A DNA stretch of 64,000 nucleotides, taken from the NCBI GenBank assembly GCA_904063045.1, contig CAJFCJ010000005.1, positions 2,846,165 to 2,910,164 of the forward strand, read 5' to 3'. The position numbers and the translations under genes are program-made. Source of the stretch: Dimorphilus gyrociliatus (taxonomy: Eukaryota; Animalia; Annelida). Of the stretch, positions 1 through 64,000 are shown piece by piece. The notes beneath the pieces were generated by a model. The model was not told the origin of the DNA. It did no database searches and saw nothing but the letters and a program-made list of their open reading frames with translations. Within the stretch, counting starts at the first letter, position 1. The number at the start of each line of letters is the position of its first letter.

Positions 1-1948
1 TCGGAAAATTAGTACAGTGGAATACTAAAGATTTAATAGAATATGCCTTTATGTTACGTGCAACTTCAGCATGCTCGTCATATGCTAAAATGTAATGTAG
101 ATAGTCTTCTGAAGGGAAAGCTGAAGTATCTATTTCTTCGATTTCATCTGATTTCGGCTTTAAAGTCATAAATCTATAATAAATATTAAACTTGAGTATT
201 GTTATTAATCTTTAAATATTTAAAAATCTGATATAAAAACCTTAAATTACGATTTCCATCCCAAGCAATCAAAATGCAACTAGCTTTCCTATATATTCCT
301 TCAGAAGTATTTTTAGAATATATTTTTCCTACTAGCTGCAATTTTAACATAAATTTATTCGCTTCTCATCTCTTTTAACGTATTTAAACAAAGAAATTAC
401 TTGACAAATGAATCCAGTATAGCAAAGACGATTTAATGTTCCAAAGTTGTCACCTTTAATCTTGCGTCTAAAGTCGCTTAGATTGTCCTTTACTTTACTA
501 TCAGCAATCTCAATATTTTTAGCATCAGTATTACTCAGACTAATATAAATTTCATTTATGTCGCCTTCATTATGCTTAATATTAAGATTTCTCAGTAATA
601 CAGTATCTTCAACCTTTATCGAAAATAGTAATAATTAATATTATCAAATATTTTTTGTCTATAATTAGATACTTTGATGCGCTTAATTTGTTCATAAAAT
701 TTCTTGTGTACATGGACATCATAGGAATCGTTCCAAACTAAACCAAGGAATGGTGTAATTTCTCTAATAGACCCTATATAATTGGTTAATGCTGAATTCA
801 TTAGGTTTCTGTTAAAATATACGAATTATTTATTAATTATTTTCTGATGTATATACTGTATATTGTAAACATAATAATTTACAATTGACTTCTTGTTCCA
901 TCCCAAATTTTAAGTAAAATTTTATCATCTATATCAATTATTGCCAAAACTTTACATCTTAAGGAAAATGGAAAGTTTTGATTTATCGAATCACTTATTG
1001 CGTATGCTGATGAGGAATTTAAGCTTCTAGGCTGAAAGAGAAGCGCTTTTCTGGTCATCCAAAATTTTCTCAACTCAACCACCTAATAGAATATAAATGA
1101 ATAAAACCAAATTCTAACGAGCAACGAAAAAACATTTTACATATTTAATATCCGTTCGTTTAAGTCTAAACTTCCTTTGACCATAAATCACAGGCGTTAA
1201 TGAGGAATTGATATCACCTGAAAATCTTAACCATACAGCTCCCCAGCCTGTGGATGCAGTGCACTGTAATTTCCCTTTAAATAATTTACACTAAAAGTAT
1301 TAGAAATGTTATAAATAATTATAAATAATTTTAAATGCATTATAGTTATGGCATACTCGTAATCTTTTTATAACAAATATATCACCAATACTATTAGACG
1401 TAGGCATCTCATTCTCATTGTCGCTGAATAATGTTATTGGTACACTATTTTCTAAAGTTTCATCCATCAGTTTAAGAAAAAATCGGCAACCTTGAAAAGT
1501 AAACAAGATCAATTATGATATAATAAAAGAATTAAATATTAAAAGAATAACAAACTATTATTCTTTACTCTTGATACAGAATCGCAATAGGTAAGAATCC
1601 CACTGACGTTAAATGTATGTTGAGACATAGTCAAGTTTTTTAACAAAGTAATCTCATTATCCAATGAAAACTTTAAGAAAAACAAAAATTATTAGCGTTA
1701 TTCATAAATCATATTTATTATTAATATAAGAAAATATCATACAATAGCCGGGGGAATAAATATCCATACTTCGGTCAAATTTTGAGGTTTTGTTCTAGTT
1801 TCTATCCTAAATGGATGTGGTCCGTGTTTGTTGATTGAAGGATTAATGGTTACTTTGTTTAATATAATAACATCCTTATTATATAAGAAAATGAAAGCAA
1901 AGAAAAGAAGATATAGTTTATATATATCTATATGTGTATATATGTAAT

Positions 1949-1980
<32 letters not shown>

Positions 1981-2370
1981 ATACCCCAGTTTCAACGGCA
2001 TCTGCTATTCTACTATATTCCATTGTAAAGTAACAATCTATCATTTCATCTTCATCTTCAGGATTATTTACTGTAATTTTTTTACAATCATACTTTTTAG
2101 AGCTCTTATGTGTGTGTTTTACAGCTACCTACAGAGGGAAAAAAACGAAACTAAAAATAATTATTCAACGTGCATTTCAAAACAAAACGGTGGAAATTTT
2201 TAAAGTTATTTTAAAACTACCACTATCCATTTATTGGCAAATTCTTCACCCCTTTTTAAATCTCTAATTTTTGCAATTTCAGTATCTTTCTTATTTTGAA
2301 TAAATTCCTGAGCTCTCTTTAAGGGGTTTAGTGTTTGCAAAATTTGAATTTTCTTTTTTATAGCCGGCAT
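1..2370 (-). CDS. POT1: Protection of telomeres 1 (multi-exon; 3' end runs off the window)
   Basis: ATG at 2370 (MPAIKKKIQ..., donor at 2220). Spliced peptides carry OB1-type motifs (VETGDVIILNKVTI; ITLFS...SIGDIFVIKRLRV) and OB2/POT1PC-type motifs (LLKIWDGT; ILIAWDGN...AYDEHAEVARNIK). Confidence 0.8.
1949..1973. repeat. (TA)n microsatellite in a POT1 intron
   Basis: Pure TA run. Confidence 0.9.
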
Positions 2371-3095
2371 TTCTCAGTCATTCTTTTATCGCTCATATGT
2401 AGGCTCAAACTTTACGAAAGAGCTCCAATGACAAAATAATTTTAAGGACATATAAAATTTTTAGATAAAGACTTTATTCTAAGAATTTAGAGTTTCACAT
2501 TACGAAATTCGCCTATTAGAACATTTGTAGATTCAACGTCTACCAGTTTATTTATATTTGTATATATTTATTACTATTTTACAAAAAATTTCCTCGATCA
2601 GAGATTGTCAAGCGTATTTTCTGTTAAACGAGAAAAGAAAATTTCGTTATAGACGAAAGGTTAAATTATCAATTAATCTCTATGATATAATATATTGTAT
2701 AAATAATAGTATACTTTATAGCAGAGTGTATCGAGCACTTCTATTATAATGTAATCTTTCAGAAAACCCTAAGTTGGCTCTACGGAGTCGAGACATTTAA
2801 CATTTAATATATATTAATAAACAAATTTCAGAATAATTTGATAATTCGTTTTGCTAGAAATCCTAAAGCATTTGCGTTCAATACTTATATATATAACAAA
2901 ATGCATATCTCAAACGTTTTCAATGAGCTCTGTCAATTATTAAGGCATGAATCATTCCAACGAATAACATTCTTCGAATCGGGCAACTGATTCATGAGAA
3001 TTTGTATAAAGCAAGCATTATTTATTGTTTATTTAGGGGTGAATCAGGAGAGGAAATGGATTAAGTGACGTGTAATCACTATTCAAATTGTCAAA

Positions 3096-4380
3096 ATGGC
3101 AAAGTATGACTTAAAAGCGCTGCCCATAGGCTATGAAGTTCATGGTATTAACTTGAAGAACGAATTACCGGCCGATATCGTAGACCAAATAAGAAAAGAT
3201 ACAATTAAGCATAAAATTTTAGTTTTCAAAAATCAAGGCGTTATTTTACCCCAGCGACAGTTGCAAATTACGAGGTTGTCCAATCAATATACATTAAAAT
3301 CTAAATAGTTACAAAAGAGGGAAATATCTCTCTCTCTGTTTATTTCTTTACGCTAGATGGTTCGGCGATATAGAGGAGCTAGGGATCGAAGAACATGCCA
3401 GAGTTAAGGGCTGTACAGGCGTTTTAAGAGTGTCTAATGATGAATTAGAAGGTTTAAGAGGTTTTGGAACTAGTGGTTTCCACATCGATGGAGGTTTCCT
3501 TCACAATCCGTGCGCAAATTCTATTTACCATATAGTCTCCTGTCCTAAGGCTGGAAAGACTGGTGCGTGGGAATGTCACCAGGTAAAAGGATTTAAAACT
3601 TAATTTACATTTCAACAGTCTTCATCGACTTGGCCAAAATAATAGAGAACCTAGCACAAGAGATGCTTTTAAGATGGGAAAGATTATGGCCAGTCTGGAC
3701 GTATAAACAGATTCTAGGAAGTTGTAATTCAGGTCCAACCGTCGTGGCACATCCCCTTATTTATCCACATCCCTTAACTAGTCAACCAGTAAGTGATTGA
3801 TTTCAATAAATCATATATCTAATGAAGCCTGCGCAATTGAATAACTAACAGACATTGGCCATAGCAATGGGAAAAATTAAACGCTTTATTTGGGATATGG
3901 GAACAGCTACAGAGCGGAAGGCAACAAGAGAAGAGTCTACGTCTATATTGAAGGAGATACAAAATGAATTGGACAAAAATGTCCAATACGCTCACGCTTG
4001 GGAGTCGGGCGACTTTATTATTACAGACAATTTAGCTGTAGGGCACTATGCTGATGCAGATACGCAGATGACGAAGGTTTTTCTGCCTTTTTTCTATTAC
4101 TATTTCTCATTGCTAAATTAAGAAGTAAAATATATAACTATTTTATTACTTTTCTTAGGAGGAGGTCGGCCTACGAGTTATGCATAGAACATGTGTTAGA
4201 GGAAAGTTTGTCCCTTTCAAAAACGATTGTATACCTATCGAACCCTCTATAACTGCGCCTAATTCTGAAGAATTACCGTCTTTGACCGACCTCGAACTTA
4301 ATCTCCCAGACGACGTTGTTAAAGATATCGAAAATCGAATTGAGGAGATTAAGAAAGAGGAATTACCCATTAAAGATTAA
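3096..4380 (+). CDS. TauD/TfdA-family Fe(II)/2-oxoglutarate dioxygenase (5 exons)
   Basis: N-terminal ...HKILVFKNQ; HxD motif (GFHIDGG); HPLIYPHP; WESGDFIITDNLAVGH; MHRT; GT-AG introns (e.g. 3275-3356). Confidence 0.8.
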
Positions 4381-4677
4381 CGCATAAAGAAATACTTCAA
4401 TGCATGTGTATTCATGTACAACAATGGGCGTTATAAATGATAGTGGCATCTTTTGTATTTTTCTTAAATAGACGATGGCAACAAACTTTGTACAAGGACA
4501 TTCTTTTTTAATATAAAATAAATGACTTCTTTTGAGCTATATAAACTGTCCTGGTAGAACTTTTCCTTCTCGATATAAAGACGAGACGATTCAGCAAAAA
4601 CGAAAACAAAATAAAGTCAGTTTATAAATCAGGGTCAAATTCTAAAATTGATAAGCAATATTTGTACAGATTATTCA

Positions 4678-4966
4678 CTACGATTTCTTATCATTTTCGC
4701 TAGACGCCTTCGAATCGTCTTTTTCACTGACCGCTGAATTCTCTGAGGATTCTTCGTCTGTTGTTAGAGTACGATAAAAAACATCTAATTTGGTATACAA
4801 TCAGATTTTTCTTACCCGAACACTTTAATTTGGCGAGTTGTGAAGGCAAATTACCGGCACCAGTGGTAGTTCCGCTTCCATCTAGAATATCGTGTAAAGC
4901 ATTGCGACGACCCGTTCTTCCCGTTCGCATAAACTTTTCAATTCCACCCGAGTCGACGTCTGCCAT
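4678..4966 (-). CDS. cAMP-dependent protein kinase inhibitor (PKI family), 2 coding exons (4966-4816, 4757-4678)
   Basis: Pseudosubstrate FMRTGRTGRRNAL followed by an NES-like LPSQLAKL and an acidic tail ending at TAG 4678-4680. Confidence 0.9.
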
Positions 4967-7780
4967 GGGGTAAGGCTGATGGGAAGGAATAATGTAAGTT
5001 GTTTGTTTAAAACTCTATATGTTGTAAGGCATCGCTAGGCGTTACTTTAATATGAAGTCCTCAAGATTAACAAAGAAATTTTGGTTAGCAAACAAGACGT
5101 CAGTTGTAATTAACAAAGCAAGAAAATATCTCAAGAAATAAACGTGTTGATACTATTTCGTTTAGTTACCACTACTTGAACCAATTCCCTAGAATAAGCA
5201 GTAACGATATTTTACGTCAAGGTAAAACCAGTAGTGACTAAAAGACTCATTAACCTGATAAAATAAGTATCATCTACACAATTAGCCGTTGCGTTAAACG
5301 GGTGTCTATTTCTAATATCCCAAGGTTGCTTATTTTTATTGAGGCACAAATAATACGGGCTTGTTGTTCAATGTGTTTATATGCACTTTAATGTAAAAAA
5401 AAAAACCTTTTTGTCATCTTTCACTGACTGTATAAAAATACAAATCGATATTCTATAAACTTTTAACCTCGACGACGCTTGTGGAAGATGCCTGGAAAAA
5501 TTGTATGATGCTATTTATAGATGTGTTTACAGCCTCATTTTCAGTCATTATCAGCTATAGGCACGTTCTAAAAAAATGACATGTGATTTTTATTCCCTAT
5601 CACGGAAGGGTCTTTATTGATTATAGAATTGAATTTAAACAGGTAAACACAAGTAAAGAAAATTTCTCTGCTGGAGGCGAGAAAAGAGAAAAAACAAGAA
5701 AGATATTATAGCTTGGATTAGCAAAGATGTAGTTTTGTGACAAAGCCTGCATAGCAATAGTAAAGATTGATAATAAAATTTATATTCAATAAAAAGTCAA
5801 GGAAAATTATGACGTATAACTTTATAAATTATACCATCAACTTAATAATATAATCTACCATATATCGCAGACAACGCCTTGTTAGCTCGTTTTATCAATC
5901 ATAAACTCACAAATTCATATTGTTTTTTTTTTTTTTAAAACACACTTACACGTTTGTTTATAAATTATATGTACATATATTATTTGAAAATATACTACTA
6001 GTACCACAATGTAAGAATATCGCACGCTTCTATTAATTAATGAAAAACTTTGCATTTGTAAGTCTTGAAATCGATTGATATTTATGTTTTAAAATATGTA
6101 TTAGTTATATCTTTGGCTATGAAACCTATTGTTTCAAATGTGAGTAACTATGAAAATATAAGCATATACTATATAAAAATTCGTTGATTAGTCAAATGGG
6201 AAAATGAATAATATTATAGAAACAGGTACTTTTTAAATTATATACCTACAAGTAGATAAAATTCTCTTGTCTACCTAATCCAAATAAAAAAATAAAAAGA
6301 CATGTACATAAAGCTATCTTCCCCTAAAAGCTCTTTCATTCCTTATATACTTACTTTTTGAAAATATTATTCCTTTGGTAGTTGTGAAACTTATTATAAA
6401 ATCTTTTCTCAATTGTTAAATTTTTTTTAAAGTTAGCGCATTGAAATATGAAAAACTAGAGACAACTTTCATATACGATCGTTGCAGTCAGACTTTCGTA
6501 ACCAAATGAATAAACTGCAAGGCTGAAATATTGCGAGTGCTTTACAGGTGGCGCTGTCTCTTCATAAACATTTTAATTCTTCGTTCTCGATGTTTGGCTT
6601 TACTTAAGCATTCATCTATTTCTTTTTTATACATTCAGTACAAAGGATCTATTTTTTAAAATAAGATCGATTTGCGATATAATTATTTTATTTATCGTAT
6701 TGTCATTTCCGTTAAAATATCGATATGTTTTCCTCTTTCGCCACCTGGGGGATTTTGAAGTGTCAAATTTAGAAAGCCGCCCTCTATAGAGTGGTCAGAC
6801 CTTAAAGAGGTGGGGATATAATTTAGAAAAATGATCTTTTTAAGTATTCTAAGTATCTATTGACGTTTAAGCACTCGATAAAATATTGTTTATCCAATTT
6901 AGCCGAAAATGCAATAAAGCAACATCAAACAAATGAAAGGTTTGATAAGGGCTTCAGTGCTGGACAGAATTCGATATCGATCGACTAATGACCAAAATCA
7001 ATACGGCTTGGTGACGTCTGTGAGCAGCTTTGACGCAGTTTTTCCTACTTTTTCTAAATAATATTTTGGCTTTATATCTTAGAGAATGTGCTAGTAAATC
7101 GGGGCCAGTAACTTAGATGCTCTCTTTAAAGAAATGAGAATGCATAGAATCTCACCGAATATCTCTTCTTATATTTACAATTTCGAATTTTTGATTTATT
7201 ATCCTCCGCTTCATAATTTGTAAAACCTATGATGACAGAGAAATACACAAATCAATTACTATTACATAACAACAATAGAAAATTTGTTAGCAACTGTTAT
7301 ATAATATTATTAGCAAATTTTTAAAGAGAACTTGCCTGAAATCGAATGGCGTCTTTCAGTCAGCTCAGCTATCTCTTTTTCCAGACTATGTTCTGGAAAT
7401 TCTATGTTCAGATCGTGTTCCGTGTGAGATTTCATAGTCTGCATACTGCCTGAACGAGACAAACTTTTCCTAACACATCCGTTGGAAGAATTAATTTACG
7501 AGCAGATAGCATCAACAGCTGATAGCCTCCTATTGGGCCCAAACATGTTTGCAAATCAAAACGTAATCGAGACGATCAGCTTGTTTGAGGTGTTTTCCTT
7601 AGCGCAAATAATAAACGGAAGTTGATTACGAACCTAGTGTTGAATTTTTTTTTTAAATGTTTTTTATAATTTTTCCTTTATTTTATATTTTCTTCCATAA
7701 ATTTAATAAGAAAATAGTTATTTTAATAATAGTTGGGCAACGGGTTCCTCTTATAGAAGATACGTTTGAGAAACTAGGTG

Positions 7781-7800
7781 CACTTCCGCGCGTGACGTCA
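7781..7800. promoter_or_regulatory. ETS (ACTTCCG) plus palindromic CRE (TGACGTCA) in the PKI/SERINC divergent region
   Basis: cacttccgcgcgtgacgtca; CRE at 7793-7800, about 120 nt upstream of the SERINC ATG. Confidence 0.5.
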
Positions 7801-7922
7801 TAGTTTCCATATTGTTTTCATAATAAAAGGAAAGCTTAGCGAGTTTTATACTCTATCTACTGTCGAACAAAATAACTTTTGATATATTTTAACGTAATTG
7901 TAAGCTTGAAAAAGAAGAAAAT

Positions 7923-10900
7923 ATGGGCTGTATAATTGGATCTCTTGCAGGAGCTGTAAGTATCTTAAATTTACTTATTTTTTTATTTATACGTTATGAC
8001 TCAGTTTATTGTGATCTATTCTGAAAATTCATTTTACAGGTCGCCTGCTGTTTCGGATCAGCAGCATGTAGTCTCTGCTGTGCTTGTTGTCCATCAGCTA
8101 AAAGCTCAACAACAACAAGAATCGCATACGCATTTTTACTTCTTCTTGGAACAATTGTTGCTTGTATTTTCCTAGCTCCAGGCCTGGCTGACAAATTAAA
8201 AGATATACCAGCACTCTGTAAAGGGACGTCGTTTTATGATGCTAAATTTGATTGTACCTCTATTGTGGGTTATCAATCAGTCTATAGAATATGCTTCGCT
8301 CTGACTATGTTCTTCTTTGTCATGAGTTTAATCTGCATTAAGGTTTGAATGATTATTAGTCATTGGTTTTCCCTACGGTCTAACAGGGCTTTTAAAATAT
8401 TTTGCAGGTAAAGTCAACGAAAGATCCGAGGGCAGCTTTACATAATGGATTGTGGTTTTTTAAACTTCTAGCAATTATTGGCATTTGCGTTGGAGCCTTT
8501 TTTATAAAGGATCCAAATTTTGCCAAAGCTTGGATGGTTATTGGTATGATTGGGGCGTTTCTATTTATTCTCATCCAACTTGTATTGCTTATCGACTTTG
8601 CCCATTCTTGGAATGAGAGTTGGGTTGGAAAGTTTGAAGAAAGTCAAAACAAAGGATGGTATGTTGGTAAGTAGAAAGAAAAGAAGGCTAATCCAAGCTT
8701 CTCATTAAGTAACTTTTTATAGGTTTGCTGGCATTCACTATCTTCTTCTACGCTATTGCAATTACTGTTCTCACCCTTTGCTATGTTTACTACGCCAAAG
8801 TAAGGATATACTATAAATAGAGAAAAGTTAATTTGTCATATACTTTATTTTCTAGGGAGACTGTAAACTTCATAAATTTTTCATTTCCTTCAATTTGATT
8901 CTCTGCGTAATCGTATCTGTTATCTCAATTCTACCACCTATCCAAGAGGCTTCTCCTCATTCAGGCTTGTTACAATCATCGCTGATCTCTTCGTAAGATT
9001 TACAATGGAATAAGTTTCCAAGCAGCAAAAGTATTTAATTATTTTTTACAGTTACGTTATGTATCTCACCTGGTCGTCCATGACTAATAATACGGATAAA
9101 ATGTGCAACCCCAGCATTTCCGATATTTTACAAGGAACCGTTGGACATAATACAACATCATCAGGTACAGGCTCCGATAAGCTTGCGACATTTGATTGGA
9201 AAAGCGTTATTGGTTTGGGCATATGGTTTGTTGCTATCCTATACGCAAGGTTGGTACGAATGTTGACAAACAATAAAATATTTCCTTTCTATGTCAAACA
9301 CTTAAAGTTATAACTTGCGCTAAACATTTTCCAACTATAAAAACCGTTACAGTTTGCGTAGTACTTCGAAAGCAGGTAGAATGAGTCTGTCAACTGGAGA
9401 ACAAACTTTGTTAACTGATGCAGCTGATACTTCGGGTATGACCTTGTTTTATTACCCAAGGTCAATTCTGAATAGATGCAGTTATATTTCTAGGAAAGAT
9501 TTAGCAAGGAATCAGATCTTTTTTTTTTAACTTATAGCGGCTCTCAATGTCGTTTTGTTGTGAAAAATTAGCATGTAAAACACATTTAAAAAATTTATTT
9601 TTTTTTTTTCTAAAATTCCAATCGGCAGCTTGCGTAGCTCTGGACATAGTCAAGCTGGAAAATTGACCTTAGGAGGGTCAAGCGAATCAGCAAATTTACC
9701 TAATGGTGAGTTGGAGGCCCTGTTTGTAAGGACCATCAAGTGAACATAAAATTATCGCACTTTCAACATACTAGGCTTTTTACTAATATTTTTCTTTCTT
9801 TTCATTTCAAGTTTGTGATAATCACTTTATCTATCCATCTATCTTTCTTTCCTAATCAGTTACTTTATTGTTTGTTTTTATTTAAAAAACATCTTGAAAA
9901 GTTCATATCGTCTGGCTATAGCAAAAATATAGATAGAAGCGTAGATTGAAGAGCGTAGTTAACAATATTTTGTTAAAATCATTTATTGAGACAATTTTAC
10001 AATTTTTTATAGTAATTAATTAGTATTATTAAGTCGTGATGATCCATTTTAACAATTAGTCTAGCTCCCACTGGGTCAACCCATTTGGATAAACTAACAA
10101 TGACAACAAAAAAAGATGACGATATAGAGAATGCAACGATCGTTAAGAATGATTACAACGACGCAGATTTTCGTAAAATAGAAGGTTAACTTTGTCTCTG
10201 AGCCAGATAATTGATTAAACATGATTAATGTATTTTTTTTCTTCCATGTATGTATATTGTATATTTTTTTTTTTTTTTGTAATTTTACTTCAATCCATCG
10301 TATGCGCAATTTAAGTTTATTTTTTTTAAGTCTTATTCTACTGCACAATTCAAACAAACTGTTACAAATTTTATTAGTTTTCACAAGTTTTTCTTGTGTA
10401 GTGAAAAACGAGTCACTTAAAACAAAAAATAGTATAAAGAGAAATGGAACTGCATTTATTCAGAACTGACTTATGCATAATCTATAAGTATACATATTAA
10501 ACACTTATTAGTATTAAAAGAAAATTAAATGCTTTTATGATATGTAGCTCAATGCATGTATGTCGTTGTTAAAAGCTTAAGATAATTTGGTGATTTAAAG
10601 TCTAACTTACATTCATTTATTACGCATGCGCAGACGATGGATATGATTTAGATGGTCAGGACGACAAAGGTGCTTTTATTTCTTCTGTAACATAATTTTT
10701 TGCTAACAAAAAACAATTGATTTTTTCCTGCTAAAAGAATTAAATTTCCTTTGAAACCGAATTTTAAAATTATATATCTTTTGTGGGATGCCCTAAAATG
10801 TTGAAATTTTTCAGCTGGTACGGTAACAGACAAAGATGATAAAGGACAAAAGGTGTGGGATAATGAAGAAGAAGGTGTTGCATACAATTACTCTTTCTTC

Positions 10901-11165
10901 CATGCAATGTTTATGCTGGCCTCATTATATATTATGATGACGTTAACACATTGGTATAAGTAAGTATCTAATGTTATATATACTTAATTTTCTTAATAAA
11001 ATTAACATAATTTTTCAATTTAGACCGGAAAATGGGAATTTGTCCAACTTCTCAGCAAACGAACCTTCAATGTGGGTAAAAATTAGTTCCTCTTGGGTTT
11101 GTGTAATTCTGTATGTATGGACAATTGTCGCTCCTGTTGTTCTGCCGGATCGAGACTTTTCTTGA
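7923..11165 (+). CDS. SERINC: Serine incorporator (SERINC/TMS1) with alternative exons
   Basis: [11 protein letters not shown]|[18 protein letters not shown]; HNGLWFFK; [15 protein letters not shown]; [16 protein letters not shown]; [10 protein letters not shown]...[15 protein letters not shown]. Confidence 0.95.
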
Positions 11166-12588
11166 AGACTGTATAAAAACGAAGTAAAGCATAACAAGTG
11201 GAAAATATAAGTGAGGAAAGAATGAATTTGTGTAATTTGATATATAAAAAGAAAACAAAAAAACAAAAAAAAACAAAACAAAAAAATACGAAAAAAATAA
11301 AAGAAACTATATAGAAAACTGATTTATTATCGAACAAAAATGTAGAAGATATATATATATGTATATATATATATATAAAACGAAGATCAGGATAATATAT
11401 CAAAAAAGAAAAAAAAATGCCTAGTGAATCTTCGTGTTCTTCTTCTTCTTCAACTTCTATTACTACTACATCTGAAATCACTAATTCGACTTTTTATTGT
11501 AGTATTTTTGTCTATATATATTTTTAAGACTCTGTATTTATTCTTGTCTACAAAAACAAAAAACTATCAAACTTTAATAATTAATGTATTTGATGATTCA
11601 AAGAAAAGACATTCTTAATAGAACATTATTGCATTAATCAAAAATAGACTCTCATTAGAACACAATATTGCGAATATACAAAAAACAATCGGAACTTACT
11701 TCTCTTGCTGTAGTTTATGATTTGCTACATTTTTTTTTATTTTACTGTATTACAGTAGTATTTGACTTCCTGTAATTATTTTAAATATTATATATTGCAG
11801 TATGGAAAATTTTAGCTCTTCGTTTTCTCCGCCAAAAAGACGACTTTTTTAAAAATGTATATAGTCTATTTATTATAGACCAGGGTAGAAAGCTCAACTT
11901 AATTGTGTAATACGTGACTTTTTCATTACAAGTCATCATTTATATTGATTACGCTGTTTGGTACTTTTTCCTTCTTACAAGTCAAAGTGGTTCTCCCTAT
12001 CTTTTATTGTTAAATAGGTGAGGAAATAGGGTAGAATTTCCAAGTAAAAATAGTAATAATTTACATCTAATATTATTCCAAAAAAAAAAATTCTCTTTCT
12101 GTCTTTCGATGTACAGCTATTAAATTTAGGCTTAGGCGAATATCACTTATATGTCATTATAAAATTAGATTCTATTATAATAGGCCTTTGTCAACACATT
12201 ACATTTCAATAACAAAGTTCAATTTACACATTTCGAGCCCTGTAGTAATTCTCTCTGCACGATCAACTTTCTCTATGTTCTTATTTGCCTTCTTTATATC
12301 AATTAAGCATAAAACAAAATAATTATATATAAAATAATAATAATTTATATTTGTATTTTTGGGACTGATACTATCCAGGATTTTCAACATTAACGAATAA
12401 TATTTATGTTATTTTGTTTTTTTAAAAAACAAATTGCCTCACAGTATAAAAGTAATCAATAGGTCCAAAACTACTGCCTATGTTGGTATATTGTTTAACA
12501 ATTGTTAAAAATATATATACAAAAATAGAGAGAGTGAGAGACAGGCAGAATGATAGACACACATGTACTATATATATATATATGCATT

Positions 12589-12608
12589 GAGAGAGAGAGA
12601 GAGAGAGA
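12589..12608. repeat. (GA)n microsatellite
   Basis: Pure GA run. Confidence 0.9.
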
Positions 12609-12952
12609 AAGAGAGTATATGCTGGTATTTTAAATTATATTGATAATAGAGTACAGTTCGTACTGCTGTAATTTGGGCGCTGCAACATATTTTTTTGATA
12701 GAGATACGTCTACACATCTACATTTAAATATATCGTTGTATCCTTAATTATTATAAATCTCTTCAAACTTGGACTATTTCTTTGTATGCAAGTTTTAAAT
12801 ATTATTTTGCTTTTATATTCTCTATCTAAACTTTATTTCTCTTTTAGTTAGTTCCTCACGGGAACCTTTCAATCATTCATTCATTCGTTCATTCGTTAAT
12901 TTCTCTCTTCCTCTATTCCCTCTTCCATAAGTATTTTCCCACAAATATAAAC

Positions 12953-13713
12953 ATGGAAAATAGTGATTTAAGACTTAATATTGTTATGCTTGGAGATACA
13001 AATGTTGGAAAATCATGTTTATTAACAAGATTTATTAAACAAAGATTCATTGAAAAAATACCTTTTAAAGCTATTGAATATCAGACAATACCTTTAATTA
13101 GTTTTAACAAAGTTGTTACTTTGCAAATATGGAATTTTATGGGTAATAAGGATTATCAAAAAACTATTCCATCCCACTATTATTCTAAGGCTGACGGATT
13201 TATTGTTGTGTACGATATTACGTCTGATCAGAGTTTTCTAAATGCAAGAACTCTCTGGATGTCTCAGGTGTTAAAAAATGCTCAATACTCTTATAAAGTC
13301 CTAGTTGGTAATAAATGCGATCTTACTATAAATAGAAGTGTTAGTCAGCTGACAGCAAAGGTAAGTTAATGACCTGAAATACGATTCTATCTAATTTACA
13401 AATAATAAAATACATATTCCATAAGCAATTCTCCGAAATTGTCGGTGTGGAAAATATTGAAACGTCTGCAAAATCTGGAATGAACGTTGAAAATTTATTT
13501 CTAAGTCTAGTCGATAAAATTACGGAGAAGAAGTTATGCAACATTGGAAATGATGAAACAGGTTTATAAATAGAATTATATATTGTATATATATATATAT
13601 AATCTTTAGACTAATATGTGATAATAATCGTCTATTCAACTAGATATCGTACAATTCTCTAGTGATAAATCAAAACTCTTACCAAGACAAACAAGAAGAC
13701 TGTAATCTGCTAG
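12953..13713 (+). CDS. Divergent Rab-like small GTPase (last exon uncertain)
   Basis: G1 GDTNVGKS, G4 NKCD and G5 TSAK present; G3 reads WNFMGN; exon 1 ends 13360 (GTAAGT), exon 2 is 13426-13561. Confidence 0.75.
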
Positions 13714-14397
13714 CTTGTGTTATCTCTCTATGCCTCTCTCTTCTCTAATCTGTTTTTGGTATTAGTTTGCTAAAGCTGCCAAAGACGAAGAAAAAGTAAA
13801 GAAACCTTTTTGAAAATTGTTCTCCTATTCAAGTGTTGTTTATTACATTATTGTATCAACTAACCTTCTATACATAAACTGCATATACACATGATATAAA
13901 TAATATACTGTTGATATATTTAGACAAGCTGCTTACCTAAATAAGCATTGTATATATAAATATCTTTATCTCTCCAGGTAATTTCTTGGTATGTTACCTT
14001 CTAGTTAAATTAAAATACAAAAGCTCATCTTCTGAGAAAGAAACTTTTTATTGCGATTATCATTCGAAAAGAAGGAGGAAACCCTTCTTTTATTCCATTT
14101 TTTATGATGAATTTTTGTTAGTATTATTCCCTTTCTTTCTTTCTTATATTGTTTTCTCTATTTAAATCGATATAGCGGTCGTTTATATCTTATATCTCTT
14201 TGTCATATCCTGTATTCTTTTCTCCTGTTTTGTTTGTTTATATATAAAGTATTTATACATAAAAGAGAGAAATAAAATAAAGAAAAAGTATCAAAAAGTA
14301 AAAATGTCAGCTTTTGATTTAATAGAACGAATATTGCTAGGAGATAGAGCTATTACCTGCTTAGGAATGCATTGATATGGGATATTAGCTTATATAG

Positions 14398-14403
<6 letters not shown>

Positions 14404-14435
<32 letters not shown>
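14404..14435. repeat. (AT)n microsatellite
   Basis: Pure AT run. Confidence 0.9.
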
Positions 14436-14437
<2 letters not shown>

Positions 14438-14679
14438 GCAACTATATATTTAACTATTTGTAGTTATGGTATTTACCTTGTAATAACAATTGATAGGTTT
14501 TTTTTTCTTTTAGCCTATAAAATCCTGTTTAACTTCACTCTTCTCAATAATTTATCTAATTTTTAATGTAAATATTATGCCTACCGTTCAAAAAAGGGCA
14601 GGTTTGTTTCATTTAATTATAATATCATAATTAGTAGGAAAGTATTCAAGTAATTCAACTATATTCAATTGATATACAG

Positions 14680-17600
14680 ATGGTAAAGAATTTATTAGGA
14701 AAAAGGGTATATTGGGCGGTTCTACATCCGTTTTAACCGCTGTAGCGAAACTTAAGAAGTCAACAAAGCAAAAAAGTATGTTATTTGTTTTTTTTATAGA
14801 TGAAGGTTAATTTATTTATAAATAATTTCTCTTAAAGAAAAGCTGCCGAAACTAGCTAAAGGTTCAAACAGTACAGATGGTTCTACGAAGAAAAAGCCAG
14901 GAGGACAACTAAAGAAAAGAGGTTAAATTAATTAACGATTTTATTCACTTTTCAGCTAAAGATTAGCCTTGTCTTTCAGAATCTAAGACTAAGCTACCTG
15001 CAATATCGCAAGAGGCTGACGAGAAACTTGACAATGTCGTTGAATTCTTAGATAATGAAGGTTTTTACCCTTCCTATCTCTCTCTCTCTCTCTCACTATC
15101 TCATTCCTCTTTAATTGGCTCGATATATTGTTAGCAATAAAGCAATCTTTCCCCTAAACAGAAGCGAATGATGATATAATTATTCTTCCAACAATTGATT
15201 GCGTAATAACCCTATCAAATGAAGAAAATGATATTTTAGACAGGGAAATTCGTAAGATATCCATTGATGGTGGATTCGATCGTCAGTTAATTTATTTGAT
15301 TAGCTTCTTCAATGTTTACCTTTCCCTTTTTCCTAGAAACATGTTCTACTCAAGAGAGAAAAGCTTTGGTAGGTGAGCTTCATGAAAAAGAAAAGAAGAT
15401 TTGCGAGGATCTTCAATCTGCTATTGCAGCAAATGAACCAGCAAAGGAAAGTCAATGCTTGCAGAGATTAGGAGATAACTTTCTACATCTTGCAGTTCGT
15501 GCTGAAAAAGTTGAGTTCTACATACACGCAGCTGCAATGTATAACTCTGCAATGAACAAAGAGAAGAATGGAAATAAGCAGTATCAAATATTAGCGAGAT
15601 TAATTGAAGTACAAAGAAGATTTCTTCAGAGTGTACCCTGGAAACGTTCGACAACTATGGATTGGAAAGACGAAAATATTGATAGATCTTGTGGAGCCTC
15701 TCTTCGTAAGGAATTGAAGCATATGAGAGGCATTATTAGTGAAAAATTGGATAAGCTGAATAATTTGTGGGTAAATTTAGACTTGTTTGCTGAGAAGCCT
15801 GACAGGTTTTTATATAACAGATTTCATTATAAATAAGAATAATATCATATTTTTCCTTTCCAACTACAATACAGATTAAATTTAGAAAAGGAGCTAATCG
15901 ATCAAACTCATAGAGTAACTCATTGTACTAAGGATGATCTTAAAGCATGGTTTCATAAGATTATCTTATCTTGTAGGAAAGCTCTAGGATCACCTCCGTG
16001 TAATTACGCAATAATAGGCGTTGGAGCGCTAGCAACTGAAGAGGCTACACCATTTTTTGATCCTGAGTTTATCATTATTGTTGAAGATGAAAGCAGAAAG
16101 ACAAAAGATTATTTTACATACTTAGTCCATCTTATACACATTAAAATTTTATCTTTGAGAGAAACGCCACTTCCGGCAACTGGAATAAAAATTGTTTACG
16201 ACTTTTATAATAGAAATTTATACGCCTTTCCAGATTTATCGACTGTCAATGGAGTCAAATTTGATTATAGTAGTACAACAGCTAGTATTACTCCATTTTC
16301 TTTAAATAAGAACAGAAGAATATCAAAGATATTGGGCGAAAACCAATTAACTTTCATTAAAACTGCTAATTCTATGGCGAAATTGCAGACACTCGACAAT
16401 TCGAAGGCTTTAGGTTTGCCTCTTTTATATCGTTGAACTTATATTATATATCAAACTCTTATCAGGTGAAATAATAGCTACAAAACTATTAACCATCACT
16501 CTGCTTGACGGTGACAAAGAGCTAATGGAAACCTACGATAAAGCTATGATAACAATATTAGCCCAAAAGATTAATGACAATTCTACAATTGGGGGGGAGA
16601 GAGCTCAAATTTTCTGGAATAAAATGGTTCGGAGCGTCCAATCCCATCCAGATTCTGGGAGGCCTGACGACTGTATAGATTTGGTTCATGCTGTTCAAAA
16701 GGAATTGGAGATGATATCCTTATCAATGTACGCTTTGAAATTATCTTATAGGTTAAAAGCGAAAGCACCTTGTAATATAACACAGGAATTAAGAACCAAA
16801 ATGCTTGTATCTGATAGCGGAGAACATGATCTAAAATTAGCATGGTCGGTAGCAAGGTTCGTTAGACTAAGAGTTCATTCACTGAACCAAAGTCAGAATC
16901 TAGTAAATAAGTTATTAGAAAACGAACATTTAGATATGTCTAAACACGTCTTCTACTTAAAAAATGATGCACCTCTACATAGATATTACGCAACGCTGTT
17001 GCCACTTTTACAAGTCTACTCGAAAGAATCTATATTAGCCAGATACGCTCTAAAAAATATATCTCTATTTAGTACGGAACATAATGTTAAAGCTCACGTA
17101 TCTATAAGACTATTAAGGTACGAAGAAGCCTTGGAAGCTTACGAGAATCATCTTGACGAATTAAATAAAGACATTCAAACGTCTGACGTAAAGGACGAAA
17201 TTTTTGACATTCATACTAGAATGGGTTTGTTAGCCGTTAGTTTAATGAGAAGTAAACAAGCAACTGAATACCTAACAAAGGTAATATAATAATTAGTACC
17301 TACAATCTTAAAAATAGAAACAATGATTATTTACTTCCTTAAAAGGCTTTAGATTCAAAAGAATTAATATTGGATGATGAAAAGCGTGCTAGTGCATTTG
17401 TCGAATCATGGCATAATTTAGGCCTAACATACCTACAAGATGGAAAATTTGAAAAAGCCGCAAAATATTTTAAAGAAACAGCTCGTCATTATAAAGAGAA
17501 CATTTGCGAAAATGAAATAAGTGAATTAATTGTAAGATCTGAAATGAATTTGGCTAGAGCTAAATGGAAGCAAGGAAAGTTAAGTAAGGCTATTGAGGCT

Positions 17601-20438
17601 TTTATGAGAGCTGCTGATTCCAGAATTCAAATGAGCGGTGAAACAATAGATGTCGCTGAAATTTACTTGAATATTGCTACAATTAAACTAAGAGTTGCTG
17701 ATTTTAAAGGAGCTATATCCTATTCAAGACAATCTCTAGATATTTATCAATTAGTTGTTGCCGGTCACGCGCCATCCTTTCAAGTAAAATAACTTTTAAT
17801 ATTTGTTTTATAAGTAATTAATATACTTTTTTTTCTCCTCTCTTCTTCATCTGTCGAAACATGTCAGGTTTCTATTGCGATGAGATTAATGGGAATATCA
17901 TTAGAGCATTTAGGAAAGCCAGCTTTATCTCATCTTTATTGTATGCATAGTCAAATGCTAATGAACGCCGTTACAGGCGATGTGTCTGATAAAGAAAGTG
18001 AACACTTTCAAGTTGGAGGAGAATACTGGCTACCTCAAATGGCTAGGGTTTTATATCATTCTGGAAAAACTGCATTCCAACAGCAAAAATTTGACGACGC
18101 GTCAAAATTATATTCCTTATCTGAGAGAGTTTATGAAAAGATTTTAAGCGTTACACCAACGAATTGCAATCTAGATTATGCAATAGTCCAAATGAATAAT
18201 GCAGCAGCTTGTGAACGATTAGAAGCCCACGATTTGGCAAAGGCTAAGGCTGAAGCATCTCTGTCCATGATAAATAAATTATTCTATTCAAAGACAAAGA
18301 AAAATTCAGTAAATAATGTCTATATAGCAAGAATTAGTTTGGTTTATGGTTCAATTTTGTCAAATTTAAAAGAGCATGATACCAGTAAAAAGATATTACA
18401 ATCAGCTTTATCAATATTTAAGAAAGAGATGCCACCTTGTCCAGAACTGGCCGTTGTACATGAAAAATTGGCAGAAATACACGCCTCTAATAAAGACTGG
18501 AATGAGGCTCATAAATTTCAATCAGGATGCTTAGATGTTTCAAAAACTGTGTTCGGAGACAGCCACCCATTGGTCGCTAATTCCCGAAGAATTCAAGGTC
18601 AATTCTTTATGAAGCAATCGAAATTTTTGGAAGCTCTTGACTCTTTGGAAACGGCTAAATCGATTATGGAAAAAGTTAATGGAAAAAAGTCATTGACCTT
18701 ACCTTTCGCTGATATTCTTTTCGATTTAGGCCAAGTATATAGGGATTTAAAGAATAAGGAAAAGGGTGAAATCGCTCTATTGCAGGCACTTAAAATAAGA
18801 AAATCTGTGTATGGAACTTTACCACATTTAGAAATTATAGCATCTCTTTCTGCAGTTGGAGATTTTTATAAGCAATTCGAGGAAATTGAGAACGCCATTA
18901 AATTTCACAAAGAAGCCTTTGATCTACTAAAATTAGGCAATTATGATAATACGAGCCTAGCGAAGGCTTCGGCGACCTTAGCCCAGGATTATCTTTCTTC
19001 GAAATTCTATAACGACGCCCTTCACGCATTCGATTATGCTATTGAAATGAGAAGGAGGGCGCTGGGAGATTCTTCAGCCGAAGTTGAAATAGCCAAATGG
19101 CTAAAACTGTTGGCTGATACATATAATAATTTAGGCCAAAAGCAAAAAGCAATAGAAATACATGCAGAGTCTTTAAGAATTAAGAGAAAAGGTGGCAAAG
19201 ACGGAGACCACGATACTATACAATCTTTAACTCATATTGCCAAAACATATGAGTCAAGCGGAAATTTGAGATTAGCAATATCACTTCACAGGAAGTCATT
19301 GGAAAAATTACAAAAGCTTTATAAAAAACCTAATAAAGACATTATGGAATGTGTAAAATCATTATCCATAGCTTATTACCGACTTTCAGAAAATGAGCAT
19401 GCCTTACATTATGCTAAGAAGTACTTGAATCTTTTAGAGAATTTAGATAGTACGAATAATGATGAAAAGAGTTCCGCTTTGGCTCATCAAGCAAGAATTT
19501 ATATGAAATTAGGCATACACGGAAAAAGTAAAGAATATTTTGAAAAAGCCCTTGAACTATTACAATACAGTGGTAAGGGCCAAAGTTGCGAGTCAGTACT
19601 GATATTGAAGGATCTCGGCGGAGCGCAGAATAAAGCTGGAGATTCCGAAGCTGCAATAGAATCATTAAACAGAGCAGTAGAAATGAGCAGAGCTATCGGC
19701 AATAGGCGACAGATTAAATTACTATTGGCCCAATCCCTTAATAAATTAGGTGAAGCTTACGAATCTTTACCGAATTTATCATTAGCTCACAGGAATTACT
19801 CTGATTCTTTACAATTATTTAATTCTTTACGAAAGGATAGTGAAGAATTGCAGTTAGAAGTTGCTAGATTAACTAGGAACTTTGGAAGGGCTGAATGCAA
19901 TATTGGAAGATATGAAAATGGTATTGAAAATATTCAACATTCAATTAAGCAGTTACAAAAGATATACGGAGAAGGTGCAACAACTAAGGAACTTTCGCAA
20001 GCTCAACACGAACTTGGTAAGATGTTTGTAGCTGCCAAGAGATATAAGGAAGGCCTAGAAGCTCTCAATACGTCGTTAAATATGATGAAACAAGTCTACG
20101 GGTATCAGGCTGCAAACTTTTATATAGCAGTTTGTCTTGGTGATATTGCAAGTTGTGAAGAAGTTTGCGGTAGATTAGAAGATGCGCTTGATAGTTATAA
20201 AAAGAGTATTGGCATGTATGAGAAATTAAATGTTGGCGACTGCGATCATCCAACAATAGCCGAACATACTCTCTCCTTGGCCAGAATATCAATGGGATTA
20301 CGGGAAAAGGAAAATGCTCTTCAGTACTATAAAAGCGCCTGCCAAAAGTTACTATCCCTATACGATAATTATCCTAATGCTCCAGCATTTCAATCTGCTC
20401 TAACAGAATATAAAAAAGCACAAGGAGCAAGTGTTTAA
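14680..20438 (+). CDS. Large protein: basic N-terminus, DUF294-like (GlnD/GlnE-type) nucleotidyltransferase and helical domain, long TPR array
   Basis: PPCNYAIIGVGALATEEATPFFDPEFIII (about 15990-16080) resembles the DUF294 NTase signature; ...LAWSVARFVRLRVH resembles the DUF294_C helical region; ORFs 17370-17792 and 17880-20438 are kinesin-light-chain-like TPRs. Short upstream exons join in frame from ATG 14680 (an upstream exon cannot be excluded). Confidence 0.75.
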
Positions 20439-20932
20439 ATCACTGTTACACTTTTCTATTATGGTCACGTGATCCACTACCGTCTTGACAACGAAGCAGA
20501 CGACATAAACAGTATTAATACGTACAAAAAGAACAAAATAGCTAAGGAATGGAATAAAAAATCAATTCAACTAGGATTGATTATACAGAAAAGAGAAGAA
20601 AGACTTGAATTCTTCCTCGTTATTTTATATATATATATATTTTAATAAATATATATAAATTTTAACATTGAATAGACTTTTTTTAAACTTCATATCAATC
20701 GTCTACAACTAAGAAAGAAAGACTAAAAGAAAGAAAGAGAGTGAGATAAGACTATTCAATATCAAAATATTTTTACGATATTGATAATCGTATGAACCAG
20801 TAATAACAATATCAAAATTACAATTCGGATATTCTTAAATTCTCAGTCTTTTTTTTATAACTTTCCCTGTTTTTTGCCTTCAACATTCAAATCAATCAGT
20901 TATAAAAGAGATATAAATTGAAAAAGATAAAA

Positions 20933-23141
20933 ATGAGTGGACCTCTGTCTAATTTGAAAAAATCTCGTAAAGCTCCTTTTAATCTTAATAATTCATCTGA
21001 CAACGAAAATCATAGAGGGTATTGATATTTTAATTACAATTTCAATAACAAAATTAAAATCTTATTTATCTCTTCTAATCTAACTTTTTAATGTTTTTCT
21101 TCATTTTTTTTTTTAATAAAAACTTCATTAGACGTAACGTTCCATTTCGGCACCCTAATTATACAGGTAAGCAGCTTATTATACCGTATATAATCTATTA
21201 GCTATTTTGCTTTTAAACAAACCAATTTCTCTGCTAGAAGGTGAAAGTTCGTTTCTAAGCGAAATTAATAGAAAACCTGGAAAATCTACAGAACTTTCAA
21301 CAAGTATAATGTCTTCCAATAGTAAATCAACTGGTGGAGGAGCTGCTGTCGGTTTAGGTAATAAGAATAATAGAAATATAAAAATCATCCTCTTCCTTAA
21401 TATTCAATTATCTTGAAATATATATTTAATAGGAGGAGATTTCGAATTGATGGAGAAATTGATGAGAAGATTAGGTGAATTAGAGCAATATTGTACCAAA
21501 CAAAAGGTTATTATTAATGATAAGGTCAGTACAAAATATACATTATTAGGCCTAAAATACCCTTTGGGGCAAGAAATATTTATATACATGAATATATGAA
21601 CAGGACAAGAGAATTAACGTTTTGGAAGAGAAAATAAAGCTTCTTAATAAGTCTAAAGGTAAAAGTTGTTTCTTGTTTAATTTGTCTTATTAATGTTAGC
21701 GTTATTACCTTTTTTCATGTTAGAATATCAAGAAGAATTAAGAAGCGAAGAAGATAGAAGAGTCTATGAATTAGAGAGACAATGCTCCTCTCTTAAGCAG
21801 CAAATTCAGGATATGGAGGTAAACAATTTCTACTTTTAGATAGTCTTATCTCTCGTTATTTTTTATTTAGGCGTTTCTAGCCGACTACGGAATGATTTGG
21901 GTTGGAGGGGAAAGAGAAGATGAGAATGTTGAGGAGCAAGAATCCTCTGGAAGTTTCACTGAAAGGGGAGGCCTATGGGAACAAAGTACGTATATGTTTC
22001 ACACAGCCTTCTACTATACTTTTATCAAGTTTTATAAAAAATTATCATTTAATTCATATTTATTCTTAAAATAGCATCATCAATACCGGCTAATTCGGCT
22101 ATAAATTACGATTTAATACTTAAGAATATCCGAGAATTGAACGAGATTGTTGACGAAAGTCGAAAAATTGAGAGGACTCCAGATGGTGCTAAATTTGTCA
22201 GCCAAGATCCAATTCCTCTAACGCTATACGCAAATGGAATATTAATGTTTAATGGCCCGTTTAGGCCTATGGAGGAGCCATCAACCCAACGTTGTTTAAA
22301 GGATTTATCTGATGGTTACTTTCCATCAGAATTACAAAAGCGGTACCCCGATGGAGTTCCATTATCCGTTCAAGATAAGAGAGATGTTGTATTTAACGAT
22401 AAGAAATCCGTTGTATTTACTGGCTTAGGACAAACTATTGCTGGAAAAGTTGTTGGTGAAACAAACATTGAGCCAGAGCAAACCAATACAAACAACAAAA
22501 TAACAACGGAATCATCAACAAGTTTGTAACATTAATATATACAATATGTTTGAAATTTACATAAATTTATCCTTATAGATGATAGAAAACTCACCGTTGA
22601 TCAATTTTTAAACAAATTGCCTCAATCGGTCATAAAAGACGGAAAAGTTATCGATATTAGGAATTCTGTTGGGAAATCTTTAAAGGTTCATATCGAGCGA
22701 CCAATTAAGTAGGCCTTTTCGTAAATTCTTATTTATCCATTACAGCAAGGGGGCGAAACTCAGCCGAATAAAGTTAAAATCATTGAAACAACAGTTGTTA
22801 GCGAAATGAAAGACCGTCTAAAAGTCAGCGAAGAGAACAGACCTCCCAGTTCACGATACGTAACTACACTGAGAATAAAAGATGATAACCAAGAGTATAT
22901 ACTAAAAATGAAGTATACTGATAGAGTATCTGATGTACGACGTTATTTAGACGCTCAAAGGTACTGCAATTTTGAATAAAAGTAAATAAAAATAATGTAA
23001 TGTCTTTATAGGCCGAAGGAATCACCAAATTATGAAATAATGTCGGCCTTCCCAAGAAAAACACTAAAAAATTCGTCTTTAACTTTAGAAGAATGTGGTT
23101 TAATACCAAACGCAACTTTGCATTTATCCGTTCGCAAATGA
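20933..23141 (+). CDS. UBXN11: UBX domain protein 11 (coiled coil, SEP, UBX)
   Basis: N-terminus MSGPLSNLKKSRKAP resembles UBXN11; SEP-like LTLYANGILMFNGPFRP...DGYFPSELQKRYPDG; C-terminal UBX ending PNATLHLSVRK*. Confidence 0.88.
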
Positions 23142-24009
23142 AATCTCTTCTTATATGTTCATTAAACCTAATACAGTATATTTGAACAGTTAGTTTAAAA
23201 CTATTAAACAAACTCTCTCTATTCAACACCAAATGGATAGTAAGTATTCACTTTATGGCAATTCAACGGCAATTGTTAACAGCTGTAGAACACTTTTAAT
23301 TTACAAAGAGTAGCATAATCTTCTTCATTAACACATTCTAATAAAAATTTAATTCTTATTATAAGTGGCCCTTAGCTAATTAATTATCATTACACCAAAC
23401 ATAAAAGAAAAGATATGTTATTACATTTCACAATACAAAACTAAAATAGCCTATAAGTTTTCTCTTCCAAGAATGAAGCAGAATAAAGCGCAATACCTTG
23501 GTTATTTTTCATACATCCTTGTAAATTCAATATCTAGATCTGAATTCTTTTGTTCGGTTAAAAATGATTTAGGTTAAGATGATGGGAAAATGTTAACAAC
23601 AAGTATTTATTATTAGTGATATATTTGTACATTCTTATAACTGTTTTCCCAGGTCATTATGAATCATTGCAAAAAGTTAACAACCTTAAAACAGGTTACG
23701 CTAAAAATAATCAACTTAGATATATTTTAAACTCTGCCCTTTCACCAACATCTTTGAAATTTTCTTCATACTTTATTAATTATACTAAGAGTTATTCTAA
23801 AATGAAATTAAAGTTCATAGTTAAAAGATTGACAGGTAGGAATATATAGGATCAGGAACGAACTTTTCAGATAAAGTTCAATGAAAAGCTAGGTCATTTC
23901 TCCAAAATAACAAGATAAAAGCTACATTGCTCGATTGAACTACATTATTATGAATTTCATTGGAAAATGGAAAGGAAATCTCCATGACAAGTCTGGTTTA
24001 GTTATTTCC

Positions 24010-24014
<5 letters not shown>

Positions 24015-24045
<31 letters not shown>
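24015..24045. repeat. (TA)n microsatellite
   Basis: Pure TA run. Confidence 0.9.
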
Positions 24046-24048
<3 letters not shown>

Positions 24049-25461
24049 TATATACAGCTCTGAACGATTCTAAACAATTTCAGTAAAAGAATATATGTTA
24101 AATTGAAAGAATCAAAAATTAGAACATCTCAAAAAAATAAGAGACAAGATTGCCTTCAGGTAAGATGCTATTCTCTGTCGTTGGAATACTATAAAAGTAT
24201 AAATATGTAAGTTGTACAGTACCATGTACATAGGTAAAAATAAGAAAAAAATATATTTTTAACAGATTTTAGATGAAATTTCTGACTGTAACAGCTACAT
24301 ATGCTCCCATTGAAAAAAGGACTATCACATTAAACTCATCATATTTCTGAGATATTAAGCAAAAAACACATAGATAGTCTGTCTCTAGAATGATAAAAAG
24401 AACATTATTAAATATATTAAGAGCCTTCATATCTTTTCTTTAAGTATGGAAAGGGAAAATATCAAAAAAATATATATTTTATTACATGGTGTAACAATGA
24501 CTATTGGTCGGTACTGTGTATACCAGAAGTTATAATAGGAGATTAACTTTTCAACGCCTAATTATAGTCGATATGAAGGTTAAAGACATCTGGAATAGTT
24601 CATATTTTAAAATATTTGATCTTCTATGTCTAAAATGTCAACTTATTCTATCTTTTTCACCAAAGTAGAAGTATCTCTTTGCTACTTTTAAAGTATTCTT
24701 TCATAAAGATTACATACAAAATGTACAGGCCGTTTAAAATTTACATGTTCAGTGTCATATAAGTTTTGGGAATAAACTTTCATTTGCTCCTCTTAAACAT
24801 GATTTCTCAATTAAAATAACCATGGCCAATCTTATTGAAACATTCTATTTCAAAGTTTCTATTACTTTACTTTCTTTTGTGTCTCCGCCTCCCTCCCACC
24901 AAGGAGAAGTGTTAGTTTTCTCCTATCTTCCTAAGTTTTAAAAAATCTAATTATTTATCCTTATGATAATTAATACAACAAGCCATTGAAATGCAATACT
25001 TTCAACAATTACTCTTAAGTAATTTTAATGCATTAGCTATAATCAGTTCTTTTTCAATATATAATGTATAGATATAAAATTTGGTAATTAACATTCGTTA
25101 CTATTTATGGAAATGATAACTATTCTTATAATCTAATATTTCTTGCGACATTTACAGCCTTAGAATCGATTAATAATAAATCAAAGCTTAGGCGTCAGTA
25201 ATTTGCAAGCAATAATTAGAAAAGTGATGAGTTGGGACAAAAGTTGATTGGACTTATGTAAATCAGACCAATCACGTGAGCTATCTGATGATTATTAGAT
25301 GGCTCAATGTCATCCTCAGTGTTCGAATGTTGTAACTTTTTACCGTATTCTCTCTTTTTGAAACGTTTTCGAACAATTTTCATAAGGAATGTGAGATATA
25401 TTTTCGTATTTCATTTTTATAGTTCAAAATAAGTTTCTTCTTTAAATTCATCTTTTTTTAG

Positions 25462-27444
25462 ATGTCTTCAAAAGAATGTGCATCAGTTATTGCAAGTTTG
25501 GAGGACGTTAACAAGAATTTAACACAAATTCTAAACTACTTTCAAGTAAGTTTTTCATTATTCTTCTTTTGGTTTCAAAACTTTAATGAAGAAAAAAAAT
25601 GTCGTAGAAAAATGATATTGACATCTCCCACTTGGAAACAAGAAATTCTAAGAATAAAAGTTTTAAAAAGGACATTCTATTGAGTATAGAAACTCCTAAG
25701 AAACTTGATTCTATTGTAAAAGATATCCAAAAAGTTTGTCCAAACGTTGAAATTCAAGATGTATCGAATGTTATCAATGGTAAGAAGTTTTATCTTCTCT
25801 TACGAATGAGATATAGAGGGGAATTATTTGCTTTCAAGGTAATGAAACAGTTTGGTTTCCTAGAAAAATTTCGGACTTGGATAATATTACTAGAAAAGTA
25901 TTGATGTATGGTTCTGAATTGGATGCTGATCATCCAGTAGGTGGCGTTTATCTAATATATACATGAGATTTTAATAAGAAATTATGCAGGGTTTCAAAGA
26001 TGAAGCTTACAGAAAACGAAGGCTAATGTTTGCAGACATCGCCTTTAATTACAAACAGTAAAAAAAAAGTCTACTATTTTTAGAATTTATACATAATTTG
26101 TCGTTTTTTTCCCCTCCCCCGCTTCAATCCTCATTTAAAGCGGAATTCCTATTCCAAGAGTTGAATATACCGAAACTGAAACAAAGACTTGGTACATACT
26201 TTCAAAAATACGTTATTTATTAACCTACATGTTATTTATATTTAAACTTTTAGGAAGACTATTTACAAGGAATTACACAAGATCTATCCAACTCACGCCT
26301 GTAAAGAATATTTAGAAAATTGGCCTTTATTGGAGAAGGAATGTGGCTATAGGTCTTCCTCTTTTATAATTACTTATGAGTGTATTAACTTAAAGATCCT
26401 TTTATATATTATAATAGTGAAAATAACATTCCACAATTGGAGGACGTATCAAATTTTTTGAAAAGTACATCTCTCTTCTATTTCTCCACTTTTCCAATCT
26501 TTTCATATATTTCGTAAATATACAGCAAGAACAGGATTTTCCGTTAGACCTGTTGCTGGATATTTAACCCCACGCGACTTCCTATCAGGCTTGGCATTTA
26601 GAGTGTTTCATTGTACTCAATACATCCGGCATTCAACTGATCCTTTCTATACACCTGAACCGTAATCTTTTTGTAACAGCAATTTATTATTAAGCTTTCA
26701 CTAAGCTTTCATTCAACTTTTAGTGATTGTTGCCATGAATTATTAGGACATGTTCCCTTATTCGCTAATAAAGAATTTGCGCAGTTCTCCCAAGAAATCG
26801 GACTAGCTTCAATTGGAGCTTCTGATGAAGAAGTGCAAAAGTTAGCTACTGTAAGTATGTTTATAAATAAACATATATGCTTATTATTACAATGGCGTAA
26901 AGGGATATATCATTCTGTACCTAGTGCTATTTTTTCACCGTCGAGTTTGGATTGTGTAAACAAAATGGAAAATTGAGAGTATACGGAGCTGGTTTACTAT
27001 CGTCAATCGGTGAATTAAAAGTATTTATTTAGCTAATTATTCCTTTTAGAGGTAAATGTCTAAAACAAATCAATTGATATTCATTTAGCATGCACTTACT
27101 GATAAGGCCGTCATAAAAGAATTCGAGCCAGAAATTACGGCTAAACAAGAACCTTTGGTTACAACTTTTCAAGATTGCTATTTCTATAGCAACAGTTTCG
27201 AAGACGCCAAAGAGAAACTGAGGTAAAAGAAAAAAACCTTTTATAAAATATTTATCCTACTTTAAAATACCCTCCCAAAACTAGGAAATTTGCTAAAACG
27301 ATAAAGAGGCCATTTGAAGTAAGATACGATCCAGTTACGCAAAGTTTAGAAATTCTCGACGATCCAACAAAAGTTTCGATGGTTTTGGAAAGTGTTCAAA
27401 TTGAGATAAACACTCTTATGCAAGCACTTCTGAAGATGCAGTAA
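25462..27444 (+). CDS. TPH: Tryptophan hydroxylase (aromatic amino acid hydroxylase)
   Basis: [96 protein letters not shown]; these residues fit TPH better than PAH or TH. Confidence 0.9.
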
Positions 27445-27739
27445 AATGACAATAGTTAGTCAGAACCCTAGATAATTTATTTAGTGTAATTAGCTAAACA
27501 GAATATTATATATATATATACTGTAAATGTATTATTCCAACTTTCTTTTGTCTTAGATTTAAAATATTGCATTTAACAAGTAAAGACTTTTATCTATGTA
27601 ACTTTTATTTAAAAAAAAGTAGAGTAGACATATTTTAAATGATTTATTTACACCAAACAACTTTTAAATTCATCAAAGAACTTTTTACGTACATAATAAG
27701 GTAACATAATGTATCCTTTTCTTTTGTGCTAAAATCTAT

Positions 27740-30174
<2,435 letters not shown>

Positions 30175-30984
30175 AATGTTCCTTTAGAAGTTGACTGAAA
30201 GAGAAAATGCCGGCTTAAGGGTGTAGTTATTATGAAACTTTCTGGGGAGATAATTTTATGGTGATAATACGCTTTAAGCACTGATGAACGATTTTCACCC
30301 AGAAGTAATTTCCCAAATATACTTACATTTATCAAATACGAATGAAGAATGTCGATAGCGGTGAGGTAAGCTGACAATATGGCTGAAGTGCAGAACAGGA
30401 TACCCTACTATTAAGTTTGACTGAACCTCACAAAATATTTATATTTCATGTCTAAAAGTAGTTTTCTAAAATATATTTTGTTCTTTGATCACTCTTTTAT
30501 AGTGTTTGCAGCGAAGAAATTAATCAACTGAAAACATTTAACTCTTTGAGTAAAAATATAATGGAACTAGTTTCTGTGCGTATTATTCTACCGCTTCCAC
30601 TAACCTAGGAAGCTTTAAAGCATTGTATAATCATACGCGAATATTTTTAAATGCTCATTGGTCAGTGAAAAATATCCTGATAAGTTTTAGCATTTAATTT
30701 ATTCGTTTAATTTATTCATAACCACCCATGAGTGATTTTTCTAAAAAAAACTATAATATTTAAAATTATATTGATGTCCCTGTAAATTAGTTAGAAAATA
30801 TGGTGCTGTGACATGTAAATGAATGCAATAACTTTTACACATTCTAATATGAAACTTGAAATTTAATTTAAAAAATTGTATAGCTAAGGAATAATATTAA
30901 TTGAAGCGTATTTAACATATTATTTTGTAGTGAAATGGCAACTTTTTCAGCTTTGCTCAATTCGAGAATATTTTTCCAAGTTTT

Positions 30985-31000
30985 TGAATTTGGCGCGAAA
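30985..31000. promoter_or_regulatory. CHR-like TTTGAA next to an E2F site TTTGGCGCGAAA upstream of RNASEH2C
   Basis: tttttgaatttggcgcgaaa about 55 nt before the RNASEH2C ATG. Confidence 0.55.
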
Positions 31001-31053
31001 ACGATATTACAGTTGGTTTGAGGACTTGTATTTCAAAATAATAGAAGTTATTA

Positions 31054-31660
31054 ATGGCTATTTCAATTAAAAAAACTAATATGATTACCACTGACACGAG
31101 GCATGTCCAGTTGCTTCCGTGTAAAATAGATATGAATGGTAAAGCTAAAGTTAAAGAGCTTTTTGAATCGACTGTTAATACCCATATGTCCGAATGCGTT
31201 CGCCAACCCAGCAGTGAATTCTGTGCACCAAAGACTAGAGATGGACTTTTCTCTGCAACAATGAGGGGTAGACGTTTGATCGGGGAAGATGTTAAATTAC
31301 CAGAATGCTATACAGGTTAGTAGAACGCGAAAAGAATCGCTGTGTATAAAATAATGATAATTCAATATTTTTTAATCATAATAACTTTGTCAGGTTTCAT
31401 TCTAAAAGATGAAAAGAAAAGATTGACAGACGATGATGAGAGATGTTTTGAAGTGTGCGGTAAATTTAATAGTCTTAGGCAATGGAATCTAGATCAAATT
31501 CCTAACGAAAGAGATAAAATTCAAAAGGCCTTCGATTGGTTAGATATTTCTAAGATTGTAAGTACTAATCTCTTCAAATATCTGTAAGTTTCAATTATAC
31601 ACAATCCCTTTATATTTTTCATTTCAGATGCATACAGATGATGTAGAACAGTCGGAGTGA
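31054..31660 (+). CDS. RNASEH2C: Ribonuclease H2 subunit C (3 exons)
   Basis: VQLLPCKIDMNGKAKV...ATMRGRRLIGEDVKLPECYTG|FIL...QWNLDQIP...DWL matches the RNase H2C pattern. Confidence 0.9.
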
Positions 31661-31931
31661 TTCATTTTAAATATTTTCTATATACTTGAAACTGTACTGT
31701 AAATATGCAGTATATTGTATACTAGGAACTTATTTTAATTACTGATAATATTATGTATCAATTATCATGTCAATTAAGACAAGCTAAAGTTTCTTATAGC
31801 ATGCTTTTAAAATTAGGACTATATGTCTTGTAAAGAAAACAACATAAAATCAAAATTCTTACGTCTCATAATTTATTTAGATTTTCAGAGAAATATAAGT
31901 TTAAAAGTATATAATTCTTAAAGTAATAAAC

Positions 31932-34043
31932 TTAGTTAGGCTTATGTAGCATGTTTAGTAAAGCTTCCATATCCATTTCGGAATTTGCAGCTGAAAGGAC
32001 TAGCTTACTATTGACAATTGGATTAGTCTGAAAAAAAAAACATTTTTTTATTATTTAAATTCAAATAGAAAAATAAATTAAATGATTACCGAATCGGAAG
32101 TTGAAGCACCGTTAGGAATATTTTCATTAATTGATGTTTCTTTCGATTCCTGTGAAGCTTTTTCATTGGATGAAATTTGAACAGTCTTTACCCTCCTGGG
32201 TTTTTTCTCAGCTACTAATAATGATGGAGCAGGACAAGAATTAGAAGGTTGTATAGATGGACTACTATCAAGTCTTTTTTGGATAATAATCCGATTTTGC
32301 GGAATTATTATATTATCTGAGCATTTTTCAGCTGCTTTCAATATTAATCTATTTTTTTTCGGTTCGTTGACATTTAAGCCGCAGCTACCATTTTTTCGCT
32401 TCTTCTTCCTCCATGGTATCGGTATGGAAGGTCCAACTCCAACAGGACCTATCACATATTAAATTAGTTAGAAATAAACAACAAAATTAGAGAAAAATTA
32501 CTTAAGAATTCTCTTGGTTGTGGTAGAATAAGTCGTTTATGAGCAAAGTTATCAGCTTGTTTTAATTTTTGATTAAATGCTGTTTCTTTATATTCAACTT
32601 TACAAATTGAAGAAGAGAAATGTTAATAAGGACGTAATATTGATAATGAATGATTTACTAACGATTGTCGTTTACGGGTTTAGGTGTAATTCGTTTCTGT
32701 GGAGCTTTACCAGTTTGATTGTTGATATCATGATTAGTAGAATGTTTATCCTCGGCTATATTACAATAAATTGTTGATAGTCTATTTTATCAAAATATGA
32801 AAAAGAAAAATATTTACTAATTTGAACAACGCATCCATCGCTGGTCTCCTCTATTTTAGTAATTGTAGTCATGTTTTTTATTGGTTCCGCTGAAATATTA
32901 ACATACATACAGTACTACCGTAAAATATTTTGATTTATTCTAAAAACCGTACCATCAAATAGAATTCCATCTATCATAGATTGTGTCTCCGGGGTTATGA
33001 TATCATTTGTCACGGACTATAAAAATTAAGACATATATTTTCATTGAACTGAAAGTATTATTTATAGATATTATAAGAACTTACATTTAGACATTCTAAT
33101 AAGCTGCTATCAATACTTAGATCAGGTTCATGAATAGAAGTATTTTGATTAAATCCTATAGTACCAGAAGGAACTAATGTATTACTAGAAACTTCAATAT
33201 CCTGCTGTTTAACATTATTAATCTTTCTAGCTATTCTAGCTGGTAAGTCACTTTTTTCCATGGTTTCTACTAATTTTTCTATTTTCTGAAGTTATTAAAA
33301 ACAGATAGTTGTTACATTCGATAGTATACACATGTATTGTAAGAAAATAAATAAAACTCTTACTTCTTTTTCGGTGGCTCTATTATCATCGACTCTTTTC
33401 TTTGTTGGTTGGCTCTTCTTTCGACGCAAACTGGCTGACCTTGATGTATCTAGTATATCAGAACTAATACTATTACTTTCTTCAGTTGATATACTATGAT
33501 CGAAAGGCGTAGTCATTTCACTGTTATTTAGACTGTTAACTATTTGATAATTGTTCTTATCAAACTTTTCAATAATTTCTTTTATAGGGCTGCAGCCCCT
33601 TTCTGACTTTTGTTTATCATTATTTTGTGCTCTTTCGCAACTTGAACATTTAGACCTAGTAGAGTCTATTTGACCTTTTGAACCTTTTTGTCGTTCTCGA
33701 GCTAGGAACAGATATTGTAGATAAGAGTTTTAGAAAATTATCAGTAAGCATATTTCTACCTCTTCGACCATAATCGGCTAAAATATCGGAAAGCCTTGTT
33801 CCATCATGTAAACTTGTGTACGAATCTACATCGTAGCCCTGATCAACTAGAGTTTTTAAATGAGCACATTCGTCTATAAACGCATTGTAAGTTCTTTTAT
33901 ATTTCTCTTCTCTTAAAAAACCTGAGTATGGACAATTAATAGTTTTACGAATTAATGGATAAACACGAAAATCAAACAAAAATCTCACCCAAGATTAAAA
34001 AAGAGACTTGACTCGGTAAAAATGGAAAATAAGAATTAGTCAT
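31932..34043 (-). CDS. NPAT: Compact NPAT/Mxc-like histone-locus-body scaffold protein
   Basis: Exon 1 (34043-33989) plus exon 2 give FLPSQVSFLILGFLREEKYKRTYNAFIDE (LisH-like, cf. NPAT LLPSDVARLVLGYL); late RKKKRK motif; C-terminal helix MDMEALLNMLHKPN* (cf. NPAT MDVDKFLLSLHYDE). Confidence 0.7.
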
Positions 34044-34511
34044 CCTTATTTTATATTAATTCCAAGCGAAAACAAAGGTTTAAACCCATATAATACATTT
34101 TATTTTCATATAGTGATTGTAAGATTTTGTATAATTTTGTGGCAGACGAAAAATAATATAGACCAATGATAATCTCAGTCGCTAATTTAATATTTATATG
34201 TAGTTTATTATACGAATTTGAAATATGCACATGAATAAGAATTTAATATAGTGATAAAAATATAATATTACAATATACGAAATAGTTTTTAACTACAAAT
34301 GAGCGATAAAACAGTATAATTATGATTTTCAAATAATCCAAAGGTAGCTATGTTGAGAATGATAAATAAAAAAGTTTTCAATACAATCTACTGAATTAAA
34401 TAAAAATATTACTTTATTACTAAAATTATTTGTTAATAGTCTATTGGGATTTCATTTAGTTTTTTTTTTTCGTGTCATCCCGCCATTTTCTGATCATCTA
34501 CTTTTTAAGTA

Positions 34512-37500
34512 ATGGATGGGAAGCGACGAGTTACAAGCTCTAACAAAGGCCCAACACCAAAAAAGCCAAAGTAAACTTTTAACTTATTAGCTAAAAAAAT
34601 AAAGATATTGTGAAATATACTAATGTTTCTTGACAATATTTTAGATTGTCAAAACTTGGTAGTAGTCAAAAAGCTGATATGGAGGAAGATGTTATTCCGT
34701 CTTCTTTTGAATCAGAGTTGGCTCGTCTCGAGGAAGAGATAAATGCAGAGGAGAACTTAGGTATTATATATACTTATTAAAACATTTCTTACATCTCCAC
34801 TAAATTTCAGGGGAAGGGCCGGCAATGACTCAAACCTCAGGAAAATGGACAAGACCCCTTCCTCAAAAGTTAGATCCTAATTATGATGATATTAACTTCC
34901 AACAAATAGATGTTGATCACTATATTGGTAACAAAGATAAACGCATACATAGATAAAAACTTTACAAGTATTTTTCTTTCTAGGAGGCCACATGGAGGGA
35001 ATGCCTGGCAGTAAAATAGGACCAGTTCCTATTGTTAGAATATTTGGGATAACTGATGATGAGAACAGTGTTTGCATGCATGTACATGGATTTGCTCCGT
35101 ACTTTTTTGTACCAGCAATAGATAATTTTGATCCAATGCATTGCAATACTTTTAGAGTTAGTTAACTCTAAATAGCATTTTAATTATATAGTTTTACTAT
35201 TTGATTTATTTACAGCAAAGTCTGAATTCTGCTGTAATTCAAGATATGAGATCAAACAAGGATAATATTGAAAATGCTGTTCTAAATGTAGAAGTTTGTC
35301 AGAAAGAAAGTAAGAAAATTTAATAATCGTAGCTCTCGCCGTAATGATAACAATTGAACTTTTTTTTCAAAGATATCTACTATTTTCGTAGAAATCGAAA
35401 AAGTGCCTTTTTGAAAATCACAATGGCTTTGCCAAAACTTATCGCTCCGGCCAAAAGACTTTTAGAACAAGGTTTCTCATTTCCTGGTTATCGCAATCAC
35501 TGTTACAGTGCATACGAGTCAAATGTTGACTTTGAAATTCGGTGAGATAAGCTTTCTTGCAAATCCAAATATAGTTTTAAACCAAGTACTGTATTTAAGA
35601 TTTATGGTTGATGTTAACATTGTTGGCGCAAATTGGATAGAAGCTAAAGCTGGAACATACAAGCTCAGATCACCAAATAGTAGTTTTCCACCTAAATCTC
35701 GTTGTCAAATTGAACTAGATATATCTTGGGAAGATATTAATTCTCGCAACCCAGAAGGCGATTGGTCAAAACTTGCACCGCTTAGAATTCTAAGCTTTGA
35801 TATTGAATGTGCGGGAAGGAAAGGTATTTTTCCCGAACCTGATAAGGATCCTGTTATTCAAATTGCCTCTATGGTTATTAAACAAGGAAGCAAAGAACCA
35901 TTTGTTAGATGTATTTTTACGCTTAAAAAATGCGCTTCTATTATTGGAGCAGACGTTCGGTGTTTTGATAGTGAGGCTGAATTGCTACGAGTTTGTTTTT
36001 CTGTTGCCTTGTATCACACATTAATCTAATTAGTCATTTAATATTATTTCAAGAAATGGGCAGAATTTTTTCGTGAAATTGATGCAGATATTGTCACTGG
36101 ATACAACATACAAAATTTCGATTTCCCTTATTTGATAAATAGGGCATCACATCTAAAAGTCCCTTCATTTCCTTTCCTAGGTAGGATGAAGGACAACAGA
36201 ACGGTGATAAAAGATTCTCTTTTACAATCTAAGCAAATGGGTAAAAGAGAGAATAAGGTTATTAATATGGAAGGGAGAATTCACTTTGATCTCCTACAGG
36301 TAATAAGGCAACAATTTCTCATAATAGGATATATGTAAATTAATGTTCTTATTTGTTAAAGATTTTACTGAGAGATTATAAATTACGTTCTTATACGTTG
36401 AACGCCGTCTCTTTTCACTTCCTACAAGAACAAAAGGAAGATGTTCAGCATTCGATTATCACAGATCTTCAGGTAAAAAATATTTGATTTTTGATTTTGT
36501 TTTCTATATATAACTGTAAAACAAGAATAAAATAATCAGAATGGAAATGAACAAACCAGAAGACGGTTGGCAGTTTATTGTTTAAAAGATGCTTACCTAC
36601 CTCTAAGACTTTTGGATAAATTAATGTCAATTATTAATTATATTGAAATGGCAAGAGTAACCGGAGTTCCTGTGTCTTATTTGTTGAGTAGAGGTCAACA
36701 AATTAAAGTTGTTTCTCAGTTGTTGCGAAAGGTAAATATTTAGTGAATTTTCATGCTTCATTTATAAAATCAGTTTGCTAGGCGAAGGAAGAAAATCTCT
36801 TACTACCCGCTCATAGGGCCTCAGCGGGAGATGAGTATGAAGGAGCTACTGTTATTGAACCAAAAAGAGGTTACTACGATGTTCCCATAGCAACACTGGA
36901 TTTCTCATCTTTGTATCCGTCCATCATGATGGCCCATAATCTCTGTTATACAACGCTACTAAAGAATGATTCTATTGAAAACCACAAGTAATAAAAAGTT
37001 AAGAATAAATAAGTTAAAACACTTTTCAATATCCTTATTAGTATCCAACCTGACGAATATATTAAAACTCCTTGTGGGGAAAAATTTATAAAAAGCTCAG
37101 TCCGAAAAGGGTTATTACCACAAATTCTTGAGAGTTTACTTTCCGCAAGAAAGAAGTAAGACTAAATGATTAATTATAACATTAGTTATAAAAGAAAAAA
37201 ATCTAATTTCACATTTGTTTAGAGCAAAAAGAGATTTGAAAGAGGAAACAGATCCTTTTAAAAAGAAAGTGTTGGATGGTAGGCAATTAGCACTTAAGTT
37301 AAGTGCTAATTCTGTTTACGGCTTTACTGGCGCTCAAGTTGGTAAACTACCTTGCTTGGAAGTTTCGTCGGTAAGTAATTATATTTGACAAAATAAGTAG
37401 GTTTGTAAACTTCATTTATTTTTAGAGTGTAACAGCTTTTGGTAGACAAATGATCGAACAAACAAAAAAGCATGTTGAAGAAAAATACACTATTGCAAAT

Positions 37501-38962
37501 GGGTATCCTTTCGATGCTGAAGTTGTTTACGGTGATACGGATTCCGTAATGTGTAAATTTGGCGTTAATACAGTTGCCGAAGCAATGGAATTAGGTAAAG
37601 AGGCTGCAGCATATATTTCAGACAAATTTATTGATCCTATAAAATTGGAGTTTGAAAAAGTAATTGTTTAACAGATTTCAAATTTTTGTGACATCATTAA
37701 CTTTCATTTTCTAAATGTAGGTATATTTTCCGTATTTATTAATTAACAAGAAGAGATATGCTGGCCTATATTTTACAAAACCTGACAAGCATGATAAGAT
37801 GGATTGTAAGGGGATTGAAACCGTAAGGAGAGATAATGCTCCATTGGTAGCAAATCTTGTTAACTCATGTCTGCAGAAGATCTTAATTGATCGGTACTTG
37901 TACTCGATTAATATACTCTTTCTATATATTTCTATAATACTTGTATAATAATAATTTAGAGATCCGACGGGAGCAGTTGATTTTGCTAAGCAAAAGATTT
38001 CTGATCTTCTATGTAATAGAGTTGATATTTCATTATTAGTTATTACTAAGGAACTAACTAAAACGGATGACGAATATGCTGCTAAACAAGCTCACGTTGA
38101 ATTGGCTAACAAGTAATTGAAATTTAATATTATTCCTTATACATATGTAAATGAGTAATTAATTTTTGGTAGGATGAAGAAAAGAGATCCGGGAAGTGCT
38201 CCTCAACTTGGAGACAGAGTACCATATGTTGTAATTGCTGGAGCTAAAGGAGCAGCAGCGTATATGAAATCAGAAGTAACTTTTTCACTCTTTACTTCTG
38301 TTATCAAATATTATATTCTGCATTTTATTAGGATCCCATCTACGTTCTGGAGCATAACATACCAATAGATACCCAATATTACTTGGAAAATCAACTTGCA
38401 AAGCCACTTCTAAGAATCTTTGAACCTATATTAGGAGGGGATAAAAAAGCTGAAAGCGAATTACTTCGTAAGCATTTTAAACATCACTTGAACGTAGGAT
38501 AATCATAATGGAAAATTTCTTTTTGAAATAAAGATGGGGATCATACGAGAACCAAAACAGTCGTTACTTCAAAAGTTGGAGGATTAGCAGCCTTCACCAA
38601 AAAGAAGAGTACATGTATTGGATGTAAAACCCCCTTAATGAAAGATAATCAGGCTCTGTGTAAACATTGCGCTGTAGATTCATCAGCAATTTACCAAAAA
38701 GAAATCTCTAATCTACAACATTTAGAAGAAAAATTTGCCAAATTGTGGACCCAATGTCAAAGATGTCAAGGTTCATTGCATGAAGATGTTCTTTGTACTA
38801 GGTTTGTAATTAATGTAATATTTTAATTTTAGTGTAGTAATAAAATCTTTTTATTTTTATTATAGCCGTGATTGCCCTATTTTCTATATGAGAAAAAAAG
38901 TACAGAAAGATCTCTCTGATCAAGATAAAACTATAGAGAGATTTGAAAGTTTAAACTGGTGA
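34512..38962 (+). CDS. POLD1: DNA polymerase delta catalytic subunit
   Basis: MDGKRR start; SFDIEC exonuclease motif; LDFSSLYPS; KLSANSVYG; YGDTDS; C-terminal Cys clusters. Confidence 0.98.
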
Positions 38963-39239
38963 GTTCTGACTATCTTATATGTATAAATAGATAATCTGCA
39001 AAAACCAATTTTGCTTTTCCTTTTATCATGGTTATATTTCCAAAGCATTTTTTTTTTAAATAAATAAAATAAACTACATCCCATATTTTGATTTCTCACA
39101 TTAATTTTTTAAGAATACTAATGAAATATATTATTTAATTTGTTATACATACAAATTATAATATAAAATATGTTCCCGTATTCTTTTCCTTTTTTTTTCC
39201 TTGTAATATTAACCGCGGCAAAAACTCTTGTTTTGTTAA

Positions 39240-39249
39240 GCGCATGCGC
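39240..39249. promoter_or_regulatory. NRF1/Ewg-type palindrome GCGCATGCGC at the SMYD/FANCA 5' end
   Basis: Exact sequence 6 nt upstream of ATG 39256; an E2F-like ccgcggcaaaa lies at about 39213. Confidence 0.5.
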
Positions 39250-39255
39250 TAAGGA

Positions 39256-42200
39256 ATGTCTAACTTACAGCAAAATCTTGTTCAAAATCATCTTAATATT
39301 GTAAGTGAGCATTTGGTAGGCTATTCGTTTTTCCAGAAATTTTGTGAACTGGACAGTTTCTTTGAAAAAGCAAAACTTGTTAGAGAACTTGAGTAAGTAA
39401 TTTTAGTTTTATTCCCAGTAAAGTTTTTGGTATTGTATTATCGCTCAGGTAGACGAGCTAACCGGTAGATAATCTTGAATGATGTCTCAGTTTCCTCGAA
39501 CAAAAAAACGTAAGATTGAAAGTATTCAGAGCCAAGCATTAGCCATAATTACTGGTGATTATATGGAATGTATGCAGCATTCTTGGAAAAATTCGCCTTC
39601 AAAGAACCAAGTGAAAAAGGAGCTCTTAGAGATCATAAAAGCAACAGATCCAAATGATTATCTCATATATCCAGACAAAGTAAACTTAAATGTCTCTTCT
39701 GCTTTCGAATTTTATTATCAAGCGTTTAGTGCAAGATTAAAGAAGATACAAGTTCCAAATGAAAGATACTTCAATGATGTGCTCTTTGACTTTTTCCAGG
39801 ATTCTTTAACAACTGTAGAAGAATTTAATGACAATATTGTAAAATTGGCTTATTTAATATGCTCGATTAAATCAATTGAGAAAGTTTTACAAGAACGGGG
39901 CAAAAATCTTAGCCAAAGCTTCTTTGATGAAGTAATAGAACATCATAATTCCTTAGAAGTCCTCTTAGCCATCACCATGTCTCGCAACTATGTTGAATAT
40001 GTTGTAAAACACTATAATAACATTTTACTGAAGGAGATTATACTAAAATGTAAAACTGGAGAAGAAAATTCGCAATTAATTAATAAAACTGTAAGGGAAC
40101 TGCTAAAATCAGAAAGTAATTCTGTCAAAGATTTTCTTAATGTGTTCATTAAGTCTTATGTAGAAAATTTGGACGATATCCAAATAAGGGCTGATAAGTT
40201 TTTTGAAAATGTTGATGCAAAAGATATGAGAACATTGATGAAAGGCTTTGTAACTAATTCTTTTACTTTTGGGGAGACCGTACATATAAATGAAGCTATT
40301 AGGCGTCAAAGTTCGTGGACAAGCGATACTTTAACAGGACAAAGGCCCTTATGGACAAGTGTTTGTAAATTTCTTAATTTTGAACATATTTTAAGTTGTA
40401 TAGAAAATGCTGCGAAATGTTCATCGGATTTGAATTGGAGACGAATATTATACTTCTTTGAACTCGACAATTTTGTTCATGAATATGATGTTGAAAGTAT
40501 TACTAAGAGATTTTATAGATTTATCGACAATCTCATTATTAATTCGTTTAAAGACAAAGATGTCATGAGAAAAAATCAAAATATAGGATTAAAAATAGCT
40601 CTTTTCCTTGTTCGCCACGTTTCCTGTTTAGAATTGGATGGTATACATTTATATAGTTCCTGGTTTGAAAATACCTTTGGGAACAACGGAAAAATTTTGA
40701 AAAACAACTCAACTCTTCAGTGCTTCGCGAAGACATTAATCGATTTGATACCATTTGAGGATCCTTTCTACCTTAAAATTCACATCATTAAAAAACCCAC
40801 ACGAGCAGGTGATCTGTATCAAGAATATAAAGAATGTGCTCATGCTCGATTGAATGACATAAATGAACCAATACCTAAAACTGGCGTTATCCTTGTCCAG
40901 CCCGGAGTGAAGAATAAGACAAGCGAAAAAGCAAAACTTCTTTTAGAAAATGCCCTAGAATATTTTAAAACATCTGGAAAGATAAGTGATCAAGTTATGC
41001 AAGCAAGCGTATTTTCAGCACCCTTTTATGCTAATGAATTTGTTACCGCACTCTTAGAACCTGGAGCCTTGTCGGAGAAAAAACTAAGAGGCGAATTTAT
41101 TCAAAAGCTTCATAAAGCAGGAAAACTTGAGGCACACTTTGTCGAAAAATATGAAAGAGCTTGTGAAGAAAAGGAAAAGAATAAGATTATAGATATTGTG
41201 AAAAGTGAAGGCGATGTTTTAAATGAGAAGTTAAATAAAATTGAAAGTCAACTTGTGGAATCATCAAGACTGGGTATAGAAGAAATGACAACTTCTTTCC
41301 GACTCTATGTCCAATATTTAAAATTATTAATTGAAAATAAGGAAGAGAAACGTCATTTCCTTCTGTTTGAAAGATTTGTCGAATGTATCTCTAAATTGGA
41401 AACTGATCCGTATGACATGATTTGCAATCTCTTTATGGCCAAAACTGTCTATAAAGCTACTGTAAAAGCTTTTATGAATTGGATAATAAAGATTATCAGC
41501 AAAAGTGAAAGCGATTATGACTCATCTATAAGAAAGACTATTGGGATATTTGTAAATATTATTCTCTCTCAACCAGAAATCTCAAGCGAAGAATTTTATA
41601 ACGCCTTTCTAAACCCTATTACATCCATTGACCGCTGTTTCTTTCTTCTTGACATCTTAAATAGTTGCTTTCAAATATCTATAGATAACGTTGGAAATTT
41701 ACCGTTATTATTTTATTGGTTTTGTCTAAGACTTAAAAGAAGTCATCAGAATCTCTTATCAAAATATAAAACTGTCCGGAAATCCATAAAACTACAAATG
41801 GACGTTCAACAATGGATAGATTTTGAATTTTTAATAGATAAAGAAATATTAACAGATGAAGATGTTTCGTTATTTCTCAATTTAATTCTTCCATCTTATG
41901 GAAGTATTGATAAAGTATTTGAAAAAGTTTTTCGTGCAGTAGTCTGTAAAAAAAGAAGACCGAAACAACATATTATAGTTATGCTACAAAATATCTTTTT
42001 AAGACTTCAAATGGATAAATTAAAAGATTTAGGAACGACTAATTTGCCTTTTTTTATTGATTTTTTTGATAAAACTTTAAAAAATGTACACTCAGCAACT
42101 GTTACTGAAGAAGAGATTTTTATCATTATTTTGGACTTGTTACTGAAAATTCTTTCACCCGAATGGTTCAACAATTCAAGAATAAAAGGTGTTCAAATCC

Positions 42201-44678
42201 GGGTAACATCAGGAGAACTATTGAAAAGCTTTTTTCAAAAAGTTATTCGATATAAATCATCTTATGGCTTGGAACTTGATTTAATCAATTTTATTATTAA
42301 ATCGCCAGATTCATTGGCATTAATAGAGAGTAGCAAAATTTTGAAATTTTCCATACTGGCCAGAGGATTGTTTCATTATATAAACATTGAACATTGGTTA
42401 CACGAAGGGTGGTGTTCAACAGCAATATCTTATTTTGAAGGGCAGTATTTATCATCACCTCTATGGATACGTCTGTTTTTCTTGGAATATGCAAAACTAA
42501 CCATCGATGGAGAACTTAACAACAAGATAAATGATAGTAAAATCAAAATGGGAGTTGATTGCATTGAACATACTTTGTCATTTTTCCAAATAAGGAATAA
42601 TAATGTCGTTTTAATAAACGATATCTATCACGAATTTGTTCATCCTTTATTCTCAAGGCTCCTTCCTTTTTGTCTTTTACATTTCGTGATGAATAATATG
42701 AATAATATTTCGGAAAAAGTCATCTGTAGCTGTCTCTACGCCTACGTTTTAATATCGAGTGGAAGTGTAAACTTTTTTTCTACAGATATAAGCTCAATGA
42801 AAGCTTTAGAATCTTATGAAAACTTTATGTTTAAATTAGTCCAGCAGAAATTTAACAATGAGGAACTGAGACTTTTACGTAACAAGTTAATTAACTCTTT
42901 GAGAAATGATTGTCTTTTAAAGTGTCAATTTAACAAATTAAACATTTGAAGCTGGTGTTTTCTGTTAATAAATTTAAAATATATTTCCAGTACAAATGAT
43001 GCATTTGTTGATATAATACAACAATTGGCCGAAAATAAGAAATATGACAATTGGTCATTTGAGAGGTATATAAGTTTTAACAAATATTTTCAATATAACT
43101 AAATTTTTTGTACATAACTTACAGAAAAGTATCTAATTCTGATATTTACATAAGTAAATTAGTTAAAAAATGTCAGAATGAGAAATATGGTCGTTTTTAC
43201 ATCGTAAGTTGAATTTGCTAATTGTAATCTTATCATTTGATAGCTGTAAGATTTATTCTCTTTAGGCTAAAGAAGATATATCAGCAGGAGATTTAATCTT
43301 ACAAGAAAAACCTTATACCTCTATTATTGTCAATCAACCAGATTCGACAAAATATGGAGTTTGTTCTGAATGCTTTATACTTTGTCAGCAAACTTTTAAG
43401 TAAGAATATATGAATTTTTTTGCAAGTTTTCAATATTTTCAATATGATATAAGGTTTTATTTTTGCTGTTTAGATGTCCAAAATGTGATTTAATTATATT
43501 TTGCTCGGATGAATGTTTAAGAGAAGGTTTAGCAAAATATCATGGCTATGAATGTAAATTTTACAAGCTACTTTCTATGGTATCTATTGATTTAAAAAAT
43601 ATTCTACTAATTTGCATATTTCTTATCCACTTTTTTGCAGTGTGGAATTGCTCATTTAGCCATTAGAACTCTTTTCTCCACTGATTTTAAATCATTACTA
43701 ATAGATGATAATCTCGATAAACCTGCATTGGCTAAATACAAACAAATTTATGAATTAGAACCATCAATGAGCTTTGATCCTGTTGATTCTCTTCAATTTG
43801 CAGTTATGGCAGATTTAATGACGAATGTAGCTTTAAAATCAAATTGGTGTGATGAAAATTTTCAAATCACGAAAAATCACGAAAACAAAATATGTGGCCT
43901 TCTGTTTCGCCATATTTTACAGTTGATTAATAATGGACAGACTGTTAGTATAAAACAAACGTACAATTTTGCAGTTGAAAGCGTAAATGTTGGGAGTGCT
44001 ATTCTACCAAATTTTGCAATGTTTAATCATTCTTGCCTACCAAATGTTATGCATAATTACGAAAACGGAAAAATAGTTGTTAGAGCTAGTACAGATATCA
44101 AAGCAGGTTCACAAATTTTCAATTGTTATGGAGCTCAAGCGGGTCTTATGAGCTATCAACAGAGGAAAAATATTTTATCCCAATATGGATTCCAATGCGA
44201 TTGCGAAGCATGTTGTAATAGAATTGATATGGATAAAAATGCGTTTGGAAATTATACATGCGAATTCAAAACTGCCCATTTGACGGACAGCCAAGAACTT
44301 TTGGCATCTTTTGTAATACAATTTCTATTTGTTGGATCAAAACTTCTTTCACCTCAGCATAATCTGCTTGAAGAATCACGACGAAAGATATATAGTTCAC
44401 CCTTAATGACAGCTGGAGACCTAAAATATTTTGGTATTCATTTAGCTATACAAAGTTGCGAGAGGAACGAACAATTTTTTGGTAGACGTTCTCTAGAATT
44501 AGCAAATAATTATTTGTCATGTTCAACATTAGCAGCAATGTTTAAAGACGAAGAAATGAATAAGAAATTTGGAGAAAGAGCCTTAGATATCTTTAAGACT
44601 TTTTACGGAGAAAAAAGCGTCCATTATTTTACAGCATTGAAAGCCTTAACATTGGGTAGTCTAATGAAGAGATTGTAA
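39256..44678 (+). CDS. SMYD-family (SMYD4/SmydA-like) SET-MYND lysine methyltransferase whose 3.6-kb intron contains FANCA
   Basis: 5' exon(s) 39256-39392 end in phase 2 (CTT GA|gtaagt) and join in frame to the exon starting at 42991; then NEKYGRFYIAKEDISAGDLILQEKP (SET-N), MYND Cys cluster, FNHSCLPN and NCYG. Confidence 0.75.
39479..42949 (+). CDS. FANCA: Fanconi anaemia group A protein, single-exon 1156-aa ORF
   Basis: YSSWFENTFG; LIDLIPFEDPFYLKIHI...YKECAHARLNDI; FKTSGKISDQVMQASVFSAPFYANEFVTALL all recall conserved FANCA blocks; N-terminal basic KKRK. Confidence 0.8.
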   Translation: MMSQFPRTKKRKIESIQSQALAIITGDYMECMQHSWKNSPSKNQVKKELLEIIKATDPNDYLIYPDKVNLNVSSAFEFYYQAFSARLKKIQVPNERYFNDVLFDFFQDSLTTVEEFNDNIVKLAYLICSIKSIEKVLQERGKNLSQSFFDEVIEHHNSLEVLLAITMSRNYVEYVVKHYNNILLKEIILKCKTGEENSQLINKTVRELLKSESNSVKDFLNVFIKSYVENLDDIQIRADKFFENVDAKDMRTLMKGFVTNSFTFGETVHINEAIRRQSSWTSDTLTGQRPLWTSVCKFLNFEHILSCIENAAKCSSDLNWRRILYFFELDNFVHEYDVESITKRFYRFIDNLIINSFKDKDVMRKNQNIGLKIALFLVRHVSCLELDGIHLYSSWFENTFGNNGKILKNNSTLQCFAKTLIDLIPFEDPFYLKIHIIKKPTRAGDLYQEYKECAHARLNDINEPIPKTGVILVQPGVKNKTSEKAKLLLENALEYFKTSGKISDQVMQASVFSAPFYANEFVTALLEPGALSEKKLRGEFIQKLHKAGKLEAHFVEKYERACEEKEKNKIIDIVKSEGDVLNEKLNKIESQLVESSRLGIEEMTTSFRLYVQYLKLLIENKEEKRHFLLFERFVECISKLETDPYDMICNLFMAKTVYKATVKAFMNWIIKIISKSESDYDSSIRKTIGIFVNIILSQPEISSEEFYNAFLNPITSIDRCFFLLDILNSCFQISIDNVGNLPLLFYWFCLRLKRSHQNLLSKYKTVRKSIKLQMDVQQWIDFEFLIDKEILTDEDVSLFLNLILPSYGSIDKVFEKVFRAVVCKKRRPKQHIIVMLQNIFLRLQMDKLKDLGTTNLPFFIDFFDKTLKNVHSATVTEEEIFIIILDLLLKILSPEWFNNSRIKGVQIRVTSGELLKSFFQKVIRYKSSYGLELDLINFIIKSPDSLALIESSKILKFSILARGLFHYINIEHWLHEGWCSTAISYFEGQYLSSPLWIRLFFLEYAKLTIDGELNNKINDSKIKMGVDCIEHTLSFFQIRNNNVVLINDIYHEFVHPLFSRLLPFCLLHFVMNNMNNISEKVICSCLYAYVLISSGSVNFFSTDISSMKALESYENFMFKLVQQKFNNEELRLLRNKLINSLRNDCLLKCQFNKLNI

Positions 44679-44758
44679 TAAAGTTTGGATAAAATCTACG
44701 AGAGTCTCTTTTTAAAATTAAAAATTTAAATAAAATAAATATACTATATTGTTTTATT

Positions 44759-45355
44759 ATGAACTTTATTATTATATTCTATTTTGTTCTATTTTTAATC
44801 GAAAATTGCTATTCTTTCAGTTGTTATCATTATAATATTACTAGATGTTTGAAACCAAATACAACTTATTGTCAAAAATTATACGAAAATTGTCAAGCTA
44901 ATCAAACTACTTGTCATACTTTATTGGCTAAGTTCAGTTCAAAATTCGTAATACTATTTATGGGATGTAGTTCATATTGTAAATATAATCAAAATGCTAC
45001 AAATTCTTGTAATACTGTTCAAGTTTCTAATGTTGAAACGCAAGAGATGGAATTTCATTATTGTTGTTGTAATACAAGTAATTGTAATAAAGAATTTCAT
45101 CAGAAGGAACACGTCAATTGGTTAGATGTGGATAAAAGATTAAGGGTATTAATACCTTTCAAATATCTGGAAAGTGAACGGAGGCAACAGTCGACTATAA
45201 AGATAATAATGACTATGTTACTTTTAATATTATTGCTACCAATTATATTTTGTTTAGTTTTTAAAACTCTTAGAGAATTTTTCATAAATAAGTATCGATT
45301 ATTTAAAAGAAATTACCAATTTGTTAAACTGTCGTTCAAAAATCAAGAAAAATAG
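44759..45355 (+). CDS. Single-pass membrane protein with an activin/TGF-beta-receptor-like three-finger ectodomain and no kinase
   Basis: Signal peptide, Cys-rich ectodomain ending in YCCCNTSNCN, TM segment IIMTMLLLILLLPIIFCLVF, about 30-aa basic tail, then stop. Confidence 0.7.
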   Translation: MNFIIIFYFVLFLIENCYSFSCYHYNITRCLKPNTTYCQKLYENCQANQTTCHTLLAKFSSKFVILFMGCSSYCKYNQNATNSCNTVQVSNVETQEMEFHYCCCNTSNCNKEFHQKEHVNWLDVDKRLRVLIPFKYLESERRQQSTIKIIMTMLLLILLLPIIFCLVFKTLREFFINKYRLFKRNYQFVKLSFKNQEK

Positions 45356-45946
45356 TTTATTACTGTTTAGTGAAATGTTTCCAGTTGTTTTATGTAATGA
45401 GTGATAATATAATTTTTATAACAATAAACGGAAAAATTGCGAAATATTTTATTATATATGTGAAAGATCAATACTTGCAGTTTAAAGTCATTTCTATAAT
45501 AGTTTCTATACGGTAAACTGATATTATTAAAGTAAAAAGTTACGAAAATAATTATTGGAGGAGATAACGCTAAATGCGATTATCGAATTAGAAAACGATA
45601 TAATAAAGTTAATTAATTAATCGATTTAAAACTAGACAATTTGAAAATTCGATTTTCGCGGCAGACTATATGTCTGTTTCTTATTAAATAAGAAAGAGTC
45701 TTTCAAAACGACTATATTTTAAAGAAAACCATTGCTTATAATTATTTTTAAAGATTATCTTTTATATAGTTAATTTACGTTTATTAATACTTTCTGTTAC
45801 ACAGATTTTACTAGTTTTAATAAGTATTAACTTTATATGAACGACCTTAATATCGCTTGATTTTTTTGGGGCGAGTATTTATAAACTGTTTTTAAATGTG
45901 GCTGTAATAAAACTTTATAAATAGATAGCTCTTCTTGCCGGAAAAT

Positions 45947-48900
45947 ATGCTAAAATCAAGGAAAAAGAGAACTATCACTAATCAAAGGTAAAGATTTCAA
46001 ATTAATATATTTAATATAACATTTTTGTTATAAGACGGCTTTTTATAACCTTTCTGAATAAGGAAAATTTGTTATCATTTCTTTCTTTCTTCTCTTTAGT
46101 AATAATGCCAATAAAGTTCGCAAAGAAAATGATCATTGTAAGAAATGCTTACAAAATATAAATTCAGTAATTTATAAGCCTAGTTTAGCAATACCTGAAG
46201 GAGAAGTATGTGCTATTAACAAATAGTATTTAATTGATTTTTAACAGTAACTTTTAGTAATATTTTAATATTCAAAAAGTCGGAGAAATCTTGGGAAGAA
46301 ATTATCATTGATGAAAAATACTCAACATCCTACGACTACGTTCCCCAAGTTCACATAACTAATTTTGTGATTTATGATGAAGAAAATCATATTGTTTCAA
46401 TTGATTCTGGCATATTGACTAGAAATCATCAACTGAAACTTGACGGCTACGCTAAACCTATATATAATTTAGATACTACGCTTACGGGTGGAAACTATGT
46501 AAAGGAAGTTTCTGGAATTAGTTCATGGTTCATAACTGGATTTACGGAAGAAGATAATATCAGGATTGGACTTGTGAGATGTGACGGTTTGTTTCCAAAA
46601 AGAAATGTAACAATTTTTAATTAAATTTATTGAACAATATGTTAAAAATTTCCCAAAGATGGAGATGAAATTTGGCTATCGGAACCGGCGGAAATTTATC
46701 AACCCTTCTATAGACCACTTCTTCAAAAGTCTACAATATTTAAGGGCATAATAACTTTTGCAACGACGAGAATAGACGAAGATCCGTCTTATGAGGACCT
46801 TACAATCTATTTGTCTGAACAAACGTTACCTGATAATCAAATCTTCTCCACTGATTTTCTTGTTTCCAATGTGAAATGGATGTGGGAGCAAGTATAACGA
46901 ACTAAATTATATCCTACTTCGCATACTTAATAATATATTCCTTCTTTATCATTTACATCTAGATTGTCAGCTATGACAGTGCTAGAGATGAAAATGAAGA
47001 ATCAATCTTACACATGAGATGCCTCAGATATATTATGAAATTGACTGGTGTCAAATTAAACAAGTATTACTTTATATAATAACTACCACTATTGTTTTAT
47101 TATTATGATTATTAATAGAAAATTAGGATCGACAACTAGAATTCGGCGAAAAGAAAAGGAATTAAGAGAGACTAAACCAAAGAAACCCATTTTAACCAAA
47201 GCAACTGTAACACCACTAGTTAAATATATATTTGAAGAAGTATTTCAAGTAGGTATCTTATATAAAAGGGGCTTTATGTCTGTATAATTGAAACAATTCA
47301 CACTTTTATAGGGACAATTGGCTTCTGGTAAAACGAATGATAACGAAGTTGAAGAAAATGCAGAAGATGCGGATGAGGAAGATTGCGAAGGGGATGACGA
47401 TGTAACCATTAAAAATACTGATATAAAAATTTTACAAGAATTACGTTCATCATCAAGAAACTCATCTTTGTCATCAACATCATCGTCATTATTGGTAAAG
47501 AATGAGAAGGTATAATGAAAAAATAACTGTATGTATTCCAATAAATCAACGAATTTTGACTGTTCTAAAGGATAATTCAGTAAGATGGTTTAACGATCCA
47601 ATATTTCAATATTCTGGCATAAACTATTACGAAAGTTGCGAATACAATGATATGTGGTTGCGAGTTGGCGATTGTATTAGATATAAGGCTACAGATAAAA
47701 TTTTACTCTTTCGAATCATTCATCTAACTGAGAATAAATACAAATCTCAGAAATGGCATGGTCACTTCTTTTTGTAATTATATGAATTTGCAATAATCTA
47801 AAGATAAATAAGTAAATTAAATTATAAATTTTTTGCAGAAAATCGTGTGAAACTCTTTTAGGAGAATATGGTGAACAGCAAGAACTTTTCCTAGTAGAAG
47901 AATGCTTTGAATCTACCTTTAAAAATATTATAGAAAAGATTGAGGTAAGACTTAATATAACTATCTTATTGTATATTTATACTGTATACATTATATTACA
48001 AATGATTAGGTTAACTTCCTAGATTCAGAACAACAATGGCAAAATAGAAAATTTACTACAAAAGTAGATTCAAAAGTGGATACAAAAGATAGGAATAGCT
48101 ATTATTGTTCTAAAATGTTTGTTATAATTTCTTTTTATCTATAAGAAAATATAAATAACATTGATTCTTTTATAGGTATAATTCGTCTGCAGCAATGTTT
48201 AGTGATATACCTGCTATTTATAAAGAAATAGATATGTATAGTTTGGCAGCTTCGCATAAAAAATCTTGTAATTTAAATCAAAGTAATAAAGTAAGCTTAT
48301 TAATATATAAGTATACATATACTATATATAGCTGTTTTATTATCAATTATCGAACATTTATCAAGGACACTGTTTCAATCGAGAAAGACGGAAAAGAAAT
48401 ACTAAGTGTTTCTTTTAAAAATATAACTTATGAAGTTAATGACTGCGTATATATTGAAAATGATGCGTACACGTTTAAAGCCTTTCAACCTGAAAAAAAA
48501 GAGAAAGCTCCAGAAGAAGATAAGGTTTATTTTTATTTTTCATAGCATTGACTATGAATCTAATAACGCTAAACTTTCGTAAGACTCTGGATAGGCCTGA
48601 AAGATATCGGCACCTTAGAGATAGGAATCCAGTGGTTCTAGCACAGCCAGTACTAATAGGACATATCCGAAAGATATGTAGAATTTCTTCAAAGTTATCA
48701 GATAAATCGTTTGGATTTGTAATTAATAAACTATATAGGTTAATCTCACTAAAAATACATAATACCTTGATTTTTTTAATTATATATGCTTTATTCTAGA
48801 CCTGAGAATACAAATCTTGGCAACAATTCAATCTATAGCGGCTATCTTCATAGATTGTACTACTCGAATGAAAGTGCACAGGTTACGCTTTCGCAGGTTA

Positions 48901-50810
48901 AAGGAAAATGTTTTGTAATAACTGAAGAATACGCCGAGAAATTCTATCAAGATTGCGATGAACCGTTAGGAAGATATTTTGATCAAGGGCCTGATAGATT
49001 TTATATTGCTGCTGTAAATTTACTGCAATATTTGGCAAATTTATACCAAAATATTTATACATTTTTATCATTTAGATGTACTGCCATAAAAGAAATATAT
49101 TTAAAGATTTGCCAAGCGATATAAAAAAACACTTTGAGACTAAAACTATTCATGAGCTAAAACCTGTTAAAAAATTAGTAACTCTCGATGTTTTTGCTGG
49201 TTGCGGTGGACTATCCGAAGGATTGCATCAGTCAGGAATTAGCGAGGCAAAATGGGCCATTGAATTTAATACAGATGCAGCAAACTCTTATCAAAAAAGA
49301 TTTCCAAATGCAAAGGTGTATAACTTAGATTGTAATCAACTTCTCGATGAAGCTTTGGAGGCTTATGAAAAGGGTACAGATACACCGTATCCCAAGCCAG
49401 GAGAAGTTGAATTACTTTGTGGAGGACCACCGTGTCAGGGATTCTCTGGAATGAATAGATTTAATAAAAGAGACTATTCAAAATTTAAGAATTCTCTTAT
49501 AGCGTCATTTTACTCTTACTGTGACTTTTATAGGCCAAAGTACATAATCATGGAAAATGTGAGAACATTTTTCGTTCACAAAAAGTCCGAAGTATTTAGG
49601 TTAACCGTTACAGCTCTGTTGAAAATGGGATATCAATGCCGTTTTGGTATTTTACAAGCTGGTTGCTATGGAATTCCACAAAGTAGAAGAAGGTTGTAAT
49701 CTCATAAAATTATTTACCTTTAATACTGAAGGTTTCCTTAACTTTTCAGAGCATTTATTATTGGTGCTGCTCCTGGTCATAAGTTACCTAACTTTCCTGA
49801 ACCTACGCATGCATTTTCCTTCTCAGGGCTTAATTTATCTGCTGGTAATATGAAGGTTGATTGAATAAATATTAATTTATAATGATTTATCTGTTATCAC
49901 TATTATCAAATATAACCTTACAGTTTGGAATCTGTTTTAAAAATTTATACGCTCCTCTTCGCACAATTACTGTCCGTGATGCCATAATGGATTTGCCAAA
50001 AATTGAGAATAATCAAAGAGACCTTCATACCGAACTAGAGTATAAAGGATTACCTGATTCGCATTATCAAAGATTGGTAAGAGAAACTTGAACAATTTAC
50101 TTTGCAATTGTTATTTTTCTGAAATGTTTATTCATAATCAGTTGAGAAAAGATACAGGTGATACAGTTTTTGATCATATCTGTAAACCCCTCAATGTGCT
50201 TGTAATTGAAAGGATTAAACATGTACCTAAAAGTCCTAAATCTGACTGGAGAGATATTCCAAATATAGAGATCACACTCCAAGATGGAAGAATTATTAAA
50301 AAGCTGGTATATGAATATGATGATATTCAGAATGGAAGAGGACCTAATGGAGAGCTCAGAGGCGTTTGTAAATGTGCAACTGTAAAGGGGAAAATAGAAG
50401 GTCTGAAATGCCAGGATTTAAACCAACAGGATACTCTAATACCTTGGTGTCTTCCCCATACTGGAAATCGGCATAACGATTGGACTGGTTTATATGGAAG
50501 ATTAGACTGGAATGGACATTTTATCACAACTGTGACAAATCCAGATCCTATGGCAAAGCAAGGTCGCGTAGTTCATCCAAATCAAGATAGAGTCGTAAGT
50601 GTTCGAGAGAATGCTAGGTCACAAGGATTCCCTGATAGTTTTACTTTTTGCGGAATAATACCCGAACGTTATCGACAAGTAAGATAAAGGTTATATAAAT
50701 TTTCTAATTAAATTAGATATATTTTCTAACAGATTGGAAATGCAGTTCCTCCTCCCCTCTCCAAAGCTATAGGTGGTGAATTTAAGAAAATCTTAATGGA
50801 CCAAAAGTAG
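45947..50810 (+). CDS. DNMT1: DNA (cytosine-5) methyltransferase 1, lacking the CXXC finger
   Basis: RFTS-like [10 protein letters not shown]...AKPIY; BAH-like regions; motifs [32 protein letters not shown]. Confidence 0.95.
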
Positions 50811-50881
50811 TTTAATAATTTTTTTATATGAGCAATATTTGCGATTTATTATTTTAAATAAAGAAATTTGGAATGTCTATC

Positions 50882-53152
50882 CTAAAATACAGAAGCTTTT
50901 CCAGCACGTCTTGGATCTGCGTATCCAATGATATCTTCATCTAACTTTCCGGCTAAATTTACCAAGTTAACTCCATTGTTATCTATTTTAAGTTTATGCC
51001 CTTTCTTTTCTAATGCTTCTTTAAGACCACCTATTTCATCCGGTCGATCATATTCAACAACCCTCGTAGTTACGACAGGAAACAATCTTGGTACTTTTAT
51101 AGCTTCCGATATATTCATCTGCAGTCCGACTATGTTTGATATTACTTGTCCTACACCTGGAAAAATCCTGCTACCATTCACGCCCCCAACACTTAATCTC
51201 AGGCCACACTGAGAGTCCTTTTTCCTTAAAATAACTGGAGCCATTGCAGATCTGGGTCTTTTAAAAGGTTCAGGAAAATTAAACTCGTCTTCATGTAATC
51301 CCGGAATAGAGAAATCGGCCATTTCATTGTTCAGAATAACATCATCTTTTGTTACTACTCCTGCTCCAAAATGCATATTTATTGTCCTAGAAAGAATGGT
51401 ATGGTTAGTTTACAAGTCACGAATGAAATTTCTAAAATTCAATTTACGTTGTGAGAGAAACTAAATCCTCTGAAGGGCCGATAACAGAAATATGTGAAGT
51501 ACCAAAAGATAATGGCTCGTTTGGAAATTTATAGAAGTCCTCATCATTTGTGGAATTATCATTGATTAAATCTTTTAACCTTTCAGCAACTGTTTCGCTG
51601 TTAAATGAATGAAATAAAAAAAACAAAAATGATAAAAAATCAAATTACTAAATTAGATATAATTACTTGAGAAACACAGAAGTAACAAGGTGTTTAGGTT
51701 CTTCATTGTTCATTAAATCCCCTGATTTATTTAGCCAGAGAGACCTTGCAAATTTAGTAGCTTCAATAAATCTATGATAAAAAAGAGGATCTTTTTTATC
51801 AGCTTTTTTTAATTTGTACTTCTTTAAGATATTTAAGATTAAAGCTGTTGCCGGACTTCCACTGGGAAAGCTAGGCATATGTAGAATATTCCCTAAAAAC
51901 TCTGAAGTAACCGGTACATAAGTCTTAACTTTATAATTGGCAAGATCCGATAATGTCATAATTCCACCACTTTTATTTACAGCACTAACAATATTTTCAG
52001 CAATAGGACCCTTATAGAATGCATCAGGTCCGTTTAGAGCAACCTTCTCCAAAACATTTGCGAACACGGTTCTTTTAATTTTATCTCCTTTCTTTATTAT
52101 GTTTTCTCCATTAAAATAATTAGTTCTTAAATGCTTTTGTGGATCTGCATAAGTATTCTTTATGAGGTCTTTCTCTTTCTCTAAAACCCTAATCATATCA
52201 GCAGTAGCCTCAAAACCATCTCTTGCTAATTTCACAACTGGCATTACAACATCTTTCCAGCTTTTTCTATAAGCAATTCAGATAAACAAAAAGATATAAT
52301 TGAAAAGATTTCAAACGTACTGTCCAAATTTCTGATGAGCTTCGTATAGTCCTTTAATCTCCCCTGGTACAGCAACGGATAATCCATTTTTAAATAGTGA
52401 GTTTTCTTTTCCTTTGAACATCTCTTTTGTTGTTTTTCCAGGAGCTGTTTCACGGAAATCGATAGCCAAATTCACATCTTGTTTATGTTTTCTCACAACC
52501 ATGAAACCACCCCTAATAACATTTTTATACTATTTTTCGGACTACTGTGAGTAATTATTAACAAACCCTCCAACTCCTGAAAATTGGGCATCTACTAAAC
52601 CAACGCATAAAGTTGTAGTAACAGCTGCATCAACGGCTGAGCCCCCATCCTCGAGTATTTTCCTTCCTAAATCTGAACACTTGGGAACATCACAAACAAC
52701 TGCTCCAGTTGGTTCTACCTTTTTAATCAAAGAAATTTAGTCATTAGTCAACAAGAATAATCAAGATAGAAATTATACCTGTGGCGGACCAAGATAAATT
52801 GTGAGAATTAGAGCTACAGTAACACCGACTGAGAAGATTATTGACGAGACTATTAATATTTTTAAAGTTTCACTTGGAGGTTGTGGTGTTCTAGAATCCA
52901 TATTACGATTAAGATAACAAATTGAAACATTTTATAATTAAATTTTGATAATTACTGATTGCAATCTTGAATCTGCAAAGGTGATAATTCAGATCTTTCT
53001 GGGTTCTTACCAAGGATCAATTTATCTTTATCATCTAACAGAATTAATAATCTTATTATCAACAATATAGAAAATTTATGACAACCTGTAGTTGGGCTAT
53101 ACTGATCTGTTGCTACTTCTTGTACAGGTCCAGCATCAGTTGGAGACGCCAT
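50882..53152 (-). CDS. GGT7: Gamma-glutamyltransferase 7-like
   Basis: MASPTD...QYSPT; IFSVGVTVALILTIYLGPPQ|VEPTGAVVCD (GGT7-type); DFRETAP; nucleophile motif GTSHISV; NNEMADF; ADPRR. Confidence 0.85.
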
Positions 53153-54128
53153 GTTGTACGGATGTGATTCAATACTATTAAAAATATTTAGCAACGGAAA
53201 AAAAATGGTATTGTATCGAAGTTGATCAATAAGCACAGATGTATATACGTATTTTCGAATTTCGCCAGAAATATTCTCGAGTCTATAGATTTTCTGTACC
53301 GCGGTAAATTTAAAATAAAAAACACAATATGCTATTTTTTAAGATATGGTCTATTAAACATGATATTTCGTTTGGGAAAAAAGAGTATTAAAATCTTAAT
53401 CTATACAACTCTTTGCTTTCGAATAAATTACTCTTTATCTTAATTTTTTTCATTTACGACAATTCTTTAAAATCTTCGAACAAGGGTAGATAAAAAGAGA
53501 TTTTGTTTGTTTCAAGTATTCTTAGAAGAACAACAACACAATGTAATAATTCTTTTTATTTTCTCTGTTCTTTTGCTTTAAAGTATAAAATTAAGAACCA
53601 AATAGAATATTTTTTTCGTTTGCGAATGTCTTAGAATAATGTTCTATTTTAAGTATTCATGTATGAAAGAAAACATGTTTAAAAAAGGTCAAAACAACAA
53701 ATGCCGAGGATTGATAGTTTGTTATACTATCCATTTAATTCCACATAAAGTTCTTTTGATCTAAAAACGGCTAACGTCCTCTTTTTTTATCATACAGTAT
53801 CTCTAAATTTAGGACCAAATGTTCGTTTCTCATTTAGGCACCTTTTAAGCAGTTTTGCCATATTATTAGGTTCTATTTAATTGTTAAAATTTGATTAATA
53901 AATTTATTTATTTTTAATCAAATATTAAAAAATCTTTCTATAATTATTTTAGAATATACCGAGAACTTAATAGTTAAAATATCAATTGGAACTAAATAGT
54001 TAAACATAGCCCGAATATTTTTTACAATGTTTCCTTTCTAAATATTTATTATCAGTATTTGTATCCATATTTATCACAACATACATGATTAAAAGACCAA
54101 AATAGTAATTGTCCCGCCTTTTTGATGG

Positions 54129-54162
54129 TCATGTGACATTAGACAAATTCTTGGTCACATGA
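54129..54162. promoter_or_regulatory. Two inverted M-box/CLEAR-like TCATGTGAC sites upstream of AGA
   Basis: tcatgtgac 54129-54137 and its exact reverse complement gtcacatga 54154-54162. Confidence 0.55.
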
Positions 54163-54185
54163 TCAGAAGTGAAGCTGGTGTAAAC

Positions 54186-55573
54186 ATGTATACACAGTCT
54201 CTTTTGCAAGTACTGTTCGTTGCAGTATGTCTTGAAAATACCATAGCTCTTCATCCAATAGTCATTAACACTTGGCCTTTTGTTAATGCGACCGATGCAG
54301 GTTTAGTTTCTTGAAGCTAAGAGAGTTTCGTATTCTAATCAGTAAATTCGATAGCATGGAATGCCCTAACTGTTCAACGGGTAAAGGCAGTTGATGCAGT
54401 TGTAGCAGGATGCAGTAGATGCGAACGCCAACGATGCGATGGTACAGTCGGCTATGGTGGGTCTCCAGATGAACATGGAGAAACTACTTTAGATGCCATG
54501 ATCATGGATGGGTAATCATCATAAATCTTTAAATCAGCCGTCTTTACTTAAGAATATTTATCTTTGTCAATCGCAGCGTTACGCACGATGTGGGCTCAGT
54601 TGGAGGTTTACGACGTGTAAAAGATGCCATTGCGGTAGCAAAAGCCGTTATGCAATATACAACCCATACTTTACTTGTAGGAGATTTAGGTTCTTATCCT
54701 ATTAACCGTCCCGGTAATGTTATTATCTTAGTATTGAAAAATGTTCTTTAAATTCAGCCACCGAATTTGCTCAATCGATGAATTTTGAGATATCAAATTT
54801 GTCAACACCGCAAACAGCAAAACGACACGAGCGATGGGTTGAAAATAATTGCCAACCAAATTTTCGAAGGGTAAAATAATTTTTTATATATGACTCAAAT
54901 ATCAGAGTTTGTATTTATATTAGTTTCCTTCAGAATGTGAGACCCGATCCAACAACTAGCTGTGGACCATATTCTCCTGCAGATAGGATATCTTATAAGT
55001 TTTATGGAGGTAATAGGAGAACGTCAGCCTCAAGAACCAACCACGATACAATTGGTATGGTTGTTATTGACAATGACGGTGATATAGCTGCCGGTACTTC
55101 CACAAACGGCTTAACTTGGAAGGTTCCAGGGTTAGAAGTTATTATCTTTAAAAATTACAGCTATTAATCATCAACCTACAAATAGGAGAGTAGGAGATTC
55201 CCCAATTGCTGGAGCTGGGTCATATGCCGATAATGAGGTTGGAGGGGCAGCGGCAACAGGAGACGGAGATGTCATGATGCGATTTCTACCAAGTTTCTTA
55301 GCTGTCGAAGAAATGAGACGGGGAGCAAGTCCAACTGAGGCTGCTAGAACAGCTATCGGTCGCATTACAAGACATTACCCAAACTTTTCAGGAGCTCTTA
55401 TTGCTGTAAACAAAGATGGCGAGACAGGTACGTACATGTAAAAATGAAATGTGATTAAGATTATATGTTTTCTGCTATCAGGTGCTTCATGCAGCAGATA
55501 TAGAAATTTTCCCTATAGCGTTCGAAATGGTACTTTAGGTGAAACGAAGGTCATAAGAGTCAATTGTCTCTAA
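54186..55573 (+). CDS. AGA: Aspartylglucosaminidase
   Basis: Signal peptide; VINTWPF; [22 protein letters not shown]; HDTIGM (nucleophile Thr); [12 protein letters not shown]. Confidence 0.97.
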
Positions 55574-55882
55574 TAAAGATATCTAAATAATCTGACTATC
55601 AAAGAACTTTTATAAAAAACGTCATACATGTAGAGTAAACATTATAGCTAGTACTTTTTTATCTTCGATTATCATCACTGATAAAAAACGTGAAAAAAGT
55701 CATAATTTTATAAATGTCCATTTATTGGAAATTAATAAATCAAATAGTCTGTATGTTTTCTTATTTACTTTAGTTGATCATATTTTTTAAAATTCTTGTA
55801 AAAACACGAATCAAATACTTCTAAAAGCTAGATACAATAAAATACTAATTAATTGTTCTCATTAAGTTGTTCTTGTGACCTA

Positions 55883-56229
55883 TTAATGAACTTTGGAAAG
55901 GGAAACTTCCTTTCCGGTCTTTTTTAAAGCTTCCAAAACCTTTTCTTGATCGATATCTGTGGTCACGTACAGCTTTTTGTTGGCCAAATCTGCTTCAACA
56001 TCGTTCACTAGAAATAGAATTAAAAAAAATGTGTATTATCAGAGTTGTGATAGTCAGTCACTAAATTATCTATTACCTCCTATTTTAGCCAAGTTTCTCT
56101 GTGCGGCCTTAGAGCAGCCCTCGCAAGTCATAGCAAAGTCGTATTCTAATTTCTGAAATTATTTAAATCCAAGATTAATATGTAATATAAACATTCTAAA
56201 ATTTTATTTATAATACTACTAACCGGCAT
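55883..56229 (-). CDS. ATOX1: Copper chaperone ATOX1 (3 exons; missed by the ORF track)
   Basis: Exons 56229-56224 (MP), 56152-56077, 56007-55883 give MPKLEYDFAMTCEGCSKAAQRNLAKIGVNDVEADLANKKLYVTTDIDQEKVLEALKKTGKEVSLSKVH*; MTCxGC motif. Confidence 0.93.
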
Positions 56230-56852
56230 GTTAACTTCGCTATTAAGAATATGAATTAAACGGGACTTTTAGCAGCTGGTAAAAAGGTCAAGGTCTTTTG
56301 TTGTATTTTACCGCACAATGTAAACGGAAAGTAAAATATGGCGCGAAATAATTTGAATTTGATTTAATCTGTTTTATGAATCAGTAAAACATTCGAGAGA
56401 TTTCATTTCCATCGTTGTAGTAGTCAATACGTACTGAGAAATAATGTATACACAGATATGCATGTATACACTGTATATATACTAATATTGACAGTCAAGA
56501 GAATGTATAAACGCTTCAGACTTATATTAACATATTTTTAATAATCAATCAAAATACAAGTCATATCAATATTTCTAGTTTATAGTATTATTATTTCAAT
56601 AGTTTTAGAAGATATGAACAATGTTGAAGAGATCTTGAATAGATGTGCTGAGATGAGTATAAACATGAAACTTTTTATAGAAAAATTTCAAGGAATTGTT
56701 TAAAAGTATTAACTCTTTTAGATGACATATAAATAGCATTGTAAGAGACACTAACCAGCTGTTATGGCCAAAGTGACACAAAACGTTTAGGCCGCAATAT
56801 CAACTGTATCGGTCTTATTTGGCTTTGCGAAGACTACTGTTAGTTGTTGATT

Positions 56853-57683
56853 ATGGATGTACCTATATTAGGTTCGGTAATATATTTAATATTTGTCTCA
56901 ATTTTATGCCGTTTGGCACGGTTTATAATTAACAAACTACCGTCTAATCAACGACTTTATCTTCGCATTGCTGTCGCTTCGTTTCAAATGTGTGCTTGCA
57001 GCTTGGAGAATGCAGTTGTATTTGGAAGTTATGGATGGTATGCGTTGTAGATATAATATCAAGCCATTATGTAATAATAATTGATAATACTTAGGTATGT
57101 CTATAGTCTTCATATGTGGATTGTTGGTTGCTATCTGTCTTCTGTTTTAGAAGATTTACAAACAAGTAACGTTTGCACGACAGTCTACGCTTATCTCACG
57201 TCAAGAACTGGATTGAGAAGACTAATGTTAATATGTTTTATTCAATTACTTGCAGGACTTGGCAGCTTTTATCTAGCTTATACAATTTGGTCTCTACGCC
57301 TGACTACTGCTCATGAACGACGTCTAAGTTCATTTGATAATGGCTGTGCAAATTTTCTTCCAATATCTGTATATTCTGCTGCATTAGTCGAATATTTAGG
57401 CACTATTGCAGATAGGGGATTGCCTCTGTTCTTACTGACTTCGAGGAAAATCGAGTTAAAGACATGGACATATGTTTTATGGAACGTTATCATAACTATA
57501 ACAGGTGTAAAGGCTACTGGAATGTTCGCCAACCCGGTAAACGCTAGTAACCAAATGTTCGGTTGCTCTGGTTTAACAAAATCAGAGCATATATTTATTT
57601 ATTGGGTTTCGCCATTGGCGGCAACAATAACATTATATTTAATATTTAGACGACATGTCGTTAAAACAGTTAAATCTGAATAG
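56853..57683 (+). CDS. Unorthodox aquaporin (AQP11/12-like), 2 exons
   Basis: Intron 57038-57094; first NPA box reads SNVC, second reads TGMFANPVNASNQMFGC; ends YWVSPL...HVVKTVKSE. Confidence 0.8.
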
Positions 57684-57904
57684 TTTCTCGGCTCGTTCTC
57701 ACTTGTATCTTTCGTCCTGAAATCAAAGGGAATACTTTATAATGGAATTGTATAAAGAATGAAATTTATCTAATAAATAAAAATTTTCAGTAAGTTATAT
57801 TGTCGATCATATAGTTTCTGACGGCACTTCCAACGTTTCATCATGTTCATAGCAAACTATTTCAAAGATATAAGAGGATACAACTTACCCGAAATTTACT
57901 CGAC

Positions 57905-58587
57905 CACGTGTTTTCGCTTCACGTCAAATTATCGTCTGCGGGGTCATTACACTTGATGCTTTCGTAAAAGAAAGTCATTAAATTACTTGATTCATTCTGA
58001 AATCAGCTAGCAAAATTAAATTCGACTTCTTCATCAGAATCTTCTATCAGCCACACATGGTTAATGATCAGACGGCAGCAGGAAAGTAAATGGCGGATAG
58101 TGAGTCGTTCCCGCCGAAACCAGACTATGGTCCAGTTTATTAAGTGAGTCCTTTCTTATTAATTGTTATAATTATATACAAAAAAGTTGACACCCCTGTT
58201 AAAAAAGGAATATTCTATATTTATACGAAAGAAAATTGCTTTTTCAAGTCTTTTATTTCTGTTTGTAACACTTTAATTTTTTTTTCTATTTGTAATTTAG
58301 TTAAATTATTATAAAATAATACTACTATGAGATGTCCTGCTCCAGGAAATACTTTCACATGGAACCACTTTCGCTTCAAAGTGCGTAATTTATATTTCAC
58401 AGTAGACCTTTGTCAACTAAAGTCAAAATACTTCTCCAATTATCTCGGTAAGTATTACGTGTTCTTAAGTACAATAATTCATAAGAGCATTTCTTATTCT
58501 CATAGTTTCTAAAACTATTCCTTTTTATTGATTCGGCGAGCGATATTAAATGTTTAAATCAATAAGCAATCACGTGGAAAACACGCG
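57905..58587. promoter_or_regulatory. E-boxes upstream of CTPS (CACGTG 57905-57910 and 58571-58576, CACGCG 58582-58587)
   Basis: Direct motif matches; CTPS is a known Myc-class target in other animals. Confidence 0.45.
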
Positions 58588-58774
58588 TGATTGTTTCACC
58601 AGGTTTTTCATGTATAGGTCATAGAACTACAAAAGTAGGCTAGTATACAACAATTAACAATTCAGCAATCCCGTTAGCCAATCACGAGTCATCGACTATA
58701 AATTTAGCAACTAGTTTCATTCGCATTTTTATTCTAGACAGGTAGCTCGAAGTTACCACAGCCTTGCCTCTAGT

Positions 58775-60743
58775 ATGAAATATATTCTTGTGACCGGTGG
58801 TGTGATTAGTGGTATTGGGAAAGGCGTAATTTCTTCTTCGATTGGAACACTTTTGAAGTCACATGGCGTTAGAGTTACATCTATTAAAATTGATCCATAC
58901 ATAAATATCGATGCTGGCACATTTTCGCCTTATGAACATGGAGAAGTCTATGTATTAGACGATGGAGGCGAGGTGGATTTGGATCTAGGAAATTATGAGC
59001 GATTTTTAGATGTTACATTACATAGAGACAACAACATTACAACTGGAAAAATTTATAAATCTGTGATTGAGAAGGAAAGACGTGGTGATTATCTCGGAAA
59101 AACAGTTCAAGTTGTACCTCACATTACTGATGCTATTCAAGAGTGGATAGAAAAAGTAGCTGTTGTCCCTGTAGATCCTGAAGATCAAAAAGAACCTGAA
59201 GTATGCTTGATAGAACTTGGAGGTACAATTGGTGATATAGAAGGTATGCCTTTTGTGGAAGCCTTAAGACAGTTTCAAAGAAGAGTTGGTAAAGAAAATT
59301 TATGCATTGTGCATGTCAGTCTGGTTCCTGAACCAAAGGCTACTGGAGAACAGAAAACAAAACCAACGCAAGCAAGCGTTAGAGAATTACGTGGTTTGGG
59401 ATTGTGCCCTGATTTAATAATGGCTCGTTGTACTTCCGTACTAAATGAGTCGAGTAGAGTTAAGATTTCAACTTTCTGTGATGTTGCACCAGAATGTGTT
59501 ATAGGTGTTCCTGATGCATCATCCGTTTATAAAGTGCCCCCTCTTTTGGAAGATGCAAATTTGATTGAATATTTCACAAATAGATTAAGCCTTCCTTTAA
59601 AACGCAATAAGAGTGCCCTCGCCAGATGGCGAGATTTAGCAAATAAACACGACACAGTGCAAAAAGAAGTACGTATAGCTTTAGTAGGAAAGTATACTAA
59701 ATTTGAAGACTCCTATGCAAGTGTAATAAAGTCCTTAAGACATGCTGCCCTTAAAGTTAATCATCGATTAACAATTCAGTAAGTCTAAACTAATATTCAC
59801 TTAAAAACATATATGATAGCGAAAATTTCCACCGACAGCTATATTGAGGCTGATGATCTGGAATTAACAACGCAAGTAAAAGAACCAGTTAAATATCATG
59901 AAGCTTGGCAGGCATTATGTAGTTCTGATGGAGTCCTTGTACCTGGTGGATTTGGTATGAGAGGAATGGAAGGCAAAATTTTAGCCTCTAAATGGGCCAG
60001 AACAACGAATAAACCATTCTTGGGAGTTTGTCTTGGACTGCAATGTGCAGTTATTGAATTCTCTAGAAATGTTTTAAAATATGCTGATGCTAATACAACT
60101 GAAGCAAATCCTAAGACCAGTAAACCTGTCGTCATTGAAATGCCAGAACACAATCCTGGAATTGTAAGCATATCAAACTGCTCCTATTTTTTTATTCTTT
60201 TTTTAGATACGAGATTATAAAGGTCAATAGTACCATTAAAAAAATGTAACCTACATTTTTTAGATGGGAGGAACTATGCGACTCGGTCAAAGGAGAACAA
60301 ACTTTACGACTTCGGCCAATAATTCGGTTATAAGAAAATTATACGGAGATCATGACTATGTTGAAGAGAGACATAGACACAGGTACGAGGTTAACCCAGA
60401 AGTTGTTGATGAGCTAGAAAAGCATGGCCTTAAGTTTGTTGGACGTTCCACTGATGGACAAAGAATGGAGATACTGGAATTAGAGGATCACCAATATTAC
60501 GTAGCTGTTCAGTATCACCCAGAATATATTTCAAGACCTCTGAAACCCTCTCCCCCCTATTTAGGATTAATTTTAGCATCTACTGGTAGATTGCAAAACT
60601 ACTTGGAAAAAGGATCCAAATGTTCCCCAAGGTTGTCTGTTTTATATAAATAAAAAAACAAATTATTTAATTCTATTATTTATTTTAGATACACGGATTC
60701 CAGCGGAGTCTCTGAGTGCGACGAGTTTGACTCGACCGAGTAA
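58775..60743 (+). CDS. CTPS: CTP synthase
   Basis: [17 protein letters not shown]; KPTQASV; GVCLGLQ (catalytic Cys); QYHPEY. Confidence 0.98.
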
Positions 60744-60902
60744 AACCATTTCGTTTTAATGAAATGCTTTTATTTTTGATATTTTTTTTAGATGAATAAA
60801 AGTTGTATTTATTAGCAATCGATACAATTGTATTTATTTGAATTTTGGAAATATGACAAAACGCACATAAGAAAGGAACTATTTAATTAAGTGAACATAA
60901 AA

Positions 60903-63139
60903 TTAATCAAATGTTTGTCTCTTTCCCGCGTATTGCTGAACCCCAGTGCTCGGTCTACCTCTGAATCCACCGCCACCTCCACGACCACCTCTTCCTCTGA
61001 ATCCTCCACCGCCGCGACCGCCACGACCTCTAAATCCACCGCCGCCGCCACCTCCAAATCCACCCCCACGACCTCCTCTGAAGCCGCCGCCGCCGCCTCC
61101 TCCTCCTCCGCGTGGTGTTGAGAAATCGACAAATACACTTCTTCCGTCTATGTCACATCCTTGTTTCTCCTCCAAGCATTTCTTAGCATCCTCTTCTGAA
61201 TCAAACTCGACATATCCAAAACCTTTCGATCTACCAGTATCTGAGTGAGTAATAATGCGAGCTGCAGTACCTCCCATTGCTTTCTGAAGACCTTCTTCAG
61301 TTGTATCAAAACTCAAATTCTTCACAAATAGTGTACTGGAGCTACTGCCTCGATTACCACCATCAAATGATTTCTTAGGTCCCTTGCTGTTCTTGCTCTT
61401 AGAACCACAAAAATCCAAAAACAACGATCTACCTTTCAAAGTGTGTCCTTGGTTTTCATTGAGAGCTGTCTCAACCTGAGCCTCAGTCTCGTACTCGGCA
61501 AAAGCGAATCTAAAAACGTTCAAGTTTTTAAAAATATTTTCTTAAGAGAATATTAGCGTTCTCGTTGTCTAATAAAACTCTCAGACAAATGCCTCGAAAT
61601 GTTAAGATCATAGGCTTTAAGCCTATCAAATGTTAAGGTAGCTTTTCGATTCATCACCGCAAATATCTTATTTGACAACTTTATTAGAAAATGACTTACC
61701 CTCTATGGCCATAACCATTTTGCTTGTCTTTTGCGAGTCTAACATCAGTTGCAGTACTGAAGACGTTGTACAAATCATCTTCAGTTACACTATCGGCGAT
61801 ATTTTTAATAAAAAGCGTTCTTTTATCCTTTTCTGTAAAAATAAATATTGTTAAATAATTGTCCTAATTTTAGGTAGCATTTCCCTATATATTCTTAATA
61901 ATCAGGCCAAATGCCTAAGACTACATTTGCATAATGCGTTCAGACTCGTCATCTGTTCATCATTTTTTTCTTAATGCAAAAACTTAATCCTAACAATGAA
62001 CGTACCTTCAAATCCATTATCTTCACTCTTTTCTGCTACAAAAGAATTATCTTCCTTTTTGGTGTCGGGTTGTCCATCCTGCTTTATATACAAAGTACAT
62101 CCTTTATATTCTGAGGCATCTAGACCAGTTGCAGTATCCATATCTAGAGGATTTTCCAGAGTTATTATCGCAAAATCTTTGTCTTCTTTTTTGTCAACAT
62201 TTTCCAATGGGATCTTCTTCTTCTTGAAGAATTTGATTAACTGATCTTCAGTCAAATCCCTTACACCTTTGACGAATATTTTCTTGTTTCCTTCAGTTGT
62301 ACCGTTTGCACCTGATAAGTATATATTTAGCATAGTTCTTTGCAGCTAATTTATATTTAAAGACGTACCATTTTCTTTTTCTTCACCTGATTCCTCATCC
62401 TCGGAACTACTGTCCTTAGATTTCTTAGAGGGAACCTCTTCTTTTTCGGACTTTGCCTTACGTTTCTTGGATTTTTTCTCATCTTCGTCACTTGAATCTT
62501 CATCTGAAGACGACTCTTTTGCTTTCTTGGATTTCTTGGCCTTCTTAGAAGGGATAGATTCTTTCTCTGCCTTAGCCTTACGTTTTTTAGATTTTTTATC
62601 TTCTTTCTCACTTTCTTCATCAGAACCTTCATCACTACTTTCTTTCTTGTTCTTTTTCTTATTATCTTTCTTGCTCTTTTTCGATTTCTCTGAATAATAG
62701 AACGACATGTTACTTTCGTAGGAAAGAAGTCTTTTTTAACTTACTGCTTTTCTTTTTTTCTTCTTCTTCGCTGTCTAAGACTTCTTCCTCGCTTTCTTCT
62801 TCCTTGGGAGGGACATCTTTCTTCTCCTTTTTCTGTCGAAGAATAAAATTAATAAAACGTGGTATGAAAAGTTACATGTAAGCTGAGTATATGGCTACAC
62901 GTTGCCACATATTACTGTGTGTATGGGGAGTTGTACATCTACTTCTACATTGCCTAAATATACAACTTACCCTAAAATTCTACAAGAATTTCCTTTTTGA
63001 GGGTTCCGATTCATTTAACCAAAATTATTAGTAAATAGGTTGTTTTCTGGTTTTAGACTGTATGGTTAAGTGGCTTGGTCTCTAATTTAAAGCTTTCTTA
63101 AGGAATTTGCGTCGTGACCTCGATAACTTTCGCCGACAT
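60903..63139 (-). CDS. NCL: Nucleolin (acidic/basic N-terminus, three RRMs, GAR domain); first coding exon uncertain
   Basis: Exons 62832-62745, 62689-62369, 62311-62006, 61832-61700, 61509-60903 join in frame; RNP motifs KGFGYVEF and GFAFAEY; RGG tail; candidate exon 1 MSAKVIE at 63139-63119. Confidence 0.88.
61577..61662 (-). ncRNA. SNORD15: Box C/D snoRNA, U15/SNORD15-like (copy B), in nucleolin intron 61510-61699
   Basis: C box GTGATGA (61657-61651); D box CTGA (61584-61581) preceded by CGAGGCATTTGT; internal GCTACCTTAA complementary to 28S UUAAGGUAGC; hairpin ATAGGCT-TAA-AGCCTAT between the putative D' and C' boxes. Confidence 0.88.
61897..61968 (-). ncRNA. SNORD15: Box C/D snoRNA, U15/SNORD15-like (copy A), in nucleolin intron 61833-62005
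   Basis: C box ATGATGA (61963-61957); AGATGACGAG-T-CTGA (D'); AGGCATTTGGC-CTGA (D, 61905-61902). Guides are complementary to the conserved 28S segment GCCAAAUGCCUCGUCAUCU. Confidence 0.88.
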
Positions 63140-63311
63140 GCGAGTCCTTACCCACTGAAAACGGTCTCTCAATGTATTTCGCCTTTTAAATAGATTCAAA
63201 AAATGTACGTTTTTGATCATATCGCTACATTTCAGCCAAATTAGCTGATGAGCGGCCGTCGCTCAACTTTATTTAGCATTTAAGCCAAAACATGCGGTCT
63301 CCCATGTCAAG

Positions 63312-63527
63312 CACGTGGGAACTTTCGGCATTTTTCTTTGCCTGTAATTATTCTTCTATCTTTGAATAGTTAATGTACAACATCTTACCTGCTTATCTTT
63401 GCTGCCCTTAACTTTCATATTTGTAACAAAAACAGGGAATGTAGACTTAAACAAACGAGATTTTTGCAGATTCAACAATTCAATCACGCGGTTCACGCTG
63501 AATGGAAAGCCGTATGTAAGTCACGTG
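63312..63527. promoter_or_regulatory. E-boxes upstream of nucleolin (CACGTG 63312-63317 and 63522-63527; CACGCG about 63485)
   Basis: Direct motif matches; nucleolin is a classic Myc target. Confidence 0.45.
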
Positions 63528-64000
63528 TAATGCTATACCCAGCATGCGCTATTACGATTAATCGTATTTTCGATTAATCGGTTATAATTTAATCGATGAC
63601 CTGTTTCAAACTCTAAAAAACTAATCTCTTGAAGAATTTGACAGAATAGATAACAGTTAAAAAATAAATCTTATGTAAAAGTTATGATATTCTTTTTGGC
63701 AAGAGTAAGCCAGCAATATGTTACTCGAGCAACAAACAGTTTTTAGATGTCCCTGAAAGTTAAACGATAATAATTTTAGTACAGCAATGAGAAAATAGCT
63801 TTGCAGTGGGTTTACTATAAAAATAGTATTTTTTATATTTAATATATGAAAACTTAAAGTAAGTTGATAAAAGCAGATGAATCAAATATAACAAAGATTT
63901 AAAATAAAGAAGACTGGTATCTGTCATAGAGTTCTAAATGAAGACAGGTACCAGGTGTAGCTTATTGCTTTGGCGGGTTTTTCAATTACATATCGTTAAC

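Follow-up and report, generated by a model that had tools for sequence, protein, structure and literature searches.

An intronless FANCA gene lies within the probable first intron of a SMYD4-like gene in the annelid Dimorphilus gyrociliatus

Introduction

Among the described systems that come closest to the locus reported here is the cholinergic locus, in which ChAT carries the intronless VAChT gene within its first intron (PMC3053374). In the mouse, Taf9 is an intronic retrocopy within Ak6 that is expressed with the upstream exons of its host, and orphan retrogenes that have replaced their parents have also been documented (PMC4772013). The annelid Dimorphilus gyrociliatus has been described as having neither operons nor spliced leaders or trans-splicing. 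According to the same paper, its introns have a median length of 66 nt and its splicing is geared to short introns; promoters are narrow and carry pyrimidine-purine initiators, and UTRs are rather long (PMC7854359).

In this work we describe a D. gyrociliatus locus in which a FANCA gene and a SMYD4-like gene, for which no functional link is known to us, occupy the same strand. Like Taf9/Ak6 and the orphan retrogenes, the locus holds an intronless, same-strand copy of an intron-rich gene in the intron of an unrelated host, near the first exon and promoter of that host, and no parent is left. Unlike Taf9/Ak6, the dinophilid locus shows neither a poly(A) remnant nor target-site duplications, and would have a common exon that is coding in the host and forms a long upstream ORF (uORF) in the guest. 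With ChAT/VAChT it has in common a single-exon, same-strand ORF in a first intron, conserved between species, and the possibility that a 5' exon is shared, that promoters lie internally, or both. ChAT and VAChT, in contrast, act in one pathway and their common exon is non-coding, whereas the conservation of FANCA/SMYD spans just two dinophilid-grade species and the FANCA gene of Lottia is not nested. If its first exon is shared, the locus would also resemble intronic polyadenylation switches, with FANCA as an alternative terminal exon whose AATAAA precedes the distal acceptor by 18 nt; the usual outcome of such switches, however, is a shortened or variant form of a single protein, whereas FANCA and SMYD are two unrelated full-length proteins. 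The locus is probably a further conserved case of the documented host-intron retrogene arrangement, in an annelid said to be without operons.

Materials and Methods

The window analyzed here is the whole 64-kb stretch C5:2846165-2910164 of the 78-Mb D. gyrociliatus assembly, which has a GC content of about 31% and short introns. For the frame check and for the comparison to the deposited protein, exons 2-5 of SMYD were concatenated, leaving out exon 1. As queries for the SMYD searches we used the last exon and, in addition, residues 1031-1508 of the deposited protein. The locus of a related species was recovered as a 52-kb Logan contig (L001).

Results and Discussion

Organization of the locus

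The features of the locus are listed in Table 1.

Table 1. Features of the FANCA/SMYD4-like locus (positions in the window; a slash marks an exon-intron boundary).
Feature	Position	Strand	Remarks
NRF1-like palindrome GCGCATGCGC	39240-39249		6 nt upstream of exon-1 ATG; likely shared-promoter core
Probable SMYD4-like first coding exon (exon 1)	39256-39392	+	45 codons + 2 nt; ATG; phase-2 donor GA/gtaagta
Candidate 56-nt proximal mini-intron or FANCA core promoter	39393-39448	+	Ends in conserved acceptor TATTATCGCTCAG
FANCA leader	39449-39478	+	In-frame TGA abuts ATG; TTGAATGATGTCTCAG invariant in both species
Intronless FANCA ORF	39479-42949	+	1156 codons, intact; one genome copy
AATAAA, candidate FANCA poly(A) signal	42967-42972	+	Between FANCA stop and SMYD acceptor
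Putative SMYD intron 1, 3598 nt	39393-42990	+	Phase-2 donor and acceptor match in both species; encloses all FANCA
SMYD exon 2, 75 nt	42991-43065	+	As in deposited model; equal length in relative
SMYD exon 3, 79 nt	43125-43203	+	SET N-lobe begins here
SMYD exon 4, 134 nt	43266-43399	+	MYND finger, first half
SMYD exon 5, 106 nt	43474-43579	+	MYND finger, second half
SMYD last exon	43641-44678	+	SET core (NHSC motif), post-SET, C-terminal domain; Pfam SET match

The preliminary description of this DNA had reported a clean SMYD acceptor at 42991 and no in-frame ATG between it and the FANCA stop, and both were found: the acceptor (ttccag/T) is located 41 nt past the FANCA TGA, and none of the 14 codons between the two is an ATG. 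The first in-frame methionine of the five-exon SMYD series comes at residue 131, with which the MYND-finger exon ends, so that translation beginning only at this methionine would yield a protein with neither the SET N-lobe nor the MYND finger. Exon 1 had been proposed to join 42991 in frame, which it does, since its final GA and the T at 42991 give a GAT codon (Asp) across the distal splice. The proximal acceptor at 39449 was also recovered as described, and joining the exon-1 donor to it yields GAG TAG at 26 nt 5' of the FANCA ATG; the AATAAA that had been reported past the FANCA stop and ahead of the SMYD acceptor is likewise present. The distance from the donor to the FANCA ATG is 86 nt, and, given the in-frame TGA directly 5' of that ATG, the N-terminus of FANCA cannot be extended.

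Identity of the two proteins

The FANCA ORF matched the Pfam families Fanconi_A_N (PF15865) with 68.6 bits (cut-off 27) and FANCA_helical (PF24781) with 56.5 bits (cut-off 28), as well as the human FANCA structures 6lhs (1.7e-22) and 7kzp (4.1e-19). In an exhaustive search of 1.8 billion representatives, its next relatives were named FANCA proteins of fish, chiton, nemertean and soft coral, with 24-38% identity. Pfam and PDB matches end at about residue 600, and the C-terminal half is conserved with that of the related species, but its divergence is too great for domains to be assigned in it. The C-terminal arc and C-terminal domains of FANCA serve in dimerisation and FANCG binding. A search of the whole D. 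gyrociliatus genome showed FANCA to be single copy, with no parental or second copy found.

In the SMYD part of the locus, a SET domain was recognized with 47.8 bits over residues 50-297, split by the MYND finger and carrying the NHSC motif. Of the profile checks that the preliminary description had suggested, those for Fanconi_A_N and SET thus turned out positive, whereas the MYND match of 20.0 bits was slightly below the cut-off of 22.7, with every Cys/His position aligned. The SMYD2 and SMYD3 structures matched the SMYD part at 1e-14. The nearest named relatives were arthropod SMYD4 proteins with 27-31% identity, which carry TPR Pfam domains; over the TPR N-terminus of SMYD4 the alignment has a gap, and no TPR Pfam match was obtained in the D. 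gyrociliatus protein. Judged by its sequence, the protein is SMYD4-like with a short N-terminus. The peptide encoded by exon 1 showed no significant similarity to SMYD4 N-termini (hhalign probability 0.2%), and this unlikeness counts against reading exon 1 as the start of SMYD. An FFQKF/GFFKKF resemblance in this comparison was also seen, and is given here as a lead only.

Conservation of the locus in a related species

Gene order in related species had been named as a check of the proposed arrangement, and L001 carries the same order of REV3, a small exon, an intronless FANCA of 1156 aa and the SMYD exons, which in L001 are followed by a 195-aa ORF and DNMT1. The contigs of this species from five runs were identical, with no polymorphism. 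Between the two species, FANCA is 61% identical and of equal length, and the last SMYD exon is 58% identical with an intact ORF, which indicates that SMYD is under selection. The lengths of the preceding SMYD exons (75, 79, 134 and 106 nt) are equal in both. The small exon of the relative (L001 5434-5570) is also 137 nt long and retains both the ATG and the phase-2 GTAAGTA donor; its distal join to the acceptor ttgcag/T (AA/T) gives AAT, so that the codon across the splice is a sense codon in both species. In neither species do SMYD exons 2-5 contain an in-frame ATG ahead of the point where the MYND finger ends. With the exon, the phases and the missing ATG conserved in this way, the earlier proposal that the FANCA ORF lies inside a 3.6-kb SMYD intron is supported.

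The exon-1 peptide has 20 of 45 residues identical between the species (dN 0.40; dS 1.26, saturated), and the other two frames of the exon are full of stops in both. We estimate from base composition that a 45-codon open frame would arise by chance in such AT-rich DNA in about 3% of cases per species. Exon 1 is more than a chance ORF, because at a dS of about 1.3 it kept its ATG, its 137 nt, its open frame and its phase-2 donor. An intron of 36 nt at 39301-39336 had been offered beforehand as an alternative to reading through this segment; the reading-through version stands, as the 12 codons are conserved as coding, whereas the mini-intron was rejected as an obligatory intron, since the relative has TGCAGT in place of GTAAGT. 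The suggested join of a donor at 39301 to the FANCA frame at 39491 was dropped as well, this donor being absent in the relative.

On these grounds, exon 1 is in all likelihood the start of the SMYD4-like protein, with FANCA nested in a 3.6-kb first intron, because its ATG, its length, its phase-2 donor and the sense codon of the distal join are all conserved in the relative. The alternative would be a SMYD gene that is separate and starts downstream, at an unrecognised exon, at a non-AUG codon or within the 3' region of FANCA, in which case exon 1 would be a conserved uORF or micropeptide of FANCA. The fact that the exon-1 peptide is not detectably SMYD4-like speaks for such a gene, as do the very long intron, for the D. 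gyrociliatus genome, that a SMYD start at exon 1 implies, and an in-frame ATG that the relative (not D. gyrociliatus) has 21 codons 5' of the SMYD acceptor. However, the donor and acceptor phases agree in both species, there is no ATG in exons 2-5 of either or in the spacer of D. gyrociliatus, and without an upstream exon a clearly selected protein would start past its MYND finger, which makes a separate SMYD gene improbable. The comparison rests on two species, no third one with the locus having been found among the 1.8 billion representatives or in metagenome contigs.

The deposited gene model

The deposited annotation, which is based on transcript evidence, is without exon 1, and this counts against assigning the exon to SMYD. 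The protein deposited at the locus, DgyrCDS3761 (1508 aa; UniRef name SMYD4), is instead a fusion of FANCA and SMYD, which would arise if a donor TT/gtcatt at about 42575 were spliced to 42991 or if the FANCA TGA were read through. Its FANCA part is 100% identical to the ORF in the window, the five SMYD exons translate exactly to its residues 1033-1508, and in D. gyrociliatus FANCA and SMYD exon 2 are in one frame, linked by sense codons past the TGA. The donor GTCATT, however, is very weak and is replaced by TTATCA in the relative, where, in addition, the two frames differ and stops intervene; moreover, the model drops the last 125 residues of FANCA, which are conserved. Readthrough of the FANCA stop codon was rejected, its common frame being limited to D. 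gyrociliatus. Neither the other 126 relatives of FANCA (E<=0.001, representatives) nor 9 name-matched FANCA proteins showed a fusion of FANCA with SET. A genuine fusion protein is accordingly a very improbable reading, and DgyrCDS3761 very probably merges two genes into one chimeric model. We found no mention of the locus in the supplements of the genome paper or under the gene id.

Elements around exon 1 and expression of FANCA

The palindrome GCGCATGCGC is the sole perfect copy in the 64-kb window and is invariant at the equivalent position of the relative's locus, whereas the two species show no conservation over the 150 nt upstream of it (z 1.4). Downstream of exon 1, the segment 39393-39448 is 81% identical to its counterpart (56 vs 57 nt; z 6.1), compared with z values of 0.3-3.1 for five neighboring introns (four of SMYD and the last one of REV3) and for the spacer that leads from the FANCA stop to the SMYD acceptor. 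The proximal acceptor sits in the invariant 13-mer TATTATCGCTCAG. With a weight matrix built from 23 inferred local introns, which is noisy and rates some true acceptors poorly, it scored 6.2 (7.6 in the relative), inside the range of the training introns, and the distal acceptor scored 2.1 and 2.4. After the proximal splice, the exon-1 ORF of the relative would run for 10 more codons, as far as the TGA directly adjoining the ATG of FANCA. The relative, too, has an AATAAA in the spacer that separates its FANCA stop from its SMYD acceptor (L001 9163-9168); because this hexamer is frequent in AT-rich DNA, its value as evidence for a poly(A) signal is weak. RNA pairing over a long range, linking the proximal intron to the region of the distal acceptor, was predicted to be no better than in shuffled sequences (z -0.8 and -0.1), and a local hairpin that spans the proximal acceptor and the AUG of FANCA reached just -4.8 kcal/mol, with one compensatory pair.

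These elements suggest a mechanism whose RNA steps we infer throughout, next to an anatomy and a two-species conservation that were observed directly. A single promoter region with the NRF1-type element, just past which the exon-1 ATG lies, would serve both FANCA and SMYD. Splicing of the exon-1 donor to the distal acceptor would then produce the SMYD mRNA, whereas splicing to the proximal acceptor, or no splicing at all, followed by cleavage past the AATAAA at 42967, would produce the FANCA mRNA. In favor of the proximal splice, a consensus donor followed at 56 nt by a decent, conserved acceptor is a pair that a short-intron spliceosome should use. We give close to an even chance to the proposal that FANCA mRNA carries exon 1 in common with SMYD. 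On such an mRNA, the 46 N-terminal codons of SMYD would act as a uORF, and FANCA would consequently have to be translated by re-initiation or leaky scanning. More tentative, and somewhat short of an even chance, is the full form of the proposal, in which the choice of acceptor (56 nt or 3.6 kb away) together with cleavage 18 nt before the distal acceptor would decide between FANCA and the SMYD4-like protein, and FANCA would be made only by re-initiation. Other routes, namely an operon or trans-splicing, are less likely, given what has been reported for D. gyrociliatus (PMC7854359).

The same segment is open to a different interpretation, in which FANCA is an independent nested gene with its own start within the SMYD intron, at 39393-39478 (for instance at a conserved TCAG), and exon 1 belongs to SMYD only. 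The choice of start site, and not of splice site, would then separate the two mRNAs, or both modes may coexist, as in ChAT/VAChT. A core promoter of FANCA would account for the conservation of 39393-39448 no less well, and the 56-nt segment and the 13-mer are conserved beyond the needs of splice signals. Furthermore, the TCAG resembles the pyrimidine-purine initiator of D. gyrociliatus (PMC7854359), retrocopies mostly evolve their own promoters (PMC4772013), and VAChT promoters are known inside the ChAT intron (PMC3053374). Translation argues in the same direction, since the 46-codon uORF, which has a purine at -3, is expected to cut the translation of FANCA strongly, and this favors a downstream, FANCA-specific start site; an mRNA free of this uORF would be far better translated. 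Against a start of this kind, the 86 nt available would leave a 5' UTR of about 30 nt or less in an animal with rather long UTRs, neither a second NRF1-like element nor a clear TATA or DPE was seen, and the consensus donor with a good, conserved AG 56 nt further on suits the short-intron spliceosome. A FANCA gene with its own start is consequently a credible reading, with chances clearly below even. Taken as a whole, the regulatory scheme of the shared exon is plausible, and the public annotation is probably wrong.

Intron loss, origin and significance

In Lottia, the coding sequence of FANCA is split into at least 35 pieces spread over 15.6 kb, and SMYD4 is not among the neighboring genes. 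As FANCA is intronless in both D. gyrociliatus and its relative, all its introns must have been lost before the two split. The loss of about 35 or more introns at once is what would be expected if a copy derived from mRNA had taken the place of its parent gene; no poly(A) remnant, A-tract or flanking repeat is visible after the FANCA stop. Two histories fit the arrangement: FANCA may have landed in an intron of SMYD4, where it uses the promoter of its host, or FANCA may have kept a 5' exon and intron of its own, with SMYD4, which here is without the TPR N-terminus of its relatives, capturing this first exon.

Correction of the public gene model bears on orthology tables and on counts of gene loss in a reference compact genome. 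The locus also exemplifies genome compaction: FANCA, a gene of an essential pathway that has lost about 35 introns, sits 86 nt past the first exon of an unrelated host, inside the intron that follows this exon. If the shared exon is true, it would offer a tractable case of competition between splice site and poly(A) site for two unrelated proteins, and of translation past a long coding uORF. In its full form, the scheme would also represent a conserved coupling similar to an operon in an animal said to have none (PMC7854359).

At the 3' end of the locus, an AATAAA overlaps the stop codon of the SMYD last exon.

Gene models and a possible alternative start at the FANCA-SMYD locus

The deposited 1508-aa protein model DgyrCDS3761 joins FANCA residues 2-1034 (model residues 1-1033) to the SMYD exons, and the donor used for this join is weak and not conserved; DgyrCDS3761 is probably a chimeric gene model. 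The features of the locus and their counterparts on contig L001 of the relative, a second worm species, are listed below.

Features at and around the FANCA-SMYD locus of D. gyrociliatus and in the relative
Feature	Window	Strand	L001 (relative)	Remark
REV3 (DNA polymerase zeta catalytic subunit)	about 38600-38960	+	1119-5137	
36-nt segment GTAAGT...TTTTTCCAG	39301-39336			inside exon 1, in frame
Weak conserved helix	39437-39488		5616-5668	
DgyrCDS3761 (P0004)	39479-44678			UniRef name SMYD4
In-frame ATG ahead of SMYD exon 2			9153-9217	relative only
198-aa ORF	44759-45355	+	11045-11632	intronless

The 36-nt segment within exon 1, the inferred start exon of SMYD, is perfect-looking, occurs in D. 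gyrociliatus only and is absent in the relative; it could be a species-specific exitron. Further downstream, a helix formed by TATCGCTCAG(G/A) and (C/T)TTGAATGATG encloses the proximal acceptor together with the start codon of FANCA; it has a free energy of only -4.8 kcal/mol and a single compensatory pair.

In the relative, an in-frame ATG lies 21 codons 5' of the SMYD exon-2 acceptor, the intervening codons being free of stops, and no counterpart of this upstream ATG was found in D. gyrociliatus. It could offer the relative's SMYD an alternative start, in an exon left unspliced.

Neighbouring genes

REV3 is the immediate upstream neighbour, with its TGA at 38960, about 300 nt 5' of exon 1. 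Its adjacency to FANCA, with which it has a role in crosslink repair in common, is kept in the relative and may be a coincidence.

The 198-aa ORF downstream of SMYD is 38% identical to its counterpart in the relative, and BAMBI and activin-receptor ectodomain proteins were its closest language-model neighbours (score 0.89), a modelled likeness that we take as a lead only. It encodes a signal peptide, a Cys-rich ectodomain with CCCNxxNCN, a single transmembrane helix and a short tail. The SMYD stop and the start of this ORF are separated by 81 nt in D. gyrociliatus and by only 18 nt in the relative, where AATAAA is absent from the gap; because of this tight spacing, the 3' end of SMYD must overlap the 5' end of the downstream gene, or both are carried on one common transcript.
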